The notes beneath the pieces are model-generated. The model was not told the DNA's origin and ran no database searches. It saw only the letters and a list, made by a program, of their open reading frames with translations. Of a DNA stretch of 64,000 bases, positions 1 to 64,000 are shown in pieces; the first letter of the stretch is position 1, and each line of letters begins with the position of its first letter. Position numbers and translations under genes: made by a program. The stretch spans positions 26,265-90,264 of the forward strand of contig CABZMN010000002.1 in NCBI GenBank assembly GCA_902526825.1, read 5' to 3'. This DNA comes from an uncultured Candidatus Actinomarina sp. Lineage in GTDB: Bacteria > Actinomycetota > Acidimicrobiia > Actinomarinales > Actinomarinaceae.

Positions 1-395
1 ATAAAGAAGCTACTCGAATGCCGGGAATTACCGGTGAAAACTTGTTGGTACTTTTAGAATCTAGAATTGATAATGTTATTTATAGAGCTGGATTTGCATC
101 TACTAGACCTCAAGCTAGACAGCTAGTTTCTCATAGGCATTTTAAATTGAATGGGAACCTCGTAGATATTCCATCTATACAGGTCAAGCCAGGAGATAAA
201 ATTGAGCTAAAAGATCAAAGCAATGATTTAATAATTGTTCAACATACCATTGATACTGGACAAGACAGAGAACCTGCATCATGGCTAAAAGTTGATGAAA
301 AGAAGAAAAATATTGAAGTTTTAAACCAACCTACAAGAAATGACGCAAGTCAACAAATTGAAGAACAATTAATAGTAGAACTTTATTCGAAATAG
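1..395 (+). CDS. rpsD: 30S ribosomal protein S4, C-terminal part (5' end outside window)
   Basis: Frame is open from the window edge (pos 3). ...GENLLVLLESRIDNVIYRAGFASTRPQARQLVSHRHF...QLIVELYSK matches the S4 RNA-binding domain and the conserved S4 C-terminus. Followed by rpoA as in the canonical alpha operon. Confidence 0.9.
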   Translation, partial: KEATRMPGITGENLLVLLESRIDNVIYRAGFASTRPQARQLVSHRHFKLNGNLVDIPSIQVKPGDKIELKDQSNDLIIVQHTIDTGQDREPASWLKVDEKKKNIEVLNQPTRNDASQQIEEQLIVELYSK

Positions 396-416
396 AATAT
401 AGGAGAGGAGCAAAAA

Positions 417-1376
417 GTGTTAATTTTACAAAGACCTGAAATATCACAAGAGGATCTTGGAAAGTCAAGATCAAATTTTGTTATTGAACCACTTGAACCA
501 GGATTTGGTTTAACTCTAGGTAATACAATGAGAAGGGCTTTATTATCAAGAGTCCCAGGTGTTGCTGTAACTGGAGTAAAAATTGATGGAGTAAACCATG
601 AATTTACTTCTGTTCCTGGTGTTGTAGAAGATGTCCTTGATATCTTACTCAACCTAAAAAGATTAGTCTTAAAGGTAGACGATCAAGAAAGCCATACATT
701 GACAGTAAAAGCTAAAGGCCCAGGAGAAGTGAAAGCTGCACAAATTCAATGTCCAGCTGGAGTTGAAGTTGTGAACACAGATCTAAAAATTTGTACCCTT
801 TCAAACGATTCAACATTAGATATGGAAGTTTCTATTGCTCATGGAGTTGGGTATCGCTTAGCTGATAAAAATAAAACAAGTGATTCCAGTTTTATTCCAA
901 TTGATTCTATATTTTCACCAGTTGTAAAAGTAAGCTATGCTGTATCACCAACCCAAGTTGGTCAAGTTACCAACTACGATAAATTGAGCTTAGATATTGA
1001 AACTGATGGCTCAATTGAACCTAGTGAAGCAATTTCTTCTGTCGGTAAAACTTTAGGAGAATTGTGGAAACTTTTTGCAGATATTGATGAAGGAGTTGGA
1101 CTTGAATTAGGTGAACTTACCATTTCAGAGGGTAGTTCACCAGACTTGTCATTGTCAGTAGATGCATTAGATTTGTCTGAGAGACCTAGAAATTGTTTGG
1201 GTAGGGAAAATATAACAACAGTTGGTCAAATTTTAGAATATACAGAAGATGACTTGTTAAACCTTACAAACTTTGGACAAAAAAGTTTGGATGAACTTGT
1301 GGCAAAATTAGATGAACTTGGTCTCAGCTTGCCTACAAGCTCTGATTTGAATTCGGACGATAACTCTGATGCCTAA
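417..1376 (+). CDS. rpoA: DNA-directed RNA polymerase subunit alpha
   Basis: GTG start 6 nt after AGGAGAGGAG (401-410). N-terminus ...FVIEPLEPGFGLTLGNTMRRALLS... and C-terminal domain ...LSERPRNCLGRENITTVGQILEYTEDDLLNLTNFGQKSLDEL... are typical RpoA NTD/CTD. Lies between rpsD and rplQ. Confidence 0.95.
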   Translation: MLILQRPEISQEDLGKSRSNFVIEPLEPGFGLTLGNTMRRALLSRVPGVAVTGVKIDGVNHEFTSVPGVVEDVLDILLNLKRLVLKVDDQESHTLTVKAKGPGEVKAAQIQCPAGVEVVNTDLKICTLSNDSTLDMEVSIAHGVGYRLADKNKTSDSSFIPIDSIFSPVVKVSYAVSPTQVGQVTNYDKLSLDIETDGSIEPSEAISSVGKTLGELWKLFADIDEGVGLELGELTISEGSSPDLSLSVDALDLSERPRNCLGRENITTVGQILEYTEDDLLNLTNFGQKSLDELVAKLDELGLSLPTSSDLNSDDNSDA

Positions 1377-1719
1377 ACCTAGAAGAGGCAAATTGCTTGG
1401 GGGATCATCCTCTCATGAAGATCAAATTATTGGTAATTTGATTGCATCGTTAATTGAATTTGAGAAAATTGAGACGACTCTTACAAAAGCTAAAGTTACA
1501 AAGCCTTATGCTGATAAGGTAATTACAAAAGCTAAAAAGGGCTCACTTCATGATAGAAGACAAGTTCTAAAATTTATCCAAAATAAAGCAGTTGTAGCAA
1601 AGCTCTTCGATGAGATAGGTCCAAAATATCAAGATAGAGATGGTGGGTATACCAGAATAACTAGAACAAGTTATAGAAAAGGTGATGGGGCTGAACTCGC
1701 AGTACTTGAGTTAGTTTAA
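1369..1719 (+). CDS. rplQ: 50S ribosomal protein L17
   Basis: MPKPRRGKLLGGSSSHEDQIIGNL...DGGYTRITRTSYRKGDGAELAVLELV is the L17 signature. Overlaps the rpoA stop by 8 nt. Confidence 0.93.
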   Translation: MPKPRRGKLLGGSSSHEDQIIGNLIASLIEFEKIETTLTKAKVTKPYADKVITKAKKGSLHDRRQVLKFIQNKAVVAKLFDEIGPKYQDRDGGYTRITRTSYRKGDGAELAVLELV

Positions 1720-1720
1720 C

Positions 1721-2269
1721 TTGAATACCTTCAAAGACGTTTGGAAACAATTCAAGCTATTTATCAGATTTGATTCTGAAACAATTTTAAAAATAAGCCA
1801 AGATAGATATGAGACCGGGAATGCATTTCTAGTTGTCACAATTAGCCTTCTTGCACTATATGCTCCAATTTTCTTAAATTCAAATTTAAGTAATATTTTT
1901 GATTTAATATTTTTTGGAGTTCTTGACGGAACATTTTCTTGGGTATTCTCAAGTCTTGTAATGTGGTTTGCCCTTGGAAGAATATTTAAAGAAAACATAG
2001 ATTTGAACGCAGTCGTAACAATTACTGGATACTCTCACGGCCTAATTGGTTTTGTTGCACTTTGGTATGTTATTCAAAGTTCATTAATGAATTTTGGAGA
2101 GAGAATTAACCAAGTATTTATTCTTTTGATAATATTTTGGATTTATATGACCGTTTCAAAATCGCTTGAATCAGGATTTTTTATTGAAAAAAGAAATACA
2201 CGAGTTGCATCATCAATATTTATTTTCATACTTTTTTGGACATCCGATCCATTAAAAATCATAATTTAA
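1721..2269 (+). CDS. polytopic membrane protein, Yip1-like (function unknown)
   Basis: TTG start 1 nt after the rplQ stop. About 5 hydrophobic segments. The general layout resembles Yip1-domain proteins, but I recognise no diagnostic motif. Confidence 0.55.
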   Translation: MNTFKDVWKQFKLFIRFDSETILKISQDRYETGNAFLVVTISLLALYAPIFLNSNLSNIFDLIFFGVLDGTFSWVFSSLVMWFALGRIFKENIDLNAVVTITGYSHGLIGFVALWYVIQSSLMNFGERINQVFILLIIFWIYMTVSKSLESGFFIEKRNTRVASSIFIFILFWTSDPLKIII

Positions 2270-2270
2270 A

Positions 2271-2996
2271 TTGCCTACCTACAAAATAGACATTTCCTAC
2301 AATGGAACCAATTTTCATGGTTTTCAACAACAGCCAAAAAATAGAACTATACAGGGTGAAATATTAGAAGTTCTTGACAAACTTATTGATAATTATGAAC
2401 TTAATTATTCTGGAAGAACAGACTCTGGTGTTCATGCAAAGTCACAAATAATATCTGTTCGTTCGCAACATGAACTAAATAGTAAATTTTTACACTCGTT
2501 TAATTCCTTAGTAACAAATGAGATAAGAATGAACAAATTGAGTAAAGTAAAAGACGAATTTAATCCAAGATTTGATGCAAAATCAAGGGTTTACAGATAT
2601 TTTATTCTTAACAATTCAAAGGAATTACCTTTTTCAAAAGATTATGTCTATTACATTGAAAAAAACTTTGAACTTGAACAACTTAATAATATTTCAAAAA
2701 TTTTCTTGGGTGAAAAAAACTTTCAAAATTTCTCTAAATTGAGAACTAATCAGACACCATTGAGAAAAATTTTATTTAGCAAGTGGTCAGTTCAGAATTC
2801 AAAATTTATATACACAATCGAGGGAAACTCGTTCCTTCATAATATGGTTAGATCTATTGTTGGGTGCCAGCTTGCGGTTATCGATGGAAAAATTTCAATC
2901 AAAGACCTCAAAAAGTCATTATTGAATCCAAATGATACCAGGCACAGATTTATGGTTCCAAGTAGTGGGCTGCACTTATGGAAAATCAAATACTAG
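2271..2996 (+). CDS. truA: tRNA pseudouridine(38-40) synthase TruA
   Basis: YKIDISYNGTNFHGFQQQP...YSGRTDSGVHAKSQ (catalytic Asp motif GRTDxGVHA). Conserved position after rplQ. TTG start. Confidence 0.9.
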   Translation: MPTYKIDISYNGTNFHGFQQQPKNRTIQGEILEVLDKLIDNYELNYSGRTDSGVHAKSQIISVRSQHELNSKFLHSFNSLVTNEIRMNKLSKVKDEFNPRFDAKSRVYRYFILNNSKELPFSKDYVYYIEKNFELEQLNNISKIFLGEKNFQNFSKLRTNQTPLRKILFSKWSVQNSKFIYTIEGNSFLHNMVRSIVGCQLAVIDGKISIKDLKKSLLNPNDTRHRFMVPSSGLHLWKIKY

Positions 2997-3054
2997 TTTC
3001 CATAAATATGAATACAATTTATACTTAAGTTTCGTTACGATTCTTTAAGGTTTT

Positions 3055-3510
3055 ATGAGTACAAAAACGACATTTGATGGTGTTGAGTCATCTGAAAGAA
3101 ATTGGCATTTAGTTGATGCAAGTGGATTACCTGTAGGTAGATTAGCTAGTGAGATAGCCCAAATATTAAGAGGAAAGCATAAACCACAATTTGCTCCTCA
3201 CTTAGATGTAGGAGACTATGTTGTAGTAATCAATGCATCAAAAATTCAGGCTACTTCAAAAAAACCTGAGCAAAAAATGTATTACGATCATTCAGGTTAT
3301 CCTGGCGGTTTAAAAGAAGAATCCTTTAATTCTTTGAAAAAAAGAAAACCGGAAAAAATTATAGAACGCGCAGTGTGGGGAATGCTTCCAAAAAATAGAC
3401 TAGGAAGATCAATTTTAAAGAAATTATATGTTTATAGAGATGAAACTCATCCACATGGTGCTCAAAATCCATCTGAACTAAGTTTTGATATAAAGAAAGT
3501 AGTTGAATAA
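3055..3510 (+). CDS. rplM: 50S ribosomal protein L13
   Basis: ...RNWHLVDASGLPVGRLASEIAQILRGKHKPQFAPHLDVGDYVVVINA...YYDHSGYPGG... is the L13 signature. Confidence 0.95.
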   Translation: MSTKTTFDGVESSERNWHLVDASGLPVGRLASEIAQILRGKHKPQFAPHLDVGDYVVVINASKIQATSKKPEQKMYYDHSGYPGGLKEESFNSLKKRKPEKIIERAVWGMLPKNRLGRSILKKLYVYRDETHPHGAQNPSELSFDIKKVVE

Positions 3511-3899
3511 TGAGTAAAACAATTTTAGGAACTGGAAGAAGAAAAACATCTGTAGCAAGAGTTATGTTGAGTGAAGGTGAGGGAAATTTTGAATTCAATG
3601 GTAAAACAATCGAAGACTATTTTCCAAGCCCCTCTATGAGGATGACAATCAACAAACCATTTAACGTAGTTGGGATGGAAAAAAAGTTTAATTTAAAAGT
3701 TAATGTGAATGGAAGTGGTTTATCTGCCCAGGCTGATGCTGTAGCTTTAGGTATTTCCAGAGCATTAATTCAATTTGATCCAGAACTTAGACCAAAACTA
3801 AAAAAAGCAGGTCTTCTCACTAGAGATGCTCGTAAAGTTGAAAGAAAAAAATACGGACTAAAGAAAGCCCGTAGAGCAGAGCAATTTACTAAAAGATAA
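3510..3899 (+). CDS. rpsI: 30S ribosomal protein S9
   Basis: ...GTGRRKTSVARV...GGLSAQADAVALGISRAL...LLTRDARKVERKKYGLKKARRAEQFTKR is the S9 signature. ATG overlaps the rplM stop (TAATG). Confidence 0.95.
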   Translation: MSKTILGTGRRKTSVARVMLSEGEGNFEFNGKTIEDYFPSPSMRMTINKPFNVVGMEKKFNLKVNVNGSGLSAQADAVALGISRALIQFDPELRPKLKKAGLLTRDARKVERKKYGLKKARRAEQFTKR

Positions 3900-3906
3900 T
3901 AATTCA

Positions 3907-5211
3907 TTGAAGAAGTATTTTGGTACTGATGGTATTAGGGGTATACCTAACGATACTTTAAGTCAAGATCTTATATCAAAAATATCCGCATCTGTTGAGC
4001 AACATATAAATCCTAAAAATATTGGTGTCATTTCAGATACACGTTCATCCTCAGATGAAATTCTGAATTGGATTTCCATAGGATTTTCAAGCAAAGTAAA
4101 TATTTATAATCATGGAGTTTTACCTTCTGGTTCAATGCCTATAATTTTGAAAAAATTTAATTACGATCTTGGAATTATAATTTCTGCTTCACATAATCCT
4201 GCTGAATATAACGGCATAAAGTTAATTCAAGAAAACGGATCAAAATTAGATGATGATGTTGAAATATCAATTGAAAAAAATATTGATAACTTAGAACTAC
4301 CAAATCAACATGCTGAAATTATTAATTTAAGTGATGGACATCTTGAATATCTAAATTTTCTTGATGAGGTTACAGATATTGATTTTAGTCATTTTCAAAT
4401 ACTCATCGATGCAGCAAACGGATCAGCGTCAACTGTCATAAAAGAGTTATTTGATAAAAAAAATGCATATTACAGAATTATCAACAATCAACCGGATGGC
4501 TTAAATATAAATAAAGACTGTGGAGCAACAGTCCCTGAAAATCTACAAAAAAATATTGAAAAGGGTGAAATTGGTGCATCTTTTGATGGTGATGCCGATA
4601 GATTGATAATGGTCGATGAAAATGGAGATATTGTAAATGGTGATCTGATATTAACAATTCTTTCAAAATATTTATCAGAAGTAAATCAGCTTACCAATAA
4701 CATTGTTGTTAGTACGGTAATGTCAAATTATGGCTTTAAACAAGCCATAGAAAAATTTAATTTTGATCTTATTGAAACTCCAGTTGGTGATAAATATGTT
4801 GCAGAGGCAATGAAAAAATATGACGCTGCTTTAGGGGGAGAACAGTCTGGTCACATCATTATTTCTGACCTATTACCAGTTGGTGACGGTCTAGTTACAT
4901 TAATCTATGTTTTGAAAGCTATGCAACACTTTGGTGTAGCTTTGAGTGATTTTAAGAAAGAGAATCTGTATGAATACCCACAAAAACTGACAAACCTAGA
5001 ATTAAAAAATAAATTAAATGACGAAGAATTAGAATACATAAACCAGATAGCTTTGGACATGTCAATAAAAAAAGATTTAGACGGAAGATATTTAATACGT
5101 AATTCAGGGACAGAGCCATTATTGCGTGTACTTGTAGAGGCTAAAAGTAATGAAGCTATGGAAGATTTTTCAAATGAGCTTATTACAAAAATTAATAAAT
5201 ACCTAAATTAA
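3907..5211 (+). CDS. glmM: phosphoglucosamine mutase
   Basis: KYFGTDGIRG N-terminus, phosphoserine loop SASHNPAEYNGIK, Mg site FDGDADR, GGEQSGH. TTG start. Conserved position after rpsI. Confidence 0.92.
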   Translation: MKKYFGTDGIRGIPNDTLSQDLISKISASVEQHINPKNIGVISDTRSSSDEILNWISIGFSSKVNIYNHGVLPSGSMPIILKKFNYDLGIIISASHNPAEYNGIKLIQENGSKLDDDVEISIEKNIDNLELPNQHAEIINLSDGHLEYLNFLDEVTDIDFSHFQILIDAANGSASTVIKELFDKKNAYYRIINNQPDGLNINKDCGATVPENLQKNIEKGEIGASFDGDADRLIMVDENGDIVNGDLILTILSKYLSEVNQLTNNIVVSTVMSNYGFKQAIEKFNFDLIETPVGDKYVAEAMKKYDAALGGEQSGHIIISDLLPVGDGLVTLIYVLKAMQHFGVALSDFKKENLYEYPQKLTNLELKNKLNDEELEYINQIALDMSIKKDLDGRYLIRNSGTEPLLRVLVEAKSNEAMEDFSNELITKINKYLN

Positions 5212-5244
5212 CCATACTTATAGATATACTCTTTATAACGAGCA

Positions 5245-5400
5245 ATATAGCGCCTGGCCTTTAACGAGGTGACGAGGAAGTATGTTATCGAAAAATTCGG
5301 CGGATGCATACTCGGCTCTGCAGTCGATATAAATTGTTTAAAAACAGAAAAAAATTTCTGAACAGAGACAATTTAAAGCAGTCTTTATTTTAACCTGCTC
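5245..5400 (+). ncRNA. glmS ribozyme: glmS ribozyme (GlcN6P-dependent self-cleaving riboswitch) in the glmS 5' UTR
   Basis: Conserved core read directly: A^GCGCC (cleavage between A5249 and G5250), GACGAGG (5271-5277), P2 arms GUAUG (5280-5284) / CAUAC (5307-5311) enclosing UUAUCGAA...UUCGGCGGAUG. Peripheral domain: AAAUUGU (5331-5337) / ACAAUUU (5368-5374) around hairpin CAGAAA (5345-5350) / UUUCUG (5355-5360). Ends just upstream of the glmS ATG at 5418. Confidence 0.82.
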
Positions 5401-5417
5401 GTTGGAATGGAGATATA

Positions 5418-7214
5418 ATGTGTGGAATTGTAGGGTATTCAGGCCCTAAAGAACCTTTACCAATCTTAATAAATGGTCTCTCTCGTTTGGAGTATCGAGG
5501 ATATGATTCTGCTGGAATAGCAATTTCTGATGGAAGCAAAATAACGATTGAAAAAAAAGAGGGTAAACTCGATATCTTAAAAGAACATTTAGAAGATAAG
5601 CAAATTTTAGGAAATATTGGGATTGGTCATACAAGATGGGCAACTCATGGAGTACCGAATGATGTGAATGCACATCCACATTCAGACAATAATGATGAAT
5701 TTGCAATCATTCACAATGGCATTATTGAAAATTATGCAGAAATCAAGAAAGATCTTATAAACGATGGATTTAAATTTAATTCAGACACTGACACGGAGGT
5801 CGTAGCTGTAGAGTTAAGCAGAAAATGGAATGGAAATCTTTTAAAAACAGTCGTGAATGTAGCAAGAACACTTGAGGGAACATATGCCCTTGTTGTAACT
5901 GCAACTAAAGAAGAAGGCACTATTGTTGCAGGAAGATTAATGAGTCCTTTAGTCCTTGGAGTTGGTGATAATGAGGTTTTTCTTGCATCTGATTCAGCAG
6001 CAATCTTGGAACACACAAAGAAAATGATATTTCTTGAAAATGGTGATTTTGTAGAAATTAAAAATGGTAAGTATAAGTTGTTCGATTCTGAATTAAATGA
6101 AATCCAGAGAGAAATTCAAGAAATCGATTGGGAGGTATCTGAAGCAGAGAAGTCAGGGTATGACCATTTTATGTATAAAGAAATACTTGAACAATCTGAG
6201 GTAATCGAAAGAACTTTATCTGGAAGGCTTGAAGCATCCTCAGATGAAATCCCAATTAAGTTAGACGAGGCTTCAAAATTTGAAAAAATTTGGATTGTTG
6301 CATGTGGAACAGCCTATCATGCAGGTTTGTTTGGGAAAGACCTATTTGAGAAAGTTCTTGGAGTTCCGGTAAGTGTTGAGCTTGCTTCCGAGTTCAGATA
6401 TAGAGAACCAATCGTCGGAAAAAACGATTTAGGTATTGTAATTTCCCAGTCCGGAGAAACCATGGACACTATTGCTGCTACAGAATTATTAAAGGAAAAT
6501 GGTTCACATGTTCTTGCTTTAGTAAATGTGGTTGGTAGTTCGCTAGCAAGAATAGCTGATAGTATATTTTATTTACATGTAGGTCCAGAGATAGGAGTAG
6601 CTTCAACCAAAGCTTATTTAGGCATGCTTGTTTCTCAGCTTGTTATAGCAAAACAGTGGGATGCAGAAAATAAGTTAGATGTCTCATTTGATGAAATTGC
6701 AGAACTCCCAAACCTAATAGACCAGACCATGGCTTGTGAAGGGCAAATAAAAGAAATATCCGAAAAAATCTATAAAAAGAATGATATCTATTTTATTGGT
6801 CGAGGATTGGATTATGCTTTGGCAGCTGAAGGTGCATTAAAATTAAAAGAAATTTCCTATCTTCATGCTGAGGCGTTAGCAGCTGGAGAGCTTAAACACG
6901 GCACGCTTGCTTTAATAGAAAAAGGGACCCCTGTAATAGTTACTGCTAGTCAAAATCATCTACTTGATAAGACGACCAGTAATGTACAAGAGGTTATCGC
7001 TAGGGGCGCATATGTAATTGCTATTGGAGATAGTCAATCAGAAAAACTTGAAAATATATCAAATGATTTTGTCACACTACCAGATAGTAATGAAATACTA
7101 ACTACTGTGATCTCGATTATACCTCTACAATTTATTGCTTATCACGTAGCTAACAAGAATGGCCAATCGATTGATCAACCAAGAAACCTTGCAAAGTCAG
7201 TTACTGTAGAATAA
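5418..7214 (+). CDS. glmS: glutamine--fructose-6-phosphate aminotransferase (isomerizing)
   Basis: MCGIVGY N-terminal nucleophile, two SIS domains, C-terminus ...DQPRNLAKSVTVE, characteristic of GlmS. Confidence 0.97.
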   Translation: MCGIVGYSGPKEPLPILINGLSRLEYRGYDSAGIAISDGSKITIEKKEGKLDILKEHLEDKQILGNIGIGHTRWATHGVPNDVNAHPHSDNNDEFAIIHNGIIENYAEIKKDLINDGFKFNSDTDTEVVAVELSRKWNGNLLKTVVNVARTLEGTYALVVTATKEEGTIVAGRLMSPLVLGVGDNEVFLASDSAAILEHTKKMIFLENGDFVEIKNGKYKLFDSELNEIQREIQEIDWEVSEAEKSGYDHFMYKEILEQSEVIERTLSGRLEASSDEIPIKLDEASKFEKIWIVACGTAYHAGLFGKDLFEKVLGVPVSVELASEFRYREPIVGKNDLGIVISQSGETMDTIAATELLKENGSHVLALVNVVGSSLARIADSIFYLHVGPEIGVASTKAYLGMLVSQLVIAKQWDAENKLDVSFDEIAELPNLIDQTMACEGQIKEISEKIYKKNDIYFIGRGLDYALAAEGALKLKEISYLHAEALAAGELKHGTLALIEKGTPVIVTASQNHLLDKTTSNVQEVIARGAYVIAIGDSQSEKLENISNDFVTLPDSNEILTTVISIIPLQFIAYHVANKNGQSIDQPRNLAKSVTVE

Positions 7215-7219
7215 ATAAT

Positions 7220-8302
7220 ATGGATAGAGGTTACGTATATGTAAATAAGACAAATTATTTACATAATATAGAAGTATTAAAACAACTATCAGACAAAGAA
7301 CTTTGCTTAGTTGTCAAAGCCAATGGTTATGGTCATGGCATTGAATGGACCGTCAAAACTGCAATGGAAGCTGGAATCAAATGGTTTGCAGTAGCAGCTA
7401 TTAGTGAAGCAAAAAAAGTCCGAGCTCAATCTGATGAACTAAGGGTATTATTACTTACCGAGCCATCACTTGGTGAGATAGACAATATAGAGAAATATAA
7501 TATCGACTTAACAGTTTATAATGATTTTTTTATTGATGGTCTAGCAAAATCCGGTAAAGCATTCAATACCCATATAAAAATCGATACTGGTATGCACAGA
7601 GTTGGTTGCGAACCAGAAGATTTTAAAAATCTTTATGAAAAAATAACAAACTCTAAAACCATAAATCTTGCTGGTATATGCACCCATTTTCCATTAGCTG
7701 ACGAAGAGATAGAGCCTACAGAAGAATCTATCAAATTGTTCAAACAAACAATAAAGGATGTAGATACAGATAATTTACTTTTACATGCTGATAATTCTGG
7801 ATCATCATTTTACAATTTTGATCCTACGTTTAACCTGTCAAGAGTTGGTCTTGCGGTATATGGGTGCAATATAACACCCACAGAAGTCATTCAAGACCTG
7901 AAACCTACGATGGCAATAAAAACAAGAATATCAAACATTCACCATAGAAAAGAAGGTGAAGCCGTTTCTTATGGAAAAGCACTTACTTTAGAAAGAGATA
8001 CAACTGTTGGTGTATCACCTGTTGGATATGGCGATGGATATCCATGGAGTACATTTCCTGATGGAAAAGTCATAGTTAACAATACATATTGCAATTTGAT
8101 AGGAAGAGTAACGATGGATCAAATTTTATATGACATCACAGATGTGGAGGCAAATATTAATGATGAAGTTGTTCTTTTGGGAAATTCTGAGAACAATGAA
8201 CTTAAAATTACAGTTTTCGATATTGCAAAATGGAATAAGACTATTGAATGGGAGATCCTTACAAATATAAATGAACGACTTGAAAGGGTTGAAATTGAAT
8301 GA
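7220..8302 (+). CDS. alr: alanine racemase
   Basis: PLP-lysine motif VVKANGYGHG, ...SYGKA...VGYGDGYP..., C-terminal beta domain. Actinobacterial synteny alr-tsaE-tsaB-rimI-tsaD. Confidence 0.9.
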   Translation: MDRGYVYVNKTNYLHNIEVLKQLSDKELCLVVKANGYGHGIEWTVKTAMEAGIKWFAVAAISEAKKVRAQSDELRVLLLTEPSLGEIDNIEKYNIDLTVYNDFFIDGLAKSGKAFNTHIKIDTGMHRVGCEPEDFKNLYEKITNSKTINLAGICTHFPLADEEIEPTEESIKLFKQTIKDVDTDNLLLHADNSGSSFYNFDPTFNLSRVGLAVYGCNITPTEVIQDLKPTMAIKTRISNIHHRKEGEAVSYGKALTLERDTTVGVSPVGYGDGYPWSTFPDGKVIVNNTYCNLIGRVTMDQILYDITDVEANINDEVVLLGNSENNELKITVFDIAKWNKTIEWEILTNINERLERVEIE

Positions 8303-8699
8303 GATCGTGCTTAAAGAATCAGATTTAGATGAATTTGCAAAAGATTTCGTAACAAAATTATCAATTCCTTCAGTAATTGGATTCAACGGAAGTCTGGGAG
8401 CTGGTAAGACTTCAATAATTAAAAAGATAATTTATCACCTTGGGATCGAAGATAATGTAACTTCTCCAACATTTAATATTGTAAAAAATTATCTCATAGA
8501 AGATTTAAGTATTTACCATGTTGATCTTTATAGACTTTCATCATTCCAAGAATTTATTGACCTAGATCTTCCTTTGTTTGAAGAAAAAACTTTATTTTTT
8601 GTTGAATGGTCAAACCAACTTCCTAATACAAACCTCATCAATTGGACAATTATTGATATTGATATAATTGATGATTCAACAAGAAAGATAAGGTTTTAA
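8271..8699 (+). CDS. tsaE: tRNA t6A37 biosynthesis ATPase TsaE
   Basis: Walker A GSLGAGKTS followed by ...VTSPTFNIV...HVDLYRL, the TsaE/YjeE signature. The start is uncertain: ATG 8271 overlaps alr by 32 nt, and in-frame TTG 8295 or GTG 8307 are alternatives. Confidence 0.85.
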   Translation: MNDLKGLKLNEIVLKESDLDEFAKDFVTKLSIPSVIGFNGSLGAGKTSIIKKIIYHLGIEDNVTSPTFNIVKNYLIEDLSIYHVDLYRLSSFQEFIDLDLPLFEEKTLFFVEWSNQLPNTNLINWTIIDIDIIDDSTRKIRF

Positions 8700-8700
8700 A

Positions 8701-9396
8701 TTGTATAAATTAGCAATTTCTACATCAGGCGAATATGTTTCTGCAGCAATATTTGAGGAAAAATTACTTGCTAGTTTTGTTTCAAAAACTAATAAGGGCT
8801 CAACTGGAATATTGCTGAATCAAATTAATGAATTATTTGATAAAACAAAAGCAAGCAGAAATGAACTTAATGCACTTTATTTAGATGTTGGACCAGGATA
8901 TTACACTGGACTAAGAATTGGTCTATCAGTTTCCCAAGGACTTGGAGCAGTTTTAGGCATACCTATAATTCCAGTAAATGGTCTCGATGCTCTTGCATTT
9001 GCAGCACATACAAGTCACAGAAAAATATGTTCGTTGATTGATATCAAACGAAATGAGTTTGCTTATTGCGAATATATGCCTGTTCCCGGTGGAGTAACAC
9101 GAGAGTCAGATCCTCAAGTAATTTCAGTTGAAAACTTAGAAATTAAACTTTCTGATGATGCCGATAAAAAATTATTAATAGGAAATTGGGATCTTATAGA
9201 AAATAAAAAAATTCTTACTGATAGTAATACTAAATTAGCCGAGCCAAAATTTGTAACTGCTGAAAATATTTATAACGTTGGTGAAAAAATAAAAGATTAT
9301 CCCAACTTCAATGAAATAAATCTTGAATATATGAGAGAACCTGACGTGACATTATCAAAAGATACTTTGAGTGGGAATGTGAAGTTTTATGATTAA
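8701..9396 (+). CDS. tsaB: tRNA t6A37 biosynthesis protein TsaB
   Basis: TTG start. LAISTSGEYVSAAIF...GPGYYTGLRIGLSVSQGL is the TsaB (inactive Kae1-like) signature. Lies between tsaE and rimI. Confidence 0.8.
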   Translation: MYKLAISTSGEYVSAAIFEEKLLASFVSKTNKGSTGILLNQINELFDKTKASRNELNALYLDVGPGYYTGLRIGLSVSQGLGAVLGIPIIPVNGLDALAFAAHTSHRKICSLIDIKRNEFAYCEYMPVPGGVTRESDPQVISVENLEIKLSDDADKKLLIGNWDLIENKKILTDSNTKLAEPKFVTAENIYNVGEKIKDYPNFNEINLEYMREPDVTLSKDTLSGNVKFYD

Positions 9397-9835
9397 AAGT
9401 TTAGAATTTTGTTCGTCTGAGACAGCACTTCAGTTGTCTAACTTAGAGCAAAATTTATTTTCTATGTCATGGGATGCCAGTATTATTGAGCAAAAAATTA
9501 ATGATAAAAGTTTTAAATATTGGACTTACCAAAATGAAGATAAAATTATAGGTTATTTGGGTATCCAATTTATCCATCACGATATTGAGATTTTAGGAAT
9601 TGGTGTATTGGAAGAATACAGAAAAAAAGGTGTAGCAACCAAACTTATGGACGAATTAATAAGTTATTTTGAAGTTTCAAAATATGAAAAAATTATCTTG
9701 GAAGTTCGTGAATCTAATAAATCTGCTCAGAGTTTGTATAAAAAATACAACTTTAAACATTTTGGTAAAAGAAAAAAATATTATGTCACTGAAGATGCAG
9801 ATATTTTTATAAAGGAAAAAGCATATGCAGAGTGA
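9389..9835 (+). CDS. rimI: ribosomal-protein-alanine N-acetyltransferase (GNAT)
   Basis: GNAT motif A ...IGVLEEYRKKGVATKLM..., ...LEVRESNKSAQSLYKKYNF... Conserved position between tsaB and tsaD. Confidence 0.8.
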   Translation: MIKSLEFCSSETALQLSNLEQNLFSMSWDASIIEQKINDKSFKYWTYQNEDKIIGYLGIQFIHHDIEILGIGVLEEYRKKGVATKLMDELISYFEVSKYEKIILEVRESNKSAQSLYKKYNFKHFGKRKKYYVTEDADIFIKEKAYAE

Positions 9836-10826
9836 AAATATCATTTTAGGTTTTGAAACAAGTTGTGATGAGACAGCGATAGCTTTAATGAAAGGTGACA
9901 ACCTCTTAATTAACAAAATTTCATCACAAGTTGAAATTCATGAGAAATTTGGTGGAGTGGTACCTGAAGTAGCATCAAGAGCACACGCTGAAATGATAAG
10001 AAATCTTTTTCATTCCTCTATCAATGAATGTGGTGTAGATTTAAGTGAAATTGATATTGTGGCCAGTACGGATGGTCCTGGTCTTGCAGGTAGTCTTGTA
10101 ATAGGCTACAATTTTGCAAAATCTGTGGCATGGGCTCTTGAAAAGCCATTTTATGCAGTAGATCATATGGTCGGACATTTAAGCGCACCTCTTATTGAGC
10201 ATCCAAACATGGAGCCTCCATTTTTATCATTACTTGTCTCTGGAGGACATACACAAATTGTTTTAGTTGAAGAATGGGGTAAATATAATCTCTTGGGTTC
10301 AACCATTGATGATGCTGCAGGTGAAGCTTTTGATAAATTATCAAGATTTTGTGGATTTGGTTTTCCTGGGGGTCCAGCGATACAAAATCTATCAGAGGGT
10401 GGTGATCCAAAAAAAGTAGATCTTCCTCGACCTAAAACTTCAAACAAATTTGACTATTCTTTTTCTGGATTGAAGACAGCAGCAGTTTATTTTCTACAGA
10501 AACTTTCAGAAGAGGATCAATTATTAAAAAAAGATTTTGCTGCATCATATCAAGAGGCAATAGTTGATTCCTTAATGGACATTTTTGTTAAAGCGATTAA
10601 AGAAACCGGTGTTAATAATATATCAGGTGGAGGTGGAGTCATGGCAAATTCTAGGTTACGTGAAAAAATTCTATTATTTTCTGAAAATAATAATAAAAAA
10701 CTTTATTTACCATCACCAAAATTATCAACTGATAATGCAGCAATGATTTGTATTGCTGCTAAAAATGAGCTTATTACAAATAAAATGAATATTGACGATA
10801 TAAGGTTATCTTCAATAATTTCTTAA
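9825..10826 (+). CDS. tsaD: tRNA N6-adenosine threonylcarbamoyltransferase TsaD
   Basis: ILGFETSCDETAIAL...VASRAHAE...HMVGHL...LLVSGGHT... is the Kae1/TsaD metal-binding signature. Confidence 0.93.
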   Translation: MQSENIILGFETSCDETAIALMKGDNLLINKISSQVEIHEKFGGVVPEVASRAHAEMIRNLFHSSINECGVDLSEIDIVASTDGPGLAGSLVIGYNFAKSVAWALEKPFYAVDHMVGHLSAPLIEHPNMEPPFLSLLVSGGHTQIVLVEEWGKYNLLGSTIDDAAGEAFDKLSRFCGFGFPGGPAIQNLSEGGDPKKVDLPRPKTSNKFDYSFSGLKTAAVYFLQKLSEEDQLLKKDFAASYQEAIVDSLMDIFVKAIKETGVNNISGGGGVMANSRLREKILLFSENNNKKLYLPSPKLSTDNAAMICIAAKNELITNKMNIDDIRLSSIIS

Positions 10827-10905
10827 CAATTTAAGAAAATAAATACCTTTATAAACATAACTATATTAAATTCAAAAAGTAGAAAATTTTAGGAAGGAAT
10901 TAAAC

Positions 10906-12841
<1,936 letters not shown>

Positions 12842-12860
12842 AACATACATTTTTTAAAAA

Positions 12861-12891
12861 AAAGAGTGGACAACGTCCACTCTTTTTTTTT
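12861..12891 (+). terminator. rho-independent terminator after groEL
   Basis: Perfect stem AAAGAGTGGAC (12861-12871) / GTCCACTCTTT (12875-12885), 3-nt loop, followed by a T-run. Starts 20 nt after the groEL TAA. Confidence 0.8.
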
Positions 12892-12904
12892 ATCATTAGT
12901 TGTC

Positions 12905-13246
12905 ATGAATGGAATTAGAGGAGCAATTGCTACAGTAGAAAACACAGAAAACGATATATTAAAATCTACAAAAGAATTATTTAATACGATTGTAGAAAAT
13001 AACAACCTTGATATTTCAAAAATTGTTTCTGTAATTTTTACTGTTACTGATGATCTTGACGCCGCTTTCCCAGCAAAGGCTCTCAGAGAACTTGGTCACC
13101 ATCAATTATCTGCAATTGATACAAAAGCACCAAAAGTAATTAATGACCTTGAAGGTTGTATAAGAGCTTTAGTTACTTACAAGGATGAAATTGATGTAAC
13201 TCATACCTATATAGGTGAAGCTAAGAATTTAAGACCAGATAGATAA
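12905..13246 (+). CDS. aroH: monofunctional chorismate mutase, AroH class
   Basis: MNGIRGAIATVENTENDILKSTKELF...DLDAAFPAKALREL...CIRALV...NLRPD aligns by eye along its length with my recollection of Bacillus subtilis AroH (MMIRGIRGATTVE...FPAKAVREL...CIRVM...LRPD). I place the start at ATG 12905, because the ORF-track start at 12866 lies inside the groEL terminator stem. Confidence 0.85.
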   Translation: MNGIRGAIATVENTENDILKSTKELFNTIVENNNLDISKIVSVIFTVTDDLDAAFPAKALRELGHHQLSAIDTKAPKVINDLEGCIRALVTYKDEIDVTHTYIGEAKNLRPDR

Positions 13247-13287
13247 AAACTATTTGCAAATCTGTAATACATGGTATTATTACCACA

Positions 13288-13329
13288 ATGAAAATTAACA
13301 CATACTTTTACTTTAGAGCGCACATATAA
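13288..13329 (+). CDS. candidate aromatic-amino-acid leader peptide MKINTYFYFRAHI (13 aa)
   Basis: ATG 13288 to TAA 13327-13329 encodes Tyr-Phe-Tyr-Phe in 4 consecutive codons (13303-13314). Lies between aroH and the DAHP synthase gene and is followed by an intrinsic terminator. No obvious SD, but a -10-like TATTAT (13275-13280) sits 7 nt upstream, so a leaderless start is possible. Confidence 0.45.
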   Translation: MKINTYFYFRAHI

Positions 13330-13353
13330 GCTGCCCTAAAGTAACGTTATGTC

Positions 13354-13381
13354 AAATCGGGCAAAAGCCCGATTTTTTTTT
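13354..13381 (+). terminator. attenuator terminator upstream of the DAHP synthase gene
   Basis: Stem AAATCGGGC (13354-13362) / GCCCGATTT (13367-13375), AAAA loop, then a T-run to 13381. It lies immediately 5' of the AGGAGG RBS (13382-13387) and TTG start (13394) of the first shikimate gene. A terminator here only makes sense as a regulatory element. Confidence 0.7.
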
Positions 13382-13393
13382 AGGAGGAACAAA

Positions 13394-14413
13394 TTGATCG
13401 TAGTAATGAAGCAAGCTGCTTCTGAGGAAGACATTGAAAAGGTAAAGGCAAAGGCAATTGAACAAGGTCATGAGCCAAAAGTTCTTTATGGAGTTGAAAG
13501 GACTGTAGTTGCTGTCCATGGAAAGGTAATTGAGGATAATCGTGGAGTTATGCGATTGTTAGATAACGTTCATCAGGTTATTCCAATCGGAAGATCTTAC
13601 AAGCTTGCAAGTAAAACCTATAAAGAATCAAACACAGAAGTAAAAATCAAAGATTTAGTTGTGGGAGGTAAAGAACTTGCATTTATAGCAGGGCCAGATA
13701 GCGCAGAATATCAAGAACAAACGTTAGAAACAGCTGAAGCTGTTGTTCAAGCTGGAGGAAATGGATTAAGAGGTGGTGCGTTCAAACCAAGAACCTCTCC
13801 ATACAGTTTTCAAGGTCTTGGTGAAGAAGGTCTTGTATTGCTTAAAGAAGCTGCAGATTTACATAATTTACCATTATTCAGTGAAATTATGGATGTTCAG
13901 CATCTTGAGATGATGGAAAAATATGTTGATGTACTTCAAATCGGAGCAAGAAATATGCAAAACTTTAAACTCTTGGAAGCTGTTGGAGAATCAAAACTTC
14001 CAGTTTTATTAAAAAGAGGAATGAGCGCAACCCTTGAAGAGCTACTATTAGCTTCCGAATATATCCTTACGAGAGGTAATGAAAATGTTATTTTATGTGA
14101 GAGAGGTATAAGAACCTTTGAGACAGCCACAAGAAATACTTTTGATATAAATGCTATTCCTTATTTGAAAATGAATACACATTTACCAGTTATTGCTGAT
14201 CCAAGCCATGGGACTGGAGCAAATAATTTAGTTGCTCCAATTGCTTTAGCAGCTATTGCTGCTGGAGCAGACGGTCTTCTTATTGAGATACATCCAAGGC
14301 CAGATGAAGCATTATGTGATGGGCCACAAGCTTTAACTCCACCAGAACTTATTGACTTAAGGAAAAAAGTAAGCTCAATGGCTGAAGTAGTTGGTAGGTC
14401 ATTGAAAACATGA
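13394..14413 (+). CDS. aroF: 3-deoxy-7-phosphoheptulonate (DAHP) synthase, type I-beta with N-terminal ferredoxin/ACT-like regulatory domain
   Basis: LIVVMKQAASEEDIEKVK... N-terminal domain and catalytic core ...LRGGAFKPRTSPYSFQGLGEEGL...IGARNMQNF...LLKRG...CERGIRTFE...ADPSH... match my recollection of Thermotoga maritima DAH7PS (MIVVLKPG...). TTG 13394 sits 6 nt after AGGAGG. The ORF-track ATG 13349 would read through the terminator hairpin. Confidence 0.9.
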   Translation: MIVVMKQAASEEDIEKVKAKAIEQGHEPKVLYGVERTVVAVHGKVIEDNRGVMRLLDNVHQVIPIGRSYKLASKTYKESNTEVKIKDLVVGGKELAFIAGPDSAEYQEQTLETAEAVVQAGGNGLRGGAFKPRTSPYSFQGLGEEGLVLLKEAADLHNLPLFSEIMDVQHLEMMEKYVDVLQIGARNMQNFKLLEAVGESKLPVLLKRGMSATLEELLLASEYILTRGNENVILCERGIRTFETATRNTFDINAIPYLKMNTHLPVIADPSHGTGANNLVAPIALAAIAAGADGLLIEIHPRPDEALCDGPQALTPPELIDLRKKVSSMAEVVGRSLKT

Positions 14414-15243
14414 TTAAAAAGGTAAAAATAATTGGCCTTGGATTGATGGGTGCGAATCTTGGAATCAATTTAAAAAATAAAGGTATAGATGTTTTTGGTC
14501 AAGACGTTGATAAGGAAGCAGAAAATAGGGCTGAAAAATATGGTATTGATACACAATCTAAAGAGGAAAGTTATGATGTGACGGTTCTATCTATGCCGAT
14601 AAATAATATTATGTCATTTTTATCAGAAGGTAATGAAATTGATGACTCAAAATTATTAATTGATATTGGTGGTACTAAAGAATCAATTTGTAATCTTATG
14701 GATAACTTCAAAATACCTTCTGTTGGTGGCCATCCTTTGTGTGGTTTAGCTGATAATAGAAGTTGGGAACCTACACCAGAAATGTACGATGATGCAACAT
14801 TTTTACTCTGTGAAACAGAATCCATGAACGACAATTCAAAAAAAATTGCCAGAGATTTAGTAAACATATTGAACTGCAAAGAATTGTGGATAGATCGAAA
14901 AAAACATGATGAAATATTATCTATTACAAGTCATTTGCCACATTTAATAAGTTCAGCATTGGTTGGGATAGCTAAAAAAGATTATGAAATAGATGAAATT
15001 ATGGGTTTAGCAGCAGGTGGGTTTGATGGAGCAACAAGACTAACAAGAACAAATCCAGGAATGATAATAGACATGTACAACACAAACTCTGAAAATATAA
15101 ACAAATTTCTTATTTCACTAATTGATGAGATATCTTCATTAATGTCACTTCAGGAGAAAAATCAATTATTAGAATACCTTACCTCGTCAGTTGAGTGGAG
15201 AAGAGCTTTATCAGAAAAGTTTGGAGAGAGACCATTAAGTTGA
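14410..15243 (+). CDS. tyrA: prephenate (or arogenate) dehydrogenase
   Basis: N-terminal Rossmann motif KIIGLGLMGANLG, ...VGGHPLCG..., ...SHLPHLISSAL... typical of the TyrA family. 4-nt overlap with the DAHP synthase stop. Confidence 0.85.
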   Translation: MIKKVKIIGLGLMGANLGINLKNKGIDVFGQDVDKEAENRAEKYGIDTQSKEESYDVTVLSMPINNIMSFLSEGNEIDDSKLLIDIGGTKESICNLMDNFKIPSVGGHPLCGLADNRSWEPTPEMYDDATFLLCETESMNDNSKKIARDLVNILNCKELWIDRKKHDEILSITSHLPHLISSALVGIAKKDYEIDEIMGLAAGGFDGATRLTRTNPGMIIDMYNTNSENINKFLISLIDEISSLMSLQEKNQLLEYLTSSVEWRRALSEKFGERPLS

Positions 15244-16514
15244 AAATAATTAATCGTGGGTTATCTGGAACAGTTCAAGTGATAGGAGATAAATCTATAT
15301 CGCATAGAGCAATTTTGTTTTCTGCTCTAGCTGAGGGCACATCTGTAGTTAAGAATTTATTAATAAGTGAAGATACAAAAGCCTCTTTAAAAATCGTTGA
15401 ACAAATGGGGGTTGATGTAAAAATCGAGGATAAAGTTTCTATAACTGGTAAGGGAATAAATGGATTAAATAAACCAAAAAATGAACTTGATGCCAAGAAT
15501 TCTGGAACAACTGCTAGATTGCTTATCGGATTATTATCTAAACAAAAATTTTCTTCAACATTAATTGGTAGCACTCAATTAAACAAAAGACCAATGAATA
15601 GAATTACTAATTTATTGGTTGGTCATGGAGCTGATATAAAAATAAAAAACAAGTTTTTACCAATAAACTTTAATCCAAAAGAATACTCATTCAGTTTTCA
15701 AAATACTAAAGTACCAAGTGCCCAAGTCAAAAGCGCATTAATCCTTGCTTCTCTATATCATAATGAACCTACCCTTATTGAAGAAACCGTTTCCACCAGA
15801 GACCATACTGAGAGAATGCTTGTAGCTATGGGTGTGGATATATTGAGGCTTGGAAATACATTAACTGTCCCACCAACAACTAAGTTAGAACCATTGAACA
15901 TTAATATTCCTGGCGATATATCATCAGGTGCTTTTTTAATTGCTCTCGGTTTATTAAGAGGTAAAGAAATAATTCTTTCCAACATGTTAATTAATGAAAG
16001 AAGACTGGGATTTATAAAAGTCTTAAAAAGAATGAAAGCAAAAATTGAGATCTTAAATATTAGAGAAGAAAACAATGAAGTAATAGGTGATATAAAAATA
16101 AATAAGTCAATACTTAATGGAACAACAGTTAGCAAAGACGAAATTCCCGATTTAATAGACGAAATTCCAATTTTTACTTTACTTGCCTCACAAGCCAAAG
16201 GATTGACAAAAGTAGTTGGTGCGGAAGAGCTAAAAGTTAAAGAATCAAATAGATTAGATGCGATGAAAAATTTCATTCTTAATTTAGGTGGTCAAATTAA
16301 GTTGCTTGATGATGGGTTTGAGATTCAAGGTATCCAAAAATTAAAAAAAGGAAATATTGAAACACTTGATGATCATAGAATCGCTATGACAGCAATTGTT
16401 GCAAACATAGGACTCAATAAAAAAATAATTCCAGATAATTTTGAGTGTATAAATGATTCTTATCCTTCTTTTTTTGAAGATATAAAACTATTAGGAGGTG
16501 AAATAAATGAGTAA
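15195..16514 (+). CDS. aroA: 3-phosphoshikimate 1-carboxyvinyltransferase (EPSP synthase)
   Basis: ...GTVQVIGDKSISHRAILFSALAEG..., ...NSGTTARLL..., ...RDHTERML..., ...LKVKESNRLDAM..., ...DDHRIAM.... The true start may be TTG 15240, which overlaps the tyrA TGA, rather than ATG 15195. Confidence 0.92.
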   Translation: MEKSFIRKVWRETIKLKIINRGLSGTVQVIGDKSISHRAILFSALAEGTSVVKNLLISEDTKASLKIVEQMGVDVKIEDKVSITGKGINGLNKPKNELDAKNSGTTARLLIGLLSKQKFSSTLIGSTQLNKRPMNRITNLLVGHGADIKIKNKFLPINFNPKEYSFSFQNTKVPSAQVKSALILASLYHNEPTLIEETVSTRDHTERMLVAMGVDILRLGNTLTVPPTTKLEPLNINIPGDISSGAFLIALGLLRGKEIILSNMLINERRLGFIKVLKRMKAKIEILNIREENNEVIGDIKINKSILNGTTVSKDEIPDLIDEIPIFTLLASQAKGLTKVVGAEELKVKESNRLDAMKNFILNLGGQIKLLDDGFEIQGIQKLKKGNIETLDDHRIAMTAIVANIGLNKKIIPDNFECINDSYPSFFEDIKLLGGEINE

Positions 16515-17295
16515 TTATGGAATTATTGGATGGCCACTCGAAAAAACTTATTCTCCAGTTATTCAGAACTATTTGTTTAATATGAACAATCTGGATAGTA
16601 AATATGAGCCATTTAAAATTGAGAATTTAACAGCAGAATCAGTAGATACATTAATAACTGATCTTGATGGATTTAATATAACAATTCCACACAAAGAAAA
16701 AATACTTAATTTAGATATAAATTTTACTATTGATGAACATGTCCAAAAAATAGGATCTACGAACACTGTAAGAAGAACAGACGATAAAATTGAACTTTTC
16801 AATACTGACTTTGAAGGTTTTACACTATTTTTGAAAAAAATTGGATATGATTTGAATAAAAAAAATATATTAATCTTGGGAAGTGGTGGAAGTTCAAAAG
16901 CAATTAAATATGCTTTATCAACTCATAAAACAAAAACTTATGTTGTAAGTAGAAATCAAACTGATGAGACAATTTCATATATAAATGCAAAAGAACTTGC
17001 TCCTGAAATTGATTTAGTGATTAATACTACACCAGTTGGGATGTCTCATTTATCCTCGGCATCACTTGATTTAGATACAAATCAATTTACAAATCTAGAA
17101 TTATTTTTAAATATTGGATATGGTTATAAAAATTCTTTTTTTGAAAAATTTATTTCAGAATTTGAGTCCTACGATGGTACAGGGATGCTTATCTGCCAAG
17201 CAGTATTGTCTTTTAACATTTGGACAAATCTTAACTTACAAGTTTTAGATATATATGATGAGTTATACAAATTACTAGAAAGTCAAAATGATTAG
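16507..17295 (+). CDS. aroE: shikimate dehydrogenase
   Basis: YGIIGWPLEKTYSPVIQN...GFNITIPHKE...GSTNTV...NTDFEGF...ILGSGGSSKA... is the AroE signature. Confidence 0.88.
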   Translation: MSNYGIIGWPLEKTYSPVIQNYLFNMNNLDSKYEPFKIENLTAESVDTLITDLDGFNITIPHKEKILNLDINFTIDEHVQKIGSTNTVRRTDDKIELFNTDFEGFTLFLKKIGYDLNKKNILILGSGGSSKAIKYALSTHKTKTYVVSRNQTDETISYINAKELAPEIDLVINTTPVGMSHLSSASLDLDTNQFTNLELFLNIGYGYKNSFFEKFISEFESYDGTGMLICQAVLSFNIWTNLNLQVLDIYDELYKLLESQND

Positions 17296-18466
17296 ATTCT
17301 TAACAGCCGGTGAAAGCCATGGGCCTGAGTTAACAGGCATCATTGAAGGCCTACCTGCTGGATTTCACGTTACAAAAGACTATATTGATAGTTTTCTCAA
17401 AAGAAGACAAAAAAGCCTAGGTTCAGGTGGAAGAATGAATATTGAGAGTGATGAAGTTGAGATAACCTCAGGAATAATAAACAATTTAACTACTGGCGGG
17501 CCAATCACATTAAAAATTAAAAATAATGATTGGAAAAATTGGAAAGATAAAGATATTGAACCTTATGTAGTACCAAGACCTGGACATGCTGACTTGATAG
17601 GAACTGCAAAATATAATAGTTCGGACATCAGATTAGTACTTGAAAGATCAAGTGCGAGGGAAACAGCTATGAGATGTGCTCTAGGAGCAATAGCGGCTCA
17701 AATTTTAGAAAGTTTTGAAATCAATATTTGTGGATATGTTTCTAGCATTGGAAAAGTTGATTATGTTCAAGAAAAAATAATTGATTTACAAGAACTACAA
17801 TCAAAAGTCACCCAATCGCCTGTATCTTGTCCAGATGAAAAATCTGGGAAAGATATGGAGAATGAGATACTAGAAGCAAGAAAAAAGAAAGATACTCTTG
17901 GTGGATCAATCACAACAATAGCATCTAGAGTACCTCCTACATTAGGAAGCTTTGTACATTGGGATAGAAAGTTAGATGCAAATCTAGCCAGAATATTTAT
18001 GTCAATACAAAGTGTAAAAGCTGTTGAAATAGGCAATGGAATAGAAGCTTCAAAAAACTTTGGAACAGATGTTCAAGATCAATATGTTTTACAAGATGGA
18101 TCTATCAAAAAAGAATCCAATAATCTTGGAGGTTTTGAAGGTGGTATGACTAATGGAGAAGAAATTATAGTTAAAGCATATTTAAAACCAATTAGTACGA
18201 CATTAACTCCGATAAAAAGCGTAAATTTATCATCAAAGGATGAAACAGAGACAGTTTACGAACGTTCAGATACATGTGCGGTACCAAGGGCTGTCCCAAT
18301 TTTTGAAAGTGCAATGGCATTTGAAATTTTAAGAAACTTATTACTTAAAACTGGAGGGGACAGCAAAAAAGAAATTGTAAAAAACTTTAATAGTATTTCA
18401 AAATTGAATGTTGATGATTTTGACATGGACAATCAGACTTGGAAAATGAACTATGAAACAGAATAA
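17288..18466 (+). CDS. aroC: chorismate synthase
   Basis: MIRFLTAGESHGPELTGIIEGLPAG...RRQ...GRM..E.D...RPGHADL...ERSSARETA... are the chorismate synthase signatures. Confidence 0.95.
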   Translation: MIRFLTAGESHGPELTGIIEGLPAGFHVTKDYIDSFLKRRQKSLGSGGRMNIESDEVEITSGIINNLTTGGPITLKIKNNDWKNWKDKDIEPYVVPRPGHADLIGTAKYNSSDIRLVLERSSARETAMRCALGAIAAQILESFEINICGYVSSIGKVDYVQEKIIDLQELQSKVTQSPVSCPDEKSGKDMENEILEARKKKDTLGGSITTIASRVPPTLGSFVHWDRKLDANLARIFMSIQSVKAVEIGNGIEASKNFGTDVQDQYVLQDGSIKKESNNLGGFEGGMTNGEEIIVKAYLKPISTTLTPIKSVNLSSKDETETVYERSDTCAVPRAVPIFESAMAFEILRNLLLKTGGDSKKEIVKNFNSISKLNVDDFDMDNQTWKMNYETE

Positions 18467-18962
18467 TATCTATTTAGTTGGATTCATGGGTTCTGGTAAA
18501 ACATCGATCCTCAAAAAAATAAAACAGATAGTAAATGTAAATACATTTGACCTAGATGAAAATATTGAAAAAAAATATGGAAGTATAAATAAAATCTTTC
18601 AAACAAAAAGTGAAAAATATTTTCGTAATATTGAACTTAAAACTTTTGAAGCATTGCCAAATAATGATTCCGTAATTGCTCTTGGAGGAGGTTCTCTTGA
18701 GGTCTCACATATTCTTGATGAGGTCAAAAATTCAGAACTTAGTTTTTATCTAAAAGATACATTTGAAAATTTATGGAAAAGAATTTCAAATTCAGAGCGT
18801 CCGCTTGTAAAAAAAGGTAAAGAGGAGATATTAGAACTTTATAGATTGCGTGAAAATTTGTATAGCCAGTCAAAACATACTATCGATATCAAAAATAAAA
18901 AAGAGAAAATAATAGTGGAAACAATTATTCAAAATACGTGGTTAAAAAATGAAGTTATCTGA
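18453..18962 (+). CDS. aroK: shikimate kinase
   Basis: IYLVGFMGSGKTS Walker A, ...FRNIELKTFE..., ...ALGGGS.... Small size and position in the aro cluster. Confidence 0.85.
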   Translation: MKQNNIYLVGFMGSGKTSILKKIKQIVNVNTFDLDENIEKKYGSINKIFQTKSEKYFRNIELKTFEALPNNDSVIALGGGSLEVSHILDEVKNSELSFYLKDTFENLWKRISNSERPLVKKGKEEILELYRLRENLYSQSKHTIDIKNKKEKIIVETIIQNTWLKNEVI

Positions 18963-19950
18963 AATAGATTACTCAAATAACTTTAATGATCTATATATAG
19001 ATCTAAAAAATTATATAAATACTAATAATCATGTGGTATTTCTTGACTCTAATCTTTCATCAATTTTTAACCCAGATGAGAATTTAAATATTTTTAAAAT
19101 TGATATAAATGAATCAACCAAGGACTTAGAGACTATACAAAAGCTCTGGGCAATTATGTTTGATCAATCTTTAGATAGAAATTCTAAAGTTATTGGGATT
19201 GGTGGAGGTGTACTTACTGATTTAGTGGGTTTTGCAACCAGTACGTTCAAACGTGGTGCAAAACTATGTTTAATACCGTCGACGTTGCTTGGGATGGTAG
19301 ATGCAGCTCATGGAGGTAAGAATGGTTTTAACAACGACTATGGTAAAAATCAGATTGGAACCTTCTTTATTCCAGAAAAAATATTGATTTGCTCAGAATT
19401 TTTAGATTCCCTTTCTGAAAATGAACTTAATAATGGAATAATTGAATCCATTAAGGCTGGCTTTTTATGGGATAGAACAATACTTGAGTTGATATATGTT
19501 GATGATTTTATGAAAAATATCGATGAAATAATAAAAAAAAGTGTAAAAGTGAAAAATAGTATATTACACAATGATATTGAAGAAAGTAATGAAAGAATGT
19601 TTCTAAATTTAGGACATACAATAGGACACCTAATTGAAAAAGATTCGGATTACAGTGTTTCCCATGGACAGGCTGTAGCTATTGGAATTCTTAAAGGCCT
19701 TGAAATAGCTGAGACTAAGTACCATCTTGATAATAATGTGAAACATCAGTTTGAAGATTTTTTGAATAAAAAATCACTAAAAACAAATTATAAATTTTTA
19801 AATGATAACAATTATCTAAAAGAGATAATTTCAAATGATAAGAAAGTATCAAATGACATAATTAAGTTCGTATTAATAGAAGATATTGAGAAACCTATTT
19901 TGATTGATTTACACATAAACGATCTTTTGGAGGTTTTAATTAATGGGTAA
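18949..19950 (+). CDS. aroB: 3-dehydroquinate synthase
   Basis: ...IGIGGGVLTDLVGFATSTFKRGAKLCLIPSTLLGMVDAAHGGKNG...LNLGHTIGHLIE...SHGQAVAIG... shows the DHQS NAD- and metal-binding motifs. Confidence 0.88.
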   Translation: MKLSEIDYSNNFNDLYIDLKNYINTNNHVVFLDSNLSSIFNPDENLNIFKIDINESTKDLETIQKLWAIMFDQSLDRNSKVIGIGGGVLTDLVGFATSTFKRGAKLCLIPSTLLGMVDAAHGGKNGFNNDYGKNQIGTFFIPEKILICSEFLDSLSENELNNGIIESIKAGFLWDRTILELIYVDDFMKNIDEIIKKSVKVKNSILHNDIEESNERMFLNLGHTIGHLIEKDSDYSVSHGQAVAIGILKGLEIAETKYHLDNNVKHQFEDFLNKKSLKTNYKFLNDNNYLKEIISNDKKVSNDIIKFVLIEDIEKPILIDLHINDLLEVLING

Positions 19951-20374
19951 AATTGTAATCATCAATGGTCCAAATTTAAATTTTCTTGGGCAAAGAGAAA
20001 TTGATAAATATGGAACAACTACTTATAAGGAATTAATTTCTGAACTTGAAGACTACACAAACAATCAAGATAAATTAATTTTTTATCAATCCAATCATGA
20101 GGGAGAAATATGTGAATTTATCCAAAATATTTTCAATAATGAAGCGATTGACGGTTTGATAATTAATCCTGGTGGATATACTCACACAAGTGTGGCAATA
20201 AGAGATTCATTACTACTTCTAAATTTACCTATCGTGGAAGTACATATGACAGATATTAGAAAGAGGGAAAACTTTAGAAAAACAAATTTAATTCACGATG
20301 TATGTGAAGAGTCATTTGTAGGTTTAGGTATTGATGGTTACAAAAAAGGAATTGATTATATAAATGAAAAATGA
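19943..20374 (+). CDS. aroQ: type II 3-dehydroquinate dehydratase
   Basis: IVIINGPNLNFLGQREIDKYG...QSNHEGEI...IINPGGYTHTSVAIRD...PIVEVHMTDI.. is the AroQ signature. Confidence 0.93.
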   Translation: MGKIVIINGPNLNFLGQREIDKYGTTTYKELISELEDYTNNQDKLIFYQSNHEGEICEFIQNIFNNEAIDGLIINPGGYTHTSVAIRDSLLLLNLPIVEVHMTDIRKRENFRKTNLIHDVCEESFVGLGIDGYKKGIDYINEK

Positions 20375-21179
20375 AAAAATTTTTTACCAGGGATCAAAAG
20401 GCTCATACTCTGAATCTGTATTATTAGAATTATTTCCAGATTACGAATTAGTCTCTTGCAAAACCTTTCAGGAGGTCTCTAAAAATACGACTCAAGAAGG
20501 TTTTGGGCTTTTGCCAGTTGAAAATTCTCTTGTTGGAACAGTAATAGAAGCTTATGAAAGTTTAATTGAAAACAATTTAGAAATATATTTAGAGATTAAA
20601 AAGAAGATAAACCATGCCCTCATTGGTATTAAAGGAACAAAAAAAGAAGATATAAAAAAAGTTATATCTCATCCACAAGCACTCCAACAATGTAGTAAAT
20701 ATTTAAATGATTTAGATGTTGAACTACAACCAGTGTTTGATACTGCAGGAAGTGTAATTAGTTTATTAGAGACTAAATCAATTGATATTGGGGCTATAGC
20801 AGGTGATCATTTTGATAATGATGAAAGATTTACAATAATTGAGAAAAATATATCTAATCACGAAGAAAATTACACAAGATTTTTTTTGACAGGAAAAAAA
20901 CCACTCAAAATTTCTGAAGAAAAAAATATTCGCTCTGCAATTCTTGTAGCAGCGGATGAGCCTGGCTCCTTACTTAAGGCTTTAACTGTGTTCGATGTTC
21001 TTAAATTAAATCTTATAAAATTAGAATCAAGACCAATTCTGGGGTCTCCTTGGGAATATAAGTTTTACGTAGATTATCAGAATAATGACATAAAAATTGA
21101 CCAACTTTTAATGGATAATCTTAGCCAAGTAGCCAAAGAATTTAAAATTTTGGGTGAATACGGATCAATTAATCTTTAA
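20364..21179 (+). CDS. pheA: prephenate dehydratase (PDT plus ACT domain, no fused chorismate mutase)
   Basis: ...YQGSKGSYSE...LPVENSLVGTV...SHPQALQQC...NYTRFF... and a C-terminal ACT region ...PGSLLKALTVF...LNLIKLESRP.... Confidence 0.9.
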   Translation: MKNEKIFYQGSKGSYSESVLLELFPDYELVSCKTFQEVSKNTTQEGFGLLPVENSLVGTVIEAYESLIENNLEIYLEIKKKINHALIGIKGTKKEDIKKVISHPQALQQCSKYLNDLDVELQPVFDTAGSVISLLETKSIDIGAIAGDHFDNDERFTIIEKNISNHEENYTRFFLTGKKPLKISEEKNIRSAILVAADEPGSLLKALTVFDVLKLNLIKLESRPILGSPWEYKFYVDYQNNDIKIDQLLMDNLSQVAKEFKILGEYGSINL

Positions 21180-22254
21180 ACTTCCAGCTGGAAGAATTCC
21201 TATCATCTTCAATTTCTATATTTGATTCTGTAAGAAAATCTCTGACGATATCTGATTCTTCATATTTTTGAGATGATCTAAGTTCTATACGGTAAGAAAT
21301 TAATTTATTGATTAAATTATTTATATTTTCTGAATTTTTATTATTCTTTTCAATTTCCAGTCTTAATTCAGCTATTTCTTTTCTTAAAACATCTTCAATT
21401 TGTTCATCTTGAGAATTTTGATCATTGTCAGCACGTGCTTTAATTTGTTTTGTTTCAGTATTTTCTAATAACTTTCTAAGATCATCTAAACTATATTTTT
21501 CACCATTCTTAAAGTTTTGAGTTTCATTTTGATTAATGACAGTGACTTGTCCTAACCCTTCAACTTCAAAAAGATTTTCTTTTGCATCAATTATAAGAGC
21601 TGTATGTTCATCAATTCCTAATATATTAGTTGGTTGAATCTCTTGTAGAATTTCCATTCTTTTAGCACCAAGATAACTTATGCTCGTGTCATGGTTTCCA
21701 CCTTCTTTATTATTAAAGTGTGGAACAACTACACAATCAATATCAAAAACTTCAAGAAGATTTATACCTTTCTCCCAGTAGGGGTCAATCCCAACCTTGT
21801 ATATTTCATAGACTGGAATTGTTCTAATACCTAAAGTTGATGCTGCTGCACTGGCAAAAATTAAACTACTTCCAGAGCAAAGTCTCTCTTTAAAAATTTC
21901 TGGTACATCTGTATCTATCCAATTTTTTGTTGCGTAGCTTGGACTACCTGGTCCCGAAAATATAAAATTTGAACTTTGAATTTTTTTTATAAACTCAAAG
22001 TATTCAACTGATTTAAAATACTTTTTATTTCTAAAGCTAGCCAAGTTTATTTCTAAATTAAGACTTACATCATAAAATTCAATCAATTTATCAACTAACT
22101 GATCAGCATTTTCTTGAAATCCAAAAGGCGTATCTATTAAGGAAGCAATTACTTCACCATCAATTTTATTTATTAAATTTCTATGTACAGAAACTAAATT
22201 AGGACTTGTTTCTCCAGAACCAAGTATTGCAATTGAACCATTTACTTCTTGCAT
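21169..22254 (-). CDS. uncharacterised protein: peptidase-S51/class-I-amidotransferase-like N-domain, coiled-coil linker, CysRS-C-terminal-like tail
   Basis: The N-terminal ~240 aa (IAILGSGETSP...FSGPGSPSY...IFASAAAS...VVPHFNN) looks like the flavodoxin-like S51/cyanophycinase fold. The acidic/Lys-rich middle suggests coiled coil. The last ~45 aa (...LRSSQKYEESDIVRDFLTESNIEIEDDRNSSSWKF) resemble the conserved C-terminal tail of cysteinyl-tRNA synthetases (...AR.aKd...AD.IRd.L...Gi.leDt..Gt.W). Assigned by eye only. Confidence 0.5.
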   Translation of the reverse strand: MQEVNGSIAILGSGETSPNLVSVHRNLINKIDGEVIASLIDTPFGFQENADQLVDKLIEFYDVSLNLEINLASFRNKKYFKSVEYFEFIKKIQSSNFIFSGPGSPSYATKNWIDTDVPEIFKERLCSGSSLIFASAAASTLGIRTIPVYEIYKVGIDPYWEKGINLLEVFDIDCVVVPHFNNKEGGNHDTSISYLGAKRMEILQEIQPTNILGIDEHTALIIDAKENLFEVEGLGQVTVINQNETQNFKNGEKYSLDDLRKLLENTETKQIKARADNDQNSQDEQIEDVLRKEIAELRLEIEKNNKNSENINNLINKLISYRIELRSSQKYEESDIVRDFLTESNIEIEDDRNSSSWKFKD

Positions 22255-22305
22255 AGAAACTATTATAGGTATTTATTCATTCTTGAAAAATTGTATAATT
22301 AGAAT

Positions 22306-23304
22306 GTGATAAATATATTATTAAAAATATTGGAAAAGTTTACGCTTGATTATATTCCAAGACTTCCTATTGGATTAAGAACACAACTTTATAAAAATAT
22401 TCTTCCAATTAGAAAGTTAAAAGACAAAGTTCTACTAAATAAACCAAAAAGTCAACAGACGTTTCAGGATAGAATTGATTTCGCCAGGACTGCCAGAATA
22501 GGTTATGACTATACAGGTTCAAGATTAAATAAATTTAATGACAATGTTCATCTTGAAAAAATTACTACCAGTGAGATGGATATTTATAAATTTACTCCTA
22601 ACAATACTCAGGAGGAAACTTTCGGGATTTATTTTCATGGAGGTGGATATTACAACGGAAGCATAACTGCATACAAAAATATTGTTTCTCAATTTACTTA
22701 TCACCTTCAGATTCCAATGTATTACTTTGAATACTCATTAACTCCAGAATTTATATTTCCTGCAGCACATGAAGATGCAAAAAAAGCTGTTGAAATCATA
22801 AGTAAACTTGAAACCAGTAAACAAACAATTTGGATGGGAGACTCAGCAGGAGGTGGACTAGCTACCGGTATATTGGTTGATAAAACATTTGATATAAGCC
22901 CTGATAAATTAATTCTAATGTCACCCTGGTTAGATTTATCAGATGAGAATAAAGATAGAAAATATCTTAAAAACAAAGATATCTTATTGGCAATAGATGG
23001 TGTTAAAAATATTGGCGAATATTATGCTGGAGAATATGGAGTTACAAATCCGATTTTGTCTCCAGTTTTTGCCGAGATTGAAACATTTCCAAATACTCTT
23101 ATCCAAGTTTGTTCTGATGAACTTCTATACAATGACGCAATTGAGTTTTGTAAAAAGTTAGAAAAAAATAATATTCCTTATGAGTTGCAAACATGGGAAA
23201 ATTTATGGCATGGATGGCAATTTTTTCCAATTCAAGAATCCCAAGAGGCTAGAGAGAAGATTGTTTCATTTGTAAAGGATAATTCTTATTCTTCACCTAA
23301 ATGA
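22306..23304 (+). CDS. alpha/beta-hydrolase, family IV (HSL-like) esterase/lipase
   Basis: Oxyanion motif YFHGGGY, nucleophile elbow GDSAGG, C-terminal ...WHGW.... GTG start 6 nt after TATAAT (22294-22299), so possibly leaderless. Confidence 0.8.
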   Translation: MINILLKILEKFTLDYIPRLPIGLRTQLYKNILPIRKLKDKVLLNKPKSQQTFQDRIDFARTARIGYDYTGSRLNKFNDNVHLEKITTSEMDIYKFTPNNTQEETFGIYFHGGGYYNGSITAYKNIVSQFTYHLQIPMYYFEYSLTPEFIFPAAHEDAKKAVEIISKLETSKQTIWMGDSAGGGLATGILVDKTFDISPDKLILMSPWLDLSDENKDRKYLKNKDILLAIDGVKNIGEYYAGEYGVTNPILSPVFAEIETFPNTLIQVCSDELLYNDAIEFCKKLEKNNIPYELQTWENLWHGWQFFPIQESQEAREKIVSFVKDNSYSSPK

Positions 23305-24032
23305 TGAAATGCAAATCCATATGGAAGCTCTAGTCTATTATTTTTCATAAAAGATTCATCTTTTAAAATATTTAATGTATTGTCATCACGAGTTATTTTT
23401 CCATCATTTAAAACAATACTTCTTTCACAGATTTCTAATGCCATAGGTAAGTCATGGGTCACAAGAATTTTTGAAACTTCTAAATTATTGAGTATTTCAA
23501 TTAACTCCCTACGAGATGATGGATCAAGATTTGATCCTGGCTCATCAAGAACTAATAATTTTGGTTTTGATGCTAAAACGCTTGCAATAGCAACTTTACG
23601 TTTTTGTCCATAACTTAAGTGGTGTGGTGGTCTATCTAAGAAATCACTCATATTAACTTGTTTTAGTGCATCGATTGCTAGTTCTTCAGATTCTGTATTA
23701 TTGTATCCAAAATTTTTTGGTCCAAACATAACATCTTCTATTACTGTTGGCATAAATAATTGATCATCAGGATCTTGAAAAACAACACCTACAGTCTTTC
23801 TAATATCTGCGATATTTTCATCTGTGTATTCAAAATTACTTACTTTTATTACTTTGTCTAAATTTCCTAAAATCCCATTTAAGTGAAGAATCAAAGTAGT
23901 TTTTCCTGCACCATTAGGCCCTAATATTGCCAATGACTCTTTGTTATCAAGATCAAAGCTTATATTTTTTAGTGCTTCATGACCGTCTGGATAGGAATAA
24001 CTTAAATTATTAACTTCTAAATATTTAGTCAT
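23286..24032 (-). CDS. cbiO: ECF/cobalt-type ABC transporter ATP-binding protein (CbiO/EcfA)
   Basis: LEVNNLSYSYPDGHEALKNISF...GPNGAGKTT (Walker A), LSYGQKRKVAIASVL (signature), LLVLDEP (Walker B). I place the start at ATG 24032, which forms an ATGA overlap with the cbiQ stop. The ORF-track start at 24077 is an upstream extension. Confidence 0.88.
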   Translation of the reverse strand: MTKYLEVNNLSYSYPDGHEALKNISFDLDNKESLAILGPNGAGKTTLILHLNGILGNLDKVIKVSNFEYTDENIADIRKTVGVVFQDPDDQLFMPTVIEDVMFGPKNFGYNNTESEELAIDALKQVNMSDFLDRPPHHLSYGQKRKVAIASVLASKPKLLVLDEPGSNLDPSSRRELIEILNNLEVSKILVTHDLPMALEICERSIVLNDGKITRDDNTLNILKDESFMKNNRLELPYGFAFHHLGEE

Positions 24033-24793
24033 AGTATCTTGTCCAACAATAAAGTTATGATTGATAAAATTACACAAAAGTTAAATTTGTTAGAAATTTC
24101 GTAATTGCGAGATTTGAAATCTATATTTCCATTGAACCCTCTTGATATCATGGATAAATAAACTCTTTCACCTCTTTCATATCCTCGAATTAATAGGGCT
24201 CCAGATGCAAATGCAATAGGTACTAAGGTTTTTAAACCTTTTTCAACATAACCTCTTGATGCCATTGAAATTTTAACTCGTTTGAACTCATCAATGAATA
24301 CATCAATATATCGTATCGTGAAGGACATGATCGCAATAATGATATTTGGAATTTTTAATTTTTGGAGACCATAAATTATTTCCATGCTTGAAGTTACTCC
24401 CGTAAGAATTATTCCAACGGTCAGACCTAAAGTTGCTTTGAATAAAATTGTAAACATATCATTTACACCTGTTTGATAAACATTAAATGAAAAAATTTCA
24501 AATATTTTGTCATTATTCTCACTGCTAAGGAATGGAAGGAATAATGCAAATAAAATAAAAGGTATATCTAAAGTTAATCTCTTTAAATAAGTTTTAGTTG
24601 GAATTTTTGTCAGTGATAAAATATAAAAAACTAAAAATATATGCAAGAATATTTGAAATAGATCTCTTACATCAGAGAACGCAATAGACAAAACAATTAA
24701 AAAGCAACCTAATACTTTTTGCTGGGGTTTAATATTCTTTAATTCAGAATTTTCATGAATTGATAAATGATGTTGGTGGCTTGTAGGATACAT
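24029..24793 (-). CDS. cbiQ: ECF transporter transmembrane (T) component CbiQ/EcfT
   Basis: Polytopic. The two coupling-helix Ala-Arg-Gly-type motifs ...ISMASRGY... and ...YLSMISRGFNG... are typical of CbiQ/EcfT. His-rich N-terminus (SHQHHLSIHE). Confidence 0.85.
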   Translation of the reverse strand: MYPTSHQHHLSIHENSELKNIKPQQKVLGCFLIVLSIAFSDVRDLFQIFLHIFLVFYILSLTKIPTKTYLKRLTLDIPFILFALFLPFLSSENNDKIFEIFSFNVYQTGVNDMFTILFKATLGLTVGIILTGVTSSMEIIYGLQKLKIPNIIIAIMSFTIRYIDVFIDEFKRVKISMASRGYVEKGLKTLVPIAFASGALLIRGYERGERVYLSMISRGFNGNIDFKSRNYEISNKFNFCVILSIITLLLDKIL

Positions 24794-24831
24794 GACAATA
24801 TTTTAATGCAATCAATTTGCAATAAAAATAG

Positions 24832-25242
24832 TTATTTACATTTATTACAAACTCCCGCATACACGAAATGATTGTCAATTAAATTAAAATTTGATTCTTT
24901 TGCAATAATTTTTTCGACAGAGTTGATGACGTTTTTTGAAATGTCTTTAATCTTTTTACAACTGTTACAGACTATATGAGCAGTTCTTTCTTGGTTTTTA
25001 AGATAATAAATTCCTGAGCCATGTTGCTGGTGTGAATGCTCTACAAGATCTAATGACTCAAGAATTTCTAGTGTTCTATATACGGTCACTAAATCAATGT
25101 CTTGAACTCTGTTTAAGGCAAGTTTGTATAATTCATCTGCTGTAAAATGTTCATGACCTGCTTCTTCAAGAATTTTACAAATTGTACTTCTTGACTCAGT
25201 AATACGATTACCATTATTTCTTAGTTTATTAATCAGATCCAT
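24832..25242 (-). CDS. Fur-family metalloregulator (Fur/Zur/Nur/PerR; specificity unresolved)
   Basis: Winged-helix N-domain ...RITESRSTICKILEEAGHEHFTADELYK...VTVYRTLEILESLDLV, His cluster EHSHQQHG, and two CxxC pairs (CNSC, CNKC) forming the structural Zn site. Confidence 0.88.
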   Translation of the reverse strand: MDLINKLRNNGNRITESRSTICKILEEAGHEHFTADELYKLALNRVQDIDLVTVYRTLEILESLDLVEHSHQQHGSGIYYLKNQERTAHIVCNSCKKIKDISKNVINSVEKIIAKESNFNLIDNHFVYAGVCNKCK

Positions 25243-25277
25243 AATTAAAGTATAATTTGTGAAAAGAATGTAAATAT

Positions 25278-25751
25278 ATGAAAAAAATTCTTTTAAAGTT
25301 TATCAATAGATACAGCCTTATTTACTTACCTTTGGGCTGGATATTTGGCTTAGTCATATTTTTTATCGCATTTGAGCCTTCAATCGTTCTATATATATTA
25401 AGTTTTTTTGTGATAGGTTCTTTTTTTGGATTGTATTTATTTAATTCAGAACGAGGTTTAGTTGTTGATAATCATAATTTTTCAAACTTTGAATATACAA
25501 TAATTGAATTTTACTCTGACTACTGACTGGGTTGTACTGCTTCAAAATTCATAGTTAATGAATTTAAAAAAAAGCATGAAGAAATACCAATTGTATCGGT
25601 AAATGCTTCAAAAAAAGATTATTTTGAGACTATTGAAAAATATAATCTTAAATATACACCAACATATGTTCTTGTAGACAAATATGGAGATAAAATTTAT
25701 AAAAGGGTCGGTACTTTTAATGTTGAGAAGTTTGACTCTTTGGTTAGTTAA
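25278..25751 (+). CDS. membrane-anchored thioredoxin-like protein interrupted by an in-frame TGA (25524-25526) at the first active-site Cys position; Sec-decoding candidate or recent pseudogene
   Basis: The ORF-track product (2 TM helices) ends ...FEYTIIEFYSDY-TGA. The same frame stays open for 74 more codons to TAA 25749-25751: LGCTASKFIVNEFKKKHEEIPIVSVNASKKDYFETIEKYNLKYTPTYVLVDKYGDKIYKRVGTFNVEKFDSLVS. Together this reads as a thioredoxin fold: beta1 IIEFY, [TGA]-L-G-C in place of C-x-x-C, cis-Pro TPT, DKYG.. strand. The downstream part has no ATG/GTG and no early TTG. Confidence 0.6.
25545..25565 (+). other. hairpin 21 nt downstream of the in-frame TGA (SECIS-like geometry)
   Basis: AAATTCAT (25545-25552) / ATGAATTT (25558-25565), 8 bp, loop AGUUA containing G-U. 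AU-rich, so chance occurrence in this genome is plausible. Confidence 0.3.
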
Positions 25752-26080
25752 GAAACTTTGTCACCTAAATCAGCTTCTGGACTGGGTTGAAGCAGTAAAA
25801 CATCCCCATTATCGTTTATCGATCCAAGAATTAAACATTGACTAATTATCGGACCAATTTGTTTGTCACCAAGATTGATTACTCCAATACATCTAACCCC
25901 AATCAGTTCATCTAATTGATAATTTGTAATTTGAGCGCTTGTTTTTTTTATACCTATATCATTTCCAAAATCTATTTTTAAAATGTATGCAGATTTTTTT
26001 GCTTCTTCAAAAACTTCAGCTGATAAAATTTGACCAACTCTTATGTCTAGGTTTGCAAAATTTTCAACATTACTATCCAT
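25748..26080 (-). CDS. csaA: tRNA-binding domain protein (CsaA/EMAP-like)
   Basis: ...FANLDIRVGQILSAEVFEEAKKSAYILKIDFG...IGIKKTSAQIT...LIG...VINL... is the OB-fold tRNA-binding domain of CsaA / MetRS C-terminal type. Confidence 0.8.
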   Translation of the reverse strand: MDSNVENFANLDIRVGQILSAEVFEEAKKSAYILKIDFGNDIGIKKTSAQITNYQLDELIGVRCIGVINLGDKQIGPIISQCLILGSINDNGDVLLLQPSPEADLGDKVS

Positions 26081-26110
26081 ATAAAAAGTATCTTATAACA
26101 TAATTAACTT

Positions 26111-26650
26111 ATGTCAAAAATTTTACTTTTATCGGCTGGAACAAGACCGGAATCAAAAAATAATAAAGCAGCAGCTATTGTTAATAACTACCTGAGTGAA
26201 TTAGATATATCTTGTAATCTTTATGATGATTTTTATGAAGATGTTCCTTTTCTACGAGATTACAATGATGAACAACCTGAATATGTCATTAAAGTAAGAG
26301 ATGATTTAATTGAAACTTCTAAAATAATAATATTCAGTCCTGTTTTCAATGGAGGTTATGTATCTCATTTGAAGAATTTACTCGATTGGCTTTCAATAAG
26401 TTTTGATAACTATTCTTACAATGAATTATTTAAAGATAAGGATGTTGCAATTATTAGTTCAGTTGACGGTAAGGGCAACAATGCAAAGAATGCATTTGAT
26501 TTACTGGGTGCTCAACTTAGCAATTATGGATTGAACGTATACGAAAATTTTTATTTATTTAATGAAGAACATAAAGTTGATGATTTACTAACTAATGATT
26601 CCAAAAGTAAAGACTTCTTGAGTTATATAGAATCATTTCTTCGTAGTTAA
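26111..26650 (+). CDS. NAD(P)H-dependent FMN reductase-like flavoprotein
   Basis: ILLLSAGTRPESKNNK... N-terminus and ...IIIFSPVFNGGYVSHLKNLLDWLS... match the flavodoxin-like NADPH-FMN reductase pattern (SxRxxSxN, P.YN...s..lKn.lDw). Confidence 0.7.
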   Translation: MSKILLLSAGTRPESKNNKAAAIVNNYLSELDISCNLYDDFYEDVPFLRDYNDEQPEYVIKVRDDLIETSKIIIFSPVFNGGYVSHLKNLLDWLSISFDNYSYNELFKDKDVAIISSVDGKGNNAKNAFDLLGAQLSNYGLNVYENFYLFNEEHKVDDLLTNDSKSKDFLSYIESFLRS

Positions 26651-27361
26651 AACCTCATTTATCTTTTCAAAAAATAGATTTGTTAACTCATCAACTTCAT
26701 ACTTATGTATATCGTCAATAGGTTTCAAAACATCCAAATGTATCTCACCAGATAAAAACCAAACCTTACCTTTTATCATTAAATTATGTGCATTGTGTGT
26801 AACAACTGGTAAAACAGATAAATTGAATTTTTTAGCAATATGTGCTGCTCCTTTTTTAAAGTCCAAAAGATTTTTTTGATTACTTCTTTTACCTTCTGGA
26901 AATATCATTATTGAATTACCATCATCTATAACACTTTGTATCGAATTATTAATTTTATCAAGATCTAATGATGAACTACCCCTATCAATTCTTGGAAGAC
27001 CAAGAATCTTCAATACTCTACTAAAGAAAGGAATACGGAAAAGTTCAGTCTTAGTTAGGAATCTTACAGATATTGGTAACCCATAAATGTGGGTAAATAT
27101 ATCAAGAGTTGATGGGTGATTAGAAACTACAACATAACTTTTACTGGTATCAATATTTTCTAAACCAGAAACGGTTAAATTAATCCCAACCATTCTTAAT
27201 CCCAGCCATCCAAAAAATTTGTAATATTTTGTTGCTAATAACTTTCCATTTGGAATAAAGGCCGTAAGTATTATAAGAATTATTAAAAAGCTAAATAAAA
27301 TTATGAATAATGGAAACATAATAAATGTTTTTAATTTTGTTCCAAAACTTACGGGATTCAT
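26633..27361 (-). CDS. plsC: 1-acyl-sn-glycerol-3-phosphate acyltransferase
   Basis: N-terminal TM segment, acyltransferase block I VVSNHPSTLD (HX4D), block III FPEGKRS. Confidence 0.85.
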   Translation of the reverse strand: MNPVSFGTKLKTFIMFPLFIILFSFLIILIILTAFIPNGKLLATKYYKFFGWLGLRMVGINLTVSGLENIDTSKSYVVVSNHPSTLDIFTHIYGLPISVRFLTKTELFRIPFFSRVLKILGLPRIDRGSSSLDLDKINNSIQSVIDDGNSIMIFPEGKRSNQKNLLDFKKGAAHIAKKFNLSVLPVVTHNAHNLMIKGKVWFLSGEIHLDVLKPIDDIHKYEVDELTNLFFEKINEVLTTKK

Positions 27362-27402
27362 AAGTTCAGTTTATAATATTGAAATTTAGAAATGAATTTA
27401 TA

Positions 27403-27987
27403 TTACTTTTTTCTTAAATCAAAAAATGGAATAAAATACTGAACGACTCTTCCAACTGAAAATACAATAATTATTGAGGCAATTCCTATTTTTCCGCCCA
27501 GTAAAAAGCCACATGAAAAAGCAACAGCTTCAATTATTGTTCTTGCAGTACCTATTTTTAGACCTTTTTGCTCTAAGCCAACCATTACACCATCTCTTGG
27601 CCCAGCGCCAAGGTCCCCACCGACATATATAGCTGTTCCTAATCCAATGAGCGTAATACCAAATAAAAGTGTTAAATATTGGATAAATACTTGATTTGGG
27701 AAACTTATTACATTTATTACAAAATCTGCAGTTAAGCCTATCCAAAAAGCATCGAAGACTGTAGCAATTCCTGGCTTTTGTTTTAATGGAATCCACAACA
27801 AAAGTGTTATCAAAGAAGTTAGGATGCCAGCTTGGCCATAAGTTACACCGATAGTTTTCGAGATACCATCATGGAAAACACCCCAAGGACCAAGGCCTAA
27901 ATCAGCTGTATAATTAAAAGCAACACCTACACCAATAAGAGTAATTCCTACGATTGCTTGTAAATATTTTCTTGCAGCCAACGACAT
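27403..27987 (-). CDS. polytopic membrane protein (YczE/YitT-like, function unknown)
   Basis: About 5-6 hydrophobic helices. ...ADLGLGPWGVFHDGISK... resembles the YczE-type family as I recall it. No catalytic motif. Confidence 0.5.
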   Translation of the reverse strand: MSLAARKYLQAIVGITLIGVGVAFNYTADLGLGPWGVFHDGISKTIGVTYGQAGILTSLITLLLWIPLKQKPGIATVFDAFWIGLTADFVINVISFPNQVFIQYLTLLFGITLIGLGTAIYVGGDLGAGPRDGVMVGLEQKGLKIGTARTIIEAVAFSCGFLLGGKIGIASIIIVFSVGRVVQYFIPFFDLRKK

Positions 27988-28027
27988 AATTTAATCTAAC
28001 ATTTTGTAGAAGTTAAAATAAAAGTAT

Positions 28028-28759
28028 ATGATTCGAAAAACAAAATTTTTAACCTTAGCGATTTTTCTTACATTCTGTTCACAACAAACAGATACAGTGA
28101 ATCAAGAAAATCAAACGTCTGAAGAAGTAAGTACTACACAATTAGAAAATGAAGAGAGCAACAATACCTCCAGCACAGTAGAAGTTGAACAAATTGAAAA
28201 ATTTAGTGATAATTTATATACAATAAACCAAGAAAAAAGTTCAGCTAGCTATCTTGCACCAAAAGACTTTTTAAACTCAAATTTAGAGATCGTCAGGGGC
28301 ACTACCAATCAAATTGTTGGCGGGTTCGAATTGACTTTAGATGATTGTGATCAAGCTGATTCATGTTTATTTATTTCAAATTTACTAATTTCAGTTGATT
28401 TATTCACTTTAAAAAGTGGTAACTCTATAAGAGATGGTGCAATTAAAAATCAATGGTTAGAGTCAAAATTATTTCCAAGTGCAATATATAAAATTGATGA
28501 ACTAGTTTTACCTAACAATAATTTCGATTCAAAAATAGATGAAACAGTAGTTGGTGTTTTAACAATTAGAAATATTGAAGTTAATATACCGTTTTCGATT
28601 ACAGCATATATGCAAGACGATAATATTTTTATTTCAGGAATAACTGAAGTTGATACGACCTGGTTTGGTTTCGACGCCCCAACTAAATTCAATGCATGGG
28701 AAGTATTAAACCCAATTGGAATCGAGATAGACTTTGTTGCCGAAAAATCTTCTGGTTAA
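28028..28759 (+). CDS. YceI-like domain lipoprotein
   Basis: Signal peptide with a lipobox-like LTFC, an acidic/Ser-Thr-rich linker, then a YceI-like beta-barrel region (...SASYLAP...GTTNQIVGGFEL...GNSIRDGAIKNQWLESKLFPSA...). Confidence 0.65.
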   Translation: MIRKTKFLTLAIFLTFCSQQTDTVNQENQTSEEVSTTQLENEESNNTSSTVEVEQIEKFSDNLYTINQEKSSASYLAPKDFLNSNLEIVRGTTNQIVGGFELTLDDCDQADSCLFISNLLISVDLFTLKSGNSIRDGAIKNQWLESKLFPSAIYKIDELVLPNNNFDSKIDETVVGVLTIRNIEVNIPFSITAYMQDDNIFISGITEVDTTWFGFDAPTKFNAWEVLNPIGIEIDFVAEKSSG

Positions 28760-28761
28760 GC

Positions 28762-29271
28762 TTGAAATTTGATAAATTAATTGAACCATACCCCTCTTTT
28801 TCGGAGGATTATGCATCTGTTGCAATTTTGATAATTGACGATAAGGAGATCCTATTTATAAAAAGATCGGAAAATTTGCCGACTCATAAAGGTCATATTG
28901 CTTTTCCTGGTGGTAAAAAAGAGAATTCAGATAAAAATATTGTTGAAACAGCTCTGAGAGAGGCAGAAGAAGAACTTTTTATTGAACAGTCATCAATTAA
29001 ACCACTTGGAAGTTTAAATCATGTTGATACTGTAGAGTATGCTTTTAAAGTCTTTCCAATAATTTGTGAAACCTTTGACAGACCAGATAGATTTAATGAG
29101 AACGAAGTTCAAGACATTTATTTTCTTAAAATTGAAGACTTAGAGAATTCGGATAATTGGATCTATCGAGGAAATTATGAAAATGATTGGATATTTAATT
29201 TTCAAGATCAAATCCTATGGGGTGCAACAGCTTACATGACAAGAGCGTTACTCGGAGTTAATTTAGGATAA
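28762..29271 (+). CDS. NUDIX hydrolase (CoA pyrophosphatase-like)
   Basis: Nudix box GGKKENSDKNIVETALREAEEELFI. I place the start at TTG 28762, 2 nt after the preceding TAA. The ORF-track ATG 28696 lies inside the upstream gene. Confidence 0.8.
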   Translation: MKFDKLIEPYPSFSEDYASVAILIIDDKEILFIKRSENLPTHKGHIAFPGGKKENSDKNIVETALREAEEELFIEQSSIKPLGSLNHVDTVEYAFKVFPIICETFDRPDRFNENEVQDIYFLKIEDLENSDNWIYRGNYENDWIFNFQDQILWGATAYMTRALLGVNLG

Positions 29272-30150
29272 GTTATTTGCCTCATCTTTTACAGCTAAGT
29301 ATAAAGACACAAAAATTAACAGCAGTGTAGGGTAAAAAACATTATTTACGATCTCATCTAAAAAGATATAACCAAGCGTAATTCCAGTGATTGGTACGAC
29401 ATAATCTACCATTGTTGTAAAAGTTGCTGAGAGTCTTTTTATTGTGTAGAAAAAGAGTGAATAATTGAATATATCTATGAATACGAGACCCATAAGTCTG
29501 AGGTTTGCTGATGAATTAAGTGGTTCAATTTCTCCACCAAGAGCAAAAAATAAAACTATTGAAATTATGCTTCCACATAGCCATTGAGTAAAAAGATATG
29601 TTTTAGCTGGAATATATTGAGAGTCTTTTTTATTTGTTATGTTACTGAGTGCTAATCCTTGAACGCCCACTAAAGCCAAGATTCCTCCTGTAAGTAAATC
29701 ACCCTCACCTGACAAACCAGTAGCACCAGACATGAATAAGATTATTAACCCAACAAGTCCAATCAGAACTGAAATAATTTTTAATCTTGTTATTTTTTCT
29801 TCTTTAAAAAGTAATAGAACCCAAAACACTGTAAACAATGGAATTGTAGAAATGAAGATACTTTGTAAGCCAGAAGATATATTCTTTAATGCATAAATAA
29901 AGGTCCAACCAGGAATAAAAATAGCAAGTGTTCCGGTTAAACTACCTTTCAAAAAAAAATTTAAACTAATCTCTCTTAAAAATTCTTTTCCACAATATAT
30001 TCCCAGTAGAACAGTTACGATTGTAATTCTTGCAGTGACAATAAAAATTTCACTTACATTGTCAATAAGTAAACTTCTATTTAGTAACCCATGAAACCCA
30101 AATAAGAAACCAATTAGAACTATATTTCTTAGACCTGCATAAGGTGACAT
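29263..30150 (-). CDS. EamA/DMT-family transporter
   Basis: About 10 TM helices in two EamA-like halves; no soluble domain. Confidence 0.78.
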   Translation of the reverse strand: MSPYAGLRNIVLIGFLFGFHGLLNRSLLIDNVSEIFIVTARITIVTVLLGIYCGKEFLREISLNFFLKGSLTGTLAIFIPGWTFIYALKNISSGLQSIFISTIPLFTVFWVLLLFKEEKITRLKIISVLIGLVGLIILFMSGATGLSGEGDLLTGGILALVGVQGLALSNITNKKDSQYIPAKTYLFTQWLCGSIISIVLFFALGGEIEPLNSSANLRLMGLVFIDIFNYSLFFYTIKRLSATFTTMVDYVVPITGITLGYIFLDEIVNNVFYPTLLLIFVSLYLAVKDEANNLS

Positions 30151-30209
30151 TGTGTACTTGGATTTTATAAAATTACTCCATTTCGATTTAGTTTATTAGA
30201 ATAGCAGAT

Positions 30210-31181
30210 ATGAAAACTGTTTTTTCAGGAATTCAACCCACTGGTAAAGTGCATTTAGGAAACTTATTAGGCGCTATAAATAATTGGGTACATTTATCAA
30301 ATGAGGAAAATAAAAACTATTTTTGTGTTGTAGATCTTCATTCTTTAACTACACATCCAGACCCTTCATTAATGCAAGAAAATATTAATGAAACTATAAA
30401 AGTCCTTATTTCTTCAGGAATTAATCAAAAAAATTCTAACATTTACATCCAAAGTAATGTTCCTGAGCATGTACAACTTTCTTGGATCCTATCAAACTTT
30501 TGCCAAATTGGAGAGCTGCAACGAATGACGCAATTTAAAGAAAAAGTAGATCAATTGGGTAGCCACGCTGGAATACTTACATATCCTGTGTTGATGGCTG
30601 CTGATATTTTAATCCACAAAGCTAATGAAGTACCTGTTGGAGACGATCAAACTCAGCATTTAGAACTAACTAGAAACATTGTTGAAAGATTTAATAATTC
30701 TTACGGTGAAATTTTTCCGTTACCTGAAAGAACAACTGGCAAAGTAGGAGCTCGATTGATGTCTTTACGCCACCCAGATAACAAAATGTCAAAAAGTAAA
30801 GATGATTTAAATGGAACAATATATTTTGATGATTCAAAAGATGAGATTATTAAGAAGTTCAAGTCTTCAGTTACTGACTCAGAAAATGAAATAAAATTTG
30901 ATAACGAAACTAAAAAAGGTATTAGCAACTTAATTGATGTTTATTCAACACTACATGAACTTACTCATGCAGATGTTGAAAATAAATTTAAAAATTCGTC
31001 TTATAGTGAATTTAAGATTGAGGTTGGAGAAAGCGTAGTAAGTTATTTAGAGCCAATTAAAGAAAGATATGACTCACTAAGTGAAGGAGATGTTGCCACT
31101 TTGATTAAAGATAATCTTGATGATGTTAAAAATTCAGCAAAAAAAACAATGGATGAAGTAAGCGCAGTTGTTGGAGTTTAG
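30210..31181 (+). CDS. trpS: tryptophan--tRNA ligase
   Basis: FSGIQPTGKVHLGNLLGA (HIGH-type), GDDQTQHLELTR, KMSKS. Confidence 0.95.
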   Translation: MKTVFSGIQPTGKVHLGNLLGAINNWVHLSNEENKNYFCVVDLHSLTTHPDPSLMQENINETIKVLISSGINQKNSNIYIQSNVPEHVQLSWILSNFCQIGELQRMTQFKEKVDQLGSHAGILTYPVLMAADILIHKANEVPVGDDQTQHLELTRNIVERFNNSYGEIFPLPERTTGKVGARLMSLRHPDNKMSKSKDDLNGTIYFDDSKDEIIKKFKSSVTDSENEIKFDNETKKGISNLIDVYSTLHELTHADVENKFKNSSYSEFKIEVGESVVSYLEPIKERYDSLSEGDVATLIKDNLDDVKNSAKKTMDEVSAVVGV

Positions 31182-31191
31182 TTCCTAGGGT

Positions 31192-33324
31192 ATGAATAAA
31201 TTAAAACCACTTCCTGAAGAATGGTCAGGATTACTAAATAATGAACAAAAAGAAGCGATTGAAAATATTAATGGTCCTTTACTCATTATTGCTGGGGCAG
31301 GTTCAGGTAAAACAAGAGTCTTAACTTACAGATATGCACATTTAATAAAAACATATGGGATAAATTTTGAAAATGTGTTGGCTATTACATTTACAAATAA
31401 AGCTGCAAATGAAATGAAAGATAGAATAAGTGATTTACTAAATCTTGAGCTGTCTCCGAAATGGATATCTACGTTTCATAGTCTTTGTGTCAAAATGTTA
31501 AGAATACATGGCCATCTGATTGGCTTTAATAATAATTTTACTATTTACGACCAAAGCGACTCTACAAAATTAGTTCGTAATTGTATGCGAGATTCTGATA
31601 TTGACACAAAACAATATTCTCCAAAAAGAATACAAGCACATATCTCATCTTTAAAAAATCAAAGGATCTTACCTGGAGAAGCTGTTGAATTTGCACAATC
31701 GTTTTTTGATGTAAAAGTCGCAGAGATTTATTCATCGTATCAGAAAAAACTTATGCTAGCTAACTCAATGGATTTTGATGACTTACTAATTAAAGCAGTA
31801 GAACTTCTTGAGACAAGTGACAAGTCCCTAAATTACTGGTCTTCAAAATTTCAATACATAATGATTGACGAGTATCAAGATACTAATATGGTGCAATATC
31901 GTCTTGTTGAACTACTTGCATCAAAACACAAGAATATCTGTGTTGTTGGGGATTCTGATCAAAGCATATATGCATTTAGGGGTGCGGATATTAGAAATAT
32001 TGAAGAGTTTGAAAGTGACTTTAAGAATGCAAAAGTTATATCTTTAGAAAAAAATTATAGGTCTTCCCAAAAAATTTTAGATATTGCAAATGCAGTAATT
32101 TCTAACAATCCAAGAAAAAAAGATAAAAAATTATGGACTGATAATGACGAAGGATTAGATGTAAATTTAGTTGAATTCAATTCTGAAAGAGATGAATCAA
32201 GATGGATAGCTGAACATATAAATAAACTTTTAGAAGATAAAGCGTTTACTGAAATTGCTATTTTTTATAGAACAAATAATCAATCAAGACTCTTTGAAGA
32301 AGAGTTAAGAAAATTAAGTTTAAGTTATAAGGTTGTTGGTAATGTGAGATTTTACGACAGGAAAGAGATTAAAGATATTCTTGCATATTTAAATTACTTA
32401 ATAAACCCTGAGGATACAGTCTCATTTGAGAGAATATTAAATGTCCCCAAAAGAGGAATTGGGGAGTCAACACTTCAGAAGTTAAGAGATTACGCAAACA
32501 AAAATGAGATTTCTTTATCAAAATCTATAGAAAATCTAGATGAAATCAATAATTTATCTGACAGGGTAAAAAAACAAATAAATAATTTCAAAGAGATAGT
32601 TAATGACTTGAAATCCTTTGCATTGCAGGGCCCTTCAGAAACAATTTCAAAAACTTTAGAATTAACAGGCTACAAAGATGAATTAGTTAAAGAAGGAACT
32701 TTAGACTCTCAAATGAGATTGGAAAATCTTGATGAATTACTTACTTCAGCATTTGAATTTGAAAATTTATACGAAGAAGACATAGAAGATCCATTTACAG
32801 TTCTAAGAGACTATTTAGAATCAATCGCACTTTTCACAGATTCAGACGATGTAGACAAAGAAGATAGAATTCTGCTAATGACCCTTCATAATGCTAAAGG
32901 ATTGGAGTTCCCGGTAGTATTCATGACTGGGATGGAGGAAAACATATTTCCTAGTCAAAGATCTGAAACTGATTTTGAAATACAAGAAGAAAGAAGACTT
33001 TGTTATGTTGGGATGACGAGGGCTGAAAAAAAGCTTTATTTAACATATTCAAATACCAGAACTATGTGGGGAGGAACAAATTATTATCTCCCAAGCAGAT
33101 TCATCGATGAAGCTAAACCCTATTTGAAAGAAATTAAAATTCATCAAGAATCAACCGATAACAAAAGTAATTCTGTAGGTTCTCTCGGAAAGAAAGTGAT
33201 ACATGAAAAATATGGTTCGGGAATTGTTGAAGAAGTGAATGGTAATGAGATTACAGTTAACTTTGGTAGAGAGCATGGAATCAAACATTTAGATATTGAA
33301 TGGGCCCCAATAATATTTGAATGA
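31192..33324 (+). CDS. pcrA: ATP-dependent DNA helicase PcrA/UvrD (SF1)
   Basis: LLIIAGAGSGKTRVLT (motif I), MIDEYQDTN (II), VGDSDQSIYAFRGA (III), NYRS (IV), TLHNAKGLEFPVVF (V), VGMTRAEKKLYL (VI). Confidence 0.93.
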   Translation: MNKLKPLPEEWSGLLNNEQKEAIENINGPLLIIAGAGSGKTRVLTYRYAHLIKTYGINFENVLAITFTNKAANEMKDRISDLLNLELSPKWISTFHSLCVKMLRIHGHLIGFNNNFTIYDQSDSTKLVRNCMRDSDIDTKQYSPKRIQAHISSLKNQRILPGEAVEFAQSFFDVKVAEIYSSYQKKLMLANSMDFDDLLIKAVELLETSDKSLNYWSSKFQYIMIDEYQDTNMVQYRLVELLASKHKNICVVGDSDQSIYAFRGADIRNIEEFESDFKNAKVISLEKNYRSSQKILDIANAVISNNPRKKDKKLWTDNDEGLDVNLVEFNSERDESRWIAEHINKLLEDKAFTEIAIFYRTNNQSRLFEEELRKLSLSYKVVGNVRFYDRKEIKDILAYLNYLINPEDTVSFERILNVPKRGIGESTLQKLRDYANKNEISLSKSIENLDEINNLSDRVKKQINNFKEIVNDLKSFALQGPSETISKTLELTGYKDELVKEGTLDSQMRLENLDELLTSAFEFENLYEEDIEDPFTVLRDYLESIALFTDSDDVDKEDRILLMTLHNAKGLEFPVVFMTGMEENIFPSQRSETDFEIQEERRLCYVGMTRAEKKLYLTYSNTRTMWGGTNYYLPSRFIDEAKPYLKEIKIHQESTDNKSNSVGSLGKKVIHEKYGSGIVEEVNGNEITVNFGREHGIKHLDIEWAPIIFE

Positions 33325-33371
33325 TATCTTTAATATTTGAACTTGGTAATATATAATCTTTTGGGGAAGTA

Positions 33372-34505
33372 ATGGACTTATTTGAATATCAAGGAAAATC
33401 TTTATATCAAAAATTTAATATAAATCACCCCAACTCAAAACTAATTAAAAACCTAAACGATTTAAATGACCCAATTAATCTCAAATTTCCCGTTGTTGTT
33501 AAAGCTCAGGTACAAGTTGGGGGAAGAGGAAAAGCGGGAGGTATCAAGGTAGCTAAAGACAATACCGAGTTAACACAATATTCTGAAGAAATATTAGGTA
33601 TGGATATAAAAGGCCACAAGGTAGAAATCCTTCTCTTAGAGGAAGCATCAAATATTTTAGAGGAATATTATATCTCATTTACTTTAGACAGGTCTGAAAA
33701 AAAATATTTAATTATGTTGAGTGCTAAAGGAGGTATGGACATCGAACAAGTTGCAGAAGAAAATCCAGATGACTTAATAAAGTTTCATGTAAGTCCATCA
33801 GAAAAATTAATGTCATCAACTATTTCTGAATTAATTCATAAAGCTAATTTGAATAAAAATCATGAAGAAAGTCTTTCTGAAATAATAGAAAACTTGTATT
33901 TGATGTTCACAGAAGGAGATTGTGATCTTGTAGAGGTCAATCCTCTTGCAATTACAGACAATGGAGTAATGGCACTTGATTCAAAAGTATCATTGGATAT
34001 GAATGCAAAATATAAACATCCATATTTTGATGATTTTGAACAAGAAATACCAATTCCTGAATCCGAGAAAAATGCAAAAGAAAAAGGATTAAATTTTATA
34101 AAACTTGATGGATCTGTTGGAATTATTGGAAATGGTGCAGGTTTAGTCATGTCTACGCTTGATGTAGTTGCTGAAAATGGTGGTAAAGCAGCAAATTTTC
34201 TTGATATTGGTGGTGGAGCAAAAGCTGAGACTGTAAGTTCTGCTCTAGAAGTTTTAGAGGCTGATAAAAATGTAAAGTCAGTATTCATAAATATATTTGG
34301 TGGAATTACAAGGTGTGATTTAGTTGCTGAAGGGATAATCGAGGCAACAAAAGGAAAAGAACTTGTATGGCCAATTATCATTAGGTTAGACGGAACAAAT
34401 TCTTTAGAAGGACTAGAGATATTAAAAGCAAACCCTAATGAAAAAATATTCATAGAAGAGTCAATGGATTCGGCTGCAAAATTGGCAGTTCAGAAAGGTC
34501 TATAA
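33372..34505 (+). CDS. sucC: succinate--CoA ligase (ADP-forming) subunit beta
   Basis: MDLFEYQGK..., VVVKAQVQVGGRGKAGGIK, ...GNIGIIGNGAGLVMSTLD..., FINIFGGITRCD. Confidence 0.96.
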   Translation: MDLFEYQGKSLYQKFNINHPNSKLIKNLNDLNDPINLKFPVVVKAQVQVGGRGKAGGIKVAKDNTELTQYSEEILGMDIKGHKVEILLLEEASNILEEYYISFTLDRSEKKYLIMLSAKGGMDIEQVAEENPDDLIKFHVSPSEKLMSSTISELIHKANLNKNHEESLSEIIENLYLMFTEGDCDLVEVNPLAITDNGVMALDSKVSLDMNAKYKHPYFDDFEQEIPIPESEKNAKEKGLNFIKLDGSVGIIGNGAGLVMSTLDVVAENGGKAANFLDIGGGAKAETVSSALEVLEADKNVKSVFINIFGGITRCDLVAEGIIEATKGKELVWPIIIRLDGTNSLEGLEILKANPNEKIFIEESMDSAAKLAVQKGL

Positions 34506-35381
34506 ATGTCAATTCTCATAGATGAAAATACAAAAGTTGTAGTACAAGGTCTGACTGGCAGAGAAGGCCAATTTCATGCTCTGAGAAATAGAGATTATGG
34601 AACCAAGATTGTAGCTGGAACAAGACCAGGAAAAGGTGGAGAAAATGTTGAGGGTATACCTATATTTGACGATGTTGAAAAAGCTGTCAGTGAAACAGAT
34701 GCTAATGTAGCCCTAACTTTTGTCCCACCTGCATTTGCAAAAGATGCAGTGTTAGAAGCTGCATTTGGAGGATGTGAATTAATAGTATGTATAACTGAAG
34801 GAATACCTGCAAAAGATGAAGCTGAAATGTATGACATTCTAAAAAAAGAAACAAAAGCATCTCTTTTAGGTCCAAATTGTCCAGGTTTAATATCACCGGG
34901 TAAGGCAAATGTTGGAATTATGCCTCACGAAATTACATTGCCGGGAAATATAGGAGTAGTTTCTAGGTCAGGAACTTTGACTTATCAAGCTGTTCATGAG
35001 CTAACAAATCTTAATATTGGACAATCAACGTGTATAGGTATTGGTGGAGATCCAGTACCTGGAATGTCATTCATAGATGTAATTGAGAAATTTCAAGCAG
35101 ATAGTGAAACAGAAGGTATCGTTATGATTGGAGAGATTGGTGGAACAGCTGAAGAGGAAGCAGCAGATTTTATTAAACAAAATGTTACAAAACCTGTTGT
35201 GTCATACATAGCTGGAGTAACTGCACCTCCTGGTAAAAAAATGGGCCACGCTGGAGCAATTGTTTCAGGTAACAAAGGGACAGCAGAAGCAAAGATTCAA
35301 GCTTTAACTGATGCTGGTGCAATAGTTGTTAAGACGCCAACTGAAATAGGAGAAGCAATGAAGGATGTTATAAATGGCTGA
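34506..35381 (+). CDS. sucD: succinate--CoA ligase subunit alpha
   Basis: [14 protein letters not shown]..., ...[11 protein letters not shown]..., [14 protein letters not shown] (phosphohistidine loop). Confidence 0.96.
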
Positions 35382-36621
35382 AAACTTAAAAAGAACAGAC
35401 CTAATTAATGCTATTCAGGAAACAAGAAAATCTTTTGATACAGACAATCCTACTGTTCCTTTCATTGAGGGAGATGGAATTGGTATTGATATTTGGCCAG
35501 CTGCAAAAAAGGTTTTTGATGCTGCAGTCGAAAAAACTTACAAAAATGATAGAAAGATTAATTGGATAGAAGTTTTAGCAGGACAAAAAGCCTATGATAT
35601 AACTTCTGAGTGGCTTCCTGATAAAACTTTAGAAACATTTAATGAATATGGTGTGGGTATAAAAGGTCCATTAACTACACCCGTAGGTGAAGGGATAAGA
35701 TCTATCAATGTTGCAATAAGACAAGAGCTTGATTTATATGTTTGCTTGAGGCCTATCAAATATTTCAAAGGCATTCAAACACCTACAAAAAATCCACAAG
35801 ATGTAGATATCACTTTATTTAGAGAAAACACTGAAGATGTCTATGCAGGAAAAGAACTAGAAAATTCGTCAGAAGACGTTGAAAAACTTAATAATTTTTT
35901 AAAACAGGAGTTTGGATGGGATATAAGATTAGACAGCGGGATTGGAATAAAACCAATTTCTCAAACTGCGTCTGAAAGGTTGATAAGAGCATCACTCAAT
36001 TATGCCGTAGAAAATGATAAAAAAAATGTTGCTTTAGTGCATAAAGGAAACATTATGAAGTTTACTGAAGGTGCATTTAGAAAATGGGGCTACGACCTTG
36101 TAAAGTCAGAGTTTTCAGATGTTGCAGTTTCATGGGAGGATTGTGGTGGTGATCCTGGAGATAAAATATTGGTACAAGATGTTATCGCAGATGCATTTTT
36201 ACAGCAAATCCTAATTAAACCACAAATGTTTGATGTGATTGCTACCACGAATCTCAATGGTGATTATGCTTCTGACGCCTTAGCAGCTCAAATAGGGGGC
36301 ATTGGTATCAGTCCTGGAGGAAATATAAACTATGAAAATGGAAAAGCAGTTTTTGAAGCAACACATGGTACTGCTCCTAAATATGCTGGTCAAGATAAAA
36401 CAAATCCAGGATCATTAATTTTGTCAGGAGTAATGATGTTTCGATATATGGGTTGGAATAGTGCTGCTGATCTAATTGTTAAGTCAATGGAGAAAACAAT
36501 TCTCGAAGGAAAAGTAACTTATGATCTAGCTCGAGGAAGAAGTGTCGTAAAAATTCTCTCTTCATCAGAATTCGCAAATGCTTTAATCAGTAATATGAAA
36601 ACTTCAAAAAAGGAGAAGTAG
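35374..36621 (+). CDS. icd: isocitrate dehydrogenase (NADP-dependent, homodimeric type)
   Basis: ...[13 protein letters not shown]..., ...[33 protein letters not shown]..., ...[23 protein letters not shown].... Confidence 0.95.
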
Positions 36622-36624
36622 TAA

Positions 36625-37563
36625 ATGAATAAGGTTACAGTTGTTGGAGCTGGAAAGTATGGATCGATGACAGCGTTAAGAATAGCTGAGTACGATATTG
36701 TACAAGAAGTTGTAATGACAGATATCGTTGAAGGTCTTCCACAAGGGCTTGCCCTTGATATCAATCAGTCGCGATTTGTTGAGCAATTCAACACAAAACT
36801 AATAGGAACCAATGATTATAAAGACACAGAAGGAAGTGATGTAGTCGTTATAACTGCTGGTTTACCACGGAAGCCAGGAATGTCTCGAATGGATTTATTA
36901 GAGGTAAATGCAAAAATTGTTGAAGGTGTGACTCAGGAAATATTAAAGTATTCTGACAATCCTTCGATTGTTGTTGTTACGAATCCACTTGACCAAATGA
37001 CTACTCTTGCTTCAGATGTTTCTGGTTTGCCAAAAAATAAAGTCATGGGACAAGCAGGAATTTTAGATTCATCGAGGTTCGCATACTTTATTGCTGAAAA
37101 ACTATCTGTTGATACCTCTGATGTATACGCACTAACCTTAGGAAGCCATGGAGAAACAATGGTCCCTGTTCCATCACTTTGTACGGTGAAAGGAGAACCT
37201 CTTATAGATATTTTGAGTGAATCTGATATAAATGAGCTGGTTGAGAAAACTTCTAATGGAGGTGCTGAAATTGTTGGATTGCTAAAAACTGGGAGTGCAT
37301 ATTTTGCTCCTGCTTCTTCAGCGGCAGTCATGGTTAAATCAATAATAAACAATTCAGATGAAATATTTCCAGTTTGTGCTTGGCTTGAAGGTCAATACGG
37401 TATTGATGACGTATATCTAGGTGTGCCTGCAAAACTAGGTAAGAATGGTGTCACAGAAGTTGTAGAATTTGAACTTACCGAACCTGAAAAAAATGGACTA
37501 ATTGATGCTTCAAATGCTGTAAAAGCTAAGGTTGAAGAGCTTAATAACATAAAAAATCAATAA
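36625..37563 (+). CDS. mdh: malate dehydrogenase (LDH-like family)
   Basis: KVTVVGAGKYGS Rossmann motif, ...ITAGLPRKPGMSRMDLL..., ...TLGSHGETMVP.... Confidence 0.94.
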   Translation: MNKVTVVGAGKYGSMTALRIAEYDIVQEVVMTDIVEGLPQGLALDINQSRFVEQFNTKLIGTNDYKDTEGSDVVVITAGLPRKPGMSRMDLLEVNAKIVEGVTQEILKYSDNPSIVVVTNPLDQMTTLASDVSGLPKNKVMGQAGILDSSRFAYFIAEKLSVDTSDVYALTLGSHGETMVPVPSLCTVKGEPLIDILSESDINELVEKTSNGGAEIVGLLKTGSAYFAPASSAAVMVKSIINNSDEIFPVCAWLEGQYGIDDVYLGVPAKLGKNGVTEVVEFELTEPEKNGLIDASNAVKAKVEELNNIKNQ

Positions 37564-37604
37564 AATCAGTCTTTTTGAAAAAAAACCCAATATTTATTGT
37601 ATTT

Positions 37605-37634
37605 TTGAGATATTTTTAATAAAAAAACTATAAT
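37605..37634 (+). promoter_or_regulatory. sigma-70-like promoter for hup
   Basis: TTGAGA (37605-37610), 18-nt spacer, TATAAT (37629-37634), about 35 nt upstream of the hup ATG. Sequence match only. Confidence 0.4.
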
Positions 37635-37668
37635 TGCCTTAAGAATATTAAAGAAAGGCAAAACAGCT

Positions 37669-37941
37669 ATGAATAAAGACCAATTGGCAAGCGTAGTGGC
37701 ATCAGAAGTAGGATTGTCACAATCAGACGCAAAAGCAGCTGTTGACGCAGTTTTTGATGGCATAACAAACGGTATGAAGAATGGCGATAAAGTAAGTATT
37801 GCTGGATTTGGACAGTTTGAGTCAAGATACAGGGCTGCTAGACAGGGTAGAAATCCAGCAACTGGAGAAACAATCCAGATTGCTGCAAAAAATGCACCAG
37901 CTTTTAAAGCTGCAAAAGGATTAAAAGATAGTTTGAACTAA
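37669..37941 (+). CDS. hup: DNA-binding protein HU
   Basis: MNKDQLASVVASEVGLSQSDAKAAVDAVFDGI...GFGQFESRYRAARQGRNPATGETIQIAA... is the classic HU/IHF fold signature. Confidence 0.93.
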   Translation: MNKDQLASVVASEVGLSQSDAKAAVDAVFDGITNGMKNGDKVSIAGFGQFESRYRAARQGRNPATGETIQIAAKNAPAFKAAKGLKDSLN

Positions 37942-37960
37942 TTCTTGATTTTAATCATTT

Positions 37961-37990
37961 GAAAAGACGGCATAGCCGTCTTTTCTTTTT
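37961..37990. terminator. bidirectional rho-independent terminator between hup (+) and the sdh-SCP2 operon (-)
   Basis: Stem GAAAAGACGGC (37961-37971) / GCCGTCTTTTC (37975-37985), loop ATA. A T-run follows on the + strand, and the complementary U-rich tract serves the - strand. Confidence 0.75.
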
Positions 37991-38282
37991 ACTGTAATAA
38001 TTTAAGATCGCCAGAAATCTTTATTTTCTCTTCAAACATTAAATCTTCTGGATGTTTTTCATTATTTTTTAATTCGTTAAATGTTTGTACAGACATTTTT
38101 ATTATCAATCCATAATTATTGTGAGAAAGTTCTTTTGTAATTTCTCCAGTATCTAAATTTATAAAAGTGTTTTCATCTTGTTCATCAATCAATTGAAGAT
38201 ATATATTGTTTAACGATTTTTTTTCAGAAAGTTTTAAGTTCTTTATAACTTCTTCAATATCACTATTTAGGTCAGTCATCAA
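37989..38282 (-). CDS. SCP2 (sterol-carrier-protein-2)-like small protein
   Basis: About 97 aa. The C-terminal ...MSVQTFNELKNNEKHPEDLMFEEKIKISGDLKLLQ resembles the SCP2 motif (..l..G.l.p..afm.GklkikGd...a.kl). The start (TTG 38282 or ATG 38279) overlaps the sdhB TGA. Confidence 0.55.
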   Translation of the reverse strand: MMTDLNSDIEEVIKNLKLSEKKSLNNIYLQLIDEQDENTFINLDTGEITKELSHNNYGLIIKMSVQTFNELKNNEKHPEDLMFEEKIKISGDLKLLQ

Positions 38283-38974
38283 CTATTTAGGAGTGTCTCT
38301 CGCTTGATGTCCTCAATTGCTTTTGTTACTTGTATGCCTCGTGGACACGCTGATGTACAGTTGAAAGCTGTTCTACATCTAAATGCACCGTTAACATCTT
38401 TCAAAATTTCAAGCCTTTGCTTTGTGCCTTCATCTCTAGAATCGAAAACAAATCTGTGTGCATTTACAATTGCTGCTGGCCCAACATATGTTTCTGCAGT
38501 CCAAAATACAGGACAACTAGTTGTACACGCTGCACACAAAATACATTTTGTAGTATCTTCAAACTTATCTCTATCCTCCGGAGACTGTATTCTTTCTCTA
38601 TCTCCAGGCTCTTTTTCATTAATTAGATAAGGCATCACCTTTTTATAACTATCAAAAAATGGTTCCATATCAACAATCAAATCTTTGACAACAGGAAGAC
38701 CACGTATCGGTTCAATTTTTATAGGATTTCCAACTTCTTTTACTAATACCTGGCAAGCAAGCATATTTTCACCGTTGATGACCATTGCATCAGATCCACA
38801 TACTCCGTGAGCACAAGATCTTCTGAATGAAAGCGAACCATCTTCAAACCATTTAATTTTGTGTAATAAATCCAGAATTCTTTCTTCAGGTTCAGCATCT
38901 ACTATATAGTTTTCCCAGTGTCCTTTTCTATCTGATTCTGGATCATACCTTAGAATTTTTAAATTAATATCCAT
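38279..38974 (-). CDS. sdhB: succinate dehydrogenase iron-sulfur subunit
   Basis: Cys clusters SFRRSCAHGVCGSD (2Fe-2S), CILCAACTTSCP (4Fe-4S), CRTAFNCTSACP (3Fe-4S). Confidence 0.95.
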   Translation of the reverse strand: MDINLKILRYDPESDRKGHWENYIVDAEPEERILDLLHKIKWFEDGSLSFRRSCAHGVCGSDAMVINGENMLACQVLVKEVGNPIKIEPIRGLPVVKDLIVDMEPFFDSYKKVMPYLINEKEPGDRERIQSPEDRDKFEDTTKCILCAACTTSCPVFWTAETYVGPAAIVNAHRFVFDSRDEGTKQRLEILKDVNGAFRCRTAFNCTSACPRGIQVTKAIEDIKRETLLNS

Positions 38975-40716
38975 TAGTATTTACGTTCCATTGGTTCATA
39001 TTTTCCTAATTCTACATCTTTGTACTTAAGATTTGCTGTGTTATCTTTTTTAAACGCAAAGGAATGTTTCATAAAGTTTGTATCATCACGATCTGGAAAA
39101 TCTTGTCTTGAGTGAGCCCCTCTTGACTCATTGCGAGCAAGTGCGCTTGCTACAGTAGCCTCAGACATATCTAATAGGTAATCTAACTCAATAGCCTCCA
39201 CAAGCTCCGAATTGTGAACTTTACTCTTGTCGAAAATTGTAACATTTTCGTATCTATCTCTTAATTCTTCTAATATCTCTGTTTGTTTTTCTAAAGTCTC
39301 TTTAGTTCTAAATATTTTTGCATTCTCTTCCATAGATTCTTGAAGATCTTTTCTAATATTTGCTACAGAAAATTCGTCGGTATGTTCTTTATCTGTAAGA
39401 TTTTGTATCTTTTTCGAAAGATCATCAGAGGCACTGTCACTAATGCTGTTTGGTTTTGTTTGAGTTACGTAATCAACCATGCTTTGACCTGCTCTTTTAC
39501 CAAAAACAACTATATCTAGGAGTGAATTAGTACCTAATCTATTTGCACCATGAACACTTACACATGCTGCTTCTCCAGCAGCATAAACTCCTGGTAGAAC
39601 TGTTCCTTTTTCATCACTAAGTACACGTGAATAAACATCTGTTGGAATGCCTCCCATAGCGTAGTGTGCTGTAGGTTGAACAGGTATAGGTTCTTCAATC
39701 GGTTCAATTTTCACATATGTTCTAACAAAATCAGTTATGTCAGGTAATTTTTTCTTTATTGTTTCTGCACCAAGGTGAGTCAAATCTAAATAAACGTAAT
39801 CGCTATCAGGACCCGCACCATTACCTTCACTTATTTCAGTAGCTATAGCTCTTGAAACCATATCCCTAGGTGCTAAATCTTTAATTGACGGAGCATATCT
39901 TTCCATAAATCTTTCTCCATCTTTATTTCTTAGAATTCCACCCTCACCTCTCGCTGCTTCTGAAAGCAAAATACCTAATCTATATATTCCAGTTGGATGA
40001 AATTGATAAAACTCCATATCTTCAAGAGGTATACCTTTTTGATAGAGAATCCCTGGTCCGTCACCAGTTAAAGAGTGAGCATTAGAGCTAACTTTAAATA
40101 TTTTACCAAATCCACCAGTTGCAAATGTAACTGCTCTGGTTTCAAAAATATGTATATCTCCGGTTGCAAGTTCATAGGCAATAACACCTTGGCAGATACC
40201 ATCCTCAATCTTGATATCTAGAACTTGAAATTCATCAAAAAAAGTTACTCCCATAGAGACACATTTTTGATAAAGAGTCTGAAGAATCATATGACCAGTT
40301 CTGTCAGCTGCATAACAAGCTCTGAAAGCAGGAGACTCTCCTTCTTTTACAGTGTGACCACCAAACCTTCTTTGTGCAATTTTTCCATTATCTAATCGAC
40401 TAAATGGTAATCCCCAGTGTTCCAATTCAATCACGGCATCAATTGCCTCTTTACATAAAATATCTACTGCAGGTTGGTCTGCAAGGTAATCTGAACCTTT
40501 GACGGTATCGAAAGCATGCCAGTTCCAGTTATCTTCTTCAACATTTGCAAGAGCGGCACTCATCCCACCTTGAGCTGCACCTGTGTGAGATCTTGTAGGA
40601 TAAAGTTTTGTTATGACAGCAAGCTTCATATGAGGTGCTGCTTCTATTGCAGCCCTAAGACCTGCTCCACCAGCACCAACTATTACTCCATCAAATGAAT
40701 GTTTTACTATTTTCAT
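38974..40716 (-). CDS. sdhA: succinate dehydrogenase flavoprotein subunit
   Basis: DGVIVGAGGAGLRAA FAD motif, RSHTGAAQGG (covalent FAD His), ...FHPTG..., ...ESRGAHSR.... Confidence 0.97.
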   Translation of the reverse strand: MKIVKHSFDGVIVGAGGAGLRAAIEAAPHMKLAVITKLYPTRSHTGAAQGGMSAALANVEEDNWNWHAFDTVKGSDYLADQPAVDILCKEAIDAVIELEHWGLPFSRLDNGKIAQRRFGGHTVKEGESPAFRACYAADRTGHMILQTLYQKCVSMGVTFFDEFQVLDIKIEDGICQGVIAYELATGDIHIFETRAVTFATGGFGKIFKVSSNAHSLTGDGPGILYQKGIPLEDMEFYQFHPTGIYRLGILLSEAARGEGGILRNKDGERFMERYAPSIKDLAPRDMVSRAIATEISEGNGAGPDSDYVYLDLTHLGAETIKKKLPDITDFVRTYVKIEPIEEPIPVQPTAHYAMGGIPTDVYSRVLSDEKGTVLPGVYAAGEAACVSVHGANRLGTNSLLDIVVFGKRAGQSMVDYVTQTKPNSISDSASDDLSKKIQNLTDKEHTDEFSVANIRKDLQESMEENAKIFRTKETLEKQTEILEELRDRYENVTIFDKSKVHNSELVEAIELDYLLDMSEATVASALARNESRGAHSRQDFPDRDDTNFMKHSFAFKKDNTANLKYKDVELGKYEPMERKY

Positions 40717-41123
40717 ACTTGTCTTACAAATGCAACAATTGCGTATGTTCCTATTATAAAGAAAATTAAAGATGTACTGTAAAGAGCACTGTGTGCAAGT
40801 TTTCGAATTGTTTTATCAGCTAAATTATCATGAATAACTACCCTCAATCCATTTGTTCCATGTAAAAGGCTTAATGTTAATAAAAGCCAATCAAATGCTC
40901 TCCAGTAAGGAGTTTCCCACCTTGCCGCCACAAAATCATAATCCAAGTTCAACGTGTCGTTAAATACATGCATGATGAACATATGCCAAACTGCCAGAAA
41001 CACTAGTACCAGTCCACTTACTCTCATAAAGAACCATGCTTGTAGTTCAAAACTAGATCCACCAACAGGTGGTTGACGTCTTCCCCAATCAGTTCTTGTT
41101 GTCTGCATTATTTTGTCTTCCAA
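40713..41123 (-). CDS. sdhD: succinate dehydrogenase hydrophobic membrane anchor subunit
   Basis: Three TM helices with a conserved His (...LLHGTNG...). Lies between sdhC and sdhA and overlaps both. Confidence 0.75.
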   Translation of the reverse strand: MEDKIMQTTRTDWGRRQPPVGGSSFELQAWFFMRVSGLVLVFLAVWHMFIMHVFNDTLNLDYDFVAARWETPYWRAFDWLLLTLSLLHGTNGLRVVIHDNLADKTIRKLAHSALYSTSLIFFIIGTYAIVAFVRQV

Positions 41124-41569
41124 TCTGGTATCGGCCTAATCATACAATCTACTATGGTGGTACCATCTGAGCTTTTTTCAAGACAAAGATCAAAATATGA
41201 TGTAGTCATTTTGTAGGTTGTTGGCACAAAAATTATCAAAAACACAAACAATGACGCAAAGTTAAGTTGTTTTTGATAATCAGAACCTTTACTCCATAAA
41301 TCTACAGAGATAATTCTTAATCCATTAATCGCATGACCGAGGACTGCCGCCATTAAGCCAATTTCAGCTACCCTAAAGTAAAAATTCTTATAAATTGCTT
41401 CAGCGCCTTCATATATCTCTGGTCCTAAAAGAATTAATGCAGTTGAAATGATATGTAATAGAAGGTAGCCAAATAGACCAACACCAGTAACTCTATGAAA
41501 AATATAGAGCCACATTCCAGTCTTTCCTTTATAAACCGAACCAGTCGATACAATTCGTTGGTATGCCAT
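41108..41569 (-). CDS. sdhC: succinate dehydrogenase cytochrome b subunit
   Basis: ...MWLYIFHRVTGVGLFGYLLLHI... and ...VLGHAINGLR... are the heme-ligand His helices of SdhC. First gene of the sdhCDAB order. Confidence 0.8.
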   Translation of the reverse strand: MAYQRIVSTGSVYKGKTGMWLYIFHRVTGVGLFGYLLLHIISTALILLGPEIYEGAEAIYKNFYFRVAEIGLMAAVLGHAINGLRIISVDLWSKGSDYQKQLNFASLFVFLIIFVPTTYKMTTSYFDLCLEKSSDGTTIVDCMIRPIPDWKTK

Positions 41570-41635
41570 TAATTAACCTACATTAATTATCCTACAAAAG
41601 GTATATTACAGTAAATTAATAAGGAAATTACGCCC

Positions 41636-41664
41636 TTGACATAACGATATATCAATAATAAATT
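41636..41664 (+). promoter_or_regulatory. possible promoter for whiB
   Basis: TTGACA (41636-41641), 17-nt spacer, TAAATT (41659-41664). A perfect 10-bp palindrome CACATATGTG (41666-41675) follows immediately. Sequence match only. Confidence 0.3.
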
Positions 41665-41705
41665 ACACATATGTGATTTAGTTTTTCAATAGTTAAAGGG
41701 GTGAT

Positions 41706-41987
41706 GTGGAAAATTCAATAATAGAGGAACTCATGGGTGGAATGCCCTCCTGGACGGAAGAAGCAAACTGTAAAGGAGCTGATGCAGATATATTTTTTCC
41801 TGAAAGAGGTGCTTCAACTAGAAAAGCTAAATCAATTTGTAGAGCCTGTTCTGTACAAGAAGACTGTTTGGAGTTTGCTATTGAAAACTCAGAAAAATTT
41901 GGAATCTGGGGCGGACTTTCTGAACGAGAAAGAAGAAGAATCAAACGTCAGAGAATTCATGACACAGACATTAGGGACGTTGGTTAA
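41706..41987 (+). CDS. whiB: WhiB-family [4Fe-4S] transcriptional regulator
   Basis: Four Cys in the WhiB arrangement (C-x22-C-x2-C-x5-C): ...EANCKGADADIFFPERG...AKSICRACSVQEDCLEFAIE..., followed by GIWGGLSERERRRIKR (G[IV]WGG turn plus basic tail). GTG start after AAAGGGG. Confidence 0.92.
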   Translation: MENSIIEELMGGMPSWTEEANCKGADADIFFPERGASTRKAKSICRACSVQEDCLEFAIENSEKFGIWGGLSERERRRIKRQRIHDTDIRDVG

Positions 41988-42442
41988 GAAATACTAAATT
42001 TTTCTTTATAAGCTTCGAAGTCTCTTTCCACTCCAATTTCATCACTTTTTATTATCTCAGTTATTACATTCTCTTCATTAGTGATGTAGGTATACCTTAA
42101 AGAGATTCCAACTCCATCATGAAAACATCCAAATTGTTTTGATACTTCTCCATGAGGCCAAAAGTCTGCCAGGATTGGAAAATCTATGCCGTAGTGGTTT
42201 GCCCAAGCTCTGTTAGTTGGTCCTGCAGCAACAGTAATCATTACTGTATCAGTTTCTGCAGATTTAAATGCATCCAAATTGTCTCTAAGTTCGCATATTT
42301 CTCCATCACATACAGAACTAAAAGGAAATGGCATGAAGACAAACATAGTTTTTCTTCCAAGAAAATCTTCTGACTTAAAAGTCTCTTTGTCATAATTTAC
42401 TAATGAAAAATCTGGAATTTTATCACCTATGTTTAAGCTCAT
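41984..42442 (-). CDS. ahpE: peroxiredoxin, AhpE-like (1-Cys/Bcp group)
   Basis: LNIGDKIPDFSLVN...KTMFVFMPFPFSSVCDGEICELRDNLDAF parallels my recollection of M. tuberculosis AhpE (LNVGATAPDFTL...LVFFPLAFTGICQGELDQLRD). Confidence 0.85.
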   Translation of the reverse strand: MSLNIGDKIPDFSLVNYDKETFKSEDFLGRKTMFVFMPFPFSSVCDGEICELRDNLDAFKSAETDTVMITVAAGPTNRAWANHYGIDFPILADFWPHGEVSKQFGCFHDGVGISLRYTYITNEENVITEIIKSDEIGVERDFEAYKEKFSIS

Positions 42443-42481
42443 TTTATTTTCTCCTTTTACTTTTCACTTTAACAATAATGA

Positions 42482-43534
42482 TTATATAGGAGGTAAAGAT
42501 GTACGGGCTGCCCATGAAATAGGATCATGCAATTCATCTAAAGTTGGAATCAATTCTGTCGAACCAAGAATATCGTCCAATGTAAATGTAGCTTGAGAAT
42601 CCTTAAGATAATCTAAGAAACCGTCAGAGTAAAAATCTAATTCAGAAATTTTTGTTTCGATGTCTTTTGTAGGGCTTTCGTAATTTGAAAATGACAAATC
42701 CATTAAGAGATCAAAAATACTGTTGTCCTGTAAAAGATTTAGTTCTTTTGATTTTTGTTTTATAACTGATCTGTAAAAGCTCAGAGGAGCTGCAATGCTC
42801 TCAAATATTTGATTTGGATCTATTCCCTCTACTCCAGAAATATTTGAAAACATTTCTTGGGGATTGTTTATTGCTTCTGGGCCCATATCAAGATTTAGGT
42901 CTTTGAGCTTTTTAATCATATCCTCAGAGCTCTTTGAAATTGTATTCATTATGTTCTCAAAAGGCTGTGAATATTTTCCCAGACATAAAGCCATGTATTC
43001 AACAGTAAAGTACGCAAGGCTTAGGTCGTTTTCGTTTGCTTCAAAATTGTTAACTTCGGCATTAAAGGTTTTATGATTTATAGCAAGTGTGTTTGATCTT
43101 GGGAGAATAATACCAAATTGACTTAATCCCCAGGAAAATTTACCTAACAATCCCGCAAGATTTCCAAATTGCATTCCTAAGATAGATGATTTCATATTAC
43201 TTCCACCAATTCCCCCAAACATAGATAATTCAGGAGATTCTAAAGATTCAAAATCAAAATGTTTTATTGATTCTATGAACCATTGTCCATATTCTTTAGG
43301 TGACATAAATTTTATTTCTTTAGGGCTTGACTCGTAGCTTGAAAATTCTTCAGACTTAAGCTCAATTACCCTAAAAATTTGCTCAAAATTTATGTCATTA
43401 TTGGATAATTCTAGAGGTAAGACTTCTTCATCCTTTGTTATATGGTTATTAATTTGCTTTGCTAGCTCCCAATTAACGCCAGATTCTTCATTATTAAAAA
43501 GGTTAAAGAATTGAGAGAAAATATCTTCAGACAT
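42482..43534 (-). CDS. DUF2342-family protein (actinobacterial 'zinc-dependent metalloprotease-like' hypothetical)
   Basis: The N-terminus ...IFSQFFNLFNNEESGVNWELAKQI... resembles the conserved start of the DUF2342/TIGR03624 family. I could not find an HExxH motif. Assignment is tentative. Confidence 0.5.
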   Translation of the reverse strand: MSEDIFSQFFNLFNNEESGVNWELAKQINNHITKDEEVLPLELSNNDINFEQIFRVIELKSEEFSSYESSPKEIKFMSPKEYGQWFIESIKHFDFESLESPELSMFGGIGGSNMKSSILGMQFGNLAGLLGKFSWGLSQFGIILPRSNTLAINHKTFNAEVNNFEANENDLSLAYFTVEYMALCLGKYSQPFENIMNTISKSSEDMIKKLKDLNLDMGPEAINNPQEMFSNISGVEGIDPNQIFESIAAPLSFYRSVIKQKSKELNLLQDNSIFDLLMDLSFSNYESPTKDIETKISELDFYSDGFLDYLKDSQATFTLDDILGSTELIPTLDELHDPISWAARTSLPPI

Positions 43535-44742
43535 TAAACATCGGATGGTCTTAAATCAAGAGTGAAGTCTAAAGTTATAGTATTTTCACCTCTCAATATT
43601 TCAATTGTAATAGCATCCCCAGCTCTTTTATTTCTAAGAATCGTAATAAGTTGGTCAAGTGTTGTGATATTTATATCATTTACTTTTTTAATTACATCTC
43701 CCGACAATGCTCCGGCTTTACCAATTGCGTATATATCGTCCGCAGGACCGTAGAGTTCTTCAATCACAACACCAGAAAATATTCTTGCTCCATCATCTGC
43801 AACTTCGAAGTACTGAGCACCAAGAATTCCTAAAAATGCATGTAGAACTTTTCCGTCATCAAGAATATCTTCAACAATTCCAAGTGCAAGATTTATTGGT
43901 ACTGCAAAACCCAATCCTTCAGCTCCTACATCTGCAGTTGCAATTGCAGTTGTGATCCCGATTAGTTCACCCTTTTGATTTAATAATGCACCACCGCTTG
44001 ATCCTCTAGTGATTGGAGCATCGGTTTGGATAAGTCCAAATAAAGTTACAGCATTATTCATACTCTCACTACCTACATCTAATCTCCTGTTCAGTGCAGA
44101 TATGACACCTGTAGTTACTGTTGGAGCAGCTCCAAGTGTTAATGGATGACCGATGGCTACTGCTAAATCTCCTACAAAAATTGATTCACTATTGCCAAAA
44201 CTTATAGGAATTAAGTTTTCATTCTCAATTTTTATCACACCTATATCTGTGAGTTTGTCTGACCCAATAACATTTGCTTCGTACATTCTTCCATCTTCAA
44301 AAATTACTCTGACATCTGTTGCGTTATCTATAACGTGATGGTTTGTGATAATTAATCCTTTTTCATTAATTACAACTCCAGAACCTCCGCCAACAGAAAT
44401 AAATTCGTTATCTTGGTTACGTTCTCCAACCTGTAGCTGGACAATAGTTTTTGTTGCAATTTCGGCTATCGAAACAACCTCAGAGGAATCCACACGAGGC
44501 ATAACCAATTCTTTCTCTTTTATTGTCTCTGTAATTGTCACAGGATCTGGCAAAGTAATCTCTTCTTCATCAAACACACCAAAGAAGAATAAAAAGGAAA
44601 GAACTATAGTGCTTGTAAAAAAAGATGACAAAAAAATAATATTGAATGTTGAGGTTTTCCTTTTCGTTTTTTCTTCAACTAAATCAGAAATGTATTTTTC
44701 AGTTTCAAAAAGTTCTTGTTGTTGAAATTTGTTATCTTCCAT
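43534..44742 (-). CDS. htrA: HtrA/DegP-family serine protease with PDZ domain, membrane anchored
   Basis: N-terminal TM segment. Catalytic triad context ...ITNHHVI..., ...DIGVIKI..., ...GSSGGALLN.... C-terminal PDZ (...GVVIEEL...GDVIKKVN...). Confidence 0.9.
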   Translation of the reverse strand: MEDNKFQQQELFETEKYISDLVEEKTKRKTSTFNIIFLSSFFTSTIVLSFLFFFGVFDEEEITLPDPVTITETIKEKELVMPRVDSSEVVSIAEIATKTIVQLQVGERNQDNEFISVGGGSGVVINEKGLIITNHHVIDNATDVRVIFEDGRMYEANVIGSDKLTDIGVIKIENENLIPISFGNSESIFVGDLAVAIGHPLTLGAAPTVTTGVISALNRRLDVGSESMNNAVTLFGLIQTDAPITRGSSGGALLNQKGELIGITTAIATADVGAEGLGFAVPINLALGIVEDILDDGKVLHAFLGILGAQYFEVADDGARIFSGVVIEELYGPADDIYAIGKAGALSGDVIKKVNDINITTLDQLITILRNKRAGDAITIEILRGENTITLDFTLDLRPSDV

Positions 44743-44839
44743 ACTTATATATTAAATATCTCCCAGATGTACTTGTTTTTCAAATCACAACTGGTTTTTT
44801 TAGTCAAATTTATGTTTATAAGTTAAAGTAAATACATAA

Positions 44840-45628
44840 GTGTTAGCAGTAAAAAATCTAGAAGTTGTTTATCAAGATGTAATTTTGGTTCTTAGAGGCA
44901 TATCTTTTGAAATTCCAAAAGGAGAGATTGTTTCTCTTCTAGGAAGCAATGGTTCTGGAAAAACTACAGCCCTGAGGGCAATTACTGGCTTACTTGATAC
45001 CCAAAATGGGGATATAACTAAAGGTCAAATTTTTGTTGAAGATGAAGATATTACTGATGCTGAGCCATCAAAAATAGTCAATTTAGGGATTGCCCAAGTT
45101 CTCGAGGGAAGAAGAATTTTTTCAGAGTTAACAGTCACAGAAAATTTACGTCTTGGTGGTTTTACGAATAACGACGCTGTTAAGCAAAACATGGAGAGAG
45201 TGTTTGGCTTATTTCCAATATTAAAAGAAAGAGCCAAAAATATTTCAGGATACCTTTCAGGAGGAGAACAACAAATGTTAGCAATTGGCAGGGCATTAAT
45301 GTCAGATCCAAAATATCTACTTTTAGACGAACCAAGTTTGGGACTTGCTCCAAAATTAGTTGAACAAATCTCTGAGCTAATTGTAGAAATTAATTCACAA
45401 GGAGTAACAGTTTTATTAGTTGAACAAAATGCTAACATGGCTCTAAAAATTTCGTCACATGGTTATATTATGGAAACAGGAAATATTGTAATGGACAATC
45501 CAAGTGAAAAGCTTATGCAAGACAAAGATGTCCAAGAATTTTATCTAGGTCTAAATGCAGAAGGTACTGAACGAAAGTCGTTTAAAGATGTTAAACACTA
45601 TAAGAGAAAAAAACGTTGGCTTTCATGA
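44840..45628 (+). CDS. livF: branched-chain-amino-acid-type ABC transporter ATP-binding protein (LivF-like)
   Basis: GTG start. GSNGSGKTT, LSGGEQQMLAIGRAL, LLLDEPSLGLAP, ...VLLVEQN... are LivF hallmarks. Confidence 0.88.
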   Translation: MLAVKNLEVVYQDVILVLRGISFEIPKGEIVSLLGSNGSGKTTALRAITGLLDTQNGDITKGQIFVEDEDITDAEPSKIVNLGIAQVLEGRRIFSELTVTENLRLGGFTNNDAVKQNMERVFGLFPILKERAKNISGYLSGGEQQMLAIGRALMSDPKYLLLDEPSLGLAPKLVEQISELIVEINSQGVTVLLVEQNANMALKISSHGYIMETGNIVMDNPSEKLMQDKDVQEFYLGLNAEGTERKSFKDVKHYKRKKRWLS

Positions 45629-46392
45629 GTAATGTAATCTCTTTTAAAGATGTAAGCCTCAATTTTGGGGGAGTCCAAGCATTGAAAAATATTTCATTTG
45701 ATATACAAGAAAATTCTCTATTTGCGATAATAGGACCTAACGGAGCAGGTAAAACATCAATCTTAAACTGTATAAATGGAATATATAAACCAACAAATGG
45801 ATCCATCGAAATCTTTGGAGAAGATACTTCAAATTTAGAACCAGATGAAATTGCTAATGCTGGGGTTTCCAGAACATTTCAAAATATCGAATTATTTGAG
45901 AACATGACAGCCTTAGACAATATTTTGATCGGAGCTCACAGGCATATAAACTATGGACCAGTTCAAGGCCTCTTTTTTTCGAAGAAGGCAAGAAATGAGG
46001 AAGAAAAAGCAAGAAAAATTTCAGAAGATGTCATAGATTTTTTAGAGATCGAAGAGTATCGATATTCATATATAATCTCTTTGCCATATGGTATTCAAAA
46101 AAGAATTGAACTTGGAAGAGCACTGGCTATGCAACCTAAAGTGATACTTCTCGATGAGCCAGCAGCAGGAATGAACAATGAAGAAACTGAGGATATTGCA
46201 AGGTTCATACTAGATATTCATGAAGAATTGGGAATTACAGTTATCTTAATTGATCATGATATGAACATGGTTATGGATATTGCTACAGAAGTTGTTGCAA
46301 TGGACTTTGGTGAAAAGTTATTTCAGGGTCTTCCTGAGGATGCAGCCAAAGATCAAAAAGTAATAGATGCATATTTAGGAGTGAGTGGTTAA
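45616..46392 (+). CDS. livG: branched-chain-amino-acid-type ABC transporter ATP-binding protein (LivG-like)
   Basis: FGGVQALKNISF, GPNGAGKTS, ...RTFQNIELF..., LPYGIQKRIELGRAL, ILLDEPAAGMN. Confidence 0.88.
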   Translation: MAFMSNVISFKDVSLNFGGVQALKNISFDIQENSLFAIIGPNGAGKTSILNCINGIYKPTNGSIEIFGEDTSNLEPDEIANAGVSRTFQNIELFENMTALDNILIGAHRHINYGPVQGLFFSKKARNEEEKARKISEDVIDFLEIEEYRYSYIISLPYGIQKRIELGRALAMQPKVILLDEPAAGMNNEETEDIARFILDIHEELGITVILIDHDMNMVMDIATEVVAMDFGEKLFQGLPEDAAKDQKVIDAYLGVSG

Positions 46393-46394
46393 TC

Positions 46395-48230
46395 ATGATT
46401 ACAATGGAAGAAATTTTTGAGGAGATACAAGCTAGTGGTGGTGTAACACCTTCCCGAAGGTTACGAGATATTGCATCAAGATTTCCAGAAAGGATCGCTT
46501 TCAGGGATAAAAAATTTGGTATATGGAATGAGATATCTTACAAAGAGTTTTGGCTTCAAGTTAATTATGTTGGATGTGCTCTTAATCATTTTGGAATTGG
46601 TAAAGGGGATAAAGTTGCTATACATTCTGAAAATAGACCAGAATGGTTAATTTCTGACATTGGCGCTCAGGCAATAGGAGCAATTAGTGTTGGGCTATAT
46701 CCAACTAATCCACCTGCTGAAGTTAAATATTTACTTGGGCACTCTGAATCTCAAATTCTGTTTGCAGAAGATCAAGAACAGGTAGATAAAGCACTAGAGG
46801 TCTTACAAGATCTTCCAGATTTGAAAAAAATAATTTATTTTGAAGATAAAGGTCTCTTTAGATATGAAAGTGAAAAACTTATGAAATGGGAAGATTTCTT
46901 AGAGGTTGGAAAAACAGAGTTTGAAAAAGATAAAGAATTTGTAAATTCAAGAATTGATGAAATTAAAAGTGAAGATATCGCATTAATGATATATACATCC
47001 GGTACAACAGGACCTCCAAAAGGCTCTATGCTCTCACATGGAAACTTAGAGTGGGTTTCTTCCATAATACCTGAGATATCTTTTACTCCGGGAATAGACA
47101 ACCCCGAGTACCTATCGTACCTTCCACTATGTCACGTTTTTGGAAGATTAGTTGATGAGATAATTGGAATTAATACCATAGGAACAATAAATTTTGCAGA
47201 GTCAATAGACACTGTTCAACAAGATTTAGCTGAAATCCAACCATCAATTTTTCCTGCAGTACCAAGAATTTTGGAGAGAATGCATGCTGGAACTTTGGTA
47301 AGAATGAGAGATGCTTCAAAGTTAAAACAAGTCTTGTTTAAAACTGCAAGTTATTTTGGAAATATCACAGCTAAAAGAAGGTTAGAAAATCCAAATGATT
47401 TAATTGCAAAAATTACAAATTTCCTTGCACAAATAATTGCATTTAGATCATTAAGAAAAAAACTTGGGTTATTAAATATTGATAACGCAGTATCAGGAGC
47501 GGCACCTATATCTCCAGAAATTTTGAGATTTTTTATGTCTTTAGGAGTTCCGATATACGAAGGTTATGGAATGACAGAGAACTCAGCGATAGCAACAGGT
47601 AATACCCCCGACAAAGTCAAGCTTGGAACAGTCGGTACTCCGCAAGCGGGTACTGAACTTAAGTTAGCTGAAGATGGTGAAATACTTGTAAGACACCCTG
47701 GAGTCTTCAAAGGTTATTACAAAAATGAAGAAGCAACTAAAGAGGTTATCGATGAAGATGGATGGCTTTATACGGGTGATGTTGGTGAATATGACGGTGA
47801 ATTCTTAAAAATCGTCGATAGAAAAAAAGATATTATTATAACTAGCGGTGGAAAAAATGTTTCACCATCTGAAATTGAAAACAATATCAAAACATCTCCA
47901 TTTATTAAGGAAGCAATAGTAATTGGGGATGATAGAAAATTTTTATCTGCTCTTATTGGTATTGAGTACGATATTGTTTCGAACTGGGCGCTGAGAAAAA
48001 ACATAGCACATACAACTTATAGAAACCTTTCAGAGAATGAAGAAGTACAAAATTTGATTTGGGATGAAATACAAAAAGCGAACGAGTACACCTCATCATT
48101 ACAAATAAGAAAATTTAGAATGCTTACAAAGGAACTAGATCATGAAGATGGTGATCTCACAGCTACACAAAAAGCTAAAAGAAATGTAATCATGGAAAAA
48201 TTTTCAGACCTCATTGAGGATATGTATTAA
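46395..48230 (+). CDS. AMP-dependent (long-chain) acyl-CoA synthetase
   Basis: AMP-binding motif MIYTSGTTGPPKGSMLSH, ...YEGYGMTE..., ...GWLYTGDVG..., ...DRKKDIIITSGGKNVSP.... Embedded between the ATPase and permease genes. Confidence 0.88.
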   Translation: MITMEEIFEEIQASGGVTPSRRLRDIASRFPERIAFRDKKFGIWNEISYKEFWLQVNYVGCALNHFGIGKGDKVAIHSENRPEWLISDIGAQAIGAISVGLYPTNPPAEVKYLLGHSESQILFAEDQEQVDKALEVLQDLPDLKKIIYFEDKGLFRYESEKLMKWEDFLEVGKTEFEKDKEFVNSRIDEIKSEDIALMIYTSGTTGPPKGSMLSHGNLEWVSSIIPEISFTPGIDNPEYLSYLPLCHVFGRLVDEIIGINTIGTINFAESIDTVQQDLAEIQPSIFPAVPRILERMHAGTLVRMRDASKLKQVLFKTASYFGNITAKRRLENPNDLIAKITNFLAQIIAFRSLRKKLGLLNIDNAVSGAAPISPEILRFFMSLGVPIYEGYGMTENSAIATGNTPDKVKLGTVGTPQAGTELKLAEDGEILVRHPGVFKGYYKNEEATKEVIDEDGWLYTGDVGEYDGEFLKIVDRKKDIIITSGGKNVSPSEIENNIKTSPFIKEAIVIGDDRKFLSALIGIEYDIVSNWALRKNIAHTTYRNLSENEEVQNLIWDEIQKANEYTSSLQIRKFRMLTKELDHEDGDLTATQKAKRNVIMEKFSDLIEDMY

Positions 48231-49150
48231 TGATTACTTTTTTACAAGCAACATTTGAGGGTCTTTCGCTAGGTGCAGTGTATTCACTTGTTGCTATTGG
48301 TTTTGTATTGATTTATAAAGCTACAGATGTTTTAAGTTTTGCTCAACCTGCATTGGTTGTAGTTGGAGCAGGATTAATTAGTGCACTAGCTGTAGACCGT
48401 GGAGTTCCATTTTGGATTGCCTTTATTGTTGGGATTCTTTTGACTGGGATTATTGGGCTTGTTATGGAAAGAACTTTTTTAAGACCTATGGTTGGTGAGC
48501 CTGTATTTTCTGTTGCAATTTTAACAATTGGTATTGATATACTTTTAAGAACAGTTTTGAATAATTGGATTGGTTTAAATCCAAGATATTTAGGTGATCC
48601 ATTCCAAAGTTTTGGAAATTTTGGGTCTGTTAATGTAGGCGGAGTCACTTTAAAGTATTTAGAAATTGCTGCTTTGTTTACAGGTGTAATCATTATCATC
48701 CTTCTTTCAGTTTTCTTTAAAAGATCAAAATATGGTGTAGCTATGATGGCTACATCTTACGATCAAGAAGCAGCGCTTGCTCAAGGAATAAATGTTGGAA
48801 GAATATTTGGACTTGTTTGGTTGATCTCAGGTGTTCTTGCAGGATTTGCTGGATTCTTTATCACTGGTGGTTTTAACACGTTAACACAAGCAAGTTTCCT
48901 TTCAGCATTAAGAGTTCTTCCTGCTGTTGCAATTGGAGGATTAGATTCTATTCCTGGTGCTGTAATTGGCTCATTAATTATTGGACTAACACAAGGTTAT
49001 GTAGCTTACTATCAATTAATGTTAGAGGGTGTTATTGGCTTTTCACTTGGAAGTGGATTTTCATTAATAGCTCCTTATCTAATTATGTTTTTCATATTGA
49101 TTTTTAAACCGGATGGTTTATTTGGCACTAAAGAGGTTGAGAGAGTATGA
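48230..49150 (+). CDS. livH: branched-chain-amino-acid-type ABC transporter permease (LivH-like)
   Basis: Polytopic; the N-terminus ...FLQATFEGLSLGAVYSLVAIGFVLIYKATDVLSFAQ... is the typical LivH start. Confidence 0.88.
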   Translation: MITFLQATFEGLSLGAVYSLVAIGFVLIYKATDVLSFAQPALVVVGAGLISALAVDRGVPFWIAFIVGILLTGIIGLVMERTFLRPMVGEPVFSVAILTIGIDILLRTVLNNWIGLNPRYLGDPFQSFGNFGSVNVGGVTLKYLEIAALFTGVIIIILLSVFFKRSKYGVAMMATSYDQEAALAQGINVGRIFGLVWLISGVLAGFAGFFITGGFNTLTQASFLSALRVLPAVAIGGLDSIPGAVIGSLIIGLTQGYVAYYQLMLEGVIGFSLGSGFSLIAPYLIMFFILIFKPDGLFGTKEVERV

Positions 49151-50250
49151 AAAATAGACCGAATCTCTTCACGGACTATAGAAAAGAGAGTTCAATTTTT
49201 CCAAATAACACACAAAAATTTTGGTTTGCAGTTCTGATACTTGTATCTTGTACATTTCCATTTTTTCTTTCAAGTTATTGGAAGTTGCTTGTTACTACAT
49301 CACTACTTACAGCAATCGCCTGCTGGGGATTAAATATCGTATCTGGTCTGGCTGGACAAATTAATTTAGCACATGGGGTTTTTGTTGGAATTGGTACTTA
49401 TGTCTCTGCAATAATTGGTGGTGTAGCTACCTCAAGTGTCATCGGTTATGAGCTTGATATGATCATCTGGTTACCGCTTTCAGGATTGGCCGCAGCTTTT
49501 GTAGGGATATTAATATCTCCTGTCTCTGCAAGACTAAAAGGATTAAATCTTGGACTAGTAACTCTAGCTTTAGTTTTCATTGGATCACATTTTTTCTCAA
49601 ATCTTAAATTCATAACAGGTGGCGCTGGACTTGGTAGAAAAGCTGCTTCCTTAAAATTTTTAGGTCAAGATCTTGAAGCTGGTTTGCAAATCGGAAATGT
49701 ACTCTTGGAAAAAAATGATATCATATATTATTTTTCACTTTTTCTTTGCATAGTTATGGGGTTGGGAGTTAAAAACCTTACTAGGTCAAAAATTGGGAGA
49801 GCATTCTCTGCAATAAGAGATAGAGATATTGCTGCCGAAGCACTCGGAATTAATTTATTTAAATTTAAAATGTATGCTTTTGCGTTAGCAAGTTTTTATG
49901 CAGGAATCGCAGGTTCTTTATTGTTTACTATTGCTGGTGGTGTAGAGCCAGGAACATTTAATCTTTTATATTCAATAATTTTCATTGCAATAGTAATTAT
50001 TGGGGGAGCAGGTACTGTACTGGGACCACTTTATGGAGCATTTTTCTTCACAACATTACCTGGAATAATTCAAGCTGTTTTACATGCAACAGGATTGTCA
50101 GATACAGGCTTTTTTCTCAATGCAGGGGAGATAGAACGTATTGTTTTTGGCTTTTTTATCATTTTTTTCTTGATTTTTGAACCTAGAGGGTTGTGGGGTA
50201 TTTGGTTTAGGTTACGGAATTATTTTAAAGCTTGGCCTTTTTCCTACTAA
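49147..50250 (+). CDS. livM: branched-chain-amino-acid-type ABC transporter permease (LivM-like)
   Basis: Polytopic; ...WGLNIVSGLAGQINLAHGVFVGIGTY... is the typical LivM motif. Confidence 0.88.
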   Translation: MKNRPNLFTDYRKESSIFPNNTQKFWFAVLILVSCTFPFFLSSYWKLLVTTSLLTAIACWGLNIVSGLAGQINLAHGVFVGIGTYVSAIIGGVATSSVIGYELDMIIWLPLSGLAAAFVGILISPVSARLKGLNLGLVTLALVFIGSHFFSNLKFITGGAGLGRKAASLKFLGQDLEAGLQIGNVLLEKNDIIYYFSLFLCIVMGLGVKNLTRSKIGRAFSAIRDRDIAAEALGINLFKFKMYAFALASFYAGIAGSLLFTIAGGVEPGTFNLLYSIIFIAIVIIGGAGTVLGPLYGAFFFTTLPGIIQAVLHATGLSDTGFFLNAGEIERIVFGFFIIFFLIFEPRGLWGIWFRLRNYFKAWPFSY

Positions 50251-50308
50251 CATGACATTTTTCTACTAATCTGTACTTATTAGTACTAATAATTTAAGGG
50301 GGAGAAAA

Positions 50309-51706
50309 ATGAATTCATTGCGCAAGCGAGGAATCATCATATTTTCAATTCTTTCCTTGGTTATTGTTGCATGTGGTGGAGCAGCTGAAGAAGAAGTAGT
50401 TGAAGAAACCGTAGAAGAAGCAGTAGTTGAATCACTCGATTCTCCAGCAGTCACAACAGCAACAGCTGTAAAAACCGGAACCGGTGTTACAGCAGAACCA
50501 TGTCCAGCAGAAATTGGTGGGGTACCAACTGGTGCCGATCAAAGTAAAGGATGTATATATCTCGGATTGTTGAATGACTATACGGGACCTTATGCACCTG
50601 CTGGTCCGGGTCTTGAGCTTGCACAGAGAGCATTTTGGCTGTGGGCAAACTCACCTGAAGAAGCAGGAGGACGCGGAGGAATTGGAAATTATAGCGTTGC
50701 GATTAGAGAAGGTTTTGATACTGGATATAATCCACAAAAACATCTAGAGGGCTATACAGCAATTAAAGATGAAGTTGCTGCTTTAGCTATGTCACTAGGT
50801 ACACCACAAACTTTATTCATTCTTGATGAAATGGACAAAGACAACATGGTTGGTGTTCCAATGAGTTGGTGGTCAGGATGGTCATACAAAGAAAATGACA
50901 AAGGACTAATTATTGAGTTTGGAAGTCAGTACTGTGCTGATGGTATGAACGCAGTCGATTGGTCACTTGAAAATCTTGGCGACATAAAGACTGTTGGAAT
51001 CATGGGCTTTGCAGGCGATTATGGTTCTGACTGGGCTGCTGGAGTTGCAAAAGCTGCAGAAGCAAATGGTCTTACAGTTGCATGGACATATACACCTCCA
51101 TCAACAGAATTTGACGTAGCACAAGCTGTAGGTTTAATGGTCACCCAACCAGTTGATGCTTATTTCCCAGCAATAAGTGCTGGTCTAATGGCTCAAGTAG
51201 CTGGTGGTGCCGCTCAGCAAGGGTTAACACCGTTTGCTATTCTTGCAGGGCCATCATTTAATGATGCCTTTGTTCAAGAAGGATTTCCATTAAAGGGATT
51301 GTTTGAATCAGGAGCAATCTATGCAATGGGACTTGGTGTAGCTCCATATGAAGCTGACACACCTGGACACGCAGTAATGAGAGCAACAATGGGTCAAATT
51401 GTTGAAAGTGCAAACGCATTCTTAGTTGCAGGATGGTCATCTCAGTATCATTTATTGGGCGTATTAGAAGCAGCCAATAAAGGTGGAGATTTATCCAGAG
51501 CAGGTATTAGAAGAGCTGCCGCAAACGTAACAGTTTCATCTGACGGAATGATGGAACCAAGAGAATTAGGTCAAGATAGAGCTGATACAGCAGCTTATAT
51601 TGGTATACCTGATGGATCTATCGGTAGTGGTCAAAGAGTACTTGCATTTAATTATCAAGGATCATCAGCCAAATCATATGATTGGACCTCTGGTTCTTGT
51701 TCATAA
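50309..51706 (+). CDS. ABC transporter substrate-binding lipoprotein (LivK/type-I periplasmic binding fold)
   Basis: Signal peptide plus lipobox (LVIVACGG), an acidic EEEVVEETVEEAVVE linker, then a ~400-aa binding-protein-like domain. Strong RBS GGGGGAG. Visibly less AT-rich than its neighbours. Confidence 0.78.
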   Translation: MNSLRKRGIIIFSILSLVIVACGGAAEEEVVEETVEEAVVESLDSPAVTTATAVKTGTGVTAEPCPAEIGGVPTGADQSKGCIYLGLLNDYTGPYAPAGPGLELAQRAFWLWANSPEEAGGRGGIGNYSVAIREGFDTGYNPQKHLEGYTAIKDEVAALAMSLGTPQTLFILDEMDKDNMVGVPMSWWSGWSYKENDKGLIIEFGSQYCADGMNAVDWSLENLGDIKTVGIMGFAGDYGSDWAAGVAKAAEANGLTVAWTYTPPSTEFDVAQAVGLMVTQPVDAYFPAISAGLMAQVAGGAAQQGLTPFAILAGPSFNDAFVQEGFPLKGLFESGAIYAMGLGVAPYEADTPGHAVMRATMGQIVESANAFLVAGWSSQYHLLGVLEAANKGGDLSRAGIRRAAANVTVSSDGMMEPRELGQDRADTAAYIGIPDGSIGSGQRVLAFNYQGSSAKSYDWTSGSCS

Positions 51707-51723
51707 AAATTAACTGATAAATT

Positions 51724-51755
51724 AAAGAGCCGGCAAAGCCGGCTCTTTTTTTTTA
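51724..51755 (+). terminator. rho-independent terminator after the binding-protein gene
   Basis: AAAGAGCCGGC (51724-51734) / GCCGGCTCTTT (51738-51748), AAA loop, followed by a T-run. Confidence 0.82.
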
Positions 51756-51784
51756 TATAGTTGTATTCAAATTAAAATAAAAAT

Positions 51785-52795
51785 GTGAAAAATTTTTTTG
51801 AAAAAAATAAAGTTTTAAAAATTGCAATTATCACGTATCTAGTTGCAATTTTTCCATTTGGTTTTGCAAAAACAGATTACTACTTTATGTCACCAGGTCC
51901 ACCTTATCAATGGGATATTTCAATTGAAGATGAAAAGACTTTTGAATTTGATGGAAATTTATACCAGTTAACTGTCAGACGTGATGAAGCAAATTACTTT
52001 GTTTATGCATGGGCTAATTTAAATAGTCAAATTGATTTGTATCCCAGAGAAGTTATTTTGCCTGATGGAGTTACACCCCAAGAACTTTCTGAGATAAGTA
52101 TTCAAAATATGATTACTTCCGAAAATGTTGCAATAGCAGTTGCTCTTAATTCTTTGGGATATGGCATTGAATCTGAGGGAGACGGTGTTTTAGTTGTAGG
52201 CCTGCTCGATGACTCGCCCGTGAAAGATAAACTTTTAAAAAATGATTTAATTACTTCAATAAATAATCAGATCGTAAAATCAACAACGGAATTTATATCT
52301 TTATTGAAGAGTTATGAAATTGGTGACACTGTTGAAATTGGATTAGTTAGAGATGAAAAACAGTTAAAAATTAAAACTACTCTTATTGAGCACATTGAGT
52401 ATGCAAATGAACCAATGGTTGGATTCCTAGCCTCAACTCCTAATCAAAAATTCACTTTCCCATTTGACATTGATATCAATACTGGAAACGTTGGTGGACC
52501 TTCTGCGGGAATGATGATGGCACTTAATGTTTACAACTTACTTACAGAGAGTGACATAACAAATGGTGAAAAAATAGCAGGAACTGGAACTATAGAAATT
52601 GATGGCTCAGTTGGACCTGTTGGAGGCGTAAAGCAAAAAGTAATCGCAGCAAAAAGAGCAAATGCTTCATTAATACTTGTTCCCACAGCGAATTATTTAG
52701 AAGCAAGTGTCTACTCAGATGAAAATACATCTATTGTTGCAGTCGATTCATTTGAAGAAGCTCTTAATGTAATTTCTGACTTTAGTTCACGTTAA
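51785..52795 (+). CDS. PDZ-domain Lon-like (S16) serine protease, YlbL/SdrC type
   Basis: GTG start. N-terminal TM segment, PDZ region (...VVGLLDDSPVKDKLLKNDLITSINN...), Lon catalytic motif GPSAGMMMAL and ...GGVKQKVIAAKRA.... Precedes UPF0182, as in mycobacteria. Confidence 0.85.
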   Translation: MKNFFEKNKVLKIAIITYLVAIFPFGFAKTDYYFMSPGPPYQWDISIEDEKTFEFDGNLYQLTVRRDEANYFVYAWANLNSQIDLYPREVILPDGVTPQELSEISIQNMITSENVAIAVALNSLGYGIESEGDGVLVVGLLDDSPVKDKLLKNDLITSINNQIVKSTTEFISLLKSYEIGDTVEIGLVRDEKQLKIKTTLIEHIEYANEPMVGFLASTPNQKFTFPFDIDINTGNVGGPSAGMMMALNVYNLLTESDITNGEKIAGTGTIEIDGSVGPVGGVKQKVIAAKRANASLILVPTANYLEASVYSDENTSIVAVDSFEEALNVISDFSSR

Positions 52796-52823
52796 AGACG
52801 AAACATAAATAAAATAAATCTAC

Positions 52824-55643
52824 ATGGTTAATATCGGGAACTTAAATACAAATTCAGAGAGAAGGGGATTCTCTTTTATTGTTTTCATTGCAATCATTGG
52901 TTTCTCCCTTGCTAGGGGAATTGCCAATTTCTATACAAATTATCTCTGGTTTGATTCTGTCGGATTGGAAAGTGTTTGGGTAAAAATCTTATTAACAAGG
53001 ACAGCACTTGTAGGTGCTACTTCATTGATCGCATTTATATTTATATTTACGAACCTAAGATTGGCAACAAGAGCAACTCCAGTAATGGACATCTTTGAAG
53101 CATTTGACTCCGAAGATCCGCTTGCTAGGTTCAGAAGTTTTGTAAGTGAACGATTTGCTCGATTTAGATTAACTGGTGCCGTTGCTCTTTCATTATTTTT
53201 AGGTGCAGGCGCTTCAACACTTTGGGAACAGGTTTTATTATTTCTTAACCGACAAGGATTCGGCGTAAGTGATCCGGTATTCAATTATGATGTTGCAAGT
53301 TACGTTTATGGATTGCCACTTTATAGACTTTTTGTTTCTTGGGGTTTCCAACTTGTTACGCTCACCTCACTTGTTGTAATTCTATACTTTATTGCAACTG
53401 GAGCACTTCAATTAATGCCTGGACGCTTACCAGAGGTTAGTAGTGGGGCAAAAGCACATTTATCCGTTTTACTCGCATTCATAGCCTTACTTAAAGCAGT
53501 TGCTTATAGGCTTGATGCTTTGGAACTACTTTATTCACCACGTGGAAAAGTTTTTGGAGCTAGCTATACAGATGTTGTAGCTCATCTTCCTGCTTTAAAT
53601 CTTTTGATTCTAATTTCATTATTTGGAGCGATTCTTTTACTAGTAAACATTAGAAGAAGAGGATGGCTACTTCCCACAACTGCAATAGGTTTATGGTTGG
53701 CAGTCTCCATCATAGTTGGAGGAATTGTTCCAGCAGCCATTCAGAGATTTAGGGTTGTACCAGATGAGTTGAATAAAGAATTGACTTATGTTGAAGATCA
53801 TATTAATTACACAAGATTGGCATATGGACTTGACTCCATAGAAGAAAGACAGTTCGAAGCTTCACCCAATCTTTCTCAAAATGACATAAATGACAACTCT
53901 CAAACGGTCGACAATATTAGATTATGGGATCCGACTGTATTAGCTGAGACTTACAGCCAGCTACAAGAAATTAGAGCCTATTATGCCCTAGATGAAGTCG
54001 ACGTAGACAGATATATGATTGATGGTCAATTGACTCAGGTTATGGTATCCGCAAGGGAATTAGACCAAACAAACTTACCTGCTCAAGGTTGGGTTAATCA
54101 AAAATTACAATACACCCATGGTTTTGGTGTTGTGTTTAGTCCAGCAAATAATGTTGCTAGTCAAGGACAACCAGATTTTTACGTTAAGGGTGTTCCAGCA
54201 AATACAAGCGTTGCTGAGCTTGAGGTAGACCAACCGAGAATATATTTTGGAGAATCAGCAGACTCTGATGAATATGTTGTTGTTAATTCACTTCAAGATG
54301 AAGTAGATTACCCACTATCAACAGAGGGGCAATCTGTTGCATACACAAATTATTCAGGTGAGGGCGGAGTTAGCATAGGTTCGTTCTTTAAAAGACTTGG
54401 ATTCGCACTACGTTACAGTGAATTAAATCTTCTTATATCAAATCAGTTGAGTGATGGTTCAAAGCTAATTATGGAAAGGAACATAATCAGTAGGGTTAAA
54501 AAAGCTGCTCCTTTCTTATACACTGACAATGATCCTTATTTGGCACTAATTGATGGAAACCTATTTTGGATTATTGATCTTTATACCTTGAGTGATAGAT
54601 ATCCTTATGCTCAACCAGCTGACACAACAAGAATTAATGACAGGTCTGGGCTGCCTATAAACTTTAATTACATTCGAAACTCTGTAAAAGCAGTCGTTAA
54701 CGCCTATGACGGAACAATGAATTTCTATGTCTTTGATGAGAATGACCCATTGATTAAGTCATATGCTGAAATCTTCCCATCTCTTTTTAATGATAAATCA
54801 AATATGTCTGAAGATTTATTAAATCACATAAGATACCCAGAGGATCTCTTTACGATTCAATCTGACATGTACAGGGATTACCACATGACCGATCCAAGAG
54901 TGTTTTATGCTGACGAGGATCCATGGGTAATTCCTACAGATTCATCCACTACACCAAGACTTGCAACTTTAAGAGGTGAGTTTAGCGAAATTGGCTTCAA
55001 ACCAATGCTTCCATACTATCTATTGATGTCATTACCAGGAGAGAGTGATTTAAGTTATCTTATCTTCCAGCCATTTAACCCGGAAAATAGACCGAATATG
55101 CAGTCCTTCCTTGTTGCGGATGCAGATCCAGAAAACTATGGACAAATAATTGACTTTAAATTACCTAAAGGAGAATTTGTAGATGGACCAACTCAGGTTG
55201 CTACTAGGATTAACCAGGATCCAGATATATCTCAAATATTTACATTGTTAGACCAACAAGGATCAAGTGTTATTAAAGGTAATCTTTTTGTTGTTCCAAT
55301 CAATCAGTCTGTACTTTATTATCAACCAATATATCTACAAGGTGAGCAAAACCCATTGCCTGAATTTAAATTTGTTGTTGTAGTTTTCCAAGACAGAATA
55401 ATAATGGCCGAATCACTTAGCCTTGCTCTTGAGGGTGTATTTGGTGACCTTGAAATTGATCTTGATTTAGATATTGATGATACCGAAGACATAAGTGCGA
55501 TCGATTTATTAAATAAAGCTAGCGATTTATTTGATCAAGCTCAAAATGCGTTAACAGATGGAAATCTTGGAAAATATCAAGATCTAATCATTCAAGTTGA
55601 GGAACTTGTATACAAAGCTTTAGAAATTCTTAATCAACAATAA
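52824..55643 (+). CDS. UPF0182-family large membrane protein
   Basis: 939 aa, about 7 N-terminal TM helices followed by a large soluble region. N-terminal ...NFYTNYLWFDSVGL... and the ...YTHGFG... region match the UPF0182 (Rv3193c-like) family as I recall it. Confidence 0.88.
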   Translation: MVNIGNLNTNSERRGFSFIVFIAIIGFSLARGIANFYTNYLWFDSVGLESVWVKILLTRTALVGATSLIAFIFIFTNLRLATRATPVMDIFEAFDSEDPLARFRSFVSERFARFRLTGAVALSLFLGAGASTLWEQVLLFLNRQGFGVSDPVFNYDVASYVYGLPLYRLFVSWGFQLVTLTSLVVILYFIATGALQLMPGRLPEVSSGAKAHLSVLLAFIALLKAVAYRLDALELLYSPRGKVFGASYTDVVAHLPALNLLILISLFGAILLLVNIRRRGWLLPTTAIGLWLAVSIIVGGIVPAAIQRFRVVPDELNKELTYVEDHINYTRLAYGLDSIEERQFEASPNLSQNDINDNSQTVDNIRLWDPTVLAETYSQLQEIRAYYALDEVDVDRYMIDGQLTQVMVSARELDQTNLPAQGWVNQKLQYTHGFGVVFSPANNVASQGQPDFYVKGVPANTSVAELEVDQPRIYFGESADSDEYVVVNSLQDEVDYPLSTEGQSVAYTNYSGEGGVSIGSFFKRLGFALRYSELNLLISNQLSDGSKLIMERNIISRVKKAAPFLYTDNDPYLALIDGNLFWIIDLYTLSDRYPYAQPADTTRINDRSGLPINFNYIRNSVKAVVNAYDGTMNFYVFDENDPLIKSYAEIFPSLFNDKSNMSEDLLNHIRYPEDLFTIQSDMYRDYHMTDPRVFYADEDPWVIPTDSSTTPRLATLRGEFSEIGFKPMLPYYLLMSLPGESDLSYLIFQPFNPENRPNMQSFLVADADPENYGQIIDFKLPKGEFVDGPTQVATRINQDPDISQIFTLLDQQGSSVIKGNLFVVPINQSVLYYQPIYLQGEQNPLPEFKFVVVVFQDRIIMAESLSLALEGVFGDLEIDLDLDIDDTEDISAIDLLNKASDLFDQAQNALTDGNLGKYQDLIIQVEELVYKALEILNQQ

Positions 55644-55649
55644 AAAAGC

Positions 55650-55677
55650 TTGAGTTAAAAAAATTCTTAATTACTAT
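55650..55677 (+). promoter_or_regulatory. possible promoter for the initiator tRNA
   Basis: TTGAGT (55650-55655), 16-nt spacer, TACTAT (55672-55677), 10 nt upstream of the tRNA 5' end. Sequence match only. Confidence 0.3.
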
Positions 55678-55687
55678 TGGTATTCAG

Positions 55688-55764
55688 CGCGGGGTGGAGC
55701 AGTCTGGTAGCTCGCTGGGCTCATAACCCAGAGGTCGTAGGTTCAAATCCTACCCCCGCTACCA
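55688..55764 (+). tRNA. metZ: initiator tRNA-fMet (anticodon CAT), CCA encoded
   Basis: Folded by hand: acceptor CGCGGGG/CCCCGCU with a C1xU72 mismatch, D-stem GAGC/GCUC (A11:U24), anticodon stem CUGGG/CCCAG with three consecutive G:C pairs, loop CUCAUAA, T-arm GUAGG-UUCAAAU-CCUAC, 3' ACCA. Near-identical in layout to E. coli tRNA-fMet. Confidence 0.95.
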
Positions 55765-55766
55765 AA

Positions 55767-55904
55767 TCACCTAATAAATAGATCTATAAGTCGTTTTCTT
55801 CCAGTAGATGCAGCAATAAGTTTTAAAGTAAATATACCCATTGCACCTAAAAATCCAAGTGTCCCAAGAACTAGGACAATTCGCCAAATCATTATTGCAT
55901 CCAT
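55767..55904 (-). CDS. possible 45-aa single-pass membrane peptide (not in the ORF track)
   Basis: ATG 55904 to TGA 55767: MDAIMIWRIVLVLGTLGFLGAMGIFTLKLIAASTGRKRLIDLFIR. One hydrophobic helix plus a basic tail. Lies 31 nt downstream of the TlpA-like gene on the same strand. No clear SD. Confidence 0.3.
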   Translation of the reverse strand: MDAIMIWRIVLVLGTLGFLGAMGIFTLKLIAASTGRKRLIDLFIR

Positions 55905-55935
55905 GAATTAATTATAAGCAGAAACTGGATTAGTT

Positions 55936-56427
55936 CTAATTGACATAATCAATAATCATATCATGCGTTATAGGACCATTAAATGTATTGATTACAACAA
56001 AGTCATTGTTTAACAATAAAGTTGTTGGAAGTCCACTCCAGAAAAATTGAGTGATGAATGATTCAACTTTTTCTTCAGACAAAATATTTTCATACGTTAA
56101 GTTATATTCTTTTATAAATTCAATTGCATTTGTCTCAGAATCATCGACCAATAATCCAACTACAACAAATTCATCTAGTTCATTTAATTTTTGAAGGTAT
56201 CCCACTTCTTCGATACATGGTGTGCACCAAGTCGCCCAGAGGTTTACAACAATATATTCCTCGCTTGTAAGGGCAATATTCGCATCTAAATTTTCAAAAA
56301 CAATTGATAGGTCTAAATTTTCATTGTTTGGTAGCACTTTGACATCAGTATTTTCCTCTTCAAATGTTGTTGAGATTACAAGAACTAGTCCGACTAAGGA
56401 CAAAAGGATAAAATTTCTTTTCAACAT
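55936..56427 (-). CDS. TlpA/ResA-like membrane-anchored thiol-disulfide oxidoreductase
   Basis: N-terminal TM anchor, thioredoxin motif VVNLWATWCTPCIEE, ...GLPTTLLL... (cis-Pro region). Confidence 0.85.
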   Translation of the reverse strand: MLKRNFILLSLVGLVLVISTTFEEENTDVKVLPNNENLDLSIVFENLDANIALTSEEYIVVNLWATWCTPCIEEVGYLQKLNELDEFVVVGLLVDDSETNAIEFIKEYNLTYENILSEEKVESFITQFFWSGLPTTLLLNNDFVVINTFNGPITHDMIIDYVN

Positions 56428-56447
56428 AAGTTTAATTTAATAAAGTA

Positions 56448-57497
56448 TTGAACATACAATACATAAGTATGGAATTTGAAAAACTTATTTATCCTGGATT
56501 CAATAAGACATTCGGAGAGCTTGAGTGCTTTACATTAAACAAAAGCAATCAATTGGATCTTATTGATTATTTCAATATAGATTGGGTTCGTTCAGCCGTT
56601 GAAGAGCTTGTAAAAACTGTTGATGAAAAGATAAAAATTGAGTTTATTGAGCCAACCACTGTAGATATTGAATCTGCATCAAAATTAGTGAAAGCAGATC
56701 TATCTGTAGAGGATGCAAAAAAAGAATTTAGCAAAGGTAAGAGAATTATTGGTATCTCTTCTGGAAAAGGTGGCGTTGGAAAATCAACTATTGCATCTCT
56801 TCTTGGAATGGCTTTTGCAAAACAAGGAAAAAAAGTTGGAATTCTTGATGCTGATATTTGGGGATATTCAATACCAAAAATGTTAGGAGCAAAATTTCCT
56901 CCTATCCCATTCAATAACAGAATTTTCCCATCAAAAATAAATGACCTCAGAGTTATCTCAATGGAGTACTTCGTAAAACAAGATGAGGCAGTAATTTGGA
57001 GAGGGCCAATGCTTCATAAGGCTATTGAACAATTCCTGTACGAAGTTTTATGGCAGGATATAGATATCTTACTTATCGATATGCCACCTGGAACAGGTGA
57101 TGTCTCGATATCCCTTTCTCAATTTCTTAACTTTTATGAAACGATTATTGTTACAACACCTCAAAGTAATGCGACAACTGTTGCAGAGAGAGCAGGAATT
57201 ATGTCGAAGAAAGTGAACTCAAGCATCATAGGTGTTATTGAAAATATGTCTTATTTAGAGAATGGGAGTGAGAAACTATATCCGTTTGGTAAAGGCGGGG
57301 GAGAAGAACTCTCAAAGAACTTAGGTGTCGAATTTATTGGTAGCCTACCGTTATATGATTCTGTATCAAAATATTCAGAGGATGGAATACTTCTCGAATT
57401 TGGTGGAGATAATGATTTCAAAGTTATTGAGGAAATGGTGAATGCAATTAATGCCATTGCTCCAAAGAAAAAACCAATTGATTTAAAAATTAATTAG
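56448..57497 (+). CDS. apbC: Mrp/ApbC/NBP35-family Fe-S cluster carrier ATPase
   Basis: Deviant Walker A GISSGKGGVGKST, ...ILDADIWGYSIP..., ...LLIDMPPGTGD.... The start is uncertain (TTG 56448 or ATG 56469). Confidence 0.9.
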   Translation: MNIQYISMEFEKLIYPGFNKTFGELECFTLNKSNQLDLIDYFNIDWVRSAVEELVKTVDEKIKIEFIEPTTVDIESASKLVKADLSVEDAKKEFSKGKRIIGISSGKGGVGKSTIASLLGMAFAKQGKKVGILDADIWGYSIPKMLGAKFPPIPFNNRIFPSKINDLRVISMEYFVKQDEAVIWRGPMLHKAIEQFLYEVLWQDIDILLIDMPPGTGDVSISLSQFLNFYETIIVTTPQSNATTVAERAGIMSKKVNSSIIGVIENMSYLENGSEKLYPFGKGGGEELSKNLGVEFIGSLPLYDSVSKYSEDGILLEFGGDNDFKVIEEMVNAINAIAPKKKPIDLKIN

Positions 57498-58245
57498 TTA
57501 TAAAACAGAACACGGAAAGCAATAAACAGTAATAACCAAAATATTGCAGTTTTGAACTGGTTGTAAAATTAATTAAAACTCTTATCGCAATTAGTCCAGT
57601 AAACATAGCAACAATTGTTGGGAGAACAATATTTGTGTTTACTTGAAAGGAATCATTAATAAAGGTTAGGGTCCATGCTCCAAATATTGTTGGAATACCT
57701 AGCAAGAGTGAATAATAAATTGCATCAGCTTTTTTTACCCCGATATAAATAGCTGTCAATAAAGTTACACCAGATCGTGAAACTCCTGGTAATAATGCAA
57801 TAGATTGAGCGATCCCAATAACAAATGCTTGGCTGACGGTTATATCTCTGATGCTTAATGCTTCACTATTATTTATTTTTCCTGAAAAAATTAGGAGTAA
57901 TGAAAAAATTAAGTATGAAGCTCCTGTGATAAGAATAAGGTTGGAACTCTCATCGATGATATTTTGTATAGGTGTCAGTAAACCAATGAGAACCGCTGGA
58001 ATAATACCAGCAAGAATTATTTTGAAATAAAAGATAAAAGTATCTAAATCTTCAAATATCTCGAAAATTCTCTTTCTGTAGAAAAATATTATTGACAATA
58101 ATGTACCAATGTGCAAGAAGGCAATGTCATTGGTGTTTAGGTCTAGTTCAGAACTTAATGATGAAATAATGACGAGGTGACCACTTGATGATATCGGTAA
58201 AAATTCTGTTAGTCCCTGTAAAACACCAGTTAAAATTTCAAGCAT
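57490..58245 (-). CDS. uppP: undecaprenyl-diphosphate phosphatase
   Basis: LQGLTEFLPISSSGHLVI N-terminal motif and ...PGVSRSG... second motif, polytopic. Confidence 0.93.
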   Translation of the reverse strand: MLEILTGVLQGLTEFLPISSSGHLVIISSLSSELDLNTNDIAFLHIGTLLSIIFFYRKRIFEIFEDLDTFIFYFKIILAGIIPAVLIGLLTPIQNIIDESSNLILITGASYLIFSLLLIFSGKINNSEALSIRDITVSQAFVIGIAQSIALLPGVSRSGVTLLTAIYIGVKKADAIYYSLLLGIPTIFGAWTLTFINDSFQVNTNIVLPTIVAMFTGLIAIRVLINFTTSSKLQYFGYYCLLLSVFCFITN

Positions 58246-58395
58246 CTATTTTATACTAGCTAAATGCCAGTCGTTACAATCACCACATCTATAAATATTG
58301 AATTTCTGATTGTACTCTGACTCAGCCCAGCCTCTTTCTTTTCTTGCCTCGTTTTCAGATTTAAATCTTCTTTTTGAACAACTCTCTATATTCAT
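58246..58395 (-). CDS. 49-aa zinc-ribbon-like small protein abutting uppP (not in the ORF track)
   Basis: ATG 58395 to TAG 58246: MNIESCSKRRFKSENEARKERGWAESEYNQKFNIYRCGDCNDWHLASIK. Cys at 6 plus C-x2-C followed by WH. Its TAG is directly followed by the uppP ATG (TAGATG), which suggests coupled translation. Confidence 0.45.
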   Translation of the reverse strand: MNIESCSKRRFKSENEARKERGWAESEYNQKFNIYRCGDCNDWHLASIK

Positions 58396-58475
58396 CTTTA
58401 CCAATATCTACAATAAATTAAAAATACATCAATGGAATAAAAACTTATTTAAATTTATGTAAGTAGAATCTAATC

Positions 58476-59075
58476 ATGAGCATTGTTCCGGTAATTACAA
58501 GCTATTTAATAGGTTCAATCAATTTTGCTTATATTATTGCAAAATTCAAAAATATCAATATTCAAGAAATTGGAAGTGGAAATCCGGGATCTTCAAACGT
58601 TTTGCGAGCACTCGGAAAAAAATATGCAATAATCGTACTAGTTGGTGATTTATTTAAGGGAATAGCTCCATTTCTGATTTTTGGAGGTGAATTAGAGACA
58701 TTAATCTATGCGTCTCTTGCCGTTATAGGGCATTGTTTTCCAATATTTTACCGATTTAAAGGGGGAAAGGGTGTCGCAACGTATTTAGGGACAGTAATAG
58801 GATATATTGTCTTTCTTTCACCAGATTTAGGGTTTTTATTTTGGGAAATTGCCATAATTTTTGGATTTATCGCACTTTATTTTGGAATATTCTTGATTTT
58901 TAGAATTTCAGCAATATCAAGTCTGATTACATGCTCAGTTGGTGCACTTTATGTCATTTTTCAATCACCAGAAATTTACATTGTTGGATTTCAAGTATTT
59001 ATTTTATTACTGATTTTCTATCAGCATCGAGAAAATCTATCACGACTATCAAAAGGTGATGAGAATAAATTTTGA
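58476..59075 (+). CDS. plsY: glycerol-3-phosphate acyltransferase PlsY
   Basis: ...YLIGSINFAYIIAK...GSGNPGSSNVLR..., ...FKGGKGVAT..., polytopic, about 200 aa. Confidence 0.93.
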   Translation: MSIVPVITSYLIGSINFAYIIAKFKNINIQEIGSGNPGSSNVLRALGKKYAIIVLVGDLFKGIAPFLIFGGELETLIYASLAVIGHCFPIFYRFKGGKGVATYLGTVIGYIVFLSPDLGFLFWEIAIIFGFIALYFGIFLIFRISAISSLITCSVGALYVIFQSPEIYIVGFQVFILLLIFYQHRENLSRLSKGDENKF

Positions 59076-59135
59076 AACTTAAGAATATAAATTAGATTTG
59101 TTGTAATATATTTTAAGAAGAGTTGAGGCAGGGCA

Positions 59136-59510
59136 ATGAGTTCAACATTAATTTTAATAGGGCTACTTTTATCACTATCGATGGCAGTGATACTTCCCGA
59201 GATTCAGATTTCCAAAAATCAAAATAGTTACGCCTATATTATCTCTCCTGAATACGACTCCATGGTTAATAAGCAAAGAAGAGGGTATCTAGTACTAGGA
59301 CTACTTGCAGTCTCCACTTTTTTCGTATCTATACAGACCATGTCTGTCCCATTATTTATTTTTCATCTTGTTCTTGATTGTGTATTTGGTATTTATGCGT
59401 TCCTCTCCTTTCAGGTAAGAAGATCCATGCAGGTAAAAAATAATCTAACCATGGGTAATCAAGTAGAAAATACGGTAGAGGAAGAAAGCTACTTCAAAGA
59501 AGCTGTTTAA
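59136..59510 (+). CDS. hypothetical membrane protein
   Basis: Three hydrophobic segments, no recognisable motif. First gene of a tightly packed three-gene unit. Confidence 0.5.
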   Translation: MSSTLILIGLLLSLSMAVILPEIQISKNQNSYAYIISPEYDSMVNKQRRGYLVLGLLAVSTFFVSIQTMSVPLFIFHLVLDCVFGIYAFLSFQVRRSMQVKNNLTMGNQVENTVEEESYFKEAV

Positions 59511-59513
59511 AAC

Positions 59514-60128
59514 TTGAAAACACCTGAGCAGATTACCAATAGTCTCGTTAAAGAGTTTGATAAATTAAACGATATTAGAGAACAGTCACTAAAACTCTCG
59601 AGAGAGATCATAAAATCTTGTTCTAAGTCGATAAGGAATGTCCACCGTAACAATCTAGACGAGGCAAAACAACATTTAGACGAGGCAAATAAAAAGTATC
59701 AGGATTTATGCTCTTCTTTGAAAGATATTCCAGAATTGCGATTTGCAGGTTATGTAAATGACTCGGAAAGGGAATTAATCGAGGCATTTTTGGTTTTCGA
59801 ATTCGAGAAAACTAATGCACTTCTCGAATTTGAGGGAATGAATGTGTCCGCCTCAAACTACATACAGGGACTTGGTGATGCAATTGGAGAGTGGAGAAGA
59901 AAAGTCTTGGATAGTCTCAGAAAACTAGAGATTGAAGAAGGTGAGAAGTATTTGGCTATTATGGAAGCCTCTATGGAAATCTTTAACGAGTTAGATTACC
60001 CAGATGCTTTGACTGGTGGTCTTAGAAGGTACGCTGATACCGCTAGAGCAATCATTGAGAGAACGAGGTCAGATCTCACAAATGCTATAGTTAGTGAATC
60101 ATTAAGAAAAGAACTTAAAAATAAATAA
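59514..60128 (+). CDS. translin/TRAX-family-like protein
   Basis: TTG start. All-helical. ...LNDIREQSLKLSREIIKSCSKSIRNVHR..., ...ASNYIQGLGDAIGEWRRKVLDSL..., ...GLRRYADTARAIIERTRSDLT... parallel three conserved blocks of human translin as I recall it (EQDIREEIRKVVQSLEQTAREI..., EDYLSGVLILASELSRL..., LRKRYDGLKYDVKKVEEVVYDL). Confidence 0.55.
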   Translation: MKTPEQITNSLVKEFDKLNDIREQSLKLSREIIKSCSKSIRNVHRNNLDEAKQHLDEANKKYQDLCSSLKDIPELRFAGYVNDSERELIEAFLVFEFEKTNALLEFEGMNVSASNYIQGLGDAIGEWRRKVLDSLRKLEIEEGEKYLAIMEASMEIFNELDYPDALTGGLRRYADTARAIIERTRSDLTNAIVSESLRKELKNK

Positions 60129-60631
60129 TGGACTATAAATTCATAACTGGAGACAATTTAGAAATTTCAAGCCCTGGATGGTCTGAGGGAACTGTTTTGC
60201 AAGATATATATCCAGATTCTTCATTTGTAAGTGGAGTAGAAAACCCCCAGAGCATGAAAATGGTTCCAGTGATTAGAGATCAAAAAATATATGCCAAATA
60301 TATATTTGAGAAAAGATTTGAGGGAGGACCCGGTCTTGTTCATGGTGGAATACTTTCAACAGTATTAGATGAAATGATGGGGTATGCAACCGTTACGCAT
60401 AATCTCTGGTGTGTGACTGCCAATCTTGTTGTCAACTATAGATCACCATGTCCAGTTGAAGAAGAGTTTGAGTTAAGTGCTTGGGTTAAAGAGATTGATG
60501 AAAAAAAAGTTTATACCGAATCAATAATATTCTCTGGTGAAGAAGTGCATGTTGAATCTTCTGGATTGTTTATAAACTTAGGTCAAGCTAGGGCGCAGAC
60601 ATTTTTCATACCTGACAAGAACTATCCTTAA
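60128..60631 (+). CDS. PaaI/hotdog-fold acyl-CoA thioesterase
   Basis: ...GGPGLVHGGILSTVLDEMMGYA... is the typical PaaI/4HBT-II motif. ATG overlaps the preceding stop (TAATG). Confidence 0.8.
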   Translation: MDYKFITGDNLEISSPGWSEGTVLQDIYPDSSFVSGVENPQSMKMVPVIRDQKIYAKYIFEKRFEGGPGLVHGGILSTVLDEMMGYATVTHNLWCVTANLVVNYRSPCPVEEEFELSAWVKEIDEKKVYTESIIFSGEEVHVESSGLFINLGQARAQTFFIPDKNYP

Positions 60632-60632
60632 A

Positions 60633-62474
60633 TTAAATCTTTGATGTTAAAAAATGACTTGTTGACTGTATAGTCACCATTGGATTCACTCCAGAACATC
60701 GAGGAAACACCGATGAGTCAACAATGTAAACATTATCTAATCCATGTACTTTTCCATCAATATCAGTAACTCCTAGATTTGGATCTGGATTCATTCTTGC
60801 AGTTCCCATTTGGTGCGCAGAACCAAGCAGCATTCTAAAAGGCTGATTTTTTATTGCTCTGATGTCATTTATAAAGTCTTCGATATCTTTATTTGATGAT
60901 TTTTTCCAATGCATTGTTGGAGAGGCTGCAACCATAATCTCTTCTGCACCAGCCAAATAATTTGCTCGCACAAGGTTTTCAATTCCATGCATCAAATTTT
61001 TATGATCAAAATCGTTTAAATTGTAATCCCATAAATGTTGGGGGTTCTTATTGATGATCGATCCAGAGCTAGTATCTGATGTGAGAACTATCCCTCCAGA
61101 CCAATGATTGTAGCTTTCAACAAAATCATGAAATTTATCACTGTTATTTGGAAAAAATGGGAAGAAAAGACTTGGATGCATTGGCAGTCCCTCTAAAAGG
61201 TATCCATAATTGTCTTTCATAAACAAATTATCATCTGAATAAATACCCTGCATTGTTCCTGCCCATGGCTTTTGTTCGTCTGAGAATTTACCTGCCACAC
61301 CAGAAACAGGATGTAGTTTTAAATTATGACCAAGATGTTTATTTCTATATCCACTATCAAGCAATATTTTAGGTGTATTGAGGGAACCAGCAGCAAGAAT
61401 CACCTTATCAACGCCAACTTTATGAAATATCCCATTATTTTCAACATTTATGTGTGTTGCTTTTCCATTTGATATATCAAGGCTATTGATGTTTGTATCA
61501 CTGAACACATTGTTGGGTTCAAATTTATCTTCTGAAAACCAAACTTTGTTGGTGGAGTTTATACTTTCGTCGTAACGACCAAAAGTACTAAAGCCAGATT
61601 CTGTGCAATCTGCATTACTGGTGTTCCTTGGGATAATTTTATAATTTAGATCATTAAGCTCTAAACCCTTAGCCAATTTCTCTTCTTTTTGTGGAATTCG
61701 ATTATTTTCTACATCAACATTTAATTCTTTACAGACATAATCCATACTACTTTTAAATTCACTGGAGTTGAAATAGTTATCTTGTCCTGTAAGTGAGTCC
61801 CATTCACTTAATATATTGTCAGGTGTTCGAAGAGAAGTTGTCCAATTCACACTTGTACCTCCACCAATTCCCATTCCAGCCAAAAGTAAGACTTTATATC
61901 CTCTGGTTTGTTGTATTCCGTTAGTGTCATAGAAGTTGTGATATCCGAATGTTTCATTATTTGTCTCACCATTTCCATGACTGCCTTTTTCGAAGAGACC
62001 TACTTCATATTTTTCATTGAGTATATTAGCTGCGACACCTCCACCTGAGCCACTACCAATTACTGCTACTTCTAAACTTTTTGGAATAGATACTTCTTTT
62101 TTATCAATTGTTGTATTTTTAAAGATTGGGTAATCAAGGTATTTATATACTGAACCCTCACCATCAAGAGATCTTGCAGTACTTAAACCAAATAATGCAG
62201 TGATTCCAGAACCTAGCTTTCTTAATATTGATAAATTAGAACTTTGTAAATTTTTTACAAATTCTGGAATATTTGAATCCTTTATAAAAAGTTTTCTCAA
62301 TCCAAAAGAAAATATAAAGAAGAAGCTTTTCAATTGAATAATTTCAGATCTGTCTGGAAAATTTTCAATGATAAAATCAAAATACTTTTTTGAGCTTTTT
62401 ATTTCTTCCTGGTCAAAATTTGGATACAAACTAGAAAATATTGTATTAAACGATTTATCTATTTTTTTCCCCAC
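60633..62474 (-). CDS. GMC-family FAD oxidoreductase with ~130-aa N-terminal extension (long-chain alcohol oxidase-like)
   Basis: FAD motif VAVIGSGSGGGVAANIL, GMC N- and C-terminal domains (...GGTSVNW..., ...GSAHQMGTARM..., ...VYIVDSSVFP...). Confidence 0.85.
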   Translation of the reverse strand: MGKKIDKSFNTIFSSLYPNFDQEEIKSSKKYFDFIIENFPDRSEIIQLKSFFFIFSFGLRKLFIKDSNIPEFVKNLQSSNLSILRKLGSGITALFGLSTARSLDGEGSVYKYLDYPIFKNTTIDKKEVSIPKSLEVAVIGSGSGGGVAANILNEKYEVGLFEKGSHGNGETNNETFGYHNFYDTNGIQQTRGYKVLLLAGMGIGGGTSVNWTTSLRTPDNILSEWDSLTGQDNYFNSSEFKSSMDYVCKELNVDVENNRIPQKEEKLAKGLELNDLNYKIIPRNTSNADCTESGFSTFGRYDESINSTNKVWFSEDKFEPNNVFSDTNINSLDISNGKATHINVENNGIFHKVGVDKVILAAGSLNTPKILLDSGYRNKHLGHNLKLHPVSGVAGKFSDEQKPWAGTMQGIYSDDNLFMKDNYGYLLEGLPMHPSLFFPFFPNNSDKFHDFVESYNHWSGGIVLTSDTSSGSIINKNPQHLWDYNLNDFDHKNLMHGIENLVRANYLAGAEEIMVAASPTMHWKKSSNKDIEDFINDIRAIKNQPFRMLLGSAHQMGTARMNPDPNLGVTDIDGKVHGLDNVYIVDSSVFPRCSGVNPMVTIQSTSHFLTSKI

Positions 62475-62532
62475 CTTACAATTTTACACTCTCAATTATG
62501 GATATGACACATAAACTGTACTCTTATATTTC

Positions 62533-62958
62533 ATGGATCTGTCAAAGTTTAACTTCAAAAAAATAATTTATATGATTTTAGGAATTATAAGTTTTTCCCT
62601 CGGTGCAATTGGAATTATCATACCTGGCCTTCCTACAACACCTTTTATGATTCTCTCATCAATACTTTTTTTACGATCTTCTGACAGGATGTACAAATGG
62701 TTAATCAACCATCCAAGATTTGGTAAGTATGTTCTTGATTTTAAAAAAGGTAAAGGAATAACTTTCAAAACAAAGATTTATGCACAAACAATGATGTTAA
62801 TCACTGTAACACTCTCCCTTATTCCTATCTCACCAATGTTTATAGATAGTCCAGCTATTCGAATTGTATTAATTGCTTCTGGGATTTTTAGTTTTTGGTT
62901 GGTTGGTTTTAAAATTCCAACAAATAAGTCATATGTGAATGAACCTAATAAAAAATAA
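62533..62958 (+). CDS. DUF454 (YbaN)-family inner membrane protein
   Basis: ...GAIGIIIPGLPTTPFMILSSILFLRSSDRMYKWLINHPRFGKY... is the YbaN family signature. Confidence 0.8.
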   Translation: MDLSKFNFKKIIYMILGIISFSLGAIGIIIPGLPTTPFMILSSILFLRSSDRMYKWLINHPRFGKYVLDFKKGKGITFKTKIYAQTMMLITVTLSLIPISPMFIDSPAIRIVLIASGIFSFWLVGFKIPTNKSYVNEPNKK

Positions 62959-63841
62959 AAAGATTTTCATTTTTCTTTTTGTAATCGTTTTTCTATATTT
63001 TTTTCTATCATTTTTTGTTGCTTTTTCAGCATTTAGCATTGGAGATGAAGTCTATGAATCAACACCTGAAAGTCTTGGTTTAATTTATGAGGAGAATGAT
63101 ATCTCGACTTCTCAAAGTTCAATTTCTACGTGGTGGATACCAAATAATTCTGATATCACAATAATTGTGTTGCATGGGCTAAGAAGTCAAAAAGCTGATC
63201 AGGAAATATTGGATAAAATCGTAGAGTTTAACAATCTTGGTTATTCAATTATTGCAGTTGATTTTCGTAATCATGGAAAATCTGGGGAAGGTGATTTTAC
63301 TTTTGGAGTAGACGAAGTAAATGACGTATTTAATACGATTGCATATTACAAAGATGCCAAAGATTTAACCAGGTTTGGTATTTGGGGGTTTAGTTATGGT
63401 GCAACAACGGCATTACTTACAGGATTAGATTTTGATCAGGAGAACTTAGGTGTGGAGATTGTTGGAATCTTTGCAGAAAGTCCGTACATGGACCTGTTAG
63501 CTGTTTTTACCGATCAAGTTGCTTACAGGACACCTCTCAATACCGTAATGGCAAATCTGCTTAAACCAGGGACAGTTTTGTTAAGTAATCTCATTTATAA
63601 TTTTGAATTTAATTCTATTCAAGAAAAGTTTGACTCAAGTAGCGTAATAGGGATTCCCACGATTTTAATTTCTTGTGGTTATGATGAAATCATCCCTGAA
63701 GGACAAATACAAGATTTGAGGGAGTTATTGGGTGTAAATTCTTCTATTGATGAATTCGCAGACTGTCGTAATCATGGAGAAGCCCTTGAAAGTGATTCTG
63801 ATAAATACAGGAGTTTATTTATAAGTCTTTTTGGATCTTAA
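62939..63841 (+). CDS. membrane-anchored alpha/beta hydrolase
   Basis: N-terminal TM helix, ...IIVLHGL..., nucleophile elbow GFSYGA, C-terminal ...CRNHGE... His region. Confidence 0.78.
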   Translation: MNLIKNKKIFIFLFVIVFLYFFLSFFVAFSAFSIGDEVYESTPESLGLIYEENDISTSQSSISTWWIPNNSDITIIVLHGLRSQKADQEILDKIVEFNNLGYSIIAVDFRNHGKSGEGDFTFGVDEVNDVFNTIAYYKDAKDLTRFGIWGFSYGATTALLTGLDFDQENLGVEIVGIFAESPYMDLLAVFTDQVAYRTPLNTVMANLLKPGTVLLSNLIYNFEFNSIQEKFDSSSVIGIPTILISCGYDEIIPEGQIQDLRELLGVNSSIDEFADCRNHGEALESDSDKYRSLFISLFGS

Positions 63842-64000
63842 TTGAACATTAGTTTTCGGAGTTTTGGCATGATATAAGCTATTTGAGGCCAAAATTTAAG
63901 TATAAATTTATTTAATTTGAAATAAATTTTGAAATACATGTTCTTATGAAAATTTGAATTATCTTTAGAGTATGAACCAGGGCATTAAGTTCTACAAAAC

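Follow-up and report, generated by a model that had tools for sequence, protein, structure and literature searches.

The uncultured marine actinobacterium Candidatus Actinomarina is abundant and has a tiny genome. In the stretch of its DNA analyzed here (hereafter the window; 64,000 nt from a marine, uncultured member of the Actinomarinales, Acidimicrobiia, with a streamlined genome of ~33% GC), a short intergenic region separates the chorismate mutase gene aroH from a DAHP synthase gene that heads a nine-gene operon, raising the question of whether, and by what means, this region controls the operon. The first-pass annotation, which was right in assuming an actinobacterial host, had read the region as a ribosome-mediated attenuator. 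This reading gains support from the leader open reading frame (ORF), the promoter geometry, and a hairpin (P1) followed by a terminator, all kept among ~50 related loci; the region very probably encodes a leader-peptide transcription attenuator of the trpL/pheL/aroR type, acting over a nine-gene Phe/Tyr-shikimate operon.

The locus and the putatively regulated operon

All of the features described here lie on the forward strand. The gene 5′ of the leader, aroH, encodes a type I chorismate mutase (12905..13246). Its listed GTG start at 12866 is overlapped by the groEL terminator (12859-12891), and the Pfam CM_1 alignment does not begin until residue 14 of that ORF, encoded by ATG 12905; the predicted start is corrected to this codon. 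A terminator scan of the window found none between aroH and the leader, and aroH transcripts would thus run into the attenuator terminator.

The regulated operon (13394..21179; Pfam assignments and ORF coordinates) consists of nine tightly packed ORFs with overlapping or abutting coordinates, in the order DAHP synthase, tyrA, aroA, aroE, aroC, aroK, aroB, aroQ, and pheA. By Pfam, these genes represent the common shikimate pathway plus tyrA and pheA, a content that fits a Tyr/Phe sensor. The DAHP synthase is of the type with a ferredoxin-like N-terminal domain (Pfam FXD), and the Pfam identities of this protein and of AroH agree with the genes between which the leader had been placed. The start of the DAHP synthase gene had been listed as ATG 13349, a position already suspected of being an artefact that reads through the terminator. 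Indeed, the FXD alignment begins at residue 1 of the protein starting at TTG 13394, and some orthologues contain an in-frame stop codon 9-12 nt 5′ of the start; the start is corrected, on this sequence evidence, to TTG 13394.

The terminator (13354..13381) consists of a GC-rich 9-bp stem, AAAUCGGGC/GCCCGAUUU, with an AAAA loop and a U9 tail. As the first-pass annotation had described, it directly abuts the translation signals of the DAHP synthase gene (13382..13396): the ribosome-binding site (RBS), AGGAGG (13382-13387), begins at 13382, immediately 3′ of the U-tract, is not sequestered in the stem, and is followed by the TTG start. With a conserved promoter ahead of the terminator and an RBS beginning 1 nt after it, the operon should be expressible only by read-through. 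The other strong terminators of the window (37986, 51746, and 23066) are ordinary gene ends.

The leader open reading frame

The leader ORF (13288..13329) extends from ATG 13288 to TAA 13329 and encodes MKINTYFYFRAHI, comprising 13 codons plus the stop codon. It contains the run UAC UUU UAC UUU (Tyr-Phe-Tyr-Phe; 13303..13314), which, from its sequence and conservation, is the proposed stall site; both elements are present where the first-pass annotation had put them. Mini-ORFs with at least four consecutive aromatic codons are not rare in such AT-rich DNA: eight were found on both strands of the window, compared with 4.7 ± 2.6 in Markov shuffles, and ~5–8 are expected by chance per 128 kb scanned. 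Thus, the significance of the leader ORF comes from its position and conservation. The other seven aromatic mini-ORFs of the window lie within or antisense to genes.

Conservation was examined in ~50 related loci from two Actinomarinales clades, with DAHP synthases 72-99% identical and ~36 distinct variants. Used as a protein query, the DAHP synthase of the window brought in no intermediate lineages, the best 120 matches all being at least 75% identical, and clade B was obtained through a second protein search, starting from locus L037. The leader ATG and reading frame were found to be kept in all relatives, with indels of 3 nt only in the two clades; codons 2-5 are free to vary, and change in length by 3 nt only. 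The aromatic run comprises four or five codons (YFYF, FFYF, or YFFYF) around an invariant Phe-Tyr-Phe core, and the only changes within it are synonymous or replace Tyr with Phe. Conservation extends to the C-terminal (A/E)-H-I-stop, with synonymous GCG/GCA, CAC/CAU, and AUA/AUU changes, and the stop codon itself, which may be UAA, UAG, or UGA, holds its position, lying, whichever codon is used, 0-3 nt 5′ of an invariant GCCC in all variants. The comparison with relatives that had been suggested as a check on the attenuator reading thus found both the ORF and its aromatic run kept in frame in two clades. The 3′ half of the run, however, is also part of the P1 stem, and its conservation is therefore not independent evidence for coding.

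The promoter and a putative leaderless start

A −35-like hexamer, TTGCAA (13254..13259), can be read upstream of the leader, and an extended −10 element, TGgTATTAT (13272..13280), lies 7 nt 5′ of the leader ATG. The promoter proposed earlier, TTGCAA paired with TATTAT (13275-13280), is hence present, with a −10 element that turns out to be extended; a promoter scan preferred TTTGCA (13253-13258), with a 16-nt spacer, over TTGCAA. In relatives, a TTG(C/G/T)(A/C)A-like −35 motif is kept, and TGnTAnnnT is found in all 35 distinct promoter variants. The spacer between the −10 element and the ATG is 7 nt in 29 of these variants, 8 nt in five, and 6 nt in one, and no Shine–Dalgarno (SD)-like motif was found within 20 nt of the leader ATG in any of the 35. 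Furthermore, the 5′-most 6-16 nt of the leader are unpaired in every fold (at least 7 nt in all but L037). Such an extended −10 element, 7 nt before the ATG, would place the start of transcription at, or no more than 1 nt from, the A of the ATG. From this geometry, invariably 6-8 nt and lacking an SD motif in 35/35 variants, we infer both the start site and translation of the leader ORF from a leaderless mRNA, in line with what had been suggested from the window alone. The resulting leader, counted through the last nucleotide of the U-tract, would measure 94 nt.

Secondary structure of the leader RNA

In silico folding, which had been proposed as a check, gave P1 followed by the terminator as the minimum free energy (MFE) structure. 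P1 (13300..13352; MFE and centroid fold) consists in the MFE structure of an outer stem, 13300-13304 paired with 13348-13352, and an inner stem, 13308-13316 paired with 13336-13344, with the leader stop codon in the apical loop. The 1:2 hairpin recognized earlier from the complementarity of UACUUUAG (13309-13316) to CUAAAGUA (13336-13343) therefore exists, although its size had been underestimated, the helix being larger and accompanied by the outer stem. The 5′ arm of P1 (13300-13316) overlaps the aromatic codons (13303-13314), and does so in all relatives. Compared with dinucleotide shuffles, the whole leader folds with z = −5.35, none of 200 shuffles being as good, and P1 and the terminator are formed in all folded variants, with z ranging from −3.1 to −7.0.

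Across relatives, 89.7% of the inner-stem cells and 99.6% of the terminator cells are paired, the latter with one compensatory change (U-A to G-C) in clade B. The outer-stem sequence differs among lineages with the pairing always kept. At pair 13315-13337, A-U is found in clade A, G.U in L143, and G-C in L037, L139, and L142; in a fixed-column count, G.U also occurs in L145. In L035 and L036, an AAA to UUU change in the 3′ arm breaks the inner stem, and P1 refolds with the first aromatic codons. Overall, P1 and the terminator offer little covariation, and plain sequence conservation makes up much of what supports them. RNAalifold applied to a MAFFT alignment recovered the inner stem and the terminator alone and missed the outer stem, as its register differs among lineages; per-sequence folds were used instead. 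Pairing of the conserved loop segment ACAUAU with the outer 3′ arm, as seen in the full-length fold of the window leader in the stalled state, is not kept in the L012 group and was rejected as a general feature.

The proposed attenuation mechanism

In the proposed mechanism, the extended −10 promoter would initiate transcription at the A of ATG 13288, and the leader would be read from a leaderless mRNA. When Phe and Tyr are replete, charged tRNA-Phe and tRNA-Tyr would be plentiful, and the ribosome would reach the UAA codon (13327-13329), its footprint extending over UGCCC (13332..13336). With UGCCC covered, the terminator would form and transcription would end 12 nt short of the DAHP synthase start. 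Without translation, P1 would form, and again the terminator. In transcripts arriving from aroH, the leader ATG would be internal and lack an SD sequence; the element would thereby double as the aroH terminator. When Phe and Tyr are limiting, in turn, the ribosome would stall on UAC UUU UAC UUU and occupy the 5′ arm of P1, freeing UGCCC to pair with GGGCA (13359..13363) in the 5′ arm of the terminator before the terminator 3′ arm has been made, and RNA polymerase would read through.

The complementarity of UGCCC to GGGCA is as had been stated in the first-pass annotation, and is the only available 2:3 pairing. The upstream strand is marked out by GCCC conservation and stalled-state folds: GCCC is invariant in 27/27 distinct sequences, and GCCC:GGGC is the MFE structure of the stalled-state nascent RNA in 31/31 and 5/5 variants, at −5.5 to −10.7 kcal/mol. 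UGCCC starts 2 nt, and GCCC 3 nt, past the stop codon, inside the footprint of a terminating ribosome. The candidate antiterminator has only 4-6 bp closing a ~22-nt loop and, at −6.7 kcal/mol, is much weaker than the terminator at −13.7 kcal/mol; the barrier from antiterminator to terminator, calculated with findpath, is ~11 kcal/mol. Covariation is zero, the four core pairs being invariant, and hence beyond the reach of a covariation test, and the flanking pairs occurring in only 16-20 of 27 sequences. Among random 29-mers of genome composition, 22% pair with all of GGGC and 13.6% reach the same stability; for a single sequence, the UGCCC:GGGCA pairing is not beyond chance. An extended antiterminator, in which GCU (13330-13332) would pair with AGC (13366-13368) across an AAA bulge (−6.9 kcal/mol), was dropped because GCU/GUU/GUA does not track the loop AAAA/AAAG/AAAU in the variants. 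Thus, we infer the identity and sufficiency of the antiterminator from a model in which it is the weak link.

Alternative explanations

Three other readings of the element were weighed, all of them improbable. The one that survives best, with a small chance of being correct, holds that P1 itself is the sensor, a protein or small ligand binding the hairpin and its loop (GAGCACAUAUAAG) to control the terminator, with the mini-ORF incidental or auxiliary. The apical loop and GCCC are indeed more conserved than folding alone demands, the aromatic codons are also stem nucleotides, such that part of their conservation could be at the RNA level, and the weakness of the antiterminator leaves room for a helper factor. 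T-box riboswitches, however, have a specifier loop and a T-box antiterminator sequence in a leader of ~200 nt or more, and the Bacillus TRAP trp leader has nine to eleven (G/U)AG repeats, 2-3 nt apart, overlapping the antiterminator. A leader of 94 nt falls short of T-box size, and no Rfam T-box match was obtained at E values up to 10; a TRAP site was rejected on direct reading, 13288-13381 containing only one UAG that overlaps one GAG (13314-13318). More broadly, Rfam yielded no relevant family in the window at the gathering score, nor any, at E values up to 10, in 13100-13500 or in the leader of locus L055, a member of the high-GC lineage described below; the Rfam amino-acid leaders (Phe, Trp, Leu, His, and Thr) matched neither of the two. 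Sensing by P1 would also leave unexplained the invariant ATG at a leaderless distance from an invariant −10 element, the in-frame indels, the occurrence of each of the three stop codons at a single position, and the restriction of substitutions to Tyr/Phe in the first two aromatic codons, which are unpaired.

A post-transcriptional role, in which the mini-ORF acts as a uORF on translation of the operon or on mRNA stability, or the 94-nt RNA or 13-residue peptide acts in trans, is somewhat less probable still. Synonymous changes in the conserved C-terminal (A/E)-H-I-stop would suit such a role, and attenuation would yield plentiful transcripts of a defined size; yet the terminator is canonical, with its 9-bp GC-rich stem and U9 leaving the RBS unsequestered, the peptide is very short with a variable N-terminal half, and nothing points to a trans target. 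Finally, that the hairpin and terminator are merely the 3′ end of aroH, with constitutive leaky read-through feeding the aro operon and a mini-ORF of chance origin, is highly improbable: it would account for the lack of any other terminator after aroH, and aromatic mini-ORFs do arise by chance in AT-rich sequence, but a conserved promoter with its −10 element fixed 6-8 nt from the ATG lies between aroH and the terminator, the ORF, frame, aromatic run, and stop position are kept against a background of divergence in the promoter spacer and in codons 2-5, and comparable leaders are absent 5′ of 48 unrelated DAHP synthase genes.

Comparison with known attenuators and with other Acidimicrobiia

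For the ribosome-mediated attenuator, the closest known system is, by analogy, aroR-aroF of Corynebacterium glutamicum. The aroF product of that species is a DAHP synthase of a subtype other than the type with a ferredoxin-like N-terminal domain. Named in the first-pass annotation, the aroR leader, with its Phe-Tyr-Phe codons 5′ of aroF, proved to be real (PMC4046766, PMC11802643); stalling on the Phe/Tyr codons raises transcription (Neshat et al. 2014, via PMC11802643, PMC4046766, PMC3890552). In C. glutamicum, a leader peptide need not have an RBS, ilvB being an example (Morbach 2000, cited in PMC4046766), and leaderless mRNAs make up 33% of the total. Both systems belong to the same phylum and place a short F-Y-F leader peptide directly 5′ of a DAHP synthase gene, and the F-Y-F motif of aroR equals the invariant core of every Actinomarinales variant. 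In contrast to the aroR-aroF system, Actinomarina belongs to a different class (Acidimicrobiia) with a very different genome, the regulated unit comprises nine genes including tyrA and pheA, and the element would also terminate aroH transcripts.

The pheL and pheM leaders of Escherichia coli respond to Phe alone, possess both a 5′ UTR and an SD sequence, and form longer antiterminators, whereas the Actinomarina leader combines Tyr with Phe codons, appears to be leaderless, and offers a candidate antiterminator of 4-6 bp only. In the E. coli trpL paradigm, segment 2 is masked once the ribosome has reached the stop codon, and the terminator forms; the Actinomarina stop codon is likewise placed, 0-3 nt before the invariant GCCC, but the predicted device would sense other amino acids, has no sequence similarity to trpL, and is much more compact (94 nt). 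In pheL-pheA and pheM-pheST, a Phe-rich leader peptide and 1:2/2:3/3:4 hairpins are followed by a terminator before the first structural gene (PMC11802643), and Phe codons, predicted alternative hairpins, and an intrinsic terminator before the first gene are found in Actinomarina as well.

An analogous Tyr/Phe-rich mini-ORF was also found 5′ of the DAHP synthase gene in a high-GC lineage of Acidimicrobiia (L055, L056, and L074), encoding MATRDYFGFLFTGPMPGPK, MAERYYFGFLFTGPSPGPK, and (M)SERYFFGFVFTGPRARAEGAR, each followed by a stop codon. There, the codons UAC UUC GGC make up the 5′ arm of one hairpin (UACUUCGGC/GCCGAAGUA), which resembles the Actinomarina pair of inner-stem strands, and a terminator-like hairpin comes next, ahead of the DAHP synthase gene. 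This lineage differs in its longer ORF, a stop codon located in the 3′ arm of the hairpin, a poor U-tract, a distance of ~10 nt from a −10-like hexamer to the ATG, and a DAHP synthase in which nothing matches the ~73 N-terminal residues of the enzyme encoded in the window. Through a metagenome scan with the L055 DAHP synthase, the high-GC lineage gained one more member, and the remaining loci served only as negative controls; an aromatic leader was absent from the 48 other DAHP synthase upstream regions examined.

Implications

The literature search found no leaders of this type in Acidimicrobiia, and no description of attenuators or leader peptides in Candidatus Actinomarina. Most likely, the element represents the classical attenuation mechanism in a new, uncultured lineage, and as such the Actinomarina attenuator changes no principle. 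A more far-reaching view, possible but doubtful, is that an old and unrecognized family of leaderless F-Y-F attenuators lies 5′ of DAHP synthase genes across Actinomycetota, and has been reduced in Actinomarina to a minimal 94-nt device; its members may include those of the Actinomarinales, the high-GC Acidimicrobiia lineage, and possibly Corynebacterium aroR. If this is true, the 94-nt device of this family senses the charging of both Tyr and Phe tRNAs, controls a nine-gene pathway, and terminates aroH.

In either case, the data set of two clades and ~36 variants forms a basis for building an RNA family, and the predicted short transcript may serve in metatranscriptomes as a marker of Phe/Tyr limitation in situ. 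Through the proposed attenuator, the known range of attenuation by aromatic leader peptides, and that of leader peptides encoded on leaderless mRNAs, would grow beyond Corynebacterium and take in a second class of actinobacteria. Overall, it would provide a concrete regulatory element for Candidatus Actinomarina, and an example of how a whole amino-acid pathway could be placed under a single, very compact RNA device.

Genomic context of the leader

A scan of the genome collection with the DAHP synthase of the window placed the latter in Candidatus Actinomarina (Actinomarinales, Acidimicrobiia) and recovered roughly 45 loci from Actinomarinales, the most distant at 73% protein identity; eight (L001-L007 and L023) were 98-99% identical. 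A second protein search starting at the most divergent locus, L037, together with contig look-ups, yielded a second Actinomarinales clade (clade B: L037 and L139-L145; clade A includes the window), in which the order groEL, aroH, leader, DAHP synthase, and tyrA is unchanged.

In the window, Pfam assignments gave the order tsaD, groES, groEL, aroH (chorismate mutase type I), leader, and then nine tightly packed genes—DAHP synthase (a ferredoxin-like domain plus DAHP_synth_1), tyrA, aroA, aroE, aroC, aroK, aroB, aroQ, and pheA—forming the aro operon (13394-21179). The operon covers the whole common pathway together with the enzymes of the Phe branch and of the Tyr branch, as would suit control by a Tyr/Phe sensor. 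A strong, symmetric, bidirectional-looking terminator (12859-12891, AAAAAAAAGAGTGGAC-AAC-GTCCACTCTTTTTTTTT) follows groEL; since the listed aroH start, GTG 12866, falls within it, aroH begins at ATG 12905 instead. No terminator was found between aroH and the leader. A -10-like hexamer, TATCAT (12891-12896), lies 8 nt upstream of this ATG, which lacks a Shine-Dalgarno (SD) sequence, so the aroH mRNA may be leaderless, as proposed below for the leader ORF. The DAHP synthase gene starts at TTG 13394: alignment to the FXD domain begins with the first residue of this product, orthologues begin at the equivalent ATG, TTG, or GTG, and L026 and L034 have a stop codon in frame 9-12 nt before the start. 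The ORF-list start at 13349 is thus an artefact, as stated in the first-pass annotation.

A 361-residue ORF (21169-22254, minus strand) converges on the operon and shares 11 nt with the 3′ end of pheA; no Pfam family matched it at E up to 0.001. Elsewhere on the plus strand, Rfam detects a glmS ribozyme/riboswitch at 5238-5385 (90.1 bits; gathering score, 37) and a match to n00280 at 32956-33053 barely over threshold (67.0 vs 65.2 bits); n00280 is an sRNA of Clostridioides difficile located within a helicase gene, and the match probably reflects conserved coding sequence, not an sRNA. The sole tRNA gene of the window is tRNA-Met (CAT), at 55688-55764 (plus strand).

Leader ORF and promoter

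The leader ORF runs from ATG 13288 to TAA 13329, encoding MKINTYFYFRAHI, with the aromatic codons UAC UUU UAC UUU at 13303-13314, exactly as first read. Taken alone, it is not improbable: the window holds eight ATG mini-ORFs with at least four consecutive aromatic codons, against 4.7 ± 2.6 in Markov shuffles, each of the other seven being located within a gene or antisense to one. Among 48 DAHP synthase genes of other taxa, none has an adjacent aromatic mini-ORF upstream. In both Actinomarinales clades, by comparison of relatives, the ORF, its frame, and the aromatic run are conserved. The ATG is invariant across all loci, while codons 2-5 diverge (KINT, KTNT, KLNNT, KLNNV, KTVTT, KMNNS, and others), with length changes of whole codons only. 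The run reads YFYF, FFYF, or YFFYF; each change either replaces Tyr with Phe (two substitutions, UAC to UUU) or is silent (UAC/UAU), and the last three positions of the run, F-Y-F, show zero variation. Pairing in the RNA leaves the conservation of the first two aromatic codons unexplained, since these fall within the unpaired internal loop of the 1:2 hairpin P1 (13300-13352). The stop codon keeps its position whether it is UAA, UAG, or UGA (the last in L143), and an invariant GCCC follows it at 0-3 nt in every case; in L037 the stop is shifted by one codon (GAHIK-stop), its G being the G of GCCC. The leader Tyr codon, UAC, is the minor one in 13 neighbouring genes (TAT 65, TAC 23); the C of the second UAC pairs with a G of the P1 3′ arm, and some relatives have UAU.

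An extended -10 element, TGnTAnnnT, occurs in 35/35 distinct promoter variants, separated from the leader ATG by 7 nt in 29, 8 nt in five, and 6 nt in one, with otherwise variable spacer sequences. Within 20 nt before this ATG, GGAG, GAGG, and AGGA are absent from all 35, the DAHP synthase gene itself having AGGAGG, and the first 6-16 nt of the leader RNA are unpaired in every fold. Together, this fixed geometry, the missing SD-like motif, and the unpaired 5′ end point strongly to transcription starting at or adjoining the A of ATG 13288, and thereby favor the leaderless translation suggested earlier. Leaderless mRNAs account for 33% of Corynebacterium glutamicum transcripts (PMC3890552), and an RBS-less leader peptide is documented there (Morbach 2000, cited in PMC4046766).

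P1 hairpin and terminator

Folding of 13287-13385 gave -29.9 kcal/mol, compared with -13.7 ± 3.0 in dinucleotide shuffles (z = -5.35). The complementarity of UACUUUAG (13309-13316) to CUAAAGUA (13336-13343) turned out to be the core of a hairpin larger than first noted, with, in both MFE and centroid folds, a 9-bp inner stem (13308-13316 with 13336-13344) and, beyond an internal loop, an outer stem (13300-13304 with 13348-13352). One base past P1 starts the canonical terminator (13354-13381, AAAUCGGGC-AAAA-GCCCGAUUU plus U9), which, as described in the first-pass annotation, sits directly against the DAHP synthase RBS (AGGAGG, 13382-13387; TTG 13394 downstream), ending one base before it.

P1 and the terminator fold in 31/31 distinct leaders of clade A and in every leader of clade B, with z-scores of -3.1 to -7.0 for 14 representatives. 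The outer stem varies by lineage (ACAUA/UAUGU, ACACA/UGUGU, ACAAUAC/GUAUUGU, ACAACGUA/UACGUUGU, GAACAC/GUGUUU, UUGAACA/UGUUCAA), and RNAalifold on the MAFFT alignment misses it because registers differ between lineages. In the leader alignment A2, a fixed-column count found 94.7% of cells paired for the inner stem and terminator, and at most 57% for sliding 3′ partners. All of clade B has G-C in place of U-A at one terminator pair; in per-sequence folds, clade A forms an A-U pair at 13315-13337 of the inner stem, L143 a G.U pair, and L037, L139, and L142 a G-C pair, the register in these three slipping by one base. Covariation in these sequences is real but thin, with support mostly from conservation. 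In two single-cell genomes (L035 and L036), the 3′ arm of P1 (GCCCTTTAGTATG) has UUU for AAA, which breaks the inner stem, and P1 refolds with ACAUACU/AGUAUGU, drawing on the first aromatic codons; this natural variant could reveal how much of P1 is needed.

Proposed mechanism and candidate antiterminator

From sequence comparison, the leader is quite likely a leaderless aromatic leader-peptide transcription attenuator; ORF conservation, promoter geometry, and the folds in relatives bear out the earlier proposal of ribosome-mediated control before the shikimate operon. With Phe and Tyr replete, a ribosome at the stop codon would mask UGCCC (13332-13336), and the terminator would form, ending transcription at about 13381. 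In an untranslated leader—as in aroH read-through transcripts, with the leader ATG internal and SD absent—both P1 and the terminator would form. Under Phe or Tyr limitation, a ribosome stalled at 13303-13314 would hold the P1 5′ arm, UGCCC would pair with GGGCA (13359-13363), and polymerase would read into the aro operon.

The P1 apical loop GAGCACAUAUAAG (13318-13332 and equivalents) is conserved in all relatives, as is (A/E)-H-I-stop at the end of the peptide, whose codons vary synonymously (GCG/GCA, CAC/CAU, AUA/AUU); this conservation, from selection on RNA or on peptide plus release context, is unexplained by the attenuation model. Binding of a ligand or protein by P1 itself would explain the loop, but leaves unaccounted for the ATG/-10 geometry, in-frame indels, Tyr/Phe-only changes in unpaired codons, and stop-codon interchange. 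That the internal promoter and the ORF are conserved contradicts an ordinary aroH terminator accompanied by an ORF arising by chance. T-box, TRAP, and Rfam leader families were excluded by reading of the leader sequence and Rfam scans.

Within the attenuation model, the antiterminator is the weakest step. The UGCCC/GGGCA complementarity is present as noted. With the ribosomal A site modeled on the last aromatic codon, 12 nt downstream covered, and the transcript cut off in the terminator loop, GCCC:GGGC pairing is part of the MFE in 31/31 clade A and 5/5 clade B variants, as a helix of 4-6 bp (-5.5 to -10.7 kcal/mol). With its 3′ arm transcribed, the terminator becomes the stabler structure (-13.7 to -19 kcal/mol); the findpath-estimated barrier for passing from antiterminator to terminator, 10.8-11.6 kcal/mol, with the usual prefactor, implies an antiterminator lifetime of seconds, which would in principle be long enough. 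The four core pairs being invariant, covariation is zero, and flanking pairs occur in only 16-20 of 27 sequences. In 22% of random 29-mers of genome composition, the four bases of GGGC are likewise all paired, and 13.6% match or exceed the stability. GCCC is invariant whereas neighbouring bases vary, the stop codon always lies where a terminating ribosome would cover it, and no alternative 2:3 pairing is available. On balance, UGCCC:GGGCA is slightly more likely than not to be the specific antiterminator.

Related leaders

The aroR gene mentioned in the first-pass annotation is real: a Phe-Tyr-Phe leader peptide precedes the DAHP synthase gene aroF in C. glutamicum, and read-through rises under Phe limitation (PMC11802643, PMC4046766, PMC3890552). 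aroR-aroF is the closest known system; the Actinomarina leader would work alike and has the F-Y-F core in common. It differs in belonging to another class (Acidimicrobiia), in preceding a DAHP synthase of another type than C. glutamicum aroF, and in its proposed roles of governing a nine-gene operon and doubling as the aroH terminator. In the searched literature, leader peptides are described neither for Acidimicrobiia nor for Actinomarina, and a 2005 survey of actinobacterial RNA regulatory elements did not cover aro genes.

In a high-GC Acidimicrobiia lineage (L055, at about 2016-2170, L056, and L074), DAHP synthase is likewise preceded by an aromatic leader ORF, encoding MATRDYFGFLFTGPMPGPK, MAERYYFGFLFTGPSPGPK, and SERYFFGFVFTGPRARAEGAR, each followed by a stop, with the core (R)-(D/Y)-Y-F-G-F-L-F-T-G-P (RYFFGFVFTGP in L074). 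Its hairpin UACUUCGGC/GCCGAAGUA, with a terminator-like hairpin downstream, resembles P1, and the two leaders may be homologous. Thus, the aromatic-leader arrangement may be widespread in Acidimicrobiia.

Follow-up and report, generated by a model that had tools for sequence, protein, structure and literature searches.

A membrane-anchored thioredoxin-like gene of Candidatus Actinomarina with a conserved in-frame UGA is a probable UxxC selenoprotein gene

Results

A split thioredoxin-like frame beside a Fur-family regulator

The window, meaning the whole 64-kb stretch of Actinomarina DNA analyzed here, carries on its forward strand a reading frame that begins with an ATG at 25278 and closes after 82 codons with a TGA at 25524-25526. 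The same frame then stays open for 74 further codons, up to a TAA at 25749-25751. A first-pass annotation of this DNA had described the split frame at 25278-25751, and a new reading of the sequence and its frames bears out both the coordinates and the arrangement. It had also held that the 3′ part is not an independent gene; indeed, neither ATG nor GTG occurs there in frame, and the sole in-frame TTG lies three codons from the end. The protein family of the gene is labelled MKKILLKFINRYSLIYLPLG. The features of the locus are the following:

24832..25242, minus strand: divergent Fur-family regulator, 35 bp upstream (PF01475, E = 1.5e-27)
25278..25751, plus strand: probable selenoprotein gene, complete (157 codons plus TAA; 33 copies compared)
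25323..25448, plus strand: two predicted transmembrane (TM) helices, residues 16-31 and 36-57 (AF2 helices; hydropathy and charge tally)
25491..25733, plus strand: thioredoxin-fold domain, residues 72-152 (Pfam PF00085; Foldseek)
25524..25526, plus strand: in-frame UGA, codon 83, putative selenocysteine (Sec) codon (TGA conserved; TGC in Cys-form relatives)
25524..25535, plus strand: predicted U-L-G-C redox motif (UxxC, corresponding to CxxC) at the N-terminal end of helix alpha-1 (L84, G85 and C86 invariant)
25546..25564, plus strand: bSECIS-like hairpin, stem 25546-25552 / 25558-25564, loop AGUUA 25553-25557 (pairing, covariation, geometry)
25656..25664, plus strand: T-P-T, residues 127-129, at the cis-proline loop position (T127 and P128 invariant)

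The TGA at codon 83 is the only in-frame TGA of the 64-kb window whose two flanking open frames both lie outside any other ORF, an arrangement that exceeds chance. A relaxed scan of the window for a second selenoprotein gene found none; the segment 55743-55904 was considered as a candidate and rejected, being the complement of a tRNA-Met. A scan for promoters and terminators returned fewer promoter-like sites than expected by chance.

The divergent neighbor belongs to the FUR family, in agreement with its earlier assignment, and the Fur and PerR models both match its product below their cut-offs. This regulator is kept beside the gene in every relative with a long enough contig, and we infer a regulatory link between the two.

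The joined frame encodes a membrane-anchored thioredoxin fold

The proposal that two TM helices precede a thioredoxin fold is supported, for the helices by AF2 and for the fold by Pfam, AF2 and Foldseek. The loop between the helices is short and acidic (E-P-S), and the domain that follows them has the secondary structure beta-alpha-beta-alpha-beta-beta-alpha. With Cys set at codon 83, the PF00085 match spans the TGA and scores 26.9 bits, above the gathering score of 23.5. The AF2 model of the full protein has a pLDDT of 83.4, and Foldseek ranks thioredoxins highest among the structures that resemble it (target-normalised TM-scores 0.57-0.75). The TGA falls at the first Cys position of the thioredoxin CxxC, as had been noticed from the sequence, and in the AF2 model helix alpha-1 (residues 84-99) starts right after residue 83. 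The T-P-T is assigned to the cis-proline by its position, not by an observed cis conformation; xTPTxxx or xxPTxxx is kept in distant relatives.

The TrxA equivalog TIGR01068 scores 27.5 bits against its cut-off of 96.8, and none of the other curated NCBIfam models reaches its own cut-off. The structural matches include StoA (3erw), and weak NCBIfam matches to DsbE, ResA, TlpA and slr1796 all fall far short of their cut-offs. ResA, StoA, TlpA, DsbE and the cyanobacterial TxlA likewise combine an N-terminal membrane anchor with a thioredoxin domain bearing a CxxC-type motif. However, those proteins have one TM helix, an extracytoplasmic domain and extra N-terminal and central insertions, whereas in the Actinomarina protein two TM helices precede a minimal domain of ~85 residues. 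The charge distribution in Actinomarina suggests that this domain may be oriented toward the cytoplasm.

TGA is an ordinary stop codon in this genome

TGA ends 16 of the 67 long ORFs in the window (24%), and the read-through extensions past those stops are 0-28 codons long. The genes alr, rimI and tyrA, cited in the first-pass annotation as examples of true TGA stops, do encode an alanine racemase, a GNAT acetyltransferase and a prephenate dehydrogenase, and their Pfam matches reach the ORF ends. At the orthologous stops of at least 8 neighboring genes, TGA is exchanged with TAA or TAG. Genetic code 4, in which UGA encodes Trp, does not fit this usage of UGA as a stop interchangeable with TAA and TAG. 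The TGA stops of the window and their exchange with the other stop codons therefore indicate a standard genetic code. An early TGA in the pheA orthologue of locus L009 turned out to be a frameshift and not an in-frame TGA.

Codon 83 is invariant and both halves of the gene are constrained

We compared 33 Actinomarina-clade copies of the gene (26 distinct), comprising the window, 17 genome loci and 15 metagenome loci. They come from independent SAGs, MAGs and metagenomes and share 49-97% protein identity. Codon 83 is TGA in 33 of 33 copies, and TGT, TGC, TAA or TAG in none. All 18 genome copies have a length of 157 codons, and neither an indel nor a second stop occurs in any copy; frame-destroying changes 3′ of the TGA are accordingly absent throughout. 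The codons around TGA-83 drift synonymously (TAC/TAT, CTG/CTA/CTT, GGT/GGA/GGC/GGG and TGT/TGC). Both the downstream frame and the hairpin described below are conserved, and the drift near them is synonymous-only. Between clades, synonymous divergence is saturated. The dN/dS ratio is 0.01-0.13 on the 5′ side of the TGA and 0.03-0.43 on its 3′ side, mostly 0.03-0.29. Judged by these ratios, purifying selection acts on both halves of the gene.

Relatives carry TGA or TGC at the same codon

When 1.84 billion representative proteins were searched with a profile, relatives of the same architecture (~160 aa) came up that carry either CxxC, as many of them do, or 'W'xxC, and the CxxC of these relatives aligns with U-L-G-C. 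Cys homologues are thus present in other lineages. At the DNA level, codon 83 is TGC in two Cys forms (L034/L035 and L066) and TGA in four 'W' forms outside Actinomarina, whose loci range from 27 to 39% GC (L033, 39%; L063/L064, 27%; L065, 38%). This Sec/Cys pairing across relatives supports Sec as the probable residue at codon 83. The codons for K-P-x-V-D-R, which build the hairpin, are kept far more strictly by the predicted Sec forms than by the Cys forms.

A covarying hairpin lies at SECIS distance from the UGA

The first-pass annotation had placed an 8-bp hairpin with loop AGUUA at 25545-25552 / 25558-25565. Its position stands, but the conserved stem is 7 bp long; the outermost A-U pair is seen in only 5 of 23 sequences. 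The 7-bp stem is paired in all 23, and RNAalifold independently chose the same hairpin. Its loop, at a spacing of 26 nt from the UGA, has 5 nt, AGUUR, with an invariant G-U at loop positions 2-3. The bSECIS consensus has a loop of 3-9 nt, a stem of 4-16 bp, G in the first two loop positions and a spacing of 16-37 nt from the UGA (PMC13188914). The suggested compatibility with this geometry holds, since loop, stem and spacing are all within the published limits.

Two kinds of evolutionary signal support the hairpin. Within the gene it is the minimum of synonymous diversity (0.08 vs 0.37; permutation 134/20000). Across lineages, compensatory double changes occur at 5 of the 7 stem pairs, and 98.3% of the cells in the cross-lineage alignment are paired. 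This score was reached by 0 of 500 shuffles, and in slid controls pairing falls to at most 53%. Several of the compensatory changes are common to the three distant sequences, so the number of independent events behind them may be small.

Folding energies are less distinctive. The consensus energy of the hairpin is -3.9 to -5.6 kcal/mol, and segments of 60 nt give an MFE of -7.0 kcal/mol for the window, a little weaker than the bSECIS stability criterion of MFE <= -7.5 kcal/mol, and of -8.1 for L018 and -8.9 for L021. Relative to shuffled sequence, the 60-nt MFE gives z = -0.25 in the window (range -0.25 to -0.73), which means that the hairpin is not thermodynamically unusual and that its support is evolutionary. 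An Rfam gathering scan of the whole window found no SECIS family, nor did a permissive Rfam scan of 25400-25700, where only chance matches (E = 7-8) appeared. The Cys forms are mixed: L034 is without the hairpin, and L066 retains it with the G-U in its loop. Its presence in L066 means either that the hairpin is not strictly Sec-specific or that it is a fossil there.

Sec machinery is reported for the genus and is absent from the window

As the first-pass annotation had cautioned, no Sec machinery is visible in the window, which holds no tRNA-Sec and no SelA, SelB or SelD homologue; tblastn queries with SelA, SelB and SelD matched nothing in the window or in 35 loci, and the syntenic loci likewise bear none of this machinery. 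In a 5.8-billion-protein database, the best 120 matches to an E. coli SelD query were all from Enterobacteriaceae, and a marine SelD query gave no match with an Actinomarina-like amino-acid composition. A search of metagenome DNA for the pattern M-R-L-T ... G-TGA-G-C-K recovered Sec-type SelD genes on contigs of 43-44% GC, which are not Actinomarina.

In all 84 complete Actinomarina genomes, selA, a divergent selB, selC and selD have been reported, together with ~5 predicted selenoproteins (UGA-containing genes) per genome (bioRxiv 10.64898/2026.04.03.716425). This answers the concern that a streamlined genome might be without the machinery, on the strength of one unreviewed 2026 preprint that does not name the gene studied here.

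Discussion

We interpret 25278-25751 as one mis-annotated gene for a 157-residue membrane-anchored UxxC selenoprotein, with a probability of roughly 0.88, and we infer that Sec is inserted at codon 83. The first-pass annotation had left the choice between a Sec-decoded oxidoreductase and a fresh pseudogene, with a leaning toward Sec; TGA conservation and selection favor the Sec-decoded oxidoreductase, and the pseudogene or error branch did not survive. Three alternative readings were weighed against this one.

The first holds that the 82-residue two-helix peptide is the main product, with the full-length protein made only conditionally (e.g. depending on selenium) and the UGA and hairpin acting mainly as an attenuator or switch. 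A truncated product is expected, given that bacteria generally insert Sec inefficiently; the N-terminal half evolves more slowly than the C-terminal half, and the persistence of the hairpin in one Cys form may point to a further function besides Sec insertion. However, the C-terminal half is itself clearly under purifying selection, C86 and the T-P-T loop are invariant, and the Cys-form relatives produce the whole protein constitutively. The selection on the C-terminal half and the invariance of C86 and T-P-T indicate that it is the protein in its full length that selection maintains, and we regard a peptide-centered role as improbable.

Equally improbable is that UGA-83 is read as a standard amino acid, whether as Trp under code 4 or as Trp or Cys at this single site, through near-cognate read-through or a tRNA(Sec)-like tRNA charged with Cys. 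Some bacteria do show leaky UGA read-through or recode UGA as Cys with tRNA(Sec)-like species, the genome has a low GC content, and every full-length database homologue is written with W at codon 83. Yet this 'W' is a gene-calling artefact, in that the DNA has TGA and the deposited protein is not its translation, and a codon that ends 24% of long ORFs and exchanges with TAA and TAG at orthologous stops is not a general Trp codon. A Trp at the attacking position of CxxC, where relatives have Cys, would moreover abolish redox activity, and simple read-through would not call for a hairpin that is conserved, covaries and presents a G-U loop where a SECIS would be expected.

That a nonsense change from TGT or TGC, or a sequencing or assembly error, produced the TGA can be dismissed, even though TGA is one base from either Cys codon, the window is without Sec machinery and SAG assemblies do hold errors such as the L009 frameshift, because TGA recurs in every one of the independent assemblies and at four loci of other lineages, and the copies are free of indels and second stops and show purifying selection 3′ of it. 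More generally, the invariance of the TGA, the synonymous drift around it, the intact frames, the selection and the use of TGA as an ordinary stop together exclude a pseudogene, a sequencing error and a code reassignment.

If codon 83 is a Sec codon as we propose, a ribosome arriving at UGA-83 would encounter the 7-bp AGUUR-loop hairpin within the coding sequence, which would serve as the bacterial SECIS. The hairpin would recruit SelB with GTP and Sec-tRNA(Sec), leading to Sec insertion instead of termination. In the finished protein, the U83 selenolate would attack oxidised sulfur or selenium on a substrate, for instance in a disulfide; C86 would resolve the intermediate through an internal Se-S bond, and a reductant would recycle the protein; these enzymatic steps are predicted from the fold and the motif.

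The gene belongs to a well-known kind, and it leaves the understanding of how selenoproteins work unchanged. Marine UxxC thioredoxin-like families described from the Sargasso Sea in 2005 and from GOS in 2008 likewise combine a thioredoxin fold with Sec as the first residue of UxxC, have Cys homologues and a stem-loop shortly after the UGA, and are abundant in surface-ocean metagenomes (PMC1088965, PMC2398784). Among them, GOS 'Trx-like 3' has weak similarity to cd02950, a UxxC motif and 212 marine-enriched GOS sequences (PMC2398784); the Actinomarina gene may belong to this family or to 'GOS_C'. Those two papers assign no host lineage, and the two-helix anchor, the Fur-family neighbor and the hairpin covariation of the Actinomarina gene are not described in them. 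BSepDB does not mention the Actinomarina lineage.

A further comparison is the deep-Sep selenoproteome of the same genus by Nielsen & Lui, whose main text names no families beyond SelD, a K07090 family and an unknown one of 78 aa and does not contain the word 'Thioredoxin' (bioRxiv 10.64898/2026.04.03.716425). The Rfam models used there found no SECIS, whereas the gene analyzed here has a specific conserved hairpin. The E. coli fdhF-type SECIS and the bSECISearch consensus (PMC13188914) are similarly intragenic stem-loops 3′ of the UGA with a small apical loop of G then U; the Actinomarina hairpin differs from the fdhF type in its short stem of almost exclusively A-U pairs, in a lineage whose SelB is described as divergent. 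It is the first concrete covariation-backed SECIS candidate for Actinomarina, where Rfam models fail.

The database copies that we examined are all wrong, being either the 82-residue fragment or a protein of full length in which Trp occupies the catalytic site. The latter arises because metagenomic gene callers shift to code 4 on short low-GC contigs; callers also break UGA-containing genes at the UGA (bioRxiv 10.64898/2026.04.03.716425). Sec-type SelD genes suffer from a related artefact, truncation at the N-terminus. As a result of the code-4 and truncation artefacts, selenoproteins of abundant marine bacteria are systematically hidden.

A broader reading, which we offer tentatively and consider rather unlikely as a whole, is that the hairpin is an ancient family-wide SECIS and that the Actinomarina clade inverted the membrane topology of the family. 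The hairpin may be held in register by compensatory changes in the Sec forms of at least four lineages (27-39% GC), and these changes also alter the encoded peptide, giving F...E in one group and P...R in another. In at least one Cys form it may be a surviving fossil. If the inversion is true, the Sec domain would lie on the cytoplasmic face, and the protein would be a cytoplasmic selenoreductase, tethered to the membrane and controlled by a Fur/PerR-type regulator, in a photoheterotroph that ranks among the most abundant and the most streamlined in the ocean. If the broader reading is true, the family would also be a natural system in which to trace Sec/Cys conversions. The selenoprotein reading itself would add a specific redox protein, encoded beside a Fur-family regulator, to the handful of selenoproteins for whose sake a 1.1-Mb genome keeps its Sec machinery.

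Conservation of an in-frame TGA in a thioredoxin-like gene

A predicted thioredoxin-like selenoprotein is encoded in the window by a single reading frame interrupted by TGA, with the following features:

25278-25526: 82-codon ORF terminated by TGA
25278-25751: joined gene of 157 codons, with TGA at codon 83, 74 further open codons and TAA at 25749-25751
25546-25552 with 25558-25564: seven conserved pairs of a hairpin
25553-25557: hairpin loop, AGUUA

The part 3′ of the TGA cannot be a separate gene, because in-frame ATG and GTG codons are lacking and the sole in-frame TTG lies three codons before the end; coordinates and a codon check agree here with the first-pass annotation, which had described an open frame lacking its own start. 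Read with Cys for the TGA, the joined product exceeds the Pfam gathering score for Thioredoxin over residues 72-152, a stretch that includes codon 83. An AlphaFold2 model with 23 homologues as input is confident (mean pLDDT 83.4, pTM 0.76) and places a minimal thioredoxin fold after two long hydrophobic helices (residues 16-31 and 36-57), with residue 83 directly preceding helix alpha-1. Model and Pfam match both bear out the proposal that the two halves form a thioredoxin fold after two hydrophobic helices. An invariant T-P-T loop occupies the usual cis-Pro position of such folds, and Foldseek matches in the PDB were thioredoxins and StoA (target-normalised TM-scores 0.57-0.75). The family is without a name, since the 157-residue protein stays below the cut-off of every curated NCBIfam model.

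The same annotation had weighed a UxxC selenoprotein against a fresh pseudogene. Scanning a single genome for each GTDB species yielded 17 loci, labelled Candidatus Actinomarina (15), Acidimicrobiaceae (one) and 'Saprospiraceae' MAG (one). The last is a 4.7-kb contig (JAKVCV010000044.1) that almost certainly belongs to Actinomarina and was mis-binned; its protein shares 97% identity with that of Actinomarina. Codon 83 is TGA in 17/17 genome loci and also in 15 metagenome contigs, with relatives down to 49% identity, so that with the window it is TGA in all 33 copies (26 distinct). The flanking codons drift synonymously (Y82 TAC/TAT; L84 CTG/CTA/CTT; G85 four codons; C86 TGT/TGC). Frame-destroying changes were sought in sister copies and none was found, all 18 genome-derived copies being exactly 157 codons long without indels. 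By the Nei-Gojobori method, dN/dS is 0.01-0.13 in the part before the TGA; in the part after it, most pairs give 0.03-0.29 and the highest value, at saturated dS, is 0.43. An invariant TGA in an intact frame, with synonymous drift and low dN/dS on both sides, is incompatible with a nonsense mutation or sequencing error and rules out the pseudogene option.

Nor is TGA a general sense codon in this lineage, as is evident from ORFs that end in TGA and from the exchange of TGA, TAA and TAG at orthologous stops. Sixteen of the 67 long ORFs in the window end in TGA, and read-through would lengthen them by only 0-28 codons; Pfam matches reach the ends of three of the ORFs first cited for TGA as a genuine stop (alanine racemase, GNAT acetyltransferase and prephenate dehydrogenase). 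TGA exchanges with TAA or TAG at the ends of orthologous genes in related genomes (for example 19943-20374, 26633-27361, 31192-33324, 33372-34505 and the Fur gene), whereas the codon-83 TGA is never so exchanged; it is also the window's only in-frame TGA with both flanking frames outside other ORFs. In one SAG, a prephenate dehydratase orthologue (L009:5091-5904) is split by a frameshift from frame 3 to frame 1, the cause being either misassembly or a genuine indel, not an in-frame TGA.

Sec and Cys forms among relatives

When 1.84 billion representative proteins were searched with a profile, 353 matched at E ≤ 0.001; many of these share the arrangement of two helices plus a Trx domain and are about 160 residues long. 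At the position aligned to 83 these relatives have C-x-x-C (e.g. SPYCLGC, SEYCVGC, SDYCAGC) or 'W'-x-x-C, where 'W' denotes Trp in the database translation. Sec/Cys pairing at an aligned codon is a classical signature for calling selenoproteins, and distant relatives do split between TGC and TGA.

Codon aligned to position 83 in distant relatives (form; loci; GC; codon)
Cys form; L034/L035; 66-67%; TGC
Cys form; L066; 55%; TGC
'W' form; L033; 39%; TGA
'W' form; L063/L064; 27%; TGA
'W' form; L065; 38%; TGA

Every full-length homologue in a 5.8-billion-protein collection has Trp at position 83. At all 'W'-form loci checked (L001-L035 except Cys-form L034/L035, plus L063-L065) the DNA is TGA, and contig DNA does not translate to the deposited Trp; that residue is an artefact of gene callers applying code 4 to short contigs of low GC. 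Separately, Sec-type SelD genes (MRLTQFSHGAG-TGA-GCKLSP..., 344 aa) occur on marine metagenome contigs L038-L061 (43-44% GC); gene callers start them anew beyond the TGA, which shortens their database copies to 286-324 aa, and the L058 copy is frameshifted.

At L066:1136-1705, the Cys-form homologue is followed, with a 4-nt overlap, by a TPMT/TehB-type methyltransferase. In bacteria, such enzymes are known to use selenium and tellurium compounds as substrates, and this neighbour may point to a chalcogen link for the family.

A SECIS candidate supported by covariation

The hairpin noted in the first-pass annotation is real and conserved, with the loop originally described, although only seven of its eight pairs are conserved. 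Within the Actinomarina clade it is paired in 23/23 distinct sequences, one stem pair varying among U-A, U-G and C-G, and RNAalifold chooses the same structure. It lies at the gene's synonymous-diversity minimum (codons 89-95, 0.08 vs a gene mean of 0.37), a value as low being reached in 134 of 20,000 column permutations. When three distant Sec-form lineages are included in a gap-free alignment, 98.3% of stem cells are paired and five of seven pairs show compensatory double changes, although independent events appear fewer than cell counts imply, several being common to the three distant sequences. The covariation score was reached by 0/500 shuffles, sliding the partner by 1-3 columns lowers pairing to 13-53%, and the loop G and next U are invariant across this set. 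Stem changes cut across amino-acid identity, one group having UUC...GAA (F...E) and the other CCU...AGG (P...R), and K-P-x-V-D-R is kept far more strictly in Sec forms than in Cys forms.

Comparison with the bSECIS (bacterial SECIS) consensus of a 2026 review (PMC13188914) (feature; consensus; hairpin)
Apical loop; 3-9 nt; 5 nt
Stem; 4-16 bp; 7 bp
Loop G; required in first two positions, usually then G or U; G-U at positions 2-3
UGA to loop; 16-37 nt; 26 nt
MFE; ≤ -7.5 kcal/mol; -7.0 in the window, -8.1 and -8.9 in two relatives

Loop, stem, loop G-U and UGA spacing all lie within the consensus, as the geometry had suggested; the window MFE just misses it and is not better than that of shuffled sequence. 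Rfam SECIS models give no match to the hairpin, nor any genus-wide in Actinomarina (preprint 10.64898/2026.04.03.716425). Among the two Cys-form loci compared, L034 is without the hairpin (5/7 pairs, loop CCUCG), and L066, which encodes the same KPIVDR peptide, keeps it (6/7 pairs, loop CGUGG), possibly as the relic of a SECIS in a gene that changed recently from Sec to Cys.

Sec machinery and gene context

The window has no tRNA-Sec, its only tRNA being tRNA-Met; SelA, SelB and SelD homologues are absent from the window and 35 related loci, and targeted searches of the protein database and metagenome contigs recovered no Actinomarina SelD. Sec machinery in Actinomarina rests on an unreviewed preprint ('Actinomarina, resolved', bioRxiv 10.64898/2026.04.03.716425, April 2026), which reports tRNA-Sec, selA, selD and a divergent selB in all 84 complete genomes, finds selenouridine synthase in none, and counts about five selenoproteins per genome as predicted by deep-Sep. 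Those it names are a 78-residue family, SelD and the K07090 family; the thioredoxin-like protein is not mentioned. UGA-83 would be decoded by the standard bacterial route, the hairpin recruiting SelB carrying GTP and Sec-tRNA(Sec) as the ribosome arrives. Judging from the fold, Sec83 would be the exposed, attacking position of a CxxC-type motif and C86 its resolving residue.

A Fur-family regulator is divergent from the gene, 35 bp away, and conserved adjacency is what would link the two. A tRNA-binding-domain gene ending at 25748 is convergent, the stop codons overlapping at 25748-25751; this 4-nt overlap, kept in distant relatives, fits extreme genome streamlining. Elsewhere the window holds two Rfam matches:

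5238-5385 (+): glmS ribozyme (RF00234, 90 bits), just upstream of ORF 5418-7214
32956-33053 (+): RF03531 match (67.0 vs gathering score 65.2) inside UvrD-type helicase ORF 31192-33324, probably reflecting conservation of the helicase coding sequence and not an sRNA

In the Actinomarina clade (window 25278-25448), there are 3-5 Lys/Arg in the N-terminus, 0-1 in the inter-helix loop (mostly E-P-S) and 1-3 after helix 2, a pattern that predicts a cytoplasmic thioredoxin domain. Most distant relatives (database proteins P0078-P0207) have the opposite arrangement, a positive inter-helix loop, which predicts an external domain. From sequence, these charge distributions suggest that membrane topology is inverted between the two groups.

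UxxC thioredoxin-like proteins are the commonest bacterial selenoprotein class in marine metagenomes. Compared by description only, the Actinomarina protein could be either the marine-enriched 'Trx-like 3' family (212 sequences, weak cd02950 similarity) or the Trx-fold 'GOS_C' family of the GOS survey (PMC2398784). Sec use by Actinomarina is already reported (10.64898/2026.04.03.716425). New here are the explicit identification of this probable thioredoxin-like selenoprotein gene, the two-helix anchor that it encodes, a candidate SECIS for Actinomarina backed by covariation, and the recognition of a spurious Trp in its database copies, code-4 gene calling on short low-GC contigs disguising selenoproteins as Trp-containing proteins.
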